63,247 bases of DNA, taken from positions 124,001 through 187,247 of the forward strand of contig JBEWZL010000137.1 in the NCBI GenBank assembly GCA_045837725.1. Direction: 5' to 3'. The translations under genes and the position numbers were made by a program. The notes under the pieces were generated by a model. That model saw only the letters and a program-made list of their open reading frames with translations. It made no database searches and was not told the DNA's origin. Positions 1 through 63,247 of the stretch are shown piece after piece. Each line of letters begins with the position of its first letter. Position 1 is the stretch's first letter. Source of the DNA: Vermamoeba vermiformis. Its lineage: Eukaryota.

Positions 1-3000
1 CTTCACCAAAGATCCAGGCAGATTAGATCGACACTCCCCTCATTTTGTAAATTATACACCACGGACTTACAAAATAATACCGAGGCAAAGAATGATGTAG
101 AAAAATTAGAGGAGAAAGTCGAAAAGAGTACATCGACGAAGAGATCCAAACCCGAAGGTAACGATCAGGATCTGATCCTGTTTACAATAAATTAGGAAAT
201 TATAAATTTGATATTATATTATAATAGCCCGTCATTCAATTATAATAAACATACTCTAATTAAATTATTAAATTCTAGACGGCCAAAACATAGCCTCACG
301 CGCTAAAACAAAGCGAAAAAACAGTCGCCTGAGCAAGAAACAGACGACTGAAGTTCCAGAGAACAATGAAAGCTTGACGCAGGATGAGAGGCAGTTAAAT
401 CAACTCAAATCAATCAAAGCCAATCCTCATGCCGTGCTGCAAACGTTCAATGAATTGCAGCACAAGACAGTGCAGGCCTACACACTCGCGATCAAAGCAC
501 ACATCGACCTCAATTCGCTGTTTGCCGCGCTGGATCTCTGGCACGTGATGGAGAAGGACCCGAATGTCAAGTTGAACACGATGGCTTACAACAAGTTGAT
601 GCACATCCACTACGAGATGCACGAGTACGAGAAGATGATTGAGGTCTACCATCACATCGCGCAACACTACAAACCAAACATTGAGACCTTCCATCGCCTA
701 ATAATCATGGCTACTAGTCCTGAAGTAAACTCCGTCGAACAGGTAACAGAATTAGTCCCTGCAATCTGCACCGTGATCTGACTTGCCGTATTAGGTGAAT
801 TGGATTGCATCTGAAATGCAAAAATATGTTTCAGGTGACTTCTTCCTGACCTACGAACTGTTCAAATTTTACGCCTCTCACGACATTTGGGACTCAGCGG
901 ACAAGTATCTCGCCTCGTTAAAAGAACAAAAGAATTTACCTCCCGTACTCCCTTTGCGTAAGTTTCGAATATTGTAGTGCCATTAGTTGACACGTGTCAT
1001 TTGCAGTTCTCCAAGTTGCCAATCTGTTGAAGTTGGTCAAAACCAATCCCACTGCCACGGAAGAGATCAACAAGTCATGGGACGACTTCAACAAGAGCAT
1101 CAAGCCCCGCGAAGTCAGTTACTATGGCCGCTTGTTGAACGAGTTGTTGACCACAGACATCCTCGAGCATTTCTTGAAGCGTAAGTGACACAGTCTGTCT
1201 ATAATACCGTGCTAATAGTGCTGCAGATGATGACGCGAGAGCACACGAAGTCATTGAACGTATTACTCTTATCATGCGCGACTCAGAAGCACGAGCAACG
1301 ACTATGCGCCAACTGGTTACGAGTGCACAAAAGGCGTACAGATTGGACATCCTGCCTGACTTTGAACAATGCCTTGTCAAGTACAAGCGACAGGGTGTGC
1401 TCGCTGATTTGGGCTTCACTTATGCTTACAATGGATTAAACGACAGTACGTGAAAAAATCATGTCGTTGATCCGACTAACTTTGGAAATAGATTTGAGAC
1501 AGTTCATTGAGAGTCCGTTCAGTGATCACTTAATCATGAGCCAATTGCATCACATTATGCGCGGCATGTTATGGTGCAACACTGCCACCAAGAACCGCAG
1601 ATATTTCACAGTACCTAAAGAAGGATTTGACACTCCTGAACAACACCTTAAGAACGTCGAAGCAGCGCTAGAGTTCATTCCCTTGTTGAACAAAAAATAT
1701 GGCTTCGAGCCTACAATCGAGACCAAGACATTGATGGCACTGGGCTACATCAAAGCACGAATGAACGATCGAGCACGCGAAGTGTTAGCTGATGTGAACC
1801 CCGAACAATCAATGAACTTCAATTTGTACAAGAAGACTATGAAGTACCTCAATAAGGTAAGACAATCAAGGCATTTAAAATGTGATTGCTAATGCTCTTG
1901 TGTCAGTCCAAGGACCGCATGACTGCAGTGAGACAGCCCAACAACTTCTGGCGTGAAGTGTCGCAAGCTATTGACGAACAAGACTGCGATCAATTGAAAA
2001 AACTATTAGCTGACAATCCGTTAAGCAACTTCAGTGCCTCTCTATTGCAAAGAATTGTTTTGTGCTTCGAAAAGTTCCGTTTGATTAATGGTAAGATTAT
2101 CGTGTCTATTGTTTACGGTGTGTTCTAATTTGTATTTTCAGATGCGTTGGACTTGTGCACCAAGATCACGAATGAATACCGCGACAAAATGGACCACCAG
2201 CTGTGCAAGAGTATCGTGCGATTAGGTGAGCCTCGGCAATACGTGACATTTATTAATAGTGACTAACATGAATTATTTAGCTTTCACTTACAAGAACCAA
2301 GAGCTAGCCGAACAAGCACTCGAATTGTTCCAAACTGGTCCTTGGCAGCCCGCTCGTCTTGACTTCCGCGTCACAAATATTGTGCTCAATTACTACATTT
2401 TCACCAAACAGTTGGCCAAGGCCGAAGAGTTCTTCCAGTACTGTAAGTTGAAGAATTAATACATAATTATCATATGATATTAACGCTCTCAAAGGCATCA
2501 AGGCAGGCAGTGTGATTCGTCCATATTCATTCGGACGCCTACTGTCGCAAGTGCTCGCTGAAGGTCGATTGAGAGACGCGTGGGTCTATTTCATTCAACA
2601 GCGCACGTGTCCGCTGGGTCCTCGTTCAGTCGACAACAACGGCTATTCAGCACTGATCACCATGCTCATTTACAACAAGCTCAGCCGCTATGCCGTGGCA
2701 CTGTTCGATTCAATGAAAGAGGACTGTGTCTTGCCCGATCGATTCATCTACAAACAGTTTTGTGATATGATCTTTGGTCGCAATCGATTCAAAGACGAAG
2801 AAGTGCAAGTTTTAGATGCCAGTGGCCAACAAGTCCCGCCACCCGAACAGGTGTCAGAAGAATTGCCAGATGTCAACGTGTCATCCGATGCCAAACAAAA
2901 TGCTACCGGCGAGTCCATTGCTGAAATTCACAGCAGTCAAAAGAACTTGCCCAAGTTGCTGGCACTGATGCAGTTGCCTTTGGAAGGTCTGCCTGAAAAA

Positions 3001-3054
3001 TCAGAATACAAACTGCGCGTCGCTAAACAAACAGTACGCACACCGAAAATGTAG
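1..3054 (+). CDS. Pentatricopeptide-repeat (PPR)-like protein, multi-exon, 5' end outside window
   Basis: Consecutive + strand ORFs joined by GT-AG introns. PPR-like helices NTMAYNKLMHIHYEMHEYEKMIEVYHHIAQHYKPNIETFHRLI and GYSALITMLIYNKLSRYAVALFDSMKEDCVLPDRFIY. TAG at 3052-3054. Confidence 0.7.
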
Positions 3055-3171
3055 TTAAAAATCAAACAATAAAAACGTGTTCATTCTATTTCAGTCAGAC
3101 TTCATTATCAGATTTTTAATTCAAACATAATAGACGGCTACAATACATGAAAGTCATTGATCAAATAAACT

Positions 3172-6100
3172 TTATTTCATGTTTTCTAATTGCAGCAACA
3201 CGGTCTCAATTGTCGGTCGTTGGTCTGGTTTTAGTGCCCAACAGAGTCGCATCAACGAAGCAAATTCACTTGGGCATAGGGGCGGTGGTGGGACTCGAGG
3301 AGTGAGTCCTTCGTCTCGAATCAGCGTGCCGATAAGAATAGCATCATTAGCTTCAAAATGAGGTTCTTGCTGCACGATGACTTCATACATCAGAATGCCG
3401 AATGTCCACACATCTGAACAGGCACGATTAGCATTGTTAAATGGATTTGACATGTAATAACATACCTGACTTGGTCGAATACTGTTTGTGTTTCAGTGAC
3501 TCAGGCGCCATCCACCGAATGGGTCCAAGGTCCGATTTGGTCGTGCCTCGTTGTTGTTGCTCGTCAACCAGTCGTGACATGCCAAAGTCGGTCAGTTTAG
3601 GCTCTCCGTGGTGAATGAGAACATTTCGCGCTGCAAGATCTCGGTGCACAATGTTGTTCGCGTGCAAATGAGCAATGCCACGACCGATGCCTTGCAGCCA
3701 TGCCGTCTTCTGCTCGAGCGGGATTGATTTATCCGCGTCATACAGCATGACATCCAGTGAGCCACCATTGCAAAATTCGAGAATCAGAATGACGTTGTTC
3801 GTTTCAGGGTGCACACTAAAGCCGAATAATTGCACGACATTGGGATGAGGTCGCAAGTTGATCATCAGTGACAGTTCTGAAATGACACTTTGCTCGGCTT
3901 GTGTCATGCTCACTTTCAGGGCGACATCCGTGTTCTTCCATTTGCCTTTGAACACTTGTCCATTTGCACCTTGACCAAGTTTTTCTGCGAATTGAATGTC
4001 CTTGAACGGAGTGAACCACTCGCCAAAGCGTTGCTCTAGTCCAACCGTAGTCGTCGATCTTCTTCTTTTGCGCTTCTTGAGGAATATCACAAGGAACACT
4101 ACGAGACCAGCAATAAGCAGTGCTGCAACAATAGGCACGACAATTGCGGCGATGAGTTCTCCGTCTGACAGGCCTGAAGGGGCCAGCGAGGCTTGGGGGG
4201 TGTCGCTTCCCAATGGCGGTGTTGGTGGGACGATGACAGGGGCTGCAAAGACCAGCACACGATCAGTGTAGAAGTTGTAGTTGAGGTGTTCACCGCCTGC
4301 TACCACAGTGGCGTGCCCTGCTTGAATCGATACGGCGGGTTTGAAGGGAAAGTCCAAGTCATAAGGTGCTAGTACACCTGTAGTAGTATTGTACACGCGC
4401 ACGGTCTGATTTCCATCAAATATCAGCATTGTATCGGTGCCAAAGCTGGCGATGTTGATGAAGTCAAAAGACGAGCCAAAGTAAAATATCTGCCACGTGT
4501 CCGTCGCTGGCTCGTAGTAGCTCAGCCCGTCATAACCACCATCGGAGTTAGCAAAGAAAGCTGCGTAAATCAAATCATTGTATTGCACTCTTTGTCGAAT
4601 GGCATGAGGCCCTCCATCAGTAACAAATGCCGCAGTGGTGCTGGGCTGATCCATGGTCGTGTAGTTCATGACAAGGTACCTGTCCAAGAGCGGGTACGGA
4701 ATGAATGCACGGTCGTCGAACACTGGCGTGGTCATGAATACTTGCAAGGGCACGTTAAACCTATTTCCGTACAGGTCTGTAGAATAAGTGACATTTTCCG
4801 TGAATATTGTCCAATTCTTCGTTGCAAGGTCGTAGTAACCACAGCCAGATTTGTACCAAACCAATATTTTGTCGTTCAGAGCTGCTGCCACGGCAAAGTT
4901 GTTGAGCGGCTCAGTGGTGAGCTCTTCGGGCAAATCAATCGAGTCCTCCCATTGGTTCGTGTTGTAGTTGTAGACGTCGATCTTCTTGTAGTGCTGGTAC
5001 TGCGGTATAGTAACGTCTTCCAAAGCTAGTACATCGGTCAACATCACTGCAAATACATCGCCACTTTGTGACGTGGCTTCACCCTGGGGTTGAAAACGGG
5101 CCGTCAAATTTACCACGTTTTGGATGTCTGACACTTTGGCAGATTTGCCTGAAAAAATGTCGACAAAGTCGTCGCCGACAATATACTGTGGTGCTATAGG
5201 CACTGCTAAACTGCTAGTGCCGATGAGTACCAAGTTGCTGTTGTACGTCTTCATGGTGCTTGCAGTAACTTGCGTGGATACGACGTTGGCGTCGAACATG
5301 ACAAACGTTGTGGCATTCAAGATGAAGATTGACGACACTCTGTTGAAGCCACTCAATGTAGTAATGTTCTTGTTGACTGCATCGAAGACGTAGATGTTAC
5401 CGCCGTCGCTGAAGATGTATTGCCGACTGTTCCACGGAGCAGAGAACATGGGGTAGTCGTAGAGTTGGACGCCGCGATTGGGATAAGTGTTCGTCACACC
5501 ACTCGATATGATGACGAGTGCTGGGGGTGATGCCTTGGTCACGTAAATGATGTCGCCTAGAAATGCAAAGCCAGCCCAGATGTTGTCGTTTGACACTTTG
5601 GTCTCGCCTGTCAACCAGTTGTAAGACTTGTATATAGTGCCGAACATATGCGTGACGTCGTTCACGGTCACTGGGGTCAATGGATACTGCACAGCTGTCT
5701 CTTCAACCCATCGGTCTTGCTTCAAGTGGTACATGAGCAGGAGTGGAATGGCCGTGTAGGTCACAACAACCACGTTCTCCGACACACTCACTGTGAATAC
5801 TGCAGGTCGATCTTTGGACGTTATGTTCGAGTATTCTGTCAATGTTCTCGACGTTGTGTTGAAGATCCAAGCCGTGCTGTATATGTCCTCGTGCGTTGTA
5901 GTGTTTTCACCGCCGATCACAAAGACCAGATCTTGGTAACTGAATGCATCAGATTGGTACAATTGTAACATGAATGACGTGAGCTCGGGGTAGAATGTCG
6001 ATTGGTTGTTTTGCAGATCGAAAAAGTCCACCGAGAAATCACCGACAACTGTCAATATTGAGTTGTGCATGGACATCGAGTTGGGATGGCTGCGGACAGT

Positions 6101-6469
6101 AGGGCCAGGAGGCAGAGGGACCAAGTCACGTTTAGCAGTTGAATAAATGTAAGGCGTGTTGACTAAGTCATAACCTCCAATACAGTAGATGCGCGGTTCA
6201 ATAACGACTGGGCTAACAAATCCTCGAGGACTAAGCAAATCAATCGTGCTGTTCCATGAATTAGTCGTGATATCAAATACATCAATTTTAGTTGAAGCTG
6301 CCGAGCTGTGGTACTCGAATCCACCGATTAAATATAGTTTGCTGTCCGCCTCAGCCGCTGAAACGGCTTTTCGTGGAGAAGATAAATGAAGTTCTTGCAG
6401 CGGGGGCATACTGGCGCCGTAAACGGCTTCAACAAGCAGCACGGCCACGATGAAATATTTTAATTCCAT
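3172..6469 (-). CDS. Single-pass receptor kinase: signal peptide, kelch/beta-propeller ectodomain, TM helix, tyrosine-kinase-type domain
   Basis: Signal peptide MELKYFIVAVLLVEAVYG; kelch GG motifs (LYLIGGF, IYCIGGY, VFVIGGE); TM LIAAIVVPIVAALLIAGLVVFLVIFL followed by KKRKRR. Kinase motifs GQGANG, VALK, HRDLAARN, DFG, PIRWMAPE. One intron at 3414-3465 joins KS to DVWTFG. Confidence 0.92.
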
Positions 6470-6945
6470 TTAAATTCGAAAGGAATCTGTTAAATGAATT
6501 GTAAGTTAAAAATATTGTCAATGATTTTATTTGGTCCTATAAATTGCTATAAACAACTGATTTTATTATATTATCAAATTTTAAATTTAAAATTCCTTCT
6601 GATGAGAGCTTACTTAGTAAATATGACTGCTATTGTACTCCTGCTGAAAATAACGTTCGTTATTGTGAGGGTGGAGTTGCCCAAAAAACACTTGCGTTTC
6701 AAGGATTGATGACACCGTTGACACTTTCAAAGAACGAGTTACAGTAACTTTTAATTTCGGATTGTGAGCTGATAATTCAACGCACGAGAAGATCAGTGAC
6801 TTGATCGTTCTTCTCTTTCGTTCTTGCAGAAACTTTGCATCAATTCGTATAAACGAAAACGGTAAAAATCGGGTAATTTCTTTTAGGCATCACAATTTAA
6901 TTGCAAGATACCAGGCCTTTTCAGACTTAATTCAAACATCAACAT

Positions 6946-8543
6946 ATGGATACAATACGTGACAACCATAGCGATAGTTCTAGCGATGGACTTATGATTG
7001 AATTAGAAAGCCAAGATGCACCATCTAACACAAGATCAACACTGCCATTGTTACATAGATCAAGAGAAATTATAGCTGCCCCTCCTCGGCGTACAAATAG
7101 AGAATGGCTCGATTTAATATTAGTATTAATGACTTTATTATGGACGGAGACTGCCCGAGGTATTGTTCTCCCAACACAAGCTGAATACGTTGACGAGGTA
7201 AGAGAAAATTATTATATTTTTAATAATGATATTAATATTGTGTAGTTAAAAGGAGATGAAGTTTTTTTGGGTTATGTCGTAGCGACTTTTAGTGCCGGCA
7301 GATTTGCATCAACAATCGTTCTAGGCTACGTTTCAACTCGTTTTAGATACCGAAATATCCTATTGTTCTGCGCTGCAAGTAAGTGTCGCTTGAATTGAAC
7401 ACTTTAAGAATTTATGCTAACCTCGAGAATTGCAAGTTGCGGTGTGTGGGAACATTCTATACTTTGTCGCTGGCTTTCGCAATTTAATCAGCTACGGAAA
7501 GTGGATTTTACTCACGAGTAGATTCATCCTCGGTGTTGCTGCTGGTAAGTCGAATTTTTGCTCCAAAACGGATGTACTTATTCTCCGTAGGTGTGTTGAG
7601 TGTGGTACGCGCATACTGCGTCGAAATCAGCACTAAAGAAGAAAGAACGGGCATTATGGCCATTCAAACAGCGACGCAATACTTTGGTTTTGCAGTGACG
7701 CCTATTCTCGGTGGCTGGTTCTCGTCATTTGGCACCATTCACTTTCCATTCGGAGAAGTCGATTCAGAGTCCATGCCAGCATTTATTATGACCATAGTCT
7801 GCTTTGTGACGATGATTGGACTGATATTCATGCAAGAGCCCGTCACACGCAACGTACCCAATGCGCTTCCAGTGCCAGTGACGCAACACAAATCGTTCAC
7901 GAATGATGAGATCAAGTCACAGAGCATTGCTTTCTTCGTGTTCATTGCACTCAATGTCCTCACGCGCATGGCCCTCAGTGTCATGGAGACTCTCGGCGGA
8001 GTTTTGTTCCAAAAAGTATTTCCGTCGTCGAGCTCACTCGGCACAGGCATCTATTACGGTGTGCTGGGCTTCATTGGCATGGCAGTGCTGGTCGGAATAA
8101 TATTCTTGTCAAAGCGCGTGCAAGACAGCTTTTTGTTGCTCGGTGGATTGATCTTGATGCAACTCGGTCAAATCTTCTTGATTTCAAATGACATTGGTGC
8201 TGCGCGATTTGTGATTGGCACGGGCATCACGTGGGCCATTGGCTTTCCACTCGCTCAAACACTAGTGGTGTCCATGTTCTCTAAAGTAGTCACCTCGCCC
8301 AAACAAGTACGTGCCAATATGATTAATATTTTACATCATTACTTACCTCGACATTAACAGGGTGCTATGATGGGCTGGATCGGTGCTGGTGGTTCGCTAG
8401 GCCGAGTGATTGGTCCCATTATCTCCGGCTACATCTTCGGTGCTAGTGGTTTCGCATTGACTTTCTTGTTCGCTGCAAGCTGTTCAATGGCCGCCCTCGT
8501 TGTCCTTGGTGCTAGTTGGCGGCACGTGCAGCAAAAGAAATAA
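6946..8543 (+). CDS. Major facilitator superfamily transporter (MFSD8-like)
   Basis: Many hydrophobic helices. Motifs SRFILGVAAG, EERTGIMA, FGFAVTPILGG and GSLGRVIGP. Multi-exon, with TAA at 8541-8543. Confidence 0.85.
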
Positions 8544-8602
8544 AACAACAAGAAAAACAAACAATTAAACTAAAACTACATCAGATTTATGGCCAGCCTC
8601 AG

Positions 8603-10268
8603 TTAAGGCTTGGGCGCGGTGTTGACAGGTGTCACGGGCAATGATTTCCTCATAAAGTCGGGCAACACACGCAATTCATCGGACAGAGTGGCACCTCTGA
8701 GCAATTTGAGCTCTTTCTTAGCCTTCTTCTTCGACGCGAAATCTACACGGAATTAATTCAATCTGCCGAATGAAGTGAAACTTACCTTTGGGCAAGAAGT
8801 TGCTCGACACAGCTTTCTCTCCGAGCACACCCATCAGCTTCCATGCGGCTGCAACAAGCTCTATATACGCATTGTTAGCACTCTAATATAATGAAACCAT
8901 AAAGGTTCTCATGATACATACCCGAACAGAACACGGAGCTGAGGTCATCTTGCTTGTTGAACTTGAGCACTGAGCCAATCAAATCGTGCTTGCTCTTCTC
9001 GTAGCTAACACCAGCGAGTGACAACATGAATGGTTCAAAGTCTGGATAGTCCACGCGATGATCACCAGCAGTGCCCGGCACAGTCAAACGACGAATCACC
9101 ATCAACCTGTCAATGATTGTTTTCAGTTAGCAATTGACACGTGTCATGGGTAAGTGCGTAACATTACATTTTGCCCTTGTATTCCTCCCAATACGCGTAC
9201 AACCAGAACTTCAAGGGTGTCAACTGCACACCACCGCCGTGACGTTTGTCGAAGGTCTCGGAGTCGGACTCGAACAAGTACAACTCGTCCCCGGCGTTGC
9301 GGTCACTGATGGAGACACCCGAGGCGTTGGCGTGTTCAAGCGCAGACTGCACTAGTTCGTCAATGGATACGTTCAACTCGCTGTTCGAACTGGTGTTTGA
9401 CTCGTCCTCAGAATCGCTGTCATCGCTGCTGTCATCCTCGGCGTCGTGTTTGTTGTCCGCGTCATTCTTTGTCTCGAGCTCTACTTCGTTGTGGTCCTTG
9501 TGGCGGTGTCGCAGGCGGTGATATCGCTCTTTCAAGTTTTGTTTCTTGGTGCGCAATCGATCTTTGAATCTGTTGCGCCATGAAGAGTTTGCAGTTTGAG
9601 GCACGTGATTGTTGACCAATGACGACGCAGTTTCTTCAAGGGACTTGCGCTTTTCTTCCTAAAAATAGGGTCAGATCCGAAAAAAAGAAGAAAACTAAGT
9701 CCAATACTATGATTTAAAATGTTACAATTGAATTATATTAATAATGTCAAGTTACCATTTCGAGCAGTTGTTTGTGGTACTGATCGACTTTATACGCATC
9801 CTTAACGGCTTGAGAGGGATTTCGAACGATAATCGCAGCATGACTCCATTTTGATCGCGATGCTAGCATAGAATAATATTAATAAATATTAAGGATACGG
9901 TTAGGCCAAAATAAATTGACGGTTGGAATTTTGAAAATAAATTTAGCCCATAAAAGTGTATCATATGCAATTAATTAAAGATGAAAAGATAAGTCGACGA
10001 CATAAAGGCTCCAATTTTTGCCAAATATTTGTAAATTTCGAAATTATATTCAAATGGATCCGAAATGCTCCTGCAGCATCTGATATTTTGTTTCGTACTT
10101 ACCGCCTTCGATCACACGAGAGAAAAACTCAGTGCCGTGAAAGAGCATCACATCTCCGGTGTGCAACGTTGGAGCGAGATGTGAGTAGAAATACGTCTCG
10201 AAGTGATGACGGATGTGCTTAGTATGAAATGATGGAGTGTGAGGTGCTTGCGGTTCTATAGCACTCAT
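8603..10268 (-). CDS. Permuted papain-like (NlpC/P60, YiiX/YaeF-type) amidase/acyltransferase
   Basis: Spliced product contains LHTGDVMLFHG, SKWSHAAII (His), YLFES and VFCSELVAAAWKLMGVL (Cys after His, the permuted order). Stop at 8603-8605. Confidence 0.75.
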
Positions 10269-10377
10269 TGCTGGTCTTGCTGCTCGTTGAGTAAATTCGC
10301 TAGCAAAAATAAATATTCAAATTTAGATGTTATTTATCTCGCAAGATTGAGATAATACTACGCAACCCATATTAACA

Positions 10378-11505
10378 ATGAGCGATAATAATAATCAGAC
10401 AGAACAAGTAGTCGGTGAGCCAGTGTCAGATGGACTGCCACGCAACGAGGAAGGAAAATACTTCCCTCCAATGTATGAGGCGGCCGAAGAAGAAATTCCA
10501 CCTTTAAAAAGCGCCTCTAGGCCTGAGACATTAGTAAAGAGTAAGTTCTTTTTGATAAAAAATCAATAAATAGATGGCAATCCGAAAATATCTTTTTTAA
10601 AATTCAGAAAATTAATTCAAGCTCTTATTATCAGTTCAAATGGATAAAAATACAGAAGACAACGTATTTGTAATTGAAAATGTATTAACACCCGAGGAGG
10701 CTAAGTGGATCGTTGAACGAGGCGAAAATTTGGGTATGAAAATAGTAGAATCGAATATTATATCATAAAATATTAACATTTACACGAAGGATTTGAGCCT
10801 GCGACAGTTTACAGTGTAGAACTCGATGATAACGTCATCAGAAAAGGTACACGCTCTGTTATTCATGAAATTAATCAAACACGGACGTAACTAACACTAT
10901 TGCTATTCTGTTGCAGATATTAGAGATAATTTCAGAATTTTGGAGCAATTTCCAGCGCTATCTAAGCGAGTTTTTGAAGCTGTCAAACATTTACTGCCAC
11001 AAGAGATGGGTACGTAAATATCAAAGCCTTATTAACTTTATTAATATATATGCATAGATGATAAGAAGGTCAAATGTTTTTATCATTTGTTCCGCTATTA
11101 CAAATACAACGTTGGAAATAATTTCGCGCCACACGTGGATCACAGAGGTATTGATCGTCACAGGCATTACCAATACATATGACTAACGATCGCATATAGT
11201 ATATGACGAAGCACTAGACGGCACAGAGAGTCGATTTACATTTATTTTGTATTTGAACGAGGACTTTGAAGGCGGTCAAACAGGCTTCCCCAAACTTGGT
11301 TTTGAAGTTCAACCTAAAGTCGGCTCAGCACTCGCTTTCAGACACGAGAATGAACACACCGGTGTTGGCGTGACTAAGGGTACGTTAAGTCCAATCAACC
11401 TTTTATTTTGGAAGTAAATAAACGTTTTTTTAATTTTTCTCTATTTTAACGATGCATTTGTTAGGCACGAAGTACGTGATCAGAACGGACTTGATGTATC
11501 AATAA
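10378..11505 (+). CDS. 2-oxoglutarate/Fe(II) dioxygenase (prolyl-4-hydroxylase-like)
   Basis: Short exons encode VIENVLTPEEA, FRYYKY, FAPHVD (HxD), FILYLNEDFEGGQTGF, HENEHTG and KYVIRTDLMY. Confidence 0.85.
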
Positions 11506-11699
11506 ACAGATGCGATTAAACGAACTTGGCTCGCTGGCTTGAAATACCGGTAACATTTTTTATAGACATATATTTATTACTGATATGGAGGTATATACAC
11601 ATTTGCACAAATTGACTTGACTAGGATAAATTGAACAAATATACATCGTTTTTACATGTTATTTCCTAAAATGGAAATAATGAGCCACGTGCAGTCAGC

Positions 11700-13399
11700 T
11701 TACTGTGCATGCACAGCAGGCGGATTGAAGGGCGGAATGGAGTACCAGTGCTTCATGCCCAAGTGGTACGAGAACGAATTAATGACGTTCTTGATCCAGA
11801 TCACGTACTGCACGGCACTGAAGGCGAATGAGAGCCACATTACTGCTACTTGCATGTGATTAAGCACGGGGATGAATTTCACCAGCACATTCAAGATGAG
11901 TGGAATGTGTGCCTATAATTGGACATGAAAAATTAAACTTTGCCAAGATTCGTTTCAACAATTCAAAAATACTAATACTAATTCAATCAATTACTTGATT
12001 ATATATACCTTAAGAATCGATGGCAAATTGAGAGCTGATTTCGTGACCTCAGCGACAATCATGTGCGAGATGGTGTACAAGAAGGGCATGCTGAGTGTCA
12101 TAAGCGTGATGCGCGGGTGTTTCAAGTACATCTCAGGCACAGTGCCCACGCACAGCCACAACAGTCCTGCGATAGTGACCGTTGCGGGCACGGACAGTTC
12201 GCGCAGAGGGATCCACATGTCCTTGTTCTTGGCGCGACAGTTGCTCACCACGGCCTTAACGCTCGATATCATGGAGAAGGTCGAGGCAAGCACGGCAGAG
12301 AGTACGACCATGTGCTTGATGGCCAGTCCACCAATCAGCTGCGTGCTCCAGAAATACGGGTGATAAGCAGTCACGAGCAACATCAGTTGTGTCATGAGCA
12401 GTGCTTCAGTAGGGTTCACAGGGCCTGGTTGGAATCTCATTACACCGACCTAATGAAATATTAATAAGTTAATCACGATATAAACGATATTTCAATTGTT
12501 AGATCCAGCTCTTACGTGCAAATGCTCCCAAGTGGGTGCGAAGAAACCAACAAATGAAGCGATGAGTAGTATGACTGTCAAGTGACTAGCACCCAATGAG
12601 AGTGCGGATGGCACTGTTAGACCGTACAACACTGTCGTGATCGAGTCGCACATGTGATCGAACAACTCAGCCATTGGGCTGTGATACATATCCACTTTCT
12701 TGCACTGCAAGCCATCGAGGGCATCGAAAGTTTGATATAAAAAGAGTCCTAGCGCTGCAAAGGCAAAAGCAAGACTGTTGGAGTCCGACGGAAAATGCGA
12801 AAAGCAATCCAGATTCGGGCACGTCCACCACACAGCGAGATAGCCTATTTGAAGTAAATTTGAATATTTTAAATCAGAAAAGGCAAGAATTTCCGTTTTG
12901 GAATCGAAAGTAAAGACTTTTCGGTTGGTTCGAATCCAGATTTACGACGTGGCCTTAGCAATGTGAACCACTTAAATTGCGCTTTGGGAAAATAAGAAAT
13001 TCTGAAAATATTATAACAATACAAAGGCTTGTGGTACAAAGCAAATGCAAGCAATGTACAAATTAGCTAATTTTTAAACTCTTTACCTAACACGCCAAAT
13101 CCGAGCCCGACAGTGCTATAAATGCAGGGAGAAAGCTTCGTATCGAGAATCTTGATCATCGGGCGCCAGAAATAGTAGAATATAGGTGCCAGAATCGATG
13201 AATCAGTACCAGTATAGTGATACGATTGTAGATGGGCCACGCCTTTCTTGCCAAAGTAGTCCGGGACAACTGTCTCGGCGACCTTAAGGTATTCCTTATT
13301 GTCTTTATCCTATAGAAAATCGCATTAGCTTATTATAAGGCTCAATTTACAATTATTACAATTTAGCGAAAAGGCACATCCACGCAAACTACGTACCAT
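11700..13399 (-). CDS. CDP-alcohol phosphatidyltransferase (choline/ethanolamine phosphotransferase family)
   Basis: Signature YQTFDALDGLQ...SPMAELFDHMCD, plus YHYTGTDSS and WEHLH. ATG at 13397-13399 is followed directly by an intron. Confidence 0.9.
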
Positions 13400-13768
13400 A
13401 ATGCTTAAATGCGCTCTTTTTGACGGCTTTTCTTCCAAATATGCACCTGTTGTTGTCTAGTTTAATGTTGAGATTGAAAGATTGTGGTCCACATTTGAGG
13501 GAAATCTCTGTAATTTTCGAGCTTTTGACAGGCAAAGCAAATTTCCACCCAAATTCTAGAAAGACCGTTAGAAAATTGCGGATAGGAAAATTTGTATTAT
13601 ATCCGTACTGCAACGCGCCAGGCCACGCTCGCTAGGCAACATCTTCGCTTGATTCAGTTAATTTGGTCAGATCAAGTTTCGGGAACGAATCCAAGCCTGT
13701 AAGGAACAATTTAAATTCTTAACCCTCCATCTAACATGTTCACGAAAAGGTAGAATAGCCTAGTTAAT

Positions 13769-16192
13769 ATGGATACAGAAAGAGCGGAGACCGTAGAATT
13801 AGATCCTCCGGGCAAAGAGCAGATCGCCGTTGCACCGTAAGTGTAATAATTGGGAAATCTACGCCGTAACATTACATACGTGGTTATATTAAGTAATCTT
13901 AATGATTTTGAAGCGAATGATATTGCCTACAGCACTAGATCTCGCTTAAAAATTGGCCATTTTGGCCACACCGTGTAGGCTATTATTTTTGGCGGCTTAT
14001 ATTCTTCCCTAATATTATACATCACTATTAGATACATTTGCATATCAATTAATCGTACTCTAACCGTAATTTTTTCAAAAGTTAAAAAAATTTCTTCCAA
14101 CCAAATCCAACCATGCCCAGGAAAATCTTTTTGATTCGAGCTCGCCAAAACTAATTGAATACCTACTCTAGTGCGGAGCCTCAGGCCGATATTGTCACAC
14201 CATTGCCTTGGAAGAAACTCATCGCACTGATGATTATTGCAACAGCTGAAACAATCAATTATAATTCCATTTATCCGTATATTAACTTCATGGTCAAAGA
14301 TCTACTGAACATAGAAGATAGCAGAGAGCTAGGGTATGTTTCAATTCTTAATTGTTGCGAACAAAATGTGTCCTGATCTCTTTTTTTAGTTACTACGTCG
14401 GAATTGTAGCGTCCTCCGTGTACTTTGCATCGTTTTTAAGCAGGTTAGTAATGATTAATAAGTATACGGATACTTAGTGCTTCGATGAGATCTCATCGAA
14501 GCCAATTAGATCTAAATTGCGAAGTCCTCCGTAGTTACTTGCTAACAATGCCATGTTAGTTACTTCTGGGGATTCATCTCAGATAAATATGGAAGAAGAC
14601 CAGGACTACTCGCAGGACTCATAGGAGGCTTGACGTGCACGACACTCTTCGGATTTAGTCAAACTTTTATTTGGGCCGTGGCGGCAAGATTCTCTTCGGG
14701 CCTATTGAACGGTAAATAGAATGTTCCCACTCGATAATGCATGCTTACACTATTATAGGCAATACTGGCATTGCAAAATCTATGCTGGCCGAAATTACGG
14801 ACAAGACAAACCAAGCTCGAGCGTTCAGTTTGTTCGGCTTGACTTGGAGTGTTGGAGGCATAGGTAATATTATTAGTATTAACCACATAATCAATTTGCA
14901 AATTGACATTTTGAATGTTTCATGAACTTGTAACTAACGCGTGCACGTAGTTGGACCGCTGATAGGAGGACTGTTATCGAACCCCGCCGATCAATACCCA
15001 TCAGTGTTCGGCAACAGCGAGTTCCTCAAACGATTCCCGTATTTATTGCCTAATTTGGCAGTCGCGAGTCTCGGGCTGACAGGTCTGCTCATCGGCTACT
15101 TCACGCTCAATGAAACCAAGCCCAGTCTGGTCAGCAAGAAGTTCGTCAAGTTGTCGAAGGCTGAAGGTACCTTAAAATACATCAACTAATTCGTTGTCAG
15201 TTATCTAATATTCATCATTACAGCACAAGAACTTGAACTTGCCACTGTATCCACGAGCACGACGTTATCCGAAATGTCAGAAGACGATGTGCGTGTAATG
15301 CGGTCAAAGAGGTACGATTACTTTTAAGGTTATTTGTGCAGTTAGGTGTCGATGTTTAACGGTCTGATTAGTTGCTGGCGCGTGCCCGAAGTGTTGCGCG
15401 ATCGCGTGGTCATTCTGGCGTGTTTGTGCTACGCCATTCTCGGCTTCTTGTGGGTCATATTCGAAGAAGTATTTCCGTTGTGGAGCATCAACGACGTGCA
15501 ATACGGCGGCATTGGCTTCACGCAAAGTGACATTGGCCTCATTCAAAGCATCGGTGGCGTGTTCACACTGCTGTTTCAAATCTTTATGTACCCCATTCTT
15601 GCCAAGCGCTTTAGTGTACTTGGTACTTTCAGATACGGCGTGCTGATTGGTCTGCCTGGATTCTTGCTCATGCCCGAGGTACGCGCTAGCACTTGGAATC
15701 GACACGTGTCACACTTGCGGATACTAACTGGCATTGTCAGGTTGTGTTCTTAGTGGGCCTGCCACCTTTCGTGTTGTACGGCGTGATGACCTTGTTGATC
15801 ATGCTGTTGCAAGCCTCGTCTGAAATGACCTTCGTCTCGGTGTTCATTTTGATCTCGAACTCAGCTCACCCGCACAACATGGGTGCAGTCAACGGTCTCG
15901 GCCAGTCACTTGTTTCCATGTTGCGTACATTTGGTCCATTCGCAGGTAAGAGCCCGTGATTCAATCCTGTCATACATACCATCTCACATTTTCTATTTTA
16001 GGAAGTGCAGTGCTGTCGTGGAGCATGACGAATGGTCTCTATTTCCCATTCGACGAGCACTTGATGTTCATCATCGTCTCGCTGCTCTTGCTCGTCATCT
16101 TTGGCTTGTCGTTCTTGTTGCCGACCTCGATCAATCATCCGAAACAAGACGACAAAGTTGCTGATGAACTCTCAGGCGAGGAGATTTGTTAA
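13769..16192 (+). CDS. MFS transporter (ZIFL / drug:H+ antiporter-like)
   Basis: TPLPWKKL, SIYPYINFMV, WGFISDKYGRRPGLL (MFS motif A), GNTGIAKSMLAEITDKTNQARAF, GPLIGGLL and GAVNGLGQS. Confidence 0.9.
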
Positions 16193-16374
16193 TATAACTC
16201 TTGTATTTAATATTGTGATATATATTATATTATCTTAGTTGGCTAGGCTGTACATTAGCTGTTCATAGTACTGTAAATTTGTTGTGAATAAAACACATTT
16301 GACATGCAAAAACACTTTCATTTACAAAAACCAATTACGATAGTAACACTACAAATAACTACTATAGTATATAT

Positions 16375-17178
16375 TTACCAGCCCCAAGTGCCTGGGCCGC
16401 CTATATTATAAGTTAGAGCGGCTTTTCAAATTTTGGATCCAACGTACCTTTAAAGCCCTTCTGACCGCCGACAATGTTCTTGGTGACCCAACCACCGTAG
16501 AAGTCACCAGGCTGTGGCGTGGCTTGTTCGTCATCGACATAACACGCGTCCATCATGTTCGGATAAAATGCGACGTAATCTTTAATGGGCTTGAATTTGT
16601 CCGTGGGATTGGGATAGTACCACACGGCATTCGGTGCTGTCTTGTCGCCTACTTTGAGCGTATAGTATCTATATTTAACAGCATTTAAGTGATATGTAAC
16701 GGAAATAAATTGTTGGATGTGACTTACGAACAACTTCCTTTCCATTCACAGAATGTGTTGCGATTAGTAGGGACGAAATAATCTTTCTTAATATCACTGG
16801 GAGGGAAGTAATACACTGGAGGGTGACTAATCGAAGGCCGATCTCAATGAATTGTCTCAAAAAGGAGATGAGCATCAGATCTTACCTTGTTTCGAGCACT
16901 CTGTATCCTGCTGTAGTGTCTGCTACAGTCTCTCCATTAAACACAACGCGCAGTCTAAATGAACGTTAGAATGATCAGTTAAGGCTCCTAAGGCGGATCT
17001 CGTACCTCTTGGACACTTTTTCCAAGGCAGGAGGACGAGGATAGTCCCAAACATTTTCTACTTTATCTTCGGTGTGTGTAGACATATTTTTGGCAGCTAA
17101 AAGAGAATTCTTTTGTTTAGGCAAGCGTCGCAAAAATTGAGATCCATTTTTAATTCCTCTGTAAAATGTGGAAAGCAT
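16375..17178 (-). CDS. DUF427 family protein with probable N-terminal mitochondrial presequence
   Basis: ENVWDYPRPPALE, RVLETSHPPVYYFP, TFCEWKG, AVWYYPNP and PQPGDFYGGWVT, ending GGPGTWGW*. Alternative ATG at 17085. Confidence 0.8.
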
Positions 17179-18121
17179 CTTCCACAATCATATTTCAGTA
17201 TATTATAATATTTGAAATTATTGTAATATTTTGTTATGCTTTTTAATCGACACAGAACATACTTACCAAGCGAGTTTGAATCCAATTTATGAGTATGAGC
17301 AGCGGTGAGAATGAATAATATCAAGAATAATACTAATGTGCTGCTGTGTTGCATAAAGGCGATAAAACGGCTTGTCGCAGTTTTCTATTTGGTACGGGCA
17401 GACGTCACGCGATGCCTCTCCATTTCCTTTTATAGAGGCCCAGCTGCCAGAGTTCTTCAAATTTTTCTTCTATTTGATGCAGCCATAATTATTAACAATT
17501 TAATAACTGTTCAGCTGCAGCGAATTGAACAAATTGATAAAAAATATTCAGCGTTGGCCAACGAATGGCTCTCGGAATATCTCTGTAAATGAGTATGAGG
17601 ATGCCAACGGTAGTACTAGTCGACGAGGATTGTTACGGCAGAATTTCATAAGTTTGCGTCGCTACAAACGAAAGTCAACTAAAATTTCAAATTGCGCCAA
17701 TTTTCTCGAAGCGAGACGAGACAGAGAAGTCGTGTGGCTTTATTCTTAATTAGGTATCATTCAACAACGACATATTATTACTGCAACTTGGATTCAAATT
17801 AAATGTCAGATAAACCAGAATCATACGGTACGTAAGATTTTTACAGCTAGATCAAAGGTCTTTTGCGAATTCCCAATCGAATCTTATTATTAATATTATA
17901 AATACAATCAACAACACTAATTCGCATTAAATCGATTTTAATTACGCGAAGCAAATTCAAGTAATTTTCAAAAATTTAATTTAAATCGTATTGATTGTAA
18001 ATTGAGTTGATAACTTCATTTACGCATTGTATTACTATACTAGTATTTATTTACAATATTACATTCGAGATTGATTGATGTCACTTGCTGGCATCCTCCG
18101 TCAGATCCGTCATTTTCGAAA

Positions 18122-19419
18122 TTATTGATAAAATTCAGCCCAAGTCTGCATTAACAGCTCGGCGCATTCACTACACTTAATATTATTATACGCACTCGCC
18201 ATCATATACAAGATTTGGCCTAGGATCACCAAAACATAGTAATTTGTAATATTCATCGCGTTATCGAGGTAAAATCCTTCGATCGCTTTTAGACCAGCCT
18301 CTATAACATGTATATATTGATGCTTATAATTAGCATAGACTACAGCCGCAAATAACGAATACAAATAATCGAGACTGTAGTAATCTCGCTTATTCTTCGT
18401 AATTTCAGTGCTGTTGCCATGAATATTACCGCGAGGCTCAATAGTAGTGAATGTTAAATAGGTGCTTTGAATATGACTCCATAATCGGCGAATTTTCTTT
18501 AAAGATTCTTGGCTGAGCGGATCTTGTTGCGCATCCAAGTCAGATTGGGCGATTAATAGTTCCAATTGATGCGCTAAATATTTGGTGTCTCGTCCTCGCT
18601 TAAAACATACGTCTGCGAGGGTAAAGTCTTCGGCTAACATGGCTGATCGACCGAGAAACAAATACTGCGAATGAAGATCTGATTAGATAACGGCGAATAG
18701 AAGTGCATAATATAATACGATACATTTTGGATATGATACTTACCTCGTACTCGACATTCGCCTCTTCGCTCGCACCATCCAGCTGGGACGGTGTTTTGTA
18801 CGTGGCGTAGTATTGATGCAGCAGCGTATTGTAGTCTTGATTGTAATATGAAGCGACCCATATATGATCTATAGACTCGCTTTGACTGCGCGGAAACATT
18901 TCTAGCTCATTGGCCCAGCGCTTGATTGCATTCAATTTCGGTACGACGTGATCTGCAAGAAAATAATTCTTTTGTTAGCTTTATCGTGTATACGAACGGT
19001 AAATAAGTTATTATTATACATATCCTATACTATACCCACAAGATGTTGGGAAATTGACTTGCGGCGAGATCACGTGACAATTATTCAGATCACGGAAATT
19101 ATTTATTTAGCACGAATTTTAATATTTATTTTATTCGTAAAATATCAATTTGTAAATAATTACCTTTAATTATCTGCAATTCCACATTTTTTGTAGCATC
19201 TTCAGCGAAACTCGCAAAATCTTTGCTAACGGACACTGCTTTAATGCGATCTAATCGCGGTAAATACGAGACTATATTTAATTTGATCTCTATTGGTAGC
19301 CACTGCCAATAAGAGAATGTGGTCCGCTGCAGATCGTCCAAAAGATTGGAAGAAGTTTTGTGGTGTAATTTCCTCCGCTTGTAGCCAACAGGCTCAAACA
19401 TGAGCTGCATCGTGATCAT
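18122..19419 (-). CDS. F-box protein with helical (TPR-like) C-terminus
   Basis: F-box WLPIEIKLNIVSYLPRLDRIKAVSVSKDF. Downstream exons match ORFs 18600-18935 and 18122-18661. Confidence 0.65.
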
Positions 19420-19610
19420 ATATATTTACAGTATATGATATTGTGGTCGATTGATTTTTTGTTACATCGATAAAGCTTTCGCAGTGCCAAAGCAATTCAA
19501 TTTCACATTTTATCAACTTTATTAATCAACACGATTTTGCTTGGGAATAGTACTATATTCAAATACGATTATAATGATTAGCTTAGATCAGGGAACTTCG
19601 CTTTAGACCG

Positions 19611-20864
19611 ATGTTTACAAGTTTTTGCTCCTTTCAAGATCCGTTGAAAAACTGACCTGAATTTCAATTAGGTCCTCGTCACTTACACAACTTTCGTGAA
19701 GTGACAGGCTATACTACCGAGGACGGTAGAAAAATGAAGTCGGGAATGCTGTTCCGCAGTGCTAGTCCCACCGGTAAGTCATTGAAACTCGTGCCTTACA
19801 CGGATCCGGCTTTACTCACCAATCTCATTTAGACGCTACTGAAGCTGAACGAAAACATTTACTCAAGGACTGCAAGATTAAGACATGGGTAAGTATATCT
19901 TGCATCACTTATAATCACAAACCTAATTGTTGCACCAGATCGACTTTCGCTCGCAGCAAGAAGTCAAAACAGTGCACAAGAAAGAAATGTTTGGCACCCT
20001 CACTGAAAGCTTTACTAATGTCGTAAGTATAGCGGCACATCTATTTCAGAACTGACTCGGCATTGATGACAGTACGTGCGTCCAGACGGTGAATTCAAAG
20101 CGCCAGCTGGTGCTACACGTGTCAGATACGCCGTCAATATTGGCAAAATGAGCACGAGGGCTCTTGCTTACTACGCGTGGAAACACACTAACTTGACTAA
20201 GAAATTGTAAGGTTTTTTAACAGATCCACAACATGACTTTCGACACTAACACCATTATATCAATAGTGTCCTATTTTTCTTATTAGTACTGTGTCAGTTC
20301 AAGCGTGCCAAGATCATCGCATCAAAAGCTATTTTGACGGGCATCAGTACACTACACGAATTGTATTATGAAATCATCAACTCTGGCAAGACTCAAATAG
20401 GCCAAGTAAGCATATTATAATATAATACTTCTCGAATAATGCTAATAGCGTCATTAGACTCTACGACAATGCGCTAAAAAAGAAAATTATCCGATGCACG
20501 TCAATTGTTTATTGGGCAAAGATCGAACGGGCATATTTATTGGTATGTAGTGTGATATTATTACTATTAATGCTAATTTCTCGTTGTCGTAGCGCTAATT
20601 ATGGCTTCGATTGGCATCAAACGAGAACACATCTTGAAAGAGTACGCCAAAACGCGTCAAATGATGTCCAAAGACGAGATGTTGTTCTATTTGCGCAAAC
20701 AAAGTCCTTTAGCTCCTGAAGCATACGCTGATGCCCCTGAAGAAGAGATGGACCTGTTGTTCACGTACTTGGAGCAGAACTACGGCAGCATAGACGAGTT
20801 CTTGGACTCCATTGGCGTCGATGCTGCGTGGCGGAATCAAATGAAGGACTGTTTGTTGGAGTAA
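19611..20864 (+). CDS. Protein tyrosine/lipid phosphatase (IphP/MptpB-like); start uncertain
   Basis: HNFREVTGY, GMLFRSASP, IDFRSQQE, P-loop NCLLGKDRTG, ILKEYAKT and YGSIDEFLDSIG. Confidence 0.8.
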
Positions 20865-21163
20865 TAAAGACGTGTTGACACAACAGGAGAACTCTTAATC
20901 GTCGCCGAAGCACAATTTAATCTGACTTGTATGACACGTGTCAGTGTCATAGCATCTCCAAATTGACACGTCTTGTAATTGTTCCTGTAACGAATTCTAA
21001 TAAGTTACTCGTATCTTTACATACGGGACTAGAACAGTTAGTAACCATTCGAAGAAAATTCTCCAACGATCGCATGTGACTCGAACGTCTCGTAGCGCGT
21101 CCCCTGACAACTATTAATGTTTTACAGATCCAAGATGTATAACCACAACAACACAACTACCAA

Positions 21164-21547
21164 ATGAGTTCAGATCTCGTTTTTGATCGCAAGAAGATTA
21201 CCAAGCAACGAGGTGTCAAATACGAAGGCTATTGGGCGCCATCTGCCACACAGTTTTCAATTTTTCCCTTTCCAAAGGGAAGTGACTCCGCTTGGCCAGG
21301 CAAAGAAGAATTTTTGGCGAAATTACGAGAAAAAGAAAAGAGCGCTCAGCAGATTGGATACAAAGGGATGTCGCCCTGTAGATTGCACGGAAAAAACAAC
21401 TGTGACTTGTCTGGCAATGGCTGTGTAGAATATATTGTTCAAGCTGCGAATGGAGATGAAATTCACTGGCCTGAAGGGTTTGCGCACTACGTTGAGGTGC
21501 ATAATGTCAAACCGAGCAGAGAATTTTACAATTTCATCATGTCTTAG
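21164..21547 (+). CDS. Intronless 127-aa hypothetical protein resembling a giant-virus/bacterial family
   Basis: Clean ORF followed by AATAAA. Motif string EGYW..PFP..W..FLAKL..YKGMSPCR..NG..EY..WPEGFAHY...HNVKPSREF. Family resemblance is from recall. Confidence 0.75.
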   Translation: MSSDLVFDRKKITKQRGVKYEGYWAPSATQFSIFPFPKGSDSAWPGKEEFLAKLREKEKSAQQIGYKGMSPCRLHGKNNCDLSGNGCVEYIVQAANGDEIHWPEGFAHYVEVHNVKPSREFYNFIMS

Positions 21548-21981
21548 GAAATAAATGTAAATAACTTACAAGCATTTTTGTTTCTGTAATTGGCAAAGCA
21601 ACCGTCAAAAGATTTGTGCGCTGATAAATTTGCCTCAATTTTTCAGTTGGATGGATTTTTTTGTGTTCGATTCGCTGCATCGTATCTACCATTAATATCT
21701 ACGTACTCGTCGACCTGTTAATCGTGCATTATCTAAAATTAAACTGGTTTAATCTTCCATGATTCTCGCGGGCAGATTCGTTGACCTTACCTTAGTTCGA
21801 GGTTACGCATCTCAGTTCGGCAAGGAAAAACTACCATAAAATTTATGCAATAGAGTATAATAGCTTGTGTGGTACTCGACTAACGGTGACGAAAATGTGA
21901 CGTTTGGTCGGATTCATTTTTTTGAAAACGAAATTTGGAAGAGCACATATGCAATAGAGACTAAAATATTAAGCAGCATTT

Positions 21982-24900
21982 ATGTTCCGCAAGGTCAAGA
22001 AGTTGCTTAAAAATAGCAACGAAAAGAAGAAGGACAAAAAATCGAGATCCCAAGCCCCTTCAGATGATGAATTATTCATAGATCCAAAGCGATTTGTTCT
22101 GACGGAACGATATAAATTACTATGGGAATATTTAATGAAGCATGGTAAGTGTTAAGCGTGGTGGGAATTCAAATTTTAGGGATGCACATCCAATTAAAAA
22201 TCAAACGCCACGATCAATTAATTCCAATTAACCCCGTCAATCGACTTGCTATTAATTATTATACAGCTCCAAACACGGACGGAATATTTCGTGTACCTGG
22301 AAGCCAGCCACGGATTCGCGCGCTAAAACTTTTATTGGACAGTCGTAAGTTCCTTACCTGTATTCAATATCGCTATAATTACGATATATAGGAAATATTA
22401 GTAAAGAGCAATTACTACCGTATTAAATTGAATCAATTTTGAAATTTCAAACGGTCGAACTGCTCGGCTGAAAAATTAAATCAATATTTGTAGCTCGACA
22501 GCCTAAATATTTCTCAATTTATCGTATTAATAAATATTTTTGAGCAGAAAATACACCGGATCTGGAGCAATACGACGTCCATGTAGTGGGAGGAGTGTTC
22601 AAGCAATATTTGCGCGAGCAAAAAGAACCATTATTAACACACGACTTGTATGAAGGATTTATCGCTGCACATGGTACGTGAATATGGATTAATTCTTTAG
22701 AATGGAATTCGAGCATATTAATTTAATAATAATATTTTATCCTCGGAGTTTGGTATATCCGAGATATAAATCAGCTTTAAATACGCTCTCATTATACCAC
22801 TAAATTTGAGACTGATTGTGAGCGATAAATGCACGTCTAAATATGGAATGACATGTCTACCTGAAGAAAACAATTCGCCCGCATAATTGCGATAACAACA
22901 GTTAAATAATATAATATCTATAGGCATTGAAGACGAGAAGAAGAAAGTTGAAACAGCGAAAAGTTTGTTGAATAATCTGCCGCTCGGATTTTTAACAGCA
23001 TTGCGTGCCCTGGTCGAATTATTGTACAAAATTGACCGCAATTCAGCCGTCAACTTGATGTCCATGACTAATTTGGCAATTGTCTTCTCACCGACCTTGC
23101 TGCGAGCACGTGACGAAACAGTTGCAAAGATTATGCAAGACTCGACGGCAGCGCATGGAATCGTGCTATTTTTGTTGTCGCAGCCCGAGTTATTAACGGT
23201 AATGATTTTAATTACTATAATAAGCGTAATTTAACATTCATTTGTTAGTTCTTCGGAGTTAAAGCGACAGAAAAGAACGAGCTCACGATGACTGGTGAAC
23301 CCAGGTCAGATCCGATGTTGGTGAGCGAGCCTAGAACCATTGGCGCGGGTAATCGTGACAGCAGATTGCTCGCACAGTCTTCGCCCAACTTGGTGACACC
23401 GTCGTCGAGTCCAGTGCTCTTGCAAGTCGGAGGTAAGTAGTCATCGGACAGCAGCAGTCACGTGCTATAAATCGACTAACAACGTCACACGTAGAACACG
23501 CGATGGCACCGCGCGGCAGACTTATTAACAGAGAGCGCACGTCGAGTAGCGGCAGCAACAGTCCGACACGCAGTCCGCGCCACAGCAAAATCAAACTCAG
23601 CAGCGATTATTTGTCGAAAGACACCATAAACATCATTGCAGCGCTGGACATGATTATTGAAGGCAAAGACATTAGCAGCAGTGACGACGACTTGTTGAAG
23701 AGCTCTGACAGTGGACCGAATTCACCGCCTCCGAGCTTGAACACCGCTGTTAGCAACACGAACACCAACACCAATAACAAGCCTGCGAACATTACGAGTG
23801 ACGAGTTTGACATTAGTCAGCCATTGAAGCCCAAGCATGGTGAGAAAAGTAAGTTTTACTCGTGAAATAATAATGTGCGTGCGTTGATGGTTTAACATCT
23901 TTCGTGCAGTTGAACATTTGGACTCGGAGTCGGAAGATTCAGAAATTGACAGCGAAGAAGAGCTGGTGAAAACCAAGCCCAAGAAACAAAGTCCACCACC
24001 GCCACCAGTGCCCGTGCCAGTGGCTGTTAATAGTGAGCCCGCACCTCGAAAAGGATTTACCAAAATTGGAAGTAACAGAGCAGCGCCAAAGAAAGAACTG
24101 TTCGAACAACCGCTCAAGAGCTCGCAATCAATGCCGCGTATCTCGCCACGCAAAGACAGTAACGGTAATATGCCGCGACCACCGCGCAAAGACAGTGCTG
24201 CTAACGGCACTGAAGGCAAAAAGAATTCACCGCGTAAAGATAGCACTGCTAACGGCGTTGTAGAGCCTAAAAAGAACTCACCTCGCAATGAAACAACTGA
24301 GCCCAAGAAAGAATCACCGCGTGAAAGAACGTCTCCGAGAGATGATCAGGCGCCTAAAAAAGTATCACCGCGTCAAGAAGAGCCTGTGGTGCAACCAGAT
24401 CAAGTCAAGGATGAGCCCGTGGCACAGTCAACAGAAGTCAAACAAGACGAGCCAGTCGTTGAGCCCGTTAAAGCCAAAGACCCAACGCCACCTCTCTCAC
24501 CAAGAGTTGGAACTCCGCGCAAGTTGCCAACTCCACCGATTTCTCCGCGTGAGAACAAGCCTCCCACGCCGCGCAAAGAAATTGAACAACCCCCACCAGT
24601 GTCACCGCGTGAAACAAAGCCACCAACACCACGCAAAGACGAGGCTGCTCATGTTGACCAATCAGCAGCACCTCTTTCACCACGCGAGACTAAGCCACCA
24701 ACGCCGCGCAAGGAAGAGGTCGTTGTCGAGGAACCAAAAGCACCTTCACCGCCAAAGGGCGCATCACCCGTGCACTCTCCACGCAAGATCGAAGAGGACG
24801 TGCAACAATCTGTCGAGGTCAAACAGTCCAATGAACCTCAAATTGTTGTCACACCCAAGACTCCTACAGCCGTTGCTCCCAAAAAGACTGCAGTGGCACC

Positions 24901-27900
24901 AAAGACTCTCACGCCAAAGACTATTGTGCCGAAGGTAGCACCGCCCAAACAACAGTCGCCCAAGCAAGTCACTGTCTCCCCTAGAGTAGCACCATTGCCA
25001 CGCACGCAAACAGCCCCTGAAATACCGTCACCTCGTGCCAAAGTCATCATGCCTGATCCTCATCCTGTTGATGCACAGCCCAATCCCGATTACAAGATCA
25101 GCGAAGGTGTTTCGCCGATTGCACTGCCCAAGACACCAGTGGCACACGTCAAGATGACACCGCTCGTTGTGTCGCCCAAGACACCTGGTCAAGGCAAGGG
25201 CATGCCTCTTAATTCACCAAAAGGCCCGCAATCGCCGCACACTCCCACTTCGGGCCGCACGCTTGCCTCGCCCAAGAAGGCCACAGCTGTCATTGTCTCA
25301 CCCCGGTCATCAGGCGAGTTGACTCGTACTTCATCGGTCTCAGTGCTCACCACCAAGCCCATGACGTCTATTCTGACCCCTGATGTTGACAAGAAGGGTA
25401 CGCGCAGCGTTCTTTAGTGTCGATCAAAACTAATTTTTTTATGTTCGCAGGTTCCTCTCCCCGCTCCATGACCACGGAAGATGTCGGTCAAAAAGAAAAA
25501 CAAAAGAACGACAAGTTGAAGAGACAACACTTAATTGATGAGTTGTTGAACGACTTGGATCTGATCGAACAGTTCACGTGCCGCATGTACCAAGATATGG
25601 AAGTGTATAATAAGGAGCAGGCTGGATTTGTCGTTGAACTCTTCAAAGACATCACTAAGGTAAGTAATGAGACACGTGTTAGATCTGGATTTCTAATGTA
25701 TATTTTTCAGTTCCTGACCTCGTCGCTGAAAGAAGAAAAGGTTATGATTACACCAGCTGACATGAACAAGTTCACTAGCGATTCTAATGCTCGGTTCATT
25801 GCCGACATTGACGCTGGCAAGATCGCGATCCGAGACCAGTTCAAAGTCATCATGGGCCTCTGTGGTGAGATTAAAGAAAAGATCTTTGCCCCTGCCTCAG
25901 CCACCACTGATGCGTATCTCGAGAACTTGTCGTTCATGTTCGATCAAATCACCGAGTTCTTGGAGAATGTCATCGCTGAAATGTCCGAAGATGACGATGA
26001 AGAGGAAGCAGCGCCAGGCATTGACCCGCAATTATTCCAATTGAAAAACGCTCTGGAAGAGGTACGGTCATCATATTATATTATAATCAATCAACTCTTT
26101 GCCTTTGTACTGAACTGCTTGCAGGCGATCCAAAAACTTGAGAAAGACATTGTCACAAAATTCAACGAAAGAATCACCAAAGCAGCGTCATTCTATTCTA
26201 TTCCTCATTTGGTTATACTCTTTGACTCATTGGTCTGGATGAAAAAGGTACGTGTAGCAGATCGCATTCACGCAGTCATGCTGACGTGAATTTCTCAGAA
26301 AATGAACGGATTCAATCCAGTCATGCCGGACGATCAAGTCATTCAACAAGTGCTTCGTATCAGCCAGCCTAATGTCACTGGCAATTTATCACCGGATGCG
26401 ATGACCAAGGCGCACAGCTTGATTGCGTCGTGCACTGCCGAGCTCAAAGACTTGACTGAATTCCAACTACCAAAGTGCGTACAATGCAGGGCTCGATTCT
26501 GATCTAGCGAGACAAAGAAGACGTGTTGACAAGTTTTGCTGATCTGTTATTGTTGTAGGATGAAAGCAGAGGCGACCAATGCTTTGAACAACTTCGACGG
26601 CTCTATTGCGCGCTATAGAATTATCAACTCGGTGAAGATCCTCAATCAGATTGCTCAGGTAAGCTTTTCAAGATCTGCTCTAGATCGCGAGATTATTTTT
26701 TGTTATCGCTATAATATGATGCAAATATTGTTATTGCTCAATTTTAGACCACACTTTGCAAGACAGTTTTTCGAAAAGATTCGGATCCACATAGAAAATC
26801 TTTTTTAAAAATTCGTCGACAAATTCTAGTGAACTAATAAGCCATACTAACACTGTCCTTAGTTTGTCGCAAAATTCAAAGCAGTACCTGTTCAAATGTC
26901 AGACAATGTCGTGCCTACCGCAACAAAAGACGAATCCGAACAACTCGCCAAAGAGACAATGCAATCGATTGACAGACTCAAACTGATCGGCACTGTCATT
27001 AAGAAGCAGTTGTTGAACATCAACGGACTTGAGCAAGCCATTCTAGTCTCGAAAATCATCAAGACAATCAAGCTGGTACGTGTCAATTCCACTTTCCTTT
27101 TATGGAAACAATGTTTTAATCAACTTTGTAGTTCGTCATGTCGGTGTCAGACGAGGTGAATGGCCAAGATTTAATAGACTTTGCAACGAGCTACGACAAA
27201 TTGAGTGACGAGCTCAAGTCGATTGTGGCACGTGGTTTGCCAGTCACTGAAGCGAGTCCCGAAGACGTGCCTAAAGTCAAGAGTTTGCTCGTGGCTGGTG
27301 GTGTGATTATGGACGAGTTCATCGTAAGTTTGAACAAGTTACAGTGCGTGCTACTTGATCTAACTGTGCTGTCAGGCCTCATTACCCAAACTCAAAGAAA
27401 ATGTGACAGCTCTCAAGGCCAAGGCGTTCCCTCACACGCACATTGAATACGCCTCACAGCGCGTGAAACTGATCTATAAAGTACGTACTGGTCTAGCAGC
27501 CGTTGTGACGTGTGCTAACAATTGTGTCACAGCTGTTGGAATTGATCGTGCAAGTCAACAAGTCGTACGACGGACCACTCAGCGCCACTCCTCGTGCGCT
27601 CTCAATGCCCACAGTGCTCTCACCGCCTGGCAGTCCCTCGCTCTTGCCCACGAGTCCTCGGGCACAAGCACAACAACAGCCAGCCTCACCGCGCACAGCC
27701 ACTGGTGCAGGCACAGCAGCGAGCAATCCAGGCCTCACACGCAGTCACAGTTCACCGATGCACGACTCGGGTGTCATTGAAGAGAAGACGATGCAATGCC
27801 GACAACTGATCTCTGTTGTGCTGAGCAAGGTCAACAGCATTAATGACATCAATCATATTGTGGCCATGGGACAGGTCGGCAAAGCTGTTAAAAAGGTAAG

Positions 27901-28214
27901 TTAATTCAACAGTCCATTATACTTATGATCCTATAGCCGAATTTTTAATAATACGGTCTCATTTAAAGGTGCTCCATGATGCTGCGAAGAAACAACCAGT
28001 CGCATTTGTGAGTCTGACGTTGAATCTGGAACCATCGACTGAACCATTGAGTCCCGAGCACTTAGAGAAGATGAACTCGCTGAAACATTTAATTATCAAC
28101 TTATTTAAGGACGTTGATAAGGAGCTGAGTCTTATTTCATCGTTTGGAATCAATAATACGATGGCGTTGTCGGTGTTGAACTACATCCAGCAATTGTTGA
28201 GCAAACTCAACTAA
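21982..28214 (+). CDS. Large RhoGAP-domain protein with central Pro/Ser-rich region and helical C-terminus
   Basis: DGIFRVPG (arginine finger), VGGVFKQYLREQKEPLLT and NLMSMTNLAIVFSPTLL. Many GT-AG introns, with TAA at 28212-28214. Confidence 0.88.
24140..24720 (+). repeat. Imperfect coding tandem repeats (SPRKDS-type x3; SPRE[N/T]KPPTPRK x3) within the RhoGAP gene
   Basis: Repeated units ccgcgcaaagacagt/ccgcgtaaagatagc and ccgcgtgaaacaaagccaccaacaccacgcaaa are visible in both DNA and protein. Confidence 0.75.
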
Positions 28215-28516
28215 AACGTAATGTAAAATAGTAATTTAATAACCATACGATTTGATTCTCGTCTTTCGATTATTGTTCTAACGATAACCAGCCATTGCCC
28301 AGACTGTTCAATTTAATTGAACAATTGCAATGAAGCAGTAACAACAGAACTGATTCAGTTTAGATCATGAAAATTATATGTAACAATAGTAATTACGTCG
28401 TAATAATTAGCAGAAGAACAGAGCGGTAATTCCAGGCCGGAGAAAGAGTTGATCCGAAGGTTTCAAGTAAGCAACCACAAATTTCATTGTTTTTATTATT
28501 ATTCTGCTATGAAGAC

Positions 28517-30230
28517 ATGTTGTTATTTATATTATTTACCACAGCAGCTCTATTTGTAGCATGGTGGTGGATGCGAGAGCCCGTACCTGTGATTACTCAG
28601 TATACGCACTTGCCTACACCACCTCGTCTCTCCTTCGCCGAGGTAGTTTCTCTTATGAGACAAGCATCTAAGGAGAAGAAGGGCTTTTTGGAGACAGTGC
28701 AACAAAAGCATGGAGATCTCGTTTGGATCCGTGTTCCTCTGTTCCGAAACCTGGCTTTATTTTCGAGCCCGGCATATGCCAAGACTTTCTTTGGAGCAAA
28801 GGAAGCAGATTTTCTCGAAGGATTTAGAGTAAGGAATAATTTCGCCGATTAATTAAATTTCTATGGATTTGAAATTGATATTGTAAATATATTGCAGGTG
28901 ATCATTAATTTGGTTTTGCCGCCTCAATTTAGCGTGGATTTTAACTTCACTCAAACCTACACGAAGGCATTTTCAGCCGAGCGTTATGCCTACTTTGCCA
29001 AATTATTGAAAAAACAGGTGGATGCGTATTTTGATCGTCACTGGAGCGCAAAGACTCAAACTGTTAACCTCTTTACCGAAGTCGATCATTTGACATTGGA
29101 AGGAATGACGAGGTAAGACAGATTTCTTTAAAAATGAATTTTCTAACAGTTTGGATCCAGATCTTTCTTGGGCGAGGATTTACAAGGCAAAGAAATGGAT
29201 CGATTTATGCAACTAGTGAAAGAACTCGATATTGAAGATAGATTAACGCACTTCTCGCGCACTATTTACTGCATCTCTCCGTGGGGCAAGAAGAAGAGCA
29301 TCGCGCTGTTCAACGAGGTCTTAGTGATGATTAGCAAGGCCATCGACGAGAGAATTAGAAACAACAATACTGAGCCTGACTTTTTCAACTTTTTGATTCA
29401 AGAACTGCGCACTCCAAGCGGTAAGTTCGAACTCGGATCAGACTTTGTACCGGATCTAATTAGTTCTTAGGTGAGCCTGACTATCACTTAATCTCCTTGG
29501 GCCTTTTCAATATTATCTTCGCTGGTACTACAAACACATTTGCCACTAGTGCTTGGTCGCTCGCTTTCATCACTAGCAATCCTGACTTGGTACGAAGACG
29601 GATCCTGATCTCCTACTGATCTCGTTACTGATACGTGTATTACTAGAGAGCCAAGGTTACGGAAGAAAAAGAACAATATTTCGCAGCTCTCAAGCGCGGT
29701 GAAGACGTATCTAGTCTGCTAATCAACGGCCTGCCCTTCACTACACGCATGGTGCACGAGACTACTCGTCTCTGCATGAAAGGATTGGCGCCGAGATTTG
29801 CAATGGACGAATTGAATGTCGCTGAGAAGTTTGTTATTCCTAAAGGTACGTACCAGATTCGGATCTTGCTACAAAAAAATTCGCTAACAGCGGGCTATAT
29901 TCAAATTTAGGCTTTTATCTTATGTTCCCTTATGAACTTGTATCTCATAACGGAGGCGTTTATTCATCACCGCTGTCGCACAATCCGGATCGATTCCTTA
30001 CTGAAGGCAAAGAGGCGTTCCAGAACATTGGCTTTGGTGCCGGTCGTCATCCGTGCATTGGTGCTAAATTCGCATTGATGAATATTAAGACATTGGTATT
30101 TAGCTTCTTGGATCGATTTGATGCTCAATTGAAAGACGATGTGTACGAGCTGATCCCGAAAAATCAAGTAATTGGTGTATTTAGACCTGTTAAGCCTTGT
30201 ATGATTACCTTGACTCAAAAGGCGAAATAA
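28517..30230 (+). CDS. Cytochrome P450 (divergent, CYP51-like heme motif)
   Basis: N-terminal TM and Pro-rich hinge, I-helix FAGTTNT, ExxR (ETTR), NPDRF and heme motif FGAGRHPCIG. Confidence 0.92.
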
Positions 30231-30461
30231 ATATTGGCTTGTAGCGCCTTGTAACGTCTTTCCCGGTCGGATCTGCTGTCTCTTTCGTAATAATTTGTCC
30301 GCGAAAGAGATTTATCGTCGATTAGACTAAAATATATAATAGGAGCCCCATTTCATGAACTTAAGTCTTAAGACCAAAAAACGATTCATGGAATGCAATC
30401 ACGTGATTGCAGCTTTTTCAGTACACTTTTCAAACGACTATTATTAACTGCAACGGATACA

Positions 30462-31136
30462 ATGCACTACAAATCACTCATATTTATATCTTTACTGGCC
30501 TTTATTAGCGCAGTATACGGAGGCTGGAGAGTTCGCGCCGTCTGCGATCAGATGAATAAGCTACCTAAATTAATTATGGAAAATGGCAATTGCATTAAAT
30601 ACCCCGGAGATCGTTCGTATACGTACATTAATACTGCAGTGGATAAAGATGGACAAAAAACTATTAGGCAGTATTCCTGCCAGAAGGACTGCGCTATGAC
30701 CGGTTGTAAACAGAAAAAAGAGCACTTACTATCAGATGTCCGTCGAGTGAACTGTTCAAACGACACTCCCAAGCTCACCTTTTTTTTCGATAATGCTGAA
30801 GAGCCGGATCTTGCCAAGTACGCAGATTTGAATCGAAATCCTCATTATCACCGAGTCTTAAGCACTTACCCTGGCACTAAAAATCAATTAATCATCACCT
30901 ACTATCCGCCACACCACGCGGAACTGGGCATCTTTACCGGCCCGTGCACATCTGAAACCTGCATTGGAAAGTACGAGCTCAACCTTATCTATGACTACGG
31001 CGATTATTGTCCACCAAGAACAAATGATATTTCGAAGAATTTCACGATCAATAAGGGTCCGTACGAAGACGAGTGCTCCACCTTACACGAAGACGTAACT
31101 TGCGACATTTACGAAATGTGCACCGGTTATTATTAG
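30462..31136 (+). CDS. Intronless secreted cysteine-rich protein, unknown function
   Basis: Signal peptide MHYKSLIFISLLAFISAVYG and about 12 Cys in the mature region. Confidence 0.7.
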   Translation: MHYKSLIFISLLAFISAVYGGWRVRAVCDQMNKLPKLIMENGNCIKYPGDRSYTYINTAVDKDGQKTIRQYSCQKDCAMTGCKQKKEHLLSDVRRVNCSNDTPKLTFFFDNAEEPDLAKYADLNRNPHYHRVLSTYPGTKNQLIITYYPPHHAELGIFTGPCTSETCIGKYELNLIYDYGDYCPPRTNDISKNFTINKGPYEDECSTLHEDVTCDIYEMCTGYY

Positions 31137-31546
31137 TTAATTGGATAATATCAAGCGATGAAATAATAGGTCAATTATTCCAACACGAGAATAAAATTAT
31201 TATCACGCAGCACCAGAAAATATTTTGATCCACTGAGGTTACAGTAAAAATAACGGTTATTTCGTTTATTGAAGCTACTCCCTGCATATAATATAGTTCA
31301 ACTACTTGTGTTCGTACAGGAAACTCACACTTGTTGCTTGAGGTATTTTTAAAACCAAAATTATAGCCGTTTTCATACACTGCTTCACACCACATCGCAA
31401 TGCAATAATTATTAGCGACATAATATAATTATACATAATATAATTATGCACGCCTATCATCAATCTACGCTTGAAAGCCTGCTTCCGTTTCGTGGTTTTA
31501 TGGATCCAAGCACTGGCAAGTACTGTTTGAAGTATGTACATTTTAT

Positions 31547-33242
31547 TTACATTAACAAATTGTCTTCATCGAAGAGATCTAATATGTGACATAAAATCTC
31601 TTCTGGAAGAACTTTAAGATCACCTCGATCACTTTGATCAATGATTTTTCTTGCAAGATTAATTTGTTTTTCTAGTCGTGCAATCCTCCTAATACTGCAC
31701 CTATTATTTTGTAATATTTGATTAATTTTGTCTCCTAATTCGATCATTTTTGTATTTTCTGCTTCTTCCACCATGTCAAAATTAAATTTGGCAATCTTGT
31801 TCTTTGTAACAAGATCTAATATCAATTTTGCGGTCTCTTCATCCATGTATGCACCATAAATATCAATTTTCTTCAGTGTTCGGTGCTGATCGAGAGATCT
31901 GACGAAATTGTTTACGGATGCAGCTTCAACAGGACTTGACAGGTCTATTTCATCCAAATATACGCATATTTGTATTAAACATCTTCTACCAAGAGTTTTT
32001 ACGCGCTCTGTCAATCTTTCTAATTGTGCTGTATTGATAACGGATCCAGTCAAGTCCAAAACTTCTAGCGTTGTATCACTGTTCATCATTATAGTGCCAA
32101 TATAGTCCATAGTGGATGAAATGAACTTGCAGTACTTTAGTCGTAGCTTTTGAATCTCGCTACGGCGACTACAAAGACGCGCCAAAATTGGATCGGGATA
32201 GAGGTTTGCAAGATAAATATTGCTGATCGAGTGAGAGCCATTAAATATGTTGCTTATATATGTCGACTGGTCATACGTCAAGTTCGTCGAGAATTTGAGT
32301 TTCAGCTTGACCAATTTTGATTTTTTCGCGATCAAAGACGCGATCGACTTCAGAACTCGATCAGTGCAGTCTTCAATATACAAAGATAGCTTCTTAATGC
32401 GTCTACTGCGCGCTAAGGTGGTTGTGATCAGCTCCAAGTTGTCGCTATCGAAAATTGATAGACCAACGGATCTGACCTTCTTGTTGGCTCTTACAGCCGA
32501 CGCTATTAACGATGTGATTGAATATCTATCCGAGTCTTCTAAGTACTCGGGGTCTACTTTAACGAGGATTTGTTCTAGCTTCGTTTGTTGAATAATGCCG
32601 TGTAGAGCAGCTGTTGCATCTTGCGGTTGGAGACGCGTTACTTTGAGGATTTTAAGTCTAGGCAAATTCTTAATCATATCATGGCAGCCGAGAGTGGTCT
32701 GTTTAACTCAGTTAATATTATAAAATATAAATACTCTCTTAACTTACGTTTTGGAAAATTGGTGCAGATATCGAAAGCTTTAAGACCTTTGAAGATAGCA
32801 AGCCTCCAACGAAGGCCTCCATGTCTTCAAATGTGCAATCGATCATCTTCAAATTATGGACTGTTCCTTTAGCGAGCAATCGACAAAATTGCGTGGTGTC
32901 GCTTGACGAAATGTTTTGTGAGCTGATCGAAATGGTGCGCAGTGGAGTTTGTCCCAGCATTGAACATACTTCGCCAAATACTGCTATATTATTTTTAAAT
33001 GATATTGATCGTAAAGGCAGGCTTTGAATTCTTCTGGCAAACGTTGAGCGTTGAGAAAGGATTAGATTCGGAAAAACCATAGTTTCCAAATTGCGGCACG
33101 TTGGCACATATTCGATGAGAGTATTTCCGTCTTCTTCGCTAAGTACTGCATTATCATCCAGTGCCAGTTTTATATCTTTCGGGCATAGAAATTGGTTTGC
33201 GATAAGTCTATCACCTTTTCGCAACGCGAATCCACTTGTCAT
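31547..33242 (-). CDS. Leucine-rich repeat (RNI-like) protein
   Basis: LxxLxL repeats (LKILKV, IKKLSL, LEVLDL, LKKIDI). One intron at about 32680-32746 joins two ORFs. The 5' end may extend further. Confidence 0.75.
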
Positions 33243-33724
33243 TTGCCGTTCGGACTAAACCAAAGAATTATGATTACAATTACTAGCCTTACATCGACTT
33301 TACTAAGCTTACCTTCGCTTCGTATGTTGCTGATGTTTCACCGAATTAATTAAATGCCTGGGAAGTTCTCCAACCACCCCGAAAACTAATCAATCAATCA
33401 GCACGTGTTGCAATTTAATAATTGTTAACGAGAATTAGTTAACGAGCTTTTCAACTAGTTCCCGATTAGTGTGCTCAAAGTATGAGGCGTAAAAATGAAC
33501 GACTATCGGTAATGTAACTTCACTTATTGAAAGGCCGTAGAATCACAGGAGTATCCCGAAAACAAAGCCAAAAATATCTTTTCTCGGCCCGAGCAACGAA
33601 TACAAAGTGTCATTGGGTACGTATTCCACTGTCATATGTCAAAGATTTTCCGCGTGCCCCGAACTCTCCGGTCCCTTTGTGTTTGCAACTATTACGCGAT
33701 CTTTCGTCATTAATCAGCACAACT

Positions 33725-35494
33725 ATGTTTGATATTGCTATCGTTGGTGCCGGGCTTGCAGGAGCTGCCACAGCTGTACTGCTTGCGAAGCGAGATCCCA
33801 ACTTGAGGATCGCTTTGTTGGAGAAGCGGAGCGAAGAAGATATCGTCAATGAGGTATGTATACTTGTTTTATAACGTTGGAACTAATATATGACTTTAGA
33901 AAAGTGGTCGTGCAATCAATCTATTGTTGTCCCCGCGCGGAGTCAAAACATTAGAAAGATGTGGCTTGTCTAAGGCAGAACTGACTCAATACTTCAATAG
34001 AATCGATGGACGCATCGTGCACGTGAATAACCAGCCGTAAGTCTTTTTTTTTCACCAACACGACCTGGATCCACATCCAGCCACGTATCGCAACGTCTAA
34101 TCTCGTCCTTATTTACACTAGTCCTATGAGTGTGCCTTATGGCCCGAATCGCTTTAACTTATCTATCGGACGAGGCCAATTAGTCAGCAAGTTATTAAGC
34201 ATCGCACGAGGGCTACGTATTGAGATCATGTTGGGCCAAGAGCTCGTTGGACTCGAGTCCGCATGCAACAACACAACGCGCTTGACACTCGTGAATCAAA
34301 CAGAGTAAGCGCGGCTTGATCCAAAATTGCACGAAAATCTAATACTTTAATAGTGCTAGTATTAAAAGTTTGGAGTGTTCACTTGTGATCGCTTCCGATG
34401 GAATTCATTCCATGGCGCGCGGATTCGTGCCTGTCACATCTAAGAAAAAGTTCACTCATTACGGCTACAAAGTAAGGAGCTTTGACTATAAATTGATTCA
34501 CAATTAACCTTTATTATGCAGGAGCTTACTATAATGCCTTCAGAAGGAGATTATGCAATGGATCCGCACGGCATCCACATCTTCCCTCGAGGGAAATTCT
34601 TTATGGTAGCATTGCCGAACACCGACAAGACTTTCAGATGCACAATGATCCTGCCCTTAGAAGGCGAGATTAGTTTTGCAAGCCTAAATAACGAGCAGAA
34701 GGTCAAGGAGTTCTTCCAGATCCACTTCAGCGAAATCACGCCGCACATGCCCAACGTTACCAAAGAGTTCATGAATAATCCTACCAGCACCTTGGGCATG
34801 ATTAAGTGCAACTCCTTCCACTACAAGGTATGAGACATAATATAATCATTTCGAGTGTTTACTGAAAGATTCTTGTTTTTCAGGATCGATTTGTCCTGAT
34901 CGGGGACGCCGCGCACGCGATTCTTCCATTCTTAGGCCAAGGCATGAATTTAGGCCTCGAAGACGCATTGATTATCGACGATATTTACACGAGGTAATAC
35001 TGAATCACATAAATTACAAGGTCGGATCTGACACGCGATTTCTCGTAGAACGATGTCGCTTCAAAGCATCGGTCCTGAATTCACCCGCTTACAAAAGAAG
35101 AATGCAGACGCCATTCAAGACATGTCCGAGCAGAATTTTATTGAGTTATCGGCTAATTTAGGCAGCAATCGCTTCTTGGTTCAAAAGAAAGTAGAAAATG
35201 TATTAGCGAGCTATTTCGTACGTAATCAATGCTAATGTCATCTATAATGGATGCTAATTACGTTCTTTAGCCTTCTTTGTTCATGCCGCCACCTTTTATT
35301 TCAGTTAACTTTTTGGATCTGACTTACGATCAGTACGAACTACTTTCTATTCTCGTTTTAATACGTAAAGCTAACATATTATATAATGTAGAGTGCGCCA
35401 AGGCCTTGAAAGGAATAAAGCCATCGCATCTGGAGTTACAAAGGCTGCTGTTTTGACCTCAATACTTGGTGTCGCATTAAAAGCCAAGCTATAA
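33725..35494 (+). CDS. Kynurenine-3-monooxygenase-like FAD-dependent monooxygenase with C-terminal PTS1 (AKL)
   Basis: GAGLAG dinucleotide motif, [74 protein letters not shown] and NFIEL. The last exon reads ...[11 protein letters not shown] (TAA 35492-35494). Confidence 0.9.
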
Positions 35495-35518
35495 TAAAGA
35501 CCTCGCTTGTTTTATTAA

Positions 35519-36467
35519 TTACAGCTTTGATTGCAGCTTAACCATATTGCACCAAGTCTCTTCGGGCTCGGAGATCTGTTTTAAAGCTCCTGTTTCCATT
35601 CCCGCAAAAGTGAGCATGAAATGGCAATCAGAGCCGAGAGCTACGAATGTAAATCCTTCATTAATGCGGTCTCGAGCGTTTTGATGATCGCGACAAATGA
35701 TTCCAAGGGGAATATTGCGCTTTTTACAAGCGGATTTCACTTTCTCGATCGCTTCTACGAATTTCTTTTCGTTGCTCCAGAATTTAGCCGGCAGACCCAA
35801 TGATAAATGCAAGTCGTTAGGTCCAATGAATATTACGTCAATGCCCTATTTAAAAGATTCTCTTAGATCTGTCTTATTGCAATTCTTCGGTATCTGACGT
35901 TACCTCGACACTGGCAATATCTTCAATATTATCTACTGCTTCTTGAGTCTCGATTTGAATAGCCACAAGAATGTGCTTATTGGCTTGCGCGATGTAACTC
36001 GGGCGATTGACGCCGAATCCAAGATGTGGATCAAGTCCTCCGGCTCCGCGTTCTCCAAGTGGAGGATAACGGCTGTACTTAACTACATCTTCCGCATCTT
36101 TCTTAGTATTGATCATGGGCACTAGAATGCCTTGCGCGCCACAATCTAGCGCTCTTTTAATGTGATGAACTGTTCCTGCAATTACTCGCTCGATCGGCGT
36201 GATCCTGCCTTGCGAAACTAAGAATATGATGTTAGGCAAATCTTAAGTATACAGGAGGTACATACTATCTGATATCGCGGATAAATTAATCGACGCTTGT
36301 TGAGTATCAATTGGATTGTGTTCCAGATCGAGCAACATCCAGTCAAAACAGCCTTGAGCAGCTAATAATCGCGTTGCATAATATGAACCGAGTTGTAGCC
36401 ACGTGCCAACAGCTACTTTGCCGTTTCTAAGCAATTCTAAAGTCGTGTTAGGTCTCAGTGTCTGCAT
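35519..36467 (-). CDS. HpcH/HpaI-family class II pyruvate aldolase (about 280 aa) with C-terminal PTS1 (SKL)
   Basis: Exons 36467-36266, 36217-35904 and 35845-35519. Motifs DWMLLDLEH, ERV, ALDCGAQGILVPMI, RYPPLGERG, QIET and FIGPNDL. Ends LQSKL*. Confidence 0.93.
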
Positions 36468-36713
36468 CTGACGTCGCGTTACTCTTCGTATTAATTCAGT
36501 GCCGGACAGCTGCCTAAACAATCAAAGATTTCGGGGTCTACCGCTTCCCGAAAAAAAAATACTATTTTTGACTCACGGGAAAACATCCCGAGAGACACAG
36601 CTGAAAGATTTGACAGGTTTGTTATTGACACGTGACAGTTTCTATGTATTTTCGGTCCGGTTCCGCTTATTTAATTGACGCGAGAGTATCTTACTGAATA
36701 CTACACGACGACT
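36468..36713. promoter_or_regulatory. Putative bidirectional promoter between the aldolase and dehydrogenase genes
   Basis: Head-to-head ATGs separated by 246 bp, containing the near-palindrome TGACACGTGACA at 36626-36637. Confidence 0.5.
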
Positions 36714-37799
36714 ATGGCGCATCTTATTAATATCACCAACATCACGGCCAATCATCCGGGCTACGCAGTTGTACTACGTTGGCAAGTTGAGGATGTGATC
36801 GGCTTTACAGCGGTGCACACCTTCAAGCCCAACAACGTGGCAGGCGGAGGCACGAGAATACTGCCGTACAACACTGAACAAGACGCGCTGAACGATGCCC
36901 TGGCCTTAGCCTTAACAATGACTAAGAAAATGAAAACAGCTGGTGTTGCAATAGGCGGGGCCAAGACCGTCGTCCGCGTGAAACAATTGGACGCGCAACA
37001 GAAACGACTAGGGCTGTGGGGTGTGTCCGAGATTGTGAAACACTTTGAGGGCCGATTATTGACTGGATCTGATCTCAACACTGGCAACGACGAGATCGAG
37101 CTGTTGTATTCATTCGTGAAGAACAGCGCGGATAAACTTCAACGGTGCATAGTCCGCGAGAGCGAGGCGAAGGTGAGTCAAGCCACTGCTTTTGGTGTCG
37201 TTGGTGCGCTTCAAGCCGTAATTCAGACGCTGCATCTGCCTCGTCGTCCCAAGATCACCATTCAAGGTGCGTCTTAATAATCGATAATAGGCTGTAGTAT
37301 ACTAACGAGTAGTGACAAAGGCTTTGGTAACGTTGGATCGCACGTGGCGCGAATTTTGAAAAATGTTGCCGAGGTGACCGTTACGGATGCGGATCCTGCG
37401 CGACTTGCTGAAGCACAAAAACGCTTTGGTTTCAATATTGTAGCTTCAGAAGATGCATACAGCCTCTACTCCGACATATTCGTACCATGTGCGGAGAGCA
37501 GAGTGTTCACCACGGCTCGCCTACATCGTCTCAACACGAAGGTGATCTGCGGATGCACGAACAATCCGTTTGATTCCGAAGAAAGTGGCTTACCTATCGT
37601 AGCTAGAAAGCGCATTGTATATGTACCAGATTATATTGTTAACTCTGGTGGAGCTCTGCGCGTTGAATCGCATTATTACGCGATCAAGAGGACAGATGAA
37701 GACATTCAGCAGATTATTGGCAGTCAAGTAGCTAAATATTTACAACAATTAGATAATATGAGTTTGATTGTTCCTAATGCCGTCTCGGCCAAATTATAA
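36714..37799 (+). CDS. Glu/Leu/Phe/Val dehydrogenase, bacterial Leu/Phe/Trp-DH type (about 343 aa), C-terminal PTS1 (AKL)
   Basis: GGGTR, MTKK, GGAKTV (catalytic Lys), GSDLNT, SQATAFGV, FVPCA, CTNN and VPDYIVNSGG. Splicing intron 37267-37320 restores the Rossmann motif IQGFGNVG. Ends VSAKL*. Confidence 0.92.
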
Positions 37800-38329
37800 T
37801 AAATAAATCAAAAATAGAAGAAAAAAAAATAATTACTTCAATGGCGTAATATAGCAGATTGGTGTAGCATAAAATAACTACCAAGGTCTATTAGAAAATT
37901 TGGCCTACCTTGAAGTACAGGTTGATCTGAGCAATTCGCAACTAGCCGAAATGATTTAATTATCTGCTCTTTTGGCTGTGAAATAACTGGGTGAATAAAT
38001 GAATATAGGAAGATACGTTCATCAAGATATGTGTTCGTTCGAACCAAAAGATCGCGTTATTCCAATTTTCCACCAACAATCGGTTTTCAAACAAAAAATC
38101 TGACATGAATGACGGACAGCACAGCGGTAGTAGTTGTTGTACCGTGCATCATCAAGAACCAAGATGAGACTGACATGTGAATATAGTAGAGTGAGTCTTG
38201 TAGCCACTCCAAGTGTTGCTCTCGTTGGTCTATTTCTTTGATTTTTTAGATAGATATGTGCAGCTCTACCTCGTGAGCTATAGTATTCTAGAGTACCCCA
38301 TAGCACATTCAATCACACACAGCACAGTT

Positions 38330-40437
38330 TTATTTCCACAAACTCTTCGCGTACCACGCACTCGATTCAAATTCAGCGCGCAGACCTTTGTTGCAGCGCA
38401 TGTACTCGTCGTACAGGCCACCAGTGATCTTTGATAAGAACGATTTGTACGAGGGCCTGGCACGTGCAATGACATTAATATAAGCAATGCAATGTATATT
38501 AATATTTACCGTATGTTGCGTGGCTCCCAAATACCTGCGTAAAAAACAAGTGCCGTAAAGAACGAGTACAATAATTCCGTTCCATATTTAGGCGCTTTGA
38601 TCTTATTCAACGCTGCAAGGTGGTTATATACAGTTTGTATTGCCTAATAAGGAAATTAGTATTTAGCAAAAACTTTGCAGTCTAGGATCTGACTTACTTT
38701 AGCAAATATATACATAGAGATTTCAAGCGATGAGCTCAAATATGACGATAGGCCCGCTATAAAGCCTGCTATTATTGTATTATACGCGTCGTCTCTTCGG
38801 CGCATAATTCTGAGAATTAACGGTCAGTTCAATGAACGCTTTCAAAAGTCAAAAATTTCGTTACCTTAATCTACATTTGATGAACCGCGAGAGTGCTGAT
38901 AGGCAGCCTAAGAATAAGCCAAATCGAATCTACGTTATGAAAGTATTAGATCGCGTGTTTGAGAGTACTTTAAGTCGAACGGATGTACCTGTTGAGATCC
39001 AAAACTTTTCAGTAGTATTTGTTTGAGTTTATCTCCGCTTAATCCTCGTACTCGTACCAAACTAGAAACTAAGGCCAATAATCCCTAGTAACGTGATCAT
39101 TAGAATCGAGATTTCATCAACGCGCCAAATTTCAAAATTTAATTCGGATCTTAAGCAAGCGTAATGATCTTTAGGATTGATTAATATAATTAATGTATTA
39201 ATAGTACATACTTTTAATCCATATCCAAATAAGAAAGACTGGCTGAAGTTAGCGAACCAATGCACTTCGCATCTGGTGCCGTGTAATTGGTGCGGACACG
39301 TCATTTCCTCTAAATATTAACAATAACCGTGTTGTTATTACGAGTACTAGTAATATTATAGTATTACTATGAGTTACCTGACGATGAGTCTTCGGAGTCA
39401 AAGCTAGTGGAAGAGAGTTTTCGTTCTAAGAGCTGTGGCTTGCCTTCTTGGCCGTTTAAAAATTTGACAATATTTCCAACATTGCTTAAATATTGCGGCG
39501 CGTGTTTTTGATAATAACTGAGCACCGCCCATGAAGCCGCGAATAAAATGCCCATGCTGTGTTTGATTGGCTTGATGCAGCCTAGAATAATGAACAATAT
39601 TAATCCATGTGAGTATGCGCGCATCTCAAATATTATGATCAAACGTTCGACATTAGATCCGGCATTGTAAAAACTATCGTCCAATGAAATTTCGTAATAA
39701 TGAGACACTAACCTCTCGACACCATCATCCTAAATATGGTCTCGAGTCCTACATTAAGGACATATACAGCAAGTTCTTTTCGTCGTCCTTGGTGCTCGAC
39801 AAAAATCGAGATCAACGCCGCTACAAAGAAACTTCCAAAAAAGTAAATTCGATAGGCGCGGTGCGTCAGGCCAAGTAATAGGCAATGAAAAGTGACGAAT
39901 AGACCGCCATATATTGCTATAATATAATCGATGTTAGTTATTATAACCGAGATATTTAACATTTAGTAAATGTGAATCACAAAAAAACAATTTGGAAAAA
40001 TTGAATTTACGGCTTAGCTGAGAATATGTATAAGAACTCGAAAATGCAAAAGAATAATTTAAGTATTTAACTGACGCGCCGCTTCAAAAAATTACGGATT
40101 TGAAAAATCGTCCGTTAGGCGCGGAATTTGAGAATAAATACTAAATCAAGCTTAAATAAACGTAAATTGATGGCAAAATACCAAATATATAATTGTCATG
40201 CTTACACAAGAAGGAGCTACTTCTTACAACGGCGGGAACGACTTTAGTGAGAATGGATTTGACTCCTCTGCGTCCAACTATGTGCGTAATGAGGTACAGC
40301 GGTCCATAGAGCTTAATGGCTGCTATGAAAGGATATAAGAACGCCTTTCCGGTGAACCGATAGTGGGATTTGGTTTCAGCGTGCAGCACTTCCGAGCAGG
40401 GCTTGTAAAACCAATAAAGCTCCTTCGAGTGCGACAT
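38330..40437 (-). CDS. TMEM135: TMEM135/PMP52-like (Tim17-related) peroxisomal membrane protein
   Basis: PCSEVLH, KLYGPLYL, VRSSSFL, VEHQGRRKELAVYV, FGLFLG and NTIIAGFIAGLS. C-terminal EPRNIRPSYKSFLSKITGG resembles the TMEM135 LRPSY.KFL motif. Confidence 0.8.
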
Positions 40438-40632
40438 GGTGTCACAATAAACAATAAATTATAAAAATTCGATGCATCGCGATGTCGGTTAGTCGCCAAA
40501 TTTAGCGAGACTTTTGTCACAAAAAAAAAAAGAGACAAAGCGAAAGGAACACTTTGAGATAATCAATAATAAGATTGGTATGTACGAGTAATTACAAGTA
40601 TACAGCAACAATGATCATGATGACTGGTGCTA

Positions 40633-43358
40633 TTAGAAATACGCTCCAACCACATTTTTCTTGTTGCTCTGATTGAACTCCAACACGCTGACTTCACCCG
40701 TGCTCGTGTAGCAATACAAACGATCCTCCTAACAACACATCGATGAGTTACTGAGTCTTAATACGACAAGGTGCGACAACTTACCGTCATATGCATTGAC
40801 TTGATGTGGCCGTGTCCGTGCAGCGAGTGTTGCGCGTGCGTGTGCGTGAACTTCTTGCGCCATTCATTGCGCTGCAATTAAAAAATATCACGTGTTATTT
40901 CCATATTTGGCAAGAGAAGTGAAGTACTTACACGACCAAGCACTTCGCTAGGATTGTTAGGATTGAGGCCGTTCGAAGTCAAGAAGTTGTTAATAGCCTC
41001 CAATTCATTATACTCGGGCTCAATCTCGTCAATCTCCATGTCATTCTCCACGTCATCGCCGTCATTGTTCTCATCGACCATCTTCTCAGGTTGGTCTGGT
41101 TTAGCGCCGATCTGTGACACCACAATGTCCTTCCTCTCAACAGCTCGTGCAAAGTTGGTCACTTTATCCTCAAGCACGAATCGACTTGCGTTGTCGGAGG
41201 TGATGATTAACTGCTCTAAAACAACAATCAGCTCAAACGTGCTTTAAATATGGTGAACGCTCTACATACTGCCGACACCAAATACGTGCCGCGAGCCATT
41301 CGTGTCAAATGCTGATACCTTATGTTGAAAACTGTGTTGATTGACGCAACCGTGGTCCAGGGCACGAGAATCCCATTCCCTTTTGTGACACGTAAGATTT
41401 TAATCCAGCAAAGTATTGTCTGCTTACTTGACCGTTCCGGCATGAGTATAGAACGTAAATGGCCGCCAATCATTGCCTGCTTTCAGTGTCTTCACCTCTG
41501 TCGAATGACCTTTGAACGATTCAATGCACTTGCCAACACGCAAATCAAACATCTACAATGAATTGTTAACAAAGACCTGCTTGAAAACGATGTTACGTCC
41601 TTACAATGATTTCCCCCAAGTGATCTCCGGTGCGCACAACATTATCGTACAAAGATAATTGCGGATTAGGACCACATTCGTAGAACTGATTCACGAGCGT
41701 GTTCTTCTCCAGGTCCCAAACTACTCGCACGTTAGTACCAGTACTGTACCTTAATACTGCTACATACCTCGCACGGTGCCTTCATTTGCACCAGCTATGA
41801 GCCATTTATCGTCAAAAACAATGCTCGAAAAGCTTGTTGTGTCTACCTTGAGCATTCCACCAACGAGCTCGCCGCTACAATTAACAATCAGCTTCAAGTT
41901 ATTGTATAAATACGAACGTACCTAGCGCTGCTCCAGGGTAATGAATGTGACTTGGTCATATCCCACAACAATAAGTTGCCGTCAGTGTCAGCTGATACGA
42001 TCGACTTGCCACGAGCGTAAAAACAGTTGATTCGTGCCCTGCACTGAGGTTAGAAAATTGCATTACTCTACGGTATTGTTTACATACCCGTGTCCACGAA
42101 GTGTTTTTTCTACTTGCAGCTTGTTTGTGTTAATAAGCTGCAGTTGATTAGCCACGGAGATGACAAGGATCTCGCGCAATTGTTTGTCGTTGCACCACGG
42201 AAATGCGTAACCACTCACTAAATATCCATTATTAGTAACATATTATATGATATATAAACACTTCTTACTATCTACAAGCTGCAGTTGCTGCTTTTCATTT
42301 TCGTTTGCCATAACGTGAATGTTCGCACGCGACAATCCTTCCACTTCTCGTTCAGTGAACGGATTCAGCCATCGCTTATCTTGCTTGTATTTATTGACAT
42401 ATACTGAGCGCCATGTTACGTCTAAATAACAAATATGCTTAGCTTAAGAAAATGATGTTCGTTCAGATCTTACATTGCTGAGTGCGAACTTCTTCTGGGG
42501 CCTCTAAAAGTAGCCATGTATCGTAGAATAAGTTCTCCCAAATAGTATTATCGACGGTGAGTTCGCTCCAATAGCTGCAGACCTAAGCATGGGTAAGTAA
42601 CGCGATCAGAAGTCTCGATCTTAACTTACTTGGGTGCAGTTGACTAGATCCAAGTGATTCAAGTGCGAGAATATGTAGATCAAAATCTCGTCAGGTAGAT
42701 GATACAGTGCTAAAGATTCGTCGCCTTCCGGAAACTTCAGCTGCGATACATCCACCCTTTGTACTGGCCGAAATACGAGTTAGTCGTAGTTCCTCGATAA
42801 AGCCAATAATAGTAACAATATTGATATGGATATTTAACTCATTATTTACCATTTGTTCGACCAGGCTTAGCAGACGAAAGTAGCAATAATTTCTGACCCT
42901 GATCTTCGAGTTAAAAATTGCCAAATAATGAAATATTACTTCTTACCTCTTTAATGGATAGCTTGTTAAGTTCTGTCTCATTCTGATGAAATAGAAAATT
43001 ATTAGAATTTAGAAATTAATTTTTGAATATTCAATTTCGATTCTATTCGAGTATCAAAGCTAGATATAACAATAAACTTATACAATACCAATATATTTGT
43101 TATTGATGGTATGTCATCATTATTTTAACCAGATTGACTCACCTTCAAAGCACCTTTTGTTAATCCGAAAAGTTTTTGCGACTGCGGCGCTATTCCTGTT
43201 GCTTTAGCGACGAGCTCTTTAAATTGAAGTGCAGTGCCATTGATATTTAAGTTTAACCGATACCTATAAGTTTAGTGTAATTCAAAACACTGGATCGAGC
43301 TAGATGTGTTAAACTGGACTTACGGCTTAGATTTATATACGACGATTACGAGCACCAT
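40633..43358 (-). CDS. Ubiquitin-like domain + F-box + WD40-like protein
   Basis: N-terminal exons: MVLVIVVYKS..YRLNLNINGTALQFKELVAKATGIAPQSQKLFGL..GQKLLL (UBL). F-box LPDEILIYIFSHLNHLDLVNCTQVCSYWR. WD-like segments LIAGANEGTVR..WD and LLLWD. Confidence 0.75.
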
Positions 43359-43629
43359 CTAATCTTAATCGTTAATATCGCGTGGTGCTAAGTGTTCTCG
43401 TCTCTGTACAAATTTAGAACAAGAAATTTTCTAGTCCAACATTCTATTGATTTCTTGTCGTGTTGATAGCATTGAAGACAGTGAAATAATACATTAATAA
43501 TCTCTTTTAGACTATTTTCACCTACATTTGCTCGCTTAGTGCATTATTGTTCAGTTGTGAACAAAAAAATTTGGTTTGGGTAAAAAGGGCAATAGACGCG
43601 TGCGTTAAAGCGGAACACAACAATAGACG

Positions 43630-44148
43630 ATGGACGTAAATACCTTGACTTTGGAAGATATTGACGGGAGCTGGTATATTCACGCCACGAATTTTCCAAT
43701 GTGGAAAAGCAAGGCGAAGTCTGATCAGAGCTTTACGTACACGCTCAAAATGAAGAAAAACGGCAAAAAATATTTTCTCGATCAAGTGCGATACCGACAG
43801 AATAAGAGTTCGAAAACTATCACCGGTTACGACTATCAAAATCAAACACATCCAAATAAATTCACTTGGAAGGGCAAAGGAATACTGTTTTTTGCAAAGA
43901 GCAAGTGGCAGTTCGATATAGTAGCAGCTGATAAATCTTGGGCGGTAATTTCATTCTCAAAAACCGCCTTTACAAAACAAGGAGTGGACATCATTTCGCG
44001 ATCTCAAGAAATAAGCGAAGAAACAATGAACGAGATCATCGATGCCATTAATAATCACGATACATTACGCGCCAAAGCAAAGAATCTTTTTACAGTAAAA
44101 CAAAACGGCACGAAACCGGATTTCACGTTCGACAAACTGAACCAATAA
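43630..44148 (+). CDS. Intronless lipocalin-like beta-barrel protein
   Basis: GSWY near the N-terminus (lipocalin GxW), TNFPMW, FTWKGKG and WAVISFSKT..GVDIISR. Confidence 0.65.
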   Translation: MDVNTLTLEDIDGSWYIHATNFPMWKSKAKSDQSFTYTLKMKKNGKKYFLDQVRYRQNKSSKTITGYDYQNQTHPNKFTWKGKGILFFAKSKWQFDIVAADKSWAVISFSKTAFTKQGVDIISRSQEISEETMNEIIDAINNHDTLRAKAKNLFTVKQNGTKPDFTFDKLNQ

Positions 44149-44190
44149 TTTTCGTCGCAGTATTTGTAAATAAAAATCGCTTTATTTAAT

Positions 44191-46101
44191 TTATTTCATA
44201 TGGTGCTTCAATGCTTGACTCAACTTAGAGTACAAATGCAATTGCTGGTCAATGCTCAAATTGTACTGGATCAAGGTGAAGATCTCGTCAGCATCGAAAG
44301 CAGGAGGCTTGATGAAAGTAGTATAATACACAAACACGAATAAGCTCATGATGAACTGGCAATCCATGCGATCAGTCACACCTCCGTGACCCGGCAACAC
44401 GCTGTCAAAGTCCTAAAAATAGTCGCAAAGTCAATGTGCCGTTCATGAATAACCAGATCTGTTTTCAACTACTGACCTTGATCTTATGTGCACGTTTAAT
44501 AGCACTCGCCAAGAACCCTCCAAACGGTGCAATTAACGAGGCAAACAACGCGAAGACAATGCCGTGCAATTGGAATGGGACTGCGTTGATGGACTCCCAT
44601 TGAATGCCAAACTAAATGCGTGCATCGCTTAGTATCATTCATGTACTATTATTAATGTCCTATTGTGAACTTACTGAGCGCAAGACAGCTTGGACGGGAC
44701 CGGGGAAGTAGATCTCGGTGCGTTGGAAGAAAGCAGGCGTGGCACATTCAGTAGGATAAGTGCCCGGGCAAGTCAACCAGTGGTATTGGCTCAACGCTCC
44801 CGCGCCCTGAAATTTCATTAGCACTGCATTTCCTAATTTGGTAATCCTTCATTTTTGTCACTTACGTAATAGCCGACCACGACGGTCCAAAAAGCAGCAC
44901 CGACGAAACCTTCCCAAGTCTTGTTGGGCGACAGTTTGAGGAGAGGTCTGTTGATGAGCTTCTTGCCGAATGTAAAGCCCATAAAGTACGCAGCAATGTC
45001 GTTAAAGACGATCAAACTCGTGGGGAACACGAACCAGATCAGACCTTCGAAAATCATCGTGAACGTGAAGTGTGCTTGAACAACGACCTATGCAACTCGT
45101 TAGTACTCGGCACCTATTATAACAATATTATAATACTTACGACCAACAAAGTCGTGATGGTCCAAGCCATTTGCGTGATTTGATATTTGAGCGTGTTTTT
45201 TCTCAACGAAGCAATAAAGGCCACAAATCCTATTCTCATATTAATCTCGGATATAACTATACTATATTAGTGTTATTGCACGTACCAGCGCAGTAAAAAA
45301 TGAACGAGAACCAGTTGTAATGGTGATGCAAATAGTCGTAGATTTTGACGGGCATGTTGTCGCGGAAATAAATCAACACGTTCTTGCCGTAGTAGTGGAA
45401 CAACGTGATGAACAAAAAGTACCTATAAATAGCATTTGATATTACTATAAAGTAACAGTAATCGGATTTTAAAGACCAACTACGACAGCACCAAAAAATA
45501 AGTATTTTCGTTCTTACGGCCGATAAATTTCATAAATACTAAATTCGCTATAATCTAAGTATTTATAGTATAATTAATCATTCCTAATCGATTATAATCA
45601 AATTTGAATTTTTCGTTTAGTGTCGGTTTGAACGCCATAAATATCGCATGCGAGACATACCAGTTCAGAGTTCTAAAATACCATAATTTACGTTCTTTAG
45701 CTTGTTGATATCGTACGGCAACCATCTCACGGAATGTAAGTGCTTGCAAAATGATAATAAAAAGGCAGACCCAGATTCGGTCTTGCGCTAAAATCCACGC
45801 AAATACACCGATCAAGCACGCGCCTATTATATTAAATATTAATTCATTATTCCTACTAAGCAAACAATATTTCGAATATTCTAAATTATTCATTATTCGA
45901 AAATTTAAAATTGGAATTTGCCTCTAACGATTACTTACCGGTCATTACACGTGTCAACATTGATTTCCACTTATTTTTTGGTGGTTCAGTGCCAGGCATG
46001 GGTGCATCTGGCTTTTTCTCTTCAACGGCTTCCTGTCGATCTTTACCAGGTGACTCTGGCTTAGCCGCCTTTCTCTGCGTCAATTGCGATGTCGCAGACA
46101 T
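44191..46101 (-). CDS. CDS1: Phosphatidate cytidylyltransferase (CDP-diacylglycerol synthase)
   Basis: NDIAAYFMGFTFG, LSPNKTWEGFVG, IAPFGGFLASAIKRAHKIKDF and LPGHGGVTDRMDCQ. Confidence 0.95.
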
Positions 46102-46340
46102 TGTTGCGTGTTTGAGATATTTGAATTAAGTGCAAAATGATCGACACAAATTTATTGTCGGAGCTAAAAATACGACGTCAGTCTTTCGACGTTAAGGCTG
46201 GGAATTGGCCATATACCACTGGAATTCCATACCTGACATCGTATTCAAACTTTTAGTATTGTATTCGTAAGCATAATACTTGTACAAAAGGAGATCCAAT
46301 CCTTTTCGGATTCGAATCTAAGAATTCTTTTATTTTTTGT

Positions 46341-48500
46341 TTAAACACTAAACATCGAAGTGATATTGAGCTTGTTAATAGCAGCAGTCAGCGTATTCAA
46401 TTCAGACTTCAAGTTGTTAGCCAAGTACAACAGCTTGGGCTTGGTGTCGACAACTTCAACGGTCTTAGTGTAAGGATTGTAACGCACCGTGAAGGGACGA
46501 GAAAGCGATTCAGCGAACTCTCTGACCTTCTTCTTAGCATCCTATTTTAATTTAAAGTATGAGAATAAATCCTTGAAGAATTTTTTGAGGCGCGTGCGGA
46601 TGTGGTTTTTACCTCAAAGCTCTCAGTCACAAAGTAAAGAGGTTGGTATTCAGTAATAGGGTACTTAGTCACTGCAGCGACGAAGGGGTCAAAAGGTCTC
46701 TTTTGTGGCTTATCAGTCAAGCAGTACTAAAAAACAAGCATTAATACACTGGATCTGAGGACCTTTTCAGCACAAGATCTGCTTACGTCTAATTCACCAA
46801 ACGAAGACAACAGTCCAGCACCATAGGCCTTGACTCTGTCACCTTCTTTGCACAGACCAAACTCAGCAGTGAACCAGTACACCTGCAAGTAAGTTAGCAA
46901 AAGGCACGTGCCTTGACCGACATCAAACTGATGGTAGAAAATGTGCCTTGCAGCTGTTAATAGCCTCAATAATACTTACAGTTGACAATCGTTCAATTTC
47001 TTCTTCTGACGCGCCCAATGAAGCAAGACCAATCTCGTGCGAGAAGTCAGCAAAATCAGGATCTGTTGAAATGTTGTTATTAGACATGTGCTCACGATCT
47101 TAGGGTAAGATATATGCATATATATGACGCGCCTAACGTACCAGCAAATAGAGGCACGTGTCCGAGCAGTTCGTGGCACACATCTGGCTCAGGCGTGTAC
47201 AACGGCTGTGAGTGGTGACGAATGTATTGCGTGCTGTGGAAGATTCTGAAGGCAAATGCGTTCAAGAAGTCACGTGGTGTCAAGAGACCCATCACTGGTC
47301 GCAAAGTCCAGCCAGTGCAGTCCTAGAAACAAATCCAAATCTGATCAGTACTGAACATAAAGTGATTTGTTGAACTTAATAATGCATAAGGAGATTATTG
47401 CGCGAAGGTATTATATTATTAGGGCACTTACTTGCAAGAAGTCACTAACGTCTTGAAGTTGCGGGATGTTGTTTTCAGAGTAGCCGCAGTTCTGTTCCAA
47501 GAGCGGGAAGACGTAAGTATGTTGCTTGCACGCGTGACTAGGGAACAATTCTTTCAACTTGCGGTACACTGTGCGCCAAGTAGCCTTTTCAGCTTCGTTG
47601 TACTCGATTCTGGGGATCTGCGCGCCAGTTCTGTATTGGCGAGCAATAGCAGCGATCTCTGAACGTCTGCGACGGTATTCTTCATCCTGTATATTATAAT
47701 ATTAGCACGATATCTCATATTACTAACAATATTCAAACGAGATCCTATTATGTTTTGTGTCTCGTGTTGGCGCGTAATATTTCGAGAAACACCACATAAT
47801 TACATTATCAATAATTAGGGTAATATGTGTATCATATTTTAAGACGGTTTAATAAAATCTAGAGAATCTTTAGTATTTCTGTACCTTAAATCCAGGGTGA
47901 TCGGCATCCAATTCCGCACCGTAGGTGTAGACCTTATCAGCGAAGGTGTCCAAATCGTTCAACTTGCGAGGGAACCAAGGCACAATGTTGGAGTAGCCTG
48001 CACGAGTAGCCGTTGTTAGATTTGATCAGCTTGACCACGTGTAAATCGTTATTTACCCTTATTATTATTTTATTATTTTGCAATATTATATAATTGATAA
48101 AACTAAGATATTGTCGGTTATAATTAGTGAATGCAAGAAGATCATGCGTAATTTTCATGAAAGAATCGATTGGAAGCTTCAAACTTCAGAAGGGTGCGTA
48201 ATTATGCTTACTCTTTGATGTAGTTGCTTCAATATTAGTAGTCTTAACTGATATAACCTCTCCACGATGATTTCTGCGCAGTTCATCAGTAAAGTCCATA
48301 ACTCGAGCCATATCCGCTCCAGAAAAATCAACAAAAAAATCGTAGTCGAATTCGCGCGTTGTGGATGGGCGAGATTCGATGCGGGTCATATTCAAGTCAT
48401 GTTTCTTAATTACTCCAAGCACTTCTTGCAATGCACCAACTTCGTCGTGGATTGAGAACACGACGGATGTGATAAAATTTTCTTTAGGATCAGCGGCCAT
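46341..48500 (-). CDS. PAH: Phenylalanine 4-hydroxylase (ACT + catalytic domain)
   Basis: ACT domain with [10 protein letters not shown], then [54 protein letters not shown] and [13 protein letters not shown]. Confidence 0.95.
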
Positions 48501-48829
48501 TGTAGTATTATTGACGTGTTGTTGTTGTTACTGATGCGCAACAGAAATCTGGTTGATTTGACCGAAAAATCGAGTTTTCTGTTGGAACTGGTTCAGTGAA
48601 AAATTTTTGGTGCCTCTTCATTAAACAAGAAAATTACCACTGCTGATTAATAAAAATAATTTACATTAGATTATCTTCCATAATAACACGACAAATTAGT
48701 TTTTTTGGGCCAAAATTGCAAATGCAACGATTCCCGACCTAGAAGATTTTCTGCTCGTATTTTTGTGATTTTAATGTCGTAGAGCACAATACATATCTTA
48801 TTGTTACGTGCATTCTATTCATATCAACG

Positions 48830-50514
48830 ATGGAGCTATTACCGCGAGAGATACAGCAGCACCTGATCCAATTTATGGACCAAAAGTCAAAAAGAATAAT
48901 GAGACTGGCCAATACTCAATGGTTCAATGATATTAAATACAGTGATTATGTTATTTATTTTCTGACACGCAAATTAATGCAAGAAATGGCAGATCGACTT
49001 TCAAAATATCCGTGGCCAATTCATATCACGCTAAAAAAATCATTAATAGCGTTCTTGCCATCAATATCGCATGAATTTATTAAATTGACGAATTTGGAGT
49101 CGTTAGATATTGATGAAAGTTATTATTACCAGCAGAAGCAATTAATAGACGAAGAAGACTCCAATCAATATGAATGGCAGCCATTATCGCTATTAACCAA
49201 CTTAAAGAAGCTATCAATCAAGTCCCAAATATTTAAGAAATTACGTTGCTTGATCCCGCAGATGACAACTCTGACTTCTTTGGAGGTCACTCTTGACGGA
49301 TATTCGCGCGATGCTAGAGATGAGGATGCGTTCTATAATATGACTAATTTACGAGAACTATCTCTGATCCTCCAAGACGATTGCTGCGTGCCACTAACGT
49401 ACTGCCCAACGAATCTGACCAAGCTTTCCTTAGTTTATGAACCAAATGACTACGATCTTTACCAAGAGGTTAATTTAAGCCTATATAGGCAACTAAAGGC
49501 GTTAGATATGGATTTCAGCGTCTTTGTTGATGAAGTTAAATTGCTCGATCTGCCAACAACGCTCGAAAGTCTGAAGATTAAAGCGAACATGATAACAGAC
49601 GACAAAAAATCATTGCATAGATGCACTCATTAACAAGATTAAGCCTTTTATGCTCGGACTATATTGACACAATGTTACTTTCAGCTCGAGTCCTAGAGCG
49701 ATTGAAAATATTTGGATTTACCAAAGTAGGGCCAGCCGCAGACACACATCAGCTTTTTTCACATTTGAATGAAGAATTAGAAGAGATAGATATTAAATGT
49801 GTCGATATAAAGTCCATTCTTCATGTGGCGCATTCAATTCAACGGATGTCGATCAGGCCCGAGACCGATTTACGACTTATTACTCACTTTAGCAATTTGA
49901 CACAGCTTAAAATAAGCAAGAGATATAATAATGAATTGACAGAGGTGCAGCAATTAACGCAATTAAGAAGTCTCACGGTAAACTCAACCTCACCGTTGGA
50001 TCCGGCAGCACTCACCAATCTCGAGTATTTATCATTAAATTCTTCAAATGACTTCAATAGCTATTCGATCTTAACAAATTTGACTTGTTTGAAGTGCACC
50101 ATTGAGCCTGATGCAAAGATCGGTGGCACTCTGACACTTTTGACACGTCTCGTTCAACTGCAAATGAAAGTTGACCAATGCCATCTCGAGGAATTCACCG
50201 AATTTTGGCACCAACTTGCACAATTAACAACGCTGCATGATTTGCATATCGCAGGTTGCAAAAAGGCATTACCGTTCTCGGACATCTTGTTACTCCGAGA
50301 TTTGCCGAGATTGACAAGCCTTAGCGTGCCAGTCTCGTGCACTGCAGAGAATTTTCATTTGTTTACACAGCTATCGAATATTCAGATGTTGAAAGTGCAC
50401 AAAACAAATACCAAACACCGTTCTGTAGGTCCTGACTCATTAGACGACTTACGTTGCAGCATGCCATACTTGCGTCATGTATATGTATACGAAAATGTAT
50501 TATTAAACAAATAA
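48830..50514 (+). pseudogene. F-box + LRR gene split by a 1-nt frameshift near 49620 (pseudogene or sequencing error)
   Basis: F-box-like MELLPREIQQHLIQFM. LRRs continue across two overlapping ORFs in different frames (48830-49633 and 49621-50514), with no GT donor at the junction. Confidence 0.6.
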
Positions 50515-50526
50515 TAATATTTTATT

Positions 50527-51834
50527 TTAATCATATTTAGTGTTCTTGTTGACTTTTAGTTCGAACATTGCCGCGACAGGGTAATGATCCGAGGAATAGT
50601 CAGTAGCAACGGTATCTACCACTGCTATAAACTTAGGTGCCAATTGCACATTATTTATAGTATTTTGAGAGTCGTTTTGCGTAGTTGCAGTAACTGCATC
50701 GGGTTGATCGAACAGAATCCAGTCCACGTGCAATCTATTAATACTCGTGGGCAATCCTTCTTTGAGTGCGGATGCAGTTATGTTGCCTAAAGCTGTCAAA
50801 GAACTCCTCCAATTGATGCCATCCATTACTATAAAGCAGCCGCCACCATGAAGAGTTTGCAAGATGTACTGGATCACTCGCGCACCATAGGTATTGAGAA
50901 AAGGACCCATCCAATGGTGGTACGATATCGCAAATGAATTTGTGACGCACTCATTCGAGCCTAGTCTTTTACAGGTGTCCCAAGTATCGTTCAGTTTTGA
51001 GGTCAAGATCTGATGTGTTTGGTGGCCTGGCGCGGAATTAAAATCGCCAAAAAAGAATACTGGGTCGTTAGAATACTCGGCTTTGGTGCGTTCTATCCAT
51101 TCCAATGCCTTGCGCGCTTGAAATCTTCGAGCTTCTTCGTTCCAAACATCCAGATGCGTGTTGAACGCCAGCACATGAATATCTTCATCTACGTTGTTAT
51201 TGTCCTTGTTATAATAACTAGGCTTGATCTTGAACCTTCCGAAGGTCATGGTGCGTAGTCCGCGGCTCTTCGGATGTTTGGACTCGACAACTCGGGGTGT
51301 ATCCGACAACCAAACGTGATCTTCATAAACAAGCTCCAAAGCCTCTTTGTCGTAGAATATAGCTGTGCGATAATCATGCACGCGCGATTTATGGCCAATA
51401 GAGTCATATTCGTGCGTGTAACCAGGTCTTTTGTAGCCAATCACTCCGTACGTGGCATCCGGCTTCATTTCTCGTTGCAAATCCATTATTTGTCCATTAA
51501 ATGGCTCTTGTAGTCCAGCAATGAGCGGCTTCCATTTTTTAAATACATTGGCCAGCCTTGGCAATCGCTTTACGAAATGGTCGTTCGGATTCGCTTCTTG
51601 CCCATCATACCTAACATTGAAAGACATGACAGGGAAGGGCATAGAGACGTCATTAATATCCAAACTACCACTTCTAACACCGTTGATACTTTGATTGCGA
51701 ATAGCAGCGCCAATATCCTGAAATTGACGTCGCAATTGCTCGCTTTCATTTGGATCGTGCAACGGTAGCTTGAACGAGGCAAAAATCAGGGCTAATACAA
51801 GAAGTATTAGTATAAACATTGTGCGTCTCTTCAT
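50527..51834 (-). CDS. Endonuclease/exonuclease/phosphatase (EEP) family protein with N-terminal signal anchor, intronless
   Basis: SFNVRYD, GLQE, WLSDTP, FNTHLD, GDFN, VDWI and SDHYPV. Confidence 0.9.
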   Translation of the reverse strand: MKRRTMFILILLVLALIFASFKLPLHDPNESEQLRRQFQDIGAAIRNQSINGVRSGSLDINDVSMPFPVMSFNVRYDGQEANPNDHFVKRLPRLANVFKKWKPLIAGLQEPFNGQIMDLQREMKPDATYGVIGYKRPGYTHEYDSIGHKSRVHDYRTAIFYDKEALELVYEDHVWLSDTPRVVESKHPKSRGLRTMTFGRFKIKPSYYNKDNNNVDEDIHVLAFNTHLDVWNEEARRFQARKALEWIERTKAEYSNDPVFFFGDFNSAPGHQTHQILTSKLNDTWDTCKRLGSNECVTNSFAISYHHWMGPFLNTYGARVIQYILQTLHGGGCFIVMDGINWRSSLTALGNITASALKEGLPTSINRLHVDWILFDQPDAVTATTQNDSQNTINNVQLAPKFIAVVDTVATDYSSDHYPVAAMFELKVNKNTKYD

Positions 51835-52343
51835 TGTAACGATATTAAATATAATAAATATCAAGCTTGCAGAAAAAATATCGAAGCATTGGTGACTCAT
51901 CACTCAGCCACGTAGGCAGAAAATATTTATAAATTGCGAGTATTATTCTTATGTACCTGCTGAGTCATTCAAAGCAATCTCCCTTCGCTGGCATCCCGAC
52001 TAAGCCATAGTTCGTCACATCTGCTCGAAAATGAAATTAATTTATTTCCATCAATGTTTAACAATAGTTGTAATTGAGGGATATTCAGTGCTTATATTTA
52101 ATTTTTTACTTATATTTTAAGATTAATACTCGATTATCAATGATACAGCTTTTGGGAACAAAGTCCTTTCGTAATTTAAAACTTGTTAGCAAATACGCTA
52201 CTACTGTTTCAATTATCATTTGCAGTGTTAGATAAGTAGTAAATTTTCAATACCTTATATGATATTTAGTGGCTGTTGCGAGTCTGGGGTGGATAAAATA
52301 AGAAAGATTTTTCGAGGCTATTTATTTCAAGCTAACGAAGAAA

Positions 52344-53741
52344 ATGGCAGAAGACTCATTGTCTCCATGTGTGCCTGAGAGAATTGTACGATAGATTTTA
52401 TATTTAGTGACGTTATAATGATTCATTAAGACCTGAAACTCAAAACAAATCCAGATGTGTCGTTAAAATTGCAAGAAATAATATCTAATAATTTTTAATA
52501 TCTAGATTATATGCTTGGATCTCAATGAAGAGTCTAACGGCCATGATTTCTCCAAGTAAGCGAATTTTCAATTTTCCAATTTTACTTTTTAAAATTACCG
52601 TCCAATTCCTATTGATATTGTATTTTTTATTATGAAATATTATTTAATTAGATTTCTATTGCAGAACAAAGAAAGGAGCTACGCGTTTTGACGCAATAAA
52701 GAATTGTTTGCGGATTTGGGTTATTACGAAAAGCAAAGTCAACAATAGGCACGAATTTGCTATATGTATATTAGGAGATGTTTGTATATGGGTAAGTCAA
52801 ATTATTGAAATCCGCCAAAAGTAAATCCAGTTTTTCAACTTCCGAATCTGCAACTCTAGTAGAATCTGTTCTGTACAAATATTTTAATATATATGTACCT
52901 TAATTAATATTAATTTTTCCTATTGTTTTAGTACCAAGACTTCACGGCTAATGCAGATCAAATCGTGAATATCATTAACAAGCTTGAGTGCCAAGGAAAG
53001 AGCGATAAATTCGACATGTCCACTATATTTTCAACTATGTAAGTATAGGATACGCATTAATTTTCTAAATATGACGTTACAATCGAAATTGAATTTCTGA
53101 ATGTACATCCAAAACAATTTGAATTTAATCGCTTAGATTGGAAATTGATATTAATAATAATAATTTATTTAGTAACGAGAAGGCACCTGATATATTGCAC
53201 CCTCGCTCTTCACAACCACCGTTTATTTATCGCGCTCTACTCGTGTACTGCAGATCCAACGTTATTCCTCAATTTTTGAGCGGAAAAGAGGTAATAAGCA
53301 CTTAAATATTACGTCGATCCATAAAATGATCTAAATTCGATATTTTATGCGAGTGTAGTCTAGTGTAACGGTCTATCGACAATTTAGTTAATTATTTTAT
53401 TTAGTTGGCGCAACAAATGCTCGATACTCGTGCATTTTTCTTCGATGGAATGTACCTGCACTCAAAGCCGAGCAAGGATAATAAGCCACAAGAAGTATAT
53501 GACGCAATAACTGAATTGGAGTCGGATGCGGCTTCAAAAACAGCTTACTTCTTTGAAAACTCGACGAATATTAAACGGTAAGCTCCACAATCAAGAATGT
53601 ATATAAATTCTAATATTTAATTGTTATAGGTTCCACCTCAACATGGCACAAATGATAGCGCATCCGCTACAACGCCCAGATCAAGGTGAATTCAAGCCAT
53701 TAGTGGTCGGCAAGGACGACAAAAAGAATAACAAGAGTTAA
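52344..53741 (+). CDS. BABAM1: BRISC/BRCA1-A complex member 1 (MERIT40/NBA1)
   Basis: Hand-spliced short exons (missed by the ORF track) give CVPERIIICLDLNEE, HEFAIC, WYQDFT, RALLVYCRS, FFFDGMYLH and AQMIAHPLQRPDQ, matching MERIT40 motifs. Confidence 0.85.
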
Positions 53742-53832
53742 TAATGCCATATAATTACTTTGGATTAATTGTAGAATAGAACTTAAAACTAATTTGAAGT
53801 AAATCCGCTTCTCTGGGCTATTATTTTTAATA

Positions 53833-55520
53833 CTAATAGTACAATTTTGCATATGGAACTGACGTAAAGTCGCCGTATTGCGAGTAATAGCCGTTCCAAG
53901 CCTGTTCAATTCCCAAACTGGTCCACCAATTACCAAAGTACGAGAACACTTCTACGCCATTAGTGACTGCCATATTGCTCGTAGAAAATAAATAGGGCTC
54001 TTTTTGATATACGTAGGTCATATCGCTTAAATTCCAGGTGAAAGTCTTGGTGAATGCGAACATGCCATTCAGATCGATAACTTTGACAGCAGAATCCTAA
54101 TACAAAAAAAGGTCAATATTAACTAGTTTAATTAATATTAGTGCATTATTTATATATATTCATGTTTCTATCCGACTTACCAAATATGGTGAGGATAAAA
54201 TTGGCCGTGTCAAGTCTCGCGTGTCAAAAATGTCAATTTTGTCGCTGGCAACGATCAACTTGTGACCACTCACATTGAACTTGACAGTATTATGGAGTTT
54301 CGAATCAAACGTGCAGTTGGCTACGTAATGTTGCTCAACTCTCGGATCCAGAATGTCAATCGTTGTCTTGGTCTCTTCATAACATAGTCCGTCTCGTAAT
54401 GTGCACGATTTGAATTCATTATTGGGACTGTACGAGTTTGATAGCTTGTAGCCAGAAACGATGTCGAAAAATCCATCTTCAAGTTGGAAAAAAAGTATAA
54501 GAGACAATAAATTTCTTAATTTGGAAAAAATGAAGAATTTTTCGTTTTGTTACCTTGGCACGCAATACGACTTTCATCGACGGCAAATGCTAGCATTTGG
54601 TAATTTTTTGCTGGAAGGCGAAAAGAAGAAGGTAGCTTGTCTGATCCGGCCTGAAAATAGAGCATTGATAAATGAGTAATGTTACAGAAAAAATATATAT
54701 ATATTCAGTGGATAAATTATCCTTACTAATGGTATTAACTGGCACTCTTGATCACTTCGTAAATAAATCAAGTCGTTGAATATTCTAGCGTTCACATAGC
54801 CATTACTATGGGCTATAGTCTTTGCCTGAGTCTCGCGGTTGATTACACTATAGCCTCTATCATAGGTGTATATAAAGTACTGCTTATAGGCTTCGCAAGA
54901 CGAAATTTTTTGAGCTATAGATTGCACATGACCGCTATTAAATTTTCGTTTTCTATCATCAATGATTAATTTAGTATTCGTATACCTTTTTATAGCTAAT
55001 ATACTTACTGCAGCTGTTTACGGAAAGATTTTCCGCTTAGATCCGGATTGGTAACGAATGGCATTTCGTTTTCGTATTTTAGTCGCCAAATAGCTGCCTT
55101 GTTTCTGGTATACATTCTATTCATATTCTTGTTTAGAATAGCAAACATTTCGGCAATGCGTGCGTTGTATGACTAATTATAATGGCTATCAACTCGTCCG
55201 GCAAATTTTCAATCGAGAAAATTGGAATTACTTGCGACAGCCCTTTAAACCGTTATAATATCGTCTTTCAATTATACGAATTATTCTTACTGTTCCATTT
55301 GTTCCTAAATGGTGCCCAGAGTGAGTCTGAGATAACAATTAATTCTGAGAAAAATTAAACTATTTTTGTACTGCTTACGATCGGCGTATTCAAGTAGAAA
55401 TGAAGCCAATTCCTCCGATAATGGATATGACAGTATATTCTCTTGCTCTATTAATTGGTAGAAGCAACTTGGAGCTAAGTTGGGTAATTCACGCAACGCG
55501 ATCCGAGGAAACTTCACCAT
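53833..55520 (-). CDS. Divergent F-box-like protein with beta-rich C-terminus; 5' exon structure uncertain
   Basis: LSEELASFLLEY..AEMFAILNK..AIWRLKY, followed by exons matching ORFs 54682-54927, 54160-54507 and 53833-54063. Confidence 0.5.
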
Positions 55521-55629
55521 CAATGGCAACAATAGCTGTCTTACAACGTTTCGAATGCACATCTGGTTCGCGGATGGCAATTTAAGCAATTTAGAGCAAC
55601 ATTGAAGCACTACTTGAGCTTAGATCAGT

Positions 55630-57137
55630 GCGGTAAGTGGCCGGCCCCGGGAGAGGAGACGGTGTGTGCGGACGGCGGTCGGTGCGGGGGGGAGGGTGGG
55701 TGCGGGCGTCGGGGTGTTGAGGTGCAGGGTGCGGGCGTCGGTGATGGAGGGTGGGAGTGGGGCTAGATGGAGGGGGGGCGGAGGGAGAGCTGGAAGGGTG
55801 GGTTACTGAGCAGCAGAGACGGAGGGACTAGAACTGAAAAGTATGGTTCGCGGTAGGCTCCCAGCTGTATGCTCAACTTGAGAAGGACAGTGAGAACGAG
55901 AAGGATCATAAGATAATTGTCGAATGAGGGAGTCGTGACTGGAACGTGAATGATCGAAGGAGTTTAAAGAAGGATAAAGAGAATGAAAGGGGACGGCAGA
56001 AGAAGGGATAAAGTGATGGTGGAGGTGTTAAGAGTATGGAGAATAATATAGATAATTTGGTCATCCAATTCGCGCTATTGCATTCGAATGGCACGATAGA
56101 GTGAAGGGTTGAAGATTGATAGTTGCGCGAGCGAATGAAGGATTAGGATTAGTTCGGTAAGATTATGGGCTTATGATTAGGTAGAGTGTAAAAGGGATTA
56201 ATACAGCACCACTGCAAAAAAGGAAAGTTATTCTAGCAGATATTGGATTAGGATATTTACTAGTATACAGGAGAGAAATCCATGCATTTATTTTGAAAGG
56301 TCCGGGAGGGTGGAATCAAGCATTTTGTTATTTAAGGATAAATTCACGTGTGGACGTGAGCAGGAATGTAGAGGGAGATGAGGAAGTTTTATAGATTAAG
56401 GTTGGACGCAGAAGAAGGTTGGAATTGGTTATCAGTCCTGAGACGAATTATAGACGGTTAAAATGAGAGGGATGGTGAAGGATGGGGTGGCAGAGAGAAG
56501 AGTTGATTCTCGTACCGGAAGAAGGTTGCGGCGGAGCGAGTGGGAGCTAGAGAGAGAAGATGGAGATTGAGGATGTGCGTGGGACGGCGAGGATCGAGAA
56601 GGAGTGGAGGATAGAGTAGGTGCCGTGCAATATAATATGGAATAATAATATTATGTATTGGCCAACGCGGAAAAGAGGGATGTTTAAGGGGAGAAGAGTA
56701 GATGGGAGAATTATGGGTGATTGGGAAAACCTAACGAGATGTTGAAAAGTGTTGACGGAAGGATAATGGTTCCTAGCATGGGAAAGCAGAGAAGTGACCG
56801 GCAACCCGAGTAGGAGAGGGGAGAGAGAAAATAGGAGGAAAGGGGATGTCGTTGGAGGGTTGGGACTGAATTATTGATGAAGGGAGAGAGGCTGAGTCGG
56901 GGAATGGGGATTTGTGATGAAAGAATGATAGAAAGAGTTGGGGGAAGGAGGGAAGTTTAGGGAGTTAATTAGGGAGAGGAGGGAGGGATGAGGGAGGGGG
57001 GGGGGGAGGGGGGGTGGGAGAAGGAGAGGGACGGGTTTGGAGGTGTTTAAGGTGGCAGAGGGAGTGATTAAGGTAGGGATGAGGAGCGGGGGGAGGGGAG
57101 CGGAGGGGGGAGGGTGGAGGGGAGGAGGAGGAGGGGT
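55630..57137. other. Purine-rich, G-skewed low-complexity island
   Basis: Abrupt shift to G/A-rich, C-poor + strand sequence, with G-tracts at about 55640-55800 and 56930-57137. No credible ORF. Confidence 0.85.
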
Positions 57138-57156
57138 TTAGTAACTATATATTTAT

Positions 57157-58221
57157 TTATTTACAAGTACGGAACGTATTAACAGTCTCGCTCAATCGGC
57201 GATCCAACAAACACCAAATGAAGCCCGGCAGACCACTCAAGATAATAGGCAGTCTTCTATCCCTAAGATTGTCCATAAATGTCGGGTCGTATTTACTGTG
57301 CAAAAAGACCACCATCAGTATTTGTACGGCATTATTAATTAATTTGAAATTCGTCGAAAAATGTTACTTACTAATTCTGCTTGCTAATGACTGCTGAATA
57401 GCACGCTGCGAATTCCCTATTAAGGCAAGGCACGTGCTCTTGTTTATATTGATTGTAACCGAAGCAGAAAGTCTCAATCACGTACTTCGCTGCTTCGTCA
57501 AATGCCGTTACATCCGCTTCAGTAATCACATTGGACGTCGCGAATATTTTGAATGCCTTGACTGTGAATAGTGTATTGTATTTAGCGAGCCAACGCTTGG
57601 ATTTCAGACTATCTTCCATAACCGCATTTTTAAGTGGATGCAGATCTGCATTATGTTGTTTGAATAGCTTAAGCATGGCAATAGACGATTTGTGCTTATA
57701 CAATCCATTAATATGAAGAATAGGAGGTTCGTTGCCGGAATTAACAGCCGATATCAATGACGAGCCACAACACTTCAATACGTCCCTAATGTGAGGTTAC
57801 TACAAAGCAATAATTACTGATAATAATATTACTATAATAGGCTTTCATATATGACATACGAGGCAAGCGCTGTATCGTTAACAGAGCAGACATAGTGAAG
57901 AATATTGTTGCCCGTATTTGGTTCTCGCCAATCACGCAATCGCTCCGCTACAACAGGGCTGTACAAGCATATTTCAACGAATCTTCTGTCGTCTTTAGCG
58001 AACCACTGCAGTGCAAAGCAATCAATAGCCCGGTCTACAGCTAAAAAATATTTTTTAATTAAAATAATAATTTATTAATTTATTAGACGATTCGCTAGCT
58101 CCTTACCACTGTCTATAATGTTCTCGATACTCAGTGTTGGATATAAAAATCCTGATAAATACTTATCAACCCATTTTGATCTGATTGGATCATCTTCGCT
58201 CACGAATGCATTCGTACTCAT
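57157..58221 (-). CDS. Hypothetical protein with ankyrin-like motifs
   Basis: Four spliced exons including TGNNILHYVC, GNEPPILH and LFKQHNAD. Stop at 57157-57159. Confidence 0.6.
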
Positions 58222-58348
58222 TATACAAATTATGTCGAATAAATTGTATTTAAGAATGAGGAGTTAGATAATTTATTTGCCTTTCTTGTGTTTTTCTTGT
58301 TGATGGTTGAAAAAATAGTTACACGCACGTTGATTTGAGAGCACAAGC

Positions 58349-59758
58349 ATGGATTCTCTAAATATGCTTAGTGATGAAGTGTTATTGGAAATTTTAAGAA
58401 ATTTGAACGTAGTGGAGCTGGTTAGGATTGGATCTGTCAATAAACGACTGAAAATCATTTCAGAAGACAACAATTTGTGGTAAATAATTTTTATTATATT
58501 ATTTTAATTAATTTTATGGTTATGACAAGTGAACGGGCCTTAATATTTAAAAATATATTTTTCAAAATTAATTTTTTTTCATTGGATCAGGGAGCCGCAT
58601 CAACCAGATACTCGAAATAATTCCAAAATTAAAGAATACGATGATATGATACATGAAGAATTTAAATCAGCACCTTTAAAACATCGCGTTCGATTATGGA
58701 AACCTTGGATGCGTTACACGTACGTAGTACTGCTTTATAACCCCTATTAATGCTAAATATATTTATATTATATTTATAGGGAAAAACTATCAGATATTTA
58801 TGTCCAAGAGATTGGCCGTAATGCATTTCGTACTTTCAATTTCATGAATGCACCTTTCTACGGCTTATTTACTATTATACCTCACATATTAAGCGGGTTT
58901 ATAATATCTCCTCTTTGTAAGTAACGGTTATTATACATTTAAGCCAGATCTAACCCACCCTTGATCCGGATCTAATTTTATGAATTTTATTCTACAGACA
59001 AAGCGAAATTGTTAGCGCTATTAGATTCGCCACTCAGCAGTTCATTTCCGATACTCACACTATGGAATGTATTCAACGAACAAGGCGTCAGTGGCCTGTT
59101 CGATGGCTGGTACATGTACGGCATCTCAACACTGATCGCGCTAGTCATGCCTATTCATGGACTGCATGCGATGCGTTATGTGCGCGAAGTGATATTTTTG
59201 TTGATTTTGTCGTCTGTTGATCGCATTCAAGCGCGCGTACCTTTCTTTTCAATCTCGCTCTTGCATTATCTGTTAGCCACTGCTGTTTTCTGTACGTCCC
59301 TTAATATAATATTATATATACTATTTATACTAATATCTATTATTAGTAATACAAAGGCGGCTATATATGGCATTTTTTAGGCAGTTCAGATTGTACCTCG
59401 GCGACAGTATATTTTACGTGTCAGCAGTAAGTATATCATTTATTGATATAATACAAGATGATATTATATATATTAATGACGTATATATTAGGTGGTGTTT
59501 ATTTGGTTCGATGCGGTTGTTATCCGATGCGTTACAGCCACGCCGCAAGACACGCTGTTCAGCACACTTTACGCCAGTGTAGCAGCATTAGGCACACTCA
59601 AGTTATGGACCGCAGCTGTGTACTCGTATCCGATGCGCGTGTCCACGGGTGTGCGCATGAAATTGATCGAGTGGTGCGCTGTCTTGCAACACAAATTGCA
59701 GCGCCTTCAAGCACGAAGAGAATTTTTGAAGCAAGTAGGCCACGCTAAAACCAATTAA
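58349..59758 (+). CDS. F-box protein with multiple predicted transmembrane helices
   Basis: F-box LSDEVLLEILRNLNVVELVRIGSVNKRLKIISEDNNLW, followed by hydrophobic exons. Confidence 0.7.
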
Positions 59759-60757
59759 ACCTATCTGATCTCAAGCACCACCATAGTATAATCATCGCTA
59801 ATATGAAACAGTAACCGCTAAAAATTGTCGCTAAACAGCTAATTACATCCGGATCGTACACAAAGCCACAAACGGATGCAGCCAGCGCAAACATCGTTAC
59901 AAGTCCTAATAAGAGTTTAAGCATCCTATAGTGTGGTTGCACGTGTATGAATCATAATAAATGATCACTAGAAGCAAGATTAATTAGCTCTAAATAGGGA
60001 AAATTTGACCCGTGTGTTTGAGCTATCTCCAGCCAAGAATAATCATATCACAAAGGATAAAAATGCTTCATTAAGAATTTCTAAGCATAATTAAGCTCGT
60101 AAATGCAAAATTCAGCTCGTCAAAAACGTCGCTTTGAATCATAATTAACCCAACTTTAACCCATACCCATATTGATAATTTCTTTGTATAGTTAGGTAGA
60201 GGTGAGCCGAAGAGGCGCATGTGCAATGCCAAAAGACTCAGCAGCAAATCCTCGTCAAAACAGCTAGCCGTTTCAAACGAGAAAGACTTGCCTCCTCATG
60301 TGAAAAATTGGTTCATAATTCAAAAGAACAGATACTTTAATGTTTCGATGCAGCTCGTTAACTTGGCATCCTGTGCGCTTAACACATTTAGATGATCGCG
60401 TCACCAGCCAGCGGGGATATTACGCACGAACTAATGCCGATGCAACCCTACTAATATTGCACGAATTTTTACCTTAATATGGCTGGTCAGTGCGCTTCTG
60501 GTTGTGGGACTTGGTTTTTGCCCGCAATCTCCAAGCAGATGCTTGAAACTTTTCTTCGCACTCGCTAAGTCAACGAAAAATATTGAAGCATTGAATATAA
60601 CACGATCTTAAAGGACTAAGCAAATGATAAATAATATCCTAGCGTGATTTGTGTTTGTCATCTGGTGGGCTGACGAAAAATTTTTCATTTTCTGAATTGA
60701 GCTTTTTGAACCAAAAATCGACCTGTAATACATAAGACAATATTAACATAATCAACA

Positions 60758-62305
60758 ATGGCTTATTTAACAAGGTGAGTTAGTGTTGGCAAAGCGGGGA
60801 CAGAATTTCAAAGACGCAAAGTAAATCTGACAAAAATATTGTTGATTAGGAGTGAATATGATCGTGGTGTAAATACTTTCTCCCCCGAAGGTCGTTTATT
60901 TCAAGTAGAATATGCTATTGAAGCTATTAAGGTAAGCAGCCATTATTTTTAATGCAAACTAAATATTACTCAATTTCAAAATAATTAGCTACGGCCTTAT
61001 TTTAAATCAATAATATACTTGCACGATATTGTATGATTAAATAGACATTATAAAATATTTTAGAGCGTTTTTGGGCCCAGATTTACAATTTTTTTTTATT
61101 TTAGCTCGGATCGACTGCCGTCGCTATTCAAACCGCAGAAGGTGTTGTATTTGCCGTAGAAAAAAGAATTACATCTTCATTGCTCGAACCAAACTCAATT
61201 GAGAAGGTAAAGACAAATAATTACGTGATCAATGAAAAATTTTCAAATCTGCCTCATAATTACCAACACATTTGCTATGCTGTATATTAAAATCATAGCA
61301 CGTAAAATTAATTTAAATGCGTTTAACATTACATTTTGAAGCCTCTGAAGAAATTTTGATTTTTTGTTACGTACAAACAAATATTTAGATCGCATTAGCG
61401 CGCTTAGTATTTCCCTTTTATGGCTATAATATTAGATTATACGAGCAATTGTATCTAATTTCTCGTTCAGGTCGTCGAGCTCGATACACACATTGGTTGC
61501 GCCATGTCTGGTCTGACAGCCGATGCACGCACGTTGATTGACCACGCACGCGTCGAAGGACAGAACTATCGATTCACTTACGACGAGGCCATCTCCGTCG
61601 AGTCACTCACACACGCTGTTTGCGACTTGGCGTTGAGATTCGGTGAGGACCGTGATGATGACAACGCGATGGTAAGTGACAGTGGATCTCGTTGTGGTGC
61701 ATTTGCATTCATGAAAATTATCGTGCAATTAACTTGGCCCGACACCTATTGATATATATTAATGACGTATATTATACTGGTGCATATATACTGACGAGTC
61801 ATATGTGATTAGAGCCGACCTTTCGGTGTTGCTTTGTTGATCGGTGGTGTCGATGAAACTGGTCCTGTTTTGTAAGTATTAGCGTGATTATATGATACTA
61901 GTGTGTTATAATTAATATATGACTGTTAGGTTCCACACTGACCCTTCTGGTACTTATTTGCAATTCAACGCTAAGTCGATCGGATCTGGTGCCGAAAGTG
62001 CTCAAACACACCTCGAAAAACAATACCACAAAGTAAGTATAGATCCTACTCGTCGGCTTCTCGACGAAGACACCTTCCTTATAAGGAAATAACCATTACT
62101 AACTTACTTTTAGTCAATGACTTTGGCTGAGGCCGAGAAGTTGGCCATGAGTGTGCTGCGCGAAGTCGTCGAGGAAAAAGTCGATGCTACGAACGTCGAA
62201 GTAGCCGCGATCACTGTGCAAACAAAGAAATTCAGATTGTACACGCGCGAAGAGGTCGGTGCTATTATTTCTGCCTTGCCACCCAAGGAGGGCGAAGATC
62301 GTTAA
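60758..62305 (+). CDS. PSMA5: 20S proteasome subunit alpha type-5
   Basis: [66 protein letters not shown] and FHTDPSG. Confidence 0.97.
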
Positions 62306-62504
62306 TTTGACTTTGCAAAAGTGCAAGTGATCACTCGTGTAGCATTGATTTTATAAATACTCTCTTTCACTATTGCGAGCTCAATTTAATTCTTTGCGTT
62401 ACAACGAGAAAAACTCAGGAATTGGGACAAAGCAATCAAATTTTTTTGAGCTCAAGCAGAAATGGCCATTTTAGCGTTTTACCACCTCTACTCTTCATAG
62501 TTAA

Positions 62505-63247
62505 ATGGAAGTTTATATCGCGGTGAAGCATGCCTCGTTTGGAGATACCTGGCAAGTCGTAAGTTGTCAAGATGTGTTTTGACCGCTATATTTTGAGTGC
62601 AACAACGTGTCAGACAATTGTTAATAATTAGTATAATAATAATGGCGTTAATGTAACAGGATTTGAAAGGAAAATGGCGAGCAGAGGATTTATTGAAATT
62701 AACCAAACAATTCAAAGATTCAACGAGGTCTAATGACACGCTATTCATTTCCGAGACGGAAAAGCGATTATTCGAAGAATGGTTATTGGATCTTTTATCG
62801 ACTGAGGACGCAAATGTACGTCTGCTTTCAATCAGAACTACACAAATTTTTAGAAACGGATGGCAACACTTGAAAGCTATCTCTGATATGAAGCCCAGCG
62901 CAAGCTTAGATAAGTTTTTAATAGCCATGCCAACGGACGACGATGCAATTCCAAGCCCTGTGTTTGATGCAATCGCGAACAACTGGCACATCCGCTCACT
63001 CGAACTCACCTGTCATTCTGAAGATGATTGGAATGCATTAGCATACGTTTTACTGCACAATCCATCGATTACATCATGCAATATCTTGCCGTGTAAGAAG
63101 TGGCACGCCAAATCTCGATTTTTCGAAGCCCTCGCAAAAAATCAAACCCTCAAAAAGCTCCAAATTCAAGCTCGACCAATATCAGCCGCTGAAATTAATA
63201 ACATGAACCATATACTTGAAGTCAATACGACATTAGAGGAGTTAGAA
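62505..63247 (+). CDS. RNI-like leucine-rich repeat protein, 3' end outside window
   Basis: A short first exon, an intron, then a frame open to the window edge with AIANNWHIRSLEL, ALAKNQTLKKLQI and ILEVNTTLEEL. Confidence 0.7.

Follow-up and report, generated by a model that had tools for sequence, protein, structure and literature searches.

The window, i.e., the whole stretch of 63,247 nucleotides of Vermamoeba vermiformis DNA that was analysed, contains between positions 33725 and 37799 a trio of adjacent spliced genes, here called g1, g2 and g3, each of which was modelled from the window as an open frame. On the forward strand, g1 (33725-35494) encodes a KMO-family FAD monooxygenase of 438 residues distributed over nine exons (33725-33853, 33900-34036, 34122-34304, 34354 (or 34360)-34471, 34522-34827, 34884-34993, 35049-35217, 35271-35332 and 35392-35494). 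On the reverse strand, g2 encodes a class II HpcH/HpaI aldolase of 280 residues in three exons (36467-36266, 36217-35904 and 35845-35519), and g3, again on the forward strand, encodes an ELFV-superfamily amino-acid dehydrogenase of the Leu/Phe/Trp type with 343 residues (exons 36714-37266 and 37321-37799). Exon by exon, the Pfam matches are FAD_binding_3 for g1, HpcH_HpaI for g2, and ELFV_dehydrog_N and ELFV_dehydrog for g3, and the best PDB matches are KMO, YfaU/GarL/HpaI and Trp/Leu/Phe dehydrogenases, respectively. A sequence-only reading of this DNA had recognized three adjacent enzymes ending in KAKL, QSKL and SAKL, which is borne out by the gene models and by the Pfam and PDB matches; the distances it gave, 24 bp between the stop codons of g1 and g2 and 246 bp between the head-to-head ATGs of g2 (36467) and g3 (36714), are correct as well. 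A homologue of TMEM135, a peroxisomal membrane protein, lies 1.6 kb downstream of the trio.

Spliced contigs from two public runs (X1 and X2) support at least nine of the 11 introns of the trio among the matches listed and, being 95-99% identical to the window, come from related strains. Transcripts of all three genes are represented in these same two runs. Among the matches listed, seven of the eight g1 introns are absent from the contigs, including the last one (35333-35391, supported by a contig of run X1), on which the KAKL end depends, and both introns of g2 are spliced out in contigs of X1 and X2. The C-termini first proposed from the letters alone are in this way backed by transcripts for g1 and g2, whereas splicing of the sole g3 intron, as well as that of the g1 intron 34305-34353, was not found among the matches listed. 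Only with the g3 intron removed is the dinucleotide-binding motif GFGNVG restored.

The translations terminate in ...GVALKAKL (g1), ...VKLQSKL (g2) and ...NAVSAKL (g3). The final tripeptides AKL (35483-35491, stop codon 35492-35494), SKL (35522-35530 on the reverse strand, stop codon 35519-35521) and AKL (37788-37796) all satisfy the pattern [SAC][KRH][LM], to which only five of the 1208 stop-to-stop ORFs of at least 30 residues in the window conform, namely the three genes of the trio and two ORFs of 38 and 42 residues. [SA]KL ends are found in the trio only among these 1208 ORF ends, in accordance with the earlier remark that no other complete gene model built in that reading ends in such a way. 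These ends predict a site of action in or on peroxisomes for the products of g1, g2 and g3. The two nearest relatives of g2, P0001 (76-81% identical) and P0002 (69%), end in PKL, which we take to be a working PTS1, and in SRL, and none of the 18 other g2 homologues read, out of 20 fetched, possesses a PTS1-like end. Similarly, P0029, the sole close relative of g3, ends in SAKL. In g1, the AKL is preceded by a hydrophobic stretch of about 19 residues (mean Kyte-Doolittle value of about 1.7, worked out by hand), presumably located where animal KMO has its membrane anchor; the only more hydrophobic segments listed belong to the N-terminal FAD fold. Since this stretch resembles the membrane anchor of the mitochondrial outer-membrane KMO, the g1 C-terminus may serve as a tail anchor and not as a PTS1 for the matrix, the KAKL sequence then forming the basic tail of the anchor. 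A location of KMO in the outer mitochondrial membrane is described in the consulted part of PMC8199213.

The group A flavoprotein fold of g1 is apparent from the Pfam domains NAD_binding_8, DAO and FAD_binding_3 matched by exons 1 and 6, and both an N-terminal GxGxxG and a GD...GQG motif are visible in its translation. Exon 5 has the human and rat KMOs as best PDB matches (6.5e-20 for human KMO) and is 45-51% identical to bacterial KMOs. According to the part of PMC6376250 relied upon here, the carboxylate of L-kynurenine is held in PfKMO by Arg84, Tyr98, Asn369 and Tyr404. With the PfKMO numbering mapped onto g1 by counting in the alignment, g1 and all nine aldolase-linked bacterial FMOs (see below) have residues equivalent to Arg84, Tyr98 and Asn369, but Tyr404, a Tyr in the five database KMOs compared and in the KMOs of rat and Pseudomonas, is replaced by Phe in g1 and by Ile, Pro or another residue in the nine FMOs; g1 thus retains three of the four residues of the kynurenine set. 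An Arg (F-R-C, with Thr in the KMOs compared) and an Asn (V-N-F) are, moreover, common to g1 and the aldolase-linked FMOs. In the ML tree, g1 appears on a long branch (1.32) with six bacterial KMOs as its sister group (95/96) and not with the aldolase-linked FMOs, although the AU test (p = 0.06) does not reject an alternative tree in which g1 joins the FMOs of Endozoicomonas. Since this tree was built without any eukaryotic KMO, g1 may simply be the ordinary KMO of the organism.

Positions 65-217 of PF03328 are matched by exons 2 and 3 of g2, and exon 2 finds HpaI, YfaU and GarL as best PDB matches (1e-17 to 1e-14). The LDLEH, ERV, IQIET and GPNDL blocks of g2 are intact at invariant columns of the homologue alignment; their catalytic roles, like those of the GGAK and GFGNVG motifs of g3, are assumed here. 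Identity with the bacterial orthologues reaches 56-66%, and g2, P0001 and P0002 group together in a single clade (SH-aLRT 95) that lies within bacterial sequences, the aldolases of this type sharing a conserved ...ETWCN... C-terminus. They fall outside the HpaI, GarL and RhmA equivalogs, as P0002 and the aldolases of loci L002 and L013, all taken at full length, score 157-178 bits against NCBIfam cut-offs of at least 369 (368.8 for HpaI), the GarL and RhmA scores of P0002 and the bacterial orthologues being lower than their HpaI scores. For g2, which was scored as single exons only, exon 2 alone gives 85 bits against HpaI. Judging from the tree, g2, at least, looks like a gene of bacterial origin that would have gained introns and a C-terminal PTS1 in the eukaryote lineage, so that the 'fungal-style' cluster initially suspected is not purely of that kind.

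The two domains PF02812 and PF00208 are recognized on exons 1 and 2 of g3, respectively, together with the GGxK catalytic Lys site (IGGAK) and the GxGxxG NAD site (GFGNVG). In the PDB, g3 matches Leu, Trp and Phe dehydrogenases best, headed by the tryptophan dehydrogenase 5b37 (4e-19, exon 2), and Trp_DH_ScyB (NF035922) is the best NCBIfam match, an equivalog to which g3 does not belong as its two exons score 80 and 57.5 bits against a cut-off of 600. The identity amounts to 31-33% with Leu/Phe/Trp dehydrogenases and to 22-24% with the ELFV dehydrogenase of Streptomyces. Apart from P0029, which is 92% identical and has the same exon 2, no relative of g3 exceeding 40% identity occurs among 1.84 billion representatives; as far as such comparisons tell, g3 is without a close relative outside its own species group.

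The 246-bp region between g2 and g3 (36468-36713) is a putative bidirectional promoter and contains the rare word CCCGAAA. This word is found at seven sites in the window, four of which lie inside the two promoter regions of the trio, viz. 36529-36535 (reverse) and 36547-36553 (forward) between g2 and g3, and 33378-33384 and 33555-33561 (both forward) in the region upstream of g1 (33255-33724). Only three out of 4864 random region pairs match this count.

A KMO-family monooxygenase adjoins the aldolase in nine of 159 aldolase-centred bacterial loci, all nine falling within the 14 best-ranked genome loci; of the 31 loci closest within the aldolase clade, most (22) lack a KMO-like neighbour. The pairing occurs in three genera, each with a gene order of its own, i.e., aldolase, FMO in three Endozoicomonas loci, FMO, aldolase in one Amycolatopsis locus, and monooxygenase, ELFV dehydrogenase, aldolase, tryptophan halogenase in five Streptomyces loci (L005, L007, L012, L013 and L014). 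The three families of the trio accordingly co-localise in bacterial genomes, as the sequence-only reading had suggested looking for, and its proposal of a single route gains strong and independent support from the KMO-family neighbours in three genera and from the ELFV dehydrogenase between the two partners in Streptomyces. Its statement that no pathway with this trio is described holds for the literature searched, but the trio does exist as an apparently uncharacterised bacterial operon. The latter sits in Streptomyces inside a glycoside-type cluster (two glycosyltransferases, two sugar aminotransferases, a methyltransferase and a halogenase) and ends with a 5/6-halogenase for free tryptophan (825 bits to PDB 8fov). 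Where Myxococcota and Rhodopila loci were examined, the aldolase has oxygenases of other, unrelated kinds as neighbours: from 18 ORFs in seven loci, a luciferase-like monooxygenase was identified directly upstream of the aldolase in L004, L010 and L011, an acyl-CoA-dehydrogenase-like protein downstream of it in L008, and P450s in L006 and L011. In Amycolatopsis, a DAO-type oxidase is encoded about 4.5 kb upstream of the FMO, and a molybdenum aldehyde oxidase nearby. No orthologue of g3 occurs in the bacterial operons; because g3 and the Streptomyces ELFV dehydrogenase are not orthologous and Amycolatopsis has a DAO-type oxidase, the picture fits an independent recruitment of the deaminating partner for the same job in the protist and bacterial systems. 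Since the three families stand side by side in bacterial operons, the protist trio is probably one pathway.

Starting from the gene models, the families, the C-termini, the bacterial synteny and the common promoter word, all of them observed, we infer the import, the order of steps, the substrate and the direction of this pathway. In the explanation we tentatively favour, and which we place just short of probable, the trio is no chance neighbourhood but one co-regulated, cofactor-balanced module cutting an aromatic, probably tryptophan-derived, amino acid. The NAD-type dehydrogenase g3 would deaminate the aromatic amino acid to its 2-oxo acid, tryptophan or a derived compound, e.g., kynurenine, being the likeliest substrate. 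With NAD(P)H and O2, the flavoprotein g1 would hydroxylate the ring, and g2 would then split the resulting 4-hydroxy-2-oxo acid by retro-aldol cleavage, yielding pyruvate and an aromatic carbonyl compound. Such a module would suit a compartment closed to NAD(H), because the reduced nicotinamide produced by g3 would be consumed by g1. The same aldolase clade, repeatedly paired with oxygenases in bacteria, would be the source of g2, and its association with several unrelated oxygenases is most simply understood if the oxygenase makes the 4-hydroxyl. The link to tryptophan is the most likely one in view of the Streptomyces halogenase for free tryptophan and of tryptophan dehydrogenase as the best match of g3. 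In one version, which is chemical reasoning only, hydroxylation would occur at the side-chain-bearing ring carbon, indole C3 of indole-3-pyruvate, and create the tertiary 4-hydroxyl needed for the retro-aldol step, with an indoxyl-type product. Carried further, this tryptophanase-independent removal of the side chain via indole-3-pyruvate, flavin hydroxylation and retro-aldol cleavage to pyruvate and an indoxyl-type product might supply the (chloro)indoxyl units of akashin-type indigo glycosides in Streptomyces, and the protist might have acquired or re-assembled it, with a PTS1 on all three enzymes, as a cofactor-balanced pathway in peroxisomes; as a whole, this extension seems improbable to us.

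The catabolic logic already envisaged from the sequence (hydroxylation, deamination, retro-aldol) is preferred over the biosynthetic direction, in which an aldol reaction of pyruvate with an aromatic aldehyde and a reductive amination would yield a gamma-hydroxy amino acid with a kynurenine-like skeleton, its ring being decorated by the monooxygenase. That direction, unlikely in our view, would agree with the biosynthetic-looking surroundings of the Streptomyces counterpart (glycosyltransferases, sugar aminotransferases, methyltransferase, halogenase), with the largely kept carboxylate-binding residues of g1, and with the substrate skeleton of the KMO family, aryl-C4-C3-C2(N)-C1, which is what aldol plus amination would build; the hydroxypyridylhomothreonine of nikkomycin is reportedly made by the same logic. 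However, catabolism is the better fit for an NAD-linked dehydrogenase of the g3 type and for a peroxisomal location, the ORFs scanned in the window include no aldehyde-forming enzyme beside the trio, the molybdenum aldehyde oxidase of Amycolatopsis fits the removal of an aldehyde product, and the multiple unrelated oxygenases beside the aldolase are simplest to reconcile with an oxygenase making the 4-hydroxyl.

It is decidedly unlikely that the trio is a chance or merely organelle-themed neighbourhood, with g1 as an ordinary, tail-anchored KMO of NAD synthesis and g2 and g3 as unrelated peroxisomal enzymes devoid of any shared intermediate. The grouping of g1 with KMOs in the tree and the identity of its exon 5 with bacterial KMOs would be in line with this, the nearby TMEM135 homologue might point to peroxisome genes that are loosely grouped instead of forming a pathway, and an ordinary KMO associated with peroxisomes has a precedent, since the yeast KMO is listed among newly found peroxisomal proteins in the part of PMC9513677 consulted. 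But chance leaves unexplained the aldolase/KMO-family pairing in three genera and three gene orders, the ELFV dehydrogenase that joins it in Streptomyces, the Arg and Asn substitutions and the Tyr404 loss common to g1 and the aldolase-linked FMOs, and the rare word common to the two promoter regions of the trio. Very improbable, finally, is a kynurenine branch serving as a PLP-independent kynureninase bypass, with g1 giving 3-hydroxykynurenine, g3 deaminating kynurenine or 3-hydroxykynurenine to the 2,4-dioxo acid and g2 cleaving its hydrate to (3-hydroxy)anthranilate and pyruvate: g1 does belong to the KMO family with three of the four kynurenine carboxylate ligands, and in class II pyruvate aldolases the leaving group, a pyruvate enolate, is stabilised, but the Tyr404 equivalent is lost in g1, the 2,4-dioxo acid cyclises spontaneously to kynurenate or xanthurenate, and neither a tryptophan dioxygenase nor a formamidase turned up in the scanned part of the ORFs of the window and of the Streptomyces operon.

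What is new here are the bacterial aldolase orthologues, their KMO-family or unrelated oxygenase neighbours, the operon counterpart of the trio and the rare word in its two promoter regions. If the favoured module is real, it would represent a new oxygenase-plus-aldolase logic, widespread in bacteria, by which side chains of aromatic amino acids are broken or built, would open a testable path to the indigo core, so far unexplained, of natural products of the akashin type, and would exemplify a bacterial pathway rebuilt in a eukaryote by introns and by the same organelle tag on each enzyme. With three small soluble enzymes and a bacterial operon at hand, the question is directly testable in vitro.

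Compared to known systems, g1 resembles the KMOs of known structure (human, rat, Pseudomonas fluorescens and yeast) by its fold, its family and its Arg84, Tyr98 and Asn369 equivalents, and differs from them by the Tyr404 to Phe replacement, the Arg in F-R-C, the Asn in V-N-F, the long branch and the AKL end. The Streptomyces operon shares with the trio three contiguous families, its aldolase being about 60% identical to g2 and its FMO 29-34% to g1; unlike the trio, it is bacterial, co-directional, part of a glycoside-type cluster and devoid of PTS1, and its ELFV dehydrogenase is GluDH-like, only 22-24% identical to g3. A candidate cluster for akashin, a chlorinated indigo amino-glycoside, is described in the consulted part of PMC9946207; its gene content resembles that of the Streptomyces operon, which does not imply identity of the two clusters. 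With the class II pyruvate aldolases HpaI, YfaU (RhmA) and GarL, g2 shares the HpcH_HpaI domain and the conserved catalytic blocks, but its clade is distinct from them, far below the equivalog cut-offs and marked by the ...ETWCN... C-terminus. By its best PDB and NCBIfam matches, g3 is akin to ScyB/NpTrpDH and to leucine and phenylalanine dehydrogenases, yet only about 31-39% identical to any such relative. Fungal secondary-metabolite clusters also include PTS1 enzymes, e.g., the AK-toxin genes of Alternaria and the late steps of penicillin synthesis. The trio is like them in its clustered genes with a common peroxisomal signal and differs in its enzymes and chemistry, in comprising three genes only, in its apparently non-fungal protist host and in its bacterial operon counterpart.

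Three adjacent genes occupy the region from 33725 to 37799, each with a C-terminus of the type used for import into peroxisomes (PTS1). The first gene, g1 (33725-35494, + strand), consists of nine exons coding for 438 aa and terminates in ...GVALKAKL; the second, g2 (36467-35519, - strand), consists of three exons coding for 280 aa and terminates in ...VKLQSKL; the third, g3 (36714-37799, + strand), consists of two exons coding for 343 aa and terminates in ...NAVSAKL. This is eukaryotic sequence, whose introns are short (46-85 nt) and of the GT..AG type. Database searches were run exon by exon, and all the scores given here are per exon. With respect to Pfam, the exons of g1 match FAD_binding_3 and a Rossmann fold, those of g2 match HpcH_HpaI, and those of g3 match both ELFV domains. 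Sequence searches of the PDB retrieved human and rat kynurenine monooxygenase (KMO) for g1 (exon 5, 6.5e-20), YfaU, GarL and HpaI for g2 (exon 2, 1e-17 to 1e-14), and tryptophan, leucine and phenylalanine dehydrogenases for g3 (exon 2, 4e-19), and two queries of the ESM Atlas returned the same family assignments and nothing further. The gene models, together with the Pfam and PDB matches, confirm the sequence-only reading, which had described three adjacent enzymes ending in KAKL, QSKL and SAKL. They also reproduce both of its spacings, 24 bp between the stop codons of the tail-to-tail pair g1/g2 and 246 bp between the start codons of the head-to-head pair g2/g3.

These C-terminal tripeptides are rare in the window. 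Among the 1208 stop-to-stop ORFs of at least 30 aa counted in the 63 kb, an [SAC][KRH][LM] end occurs in five, three of them g1, g2 and g3 and the other two of 38 and 42 aa, and the narrower [SA]KL end is confined to the trio, as had been claimed from the gene models built earlier. Contigs from two public sequencing runs, X1 and X2, lack introns and are 95-99% identical to the window, and are therefore transcripts of related strains. Each run covers all three genes. Among the matches listed, seven of the eight introns of g1 are spliced out, including the last one, which sets the KAKL end, and so are both introns of g2. The g3 intron and the g1 intron 34305-34353 are not among the X1/X2 matches listed. 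The GFGNVG NAD-binding motif of g3 is restored only when its intron is removed, and P0029, a close relative of g3 (92% identical), has the same exon 2 and ends in SAKL. Raw RNA-seq reads from two further runs bearing the same species label (X10 and X12) gave two and one reads, respectively, at 95% identity or more, numbers which have no bearing on expression.

Proteins of Endozoicomonas, Streptomyces, Amycolatopsis, Minicystis and others share 56-66% identity with the aldolase g2, and these bacterial aldolases are clearly orthologues of g2. Its two nearest relatives, P0001 (76-81% identical, ending in PKL) and P0002 (69% identical, ending in SRL), form with g2 a single clade (SH-aLRT 95) nested amid bacterial sequences, and the remaining 18 homologues read carry unrelated C-terminal residues. 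On this tree, the PTS1-like end of the aldolase is taken to be phylogenetically specific. Both P0001 and P0002 come from transcript-sized contigs of approximately 900-980 nt and are presumed to be eukaryotic. A check of PMC3487989 for PKL as a validated PTS1 found nothing. A metagenome scan with exon 3 of g2 returned 80 loci, the best being 51% identical, with no close eukaryotic relative and hence no synteny in relatives.

When 159 aldolase-centred loci (79 from genomes and 80 from metagenomes) were searched with the g1, g2 and g3 proteins, a monooxygenase of the KMO family, which shares 29-34% identity with g1 and is referred to here as FMO, was found adjoining the aldolase in nine, all of which fall within the 14 best-ranked genome loci. 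The order is aldolase-FMO in three loci of Endozoicomonas, FMO-aldolase in one locus of Amycolatopsis, and FMO-ELFV dehydrogenase-HpcH aldolase-tryptophan halogenase in five loci of Streptomyces. In the latter (L005, L007, L012, L013 and L014, e.g., L013 2998-17993), the series starts with an FAD monooxygenase, an EryCIII-like glycosyltransferase, a methyltransferase and a DegT aminotransferase, continues with the four genes just named, and ends with a second DegT aminotransferase, a second glycosyltransferase and an FAD_binding_4 oxidase; the flanks thus comprise two glycosyltransferases, two sugar aminotransferases, a methyltransferase and more flavoproteins. The halogenase, which scores 825 bits to PDB 8fov, belongs to the free-tryptophan 5/6-halogenases. 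Since FMO, ELFV dehydrogenase and aldolase are contiguous in Streptomyces, the enzyme families of the trio exist as a bacterial operon. This co-localisation, which the sequence-only reading had proposed looking for in bacterial genomes, supports by independent evidence its view that the three enzymes serve one route. In Endozoicomonas locus L002 (8325-14777) the aldolase-FMO pair stands alone, flanked by a WD40-repeat protein on one side and a radical-SAM/Memo/AMMECR1 trio on the other.

Other members of the aldolase clade have different oxygenases as neighbours. A scan of 18 ORFs in seven loci revealed a luciferase-like monooxygenase immediately upstream of the aldolase in the Myxococcota loci L004, L010 and L011, an acyl-CoA-dehydrogenase-like protein downstream of it in Rhodopila (L008), and P450s at two loci, one of them L011; in Amycolatopsis, a DAO-type oxidase and a molybdenum aldehyde oxidase occur a few kb upstream. 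These associations suggest a general oxygenase-aldolase pairing across the clade, and the repeated occurrence of one aldolase clade beside non-homologous oxygenases is most simply accounted for if the oxygenase makes the hydroxyl that the aldolase needs.

The dehydrogenase has a distinct history. The ELFV enzyme of the Streptomyces operon is GluDH-like and shares 22-24% identity with g3, as against 31-33% between g3 and the Leu/Phe/Trp-type dehydrogenases, and the two are, from these comparisons, considered not to be orthologous. The deaminating partner would therefore have been recruited independently, which argues for function over shared descent. Among 1.84 billion representatives, no relative of g3 above 40% identity was found except P0029; exon 1 gave no match to longer proteins at E <= 0.001 among 1460 candidates, and a metagenome scan with exon 2 gave 229 pattern matches and no relative.

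The placement of g1 within the KMO family is ambiguous. In a maximum-likelihood tree devoid of eukaryotic KMOs, the sister group of g1, which has a long branch, consists of six bacterial KMOs (95/96), with the Endozoicomonas FMOs coming next and the actinobacterial FMOs further out; a placement of g1 beside the Endozoicomonas FMOs was not rejected by an AU test (p = 0.06). In the Pseudomonas fluorescens enzyme, according to PMC6376250, the carboxylate of kynurenine is bound by Arg84, Tyr98, Asn369 and Tyr404. In the alignment, the equivalents of the first three are kept in g1 and in all nine aldolase-linked FMOs; g1 is therefore a KMO-family enzyme, whose predicted substrate has a carboxylate at the KMO position. 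Tyr404 is absent from g1, which has Phe instead, and from all nine FMOs, so that g1, just like them, lacks one of the features that define a KMO. In addition, g1 and these FMOs have in common a V-N-F Asn preceded by a one-residue insertion and an F-R-C Arg, a position occupied by Thr in five database KMOs and in the human, rat and Pseudomonas KMOs compared. The best NCBIfam match of the bacterial FMOs, VioC, was given little weight; there is no KMO model among the 25 matches listed, and VioC may be merely the nearest model on offer.

The predicted matrix import of all three enzymes has to be weighed against another possible destination for g1. Its last 23 residues comprise a 19-residue stretch with a mean hydropathy of about 1.7 (hand-calculated from the translation) followed by KAKL, and the sole region listed as more hydrophobic is the N-terminal FAD fold. 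Animal KMO is a protein of the outer mitochondrial membrane, according to PMC8199213. Given this location and the hydrophobic tail, g1 could be tail-anchored, on mitochondria or peroxisomes, instead of being imported into the matrix. PMC9513677 counts the yeast KMO, Bna4, among newly identified peroxisomal proteins, and a peroxisome-associated KMO therefore has precedent. About 1.6 kb downstream of g3, a TMEM135 homologue (39367-40458, - strand) is indicated by two exon-sized ORFs matching Pfam TMEM135_C_rich (1.4e-08 and 3.8e-07); mammalian TMEM135 (PMP52) is described as a peroxisomal and mitochondrial membrane protein, and the proximity to the trio may be a coincidence.

The 246 bp between g2 and g3 would form a putative divergent promoter region common to both genes. 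CCCGAAA occurs at seven sites in the window, both strands counted, four of them located upstream of g1 (33378 and 33555) and between g2 and g3 (36529 - and 36547 +); when 4864 pairs of regions of the same size were drawn at random, 3 of them had an equally rare word twice in each region. As a shared regulatory sign of the trio, this motif, found post hoc, is suggestive only. The palindrome CACGTG is also present in both promoter regions but was rejected as a trio-specific element, being common across the window (36 sites where shuffles predict about 12, none of 100 shuffles reaching 36), and is possibly a common regulatory site of this genome region. Elsewhere in the window, a single ORF of 1010 aa (3437-6469, - strand) combines N-terminal Kelch repeats with a C-terminal protein kinase domain, and GC skew is strong over positions 54001-58000 (2-kb windows give 0.17 to 0.40), in contrast to the remaining window.

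The trio therefore consists of three intact, adjacent enzymes with the same C-terminal tag, belonging to families linked in bacteria. In the proposed route, g3 would turn an aromatic amino acid into its 2-oxo acid, yielding NADH, the flavoprotein g1 would hydroxylate this acid with NAD(P)H and O2, and the aldolase g2 would then free pyruvate. The link to tryptophan is drawn because of the halogenase in the bacterial operon, the best matches of g3 to tryptophan dehydrogenase (PDB exon 2 and NCBIfam) and the KMO family of g1. In a coherent version, indole-3-pyruvate would be hydroxylated at the indole C3 to a tertiary 4-hydroxy-2-oxo acid, whose retro-aldol cleavage would release an indoxyl-type product along with pyruvate. 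Coupling a step that forms NADH to one that consumes NAD(P)H would suit an organelle closed to nicotinamide cofactors.

If true, the indoxyl version would also explain the context of the Streptomyces operon. According to PMC6509518 and PMC11552416, the akashins are N-glycosides of 5-chlorinated indigo that carry an amino sugar, and the predicted gene content of the Streptomyces cluster fits a chlorinated, amino-glycosylated indole product of this kind. In PMC9946207, the candidate akashin cluster is recognised by its sub-clusters for the halogenase and the methylamino sugar, and P450s are only tentatively named as makers of the indigo core. In the literature searched, with subscription journals and supplements largely outside its coverage, no description was found of the trio, a peroxisomal HpcH aldolase, the retro-aldol route, the bacterial operon counterpart or the oxygenase-aldolase pairing. 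The earlier remark that no described pathway with this trio was known held for that literature, but the enzyme families are already contiguous in the Streptomyces operon. Among known systems, clusters of PTS1-tagged pathway enzymes occur in fungi, and gene clusters with bacterial ancestry occur in eukaryotes.
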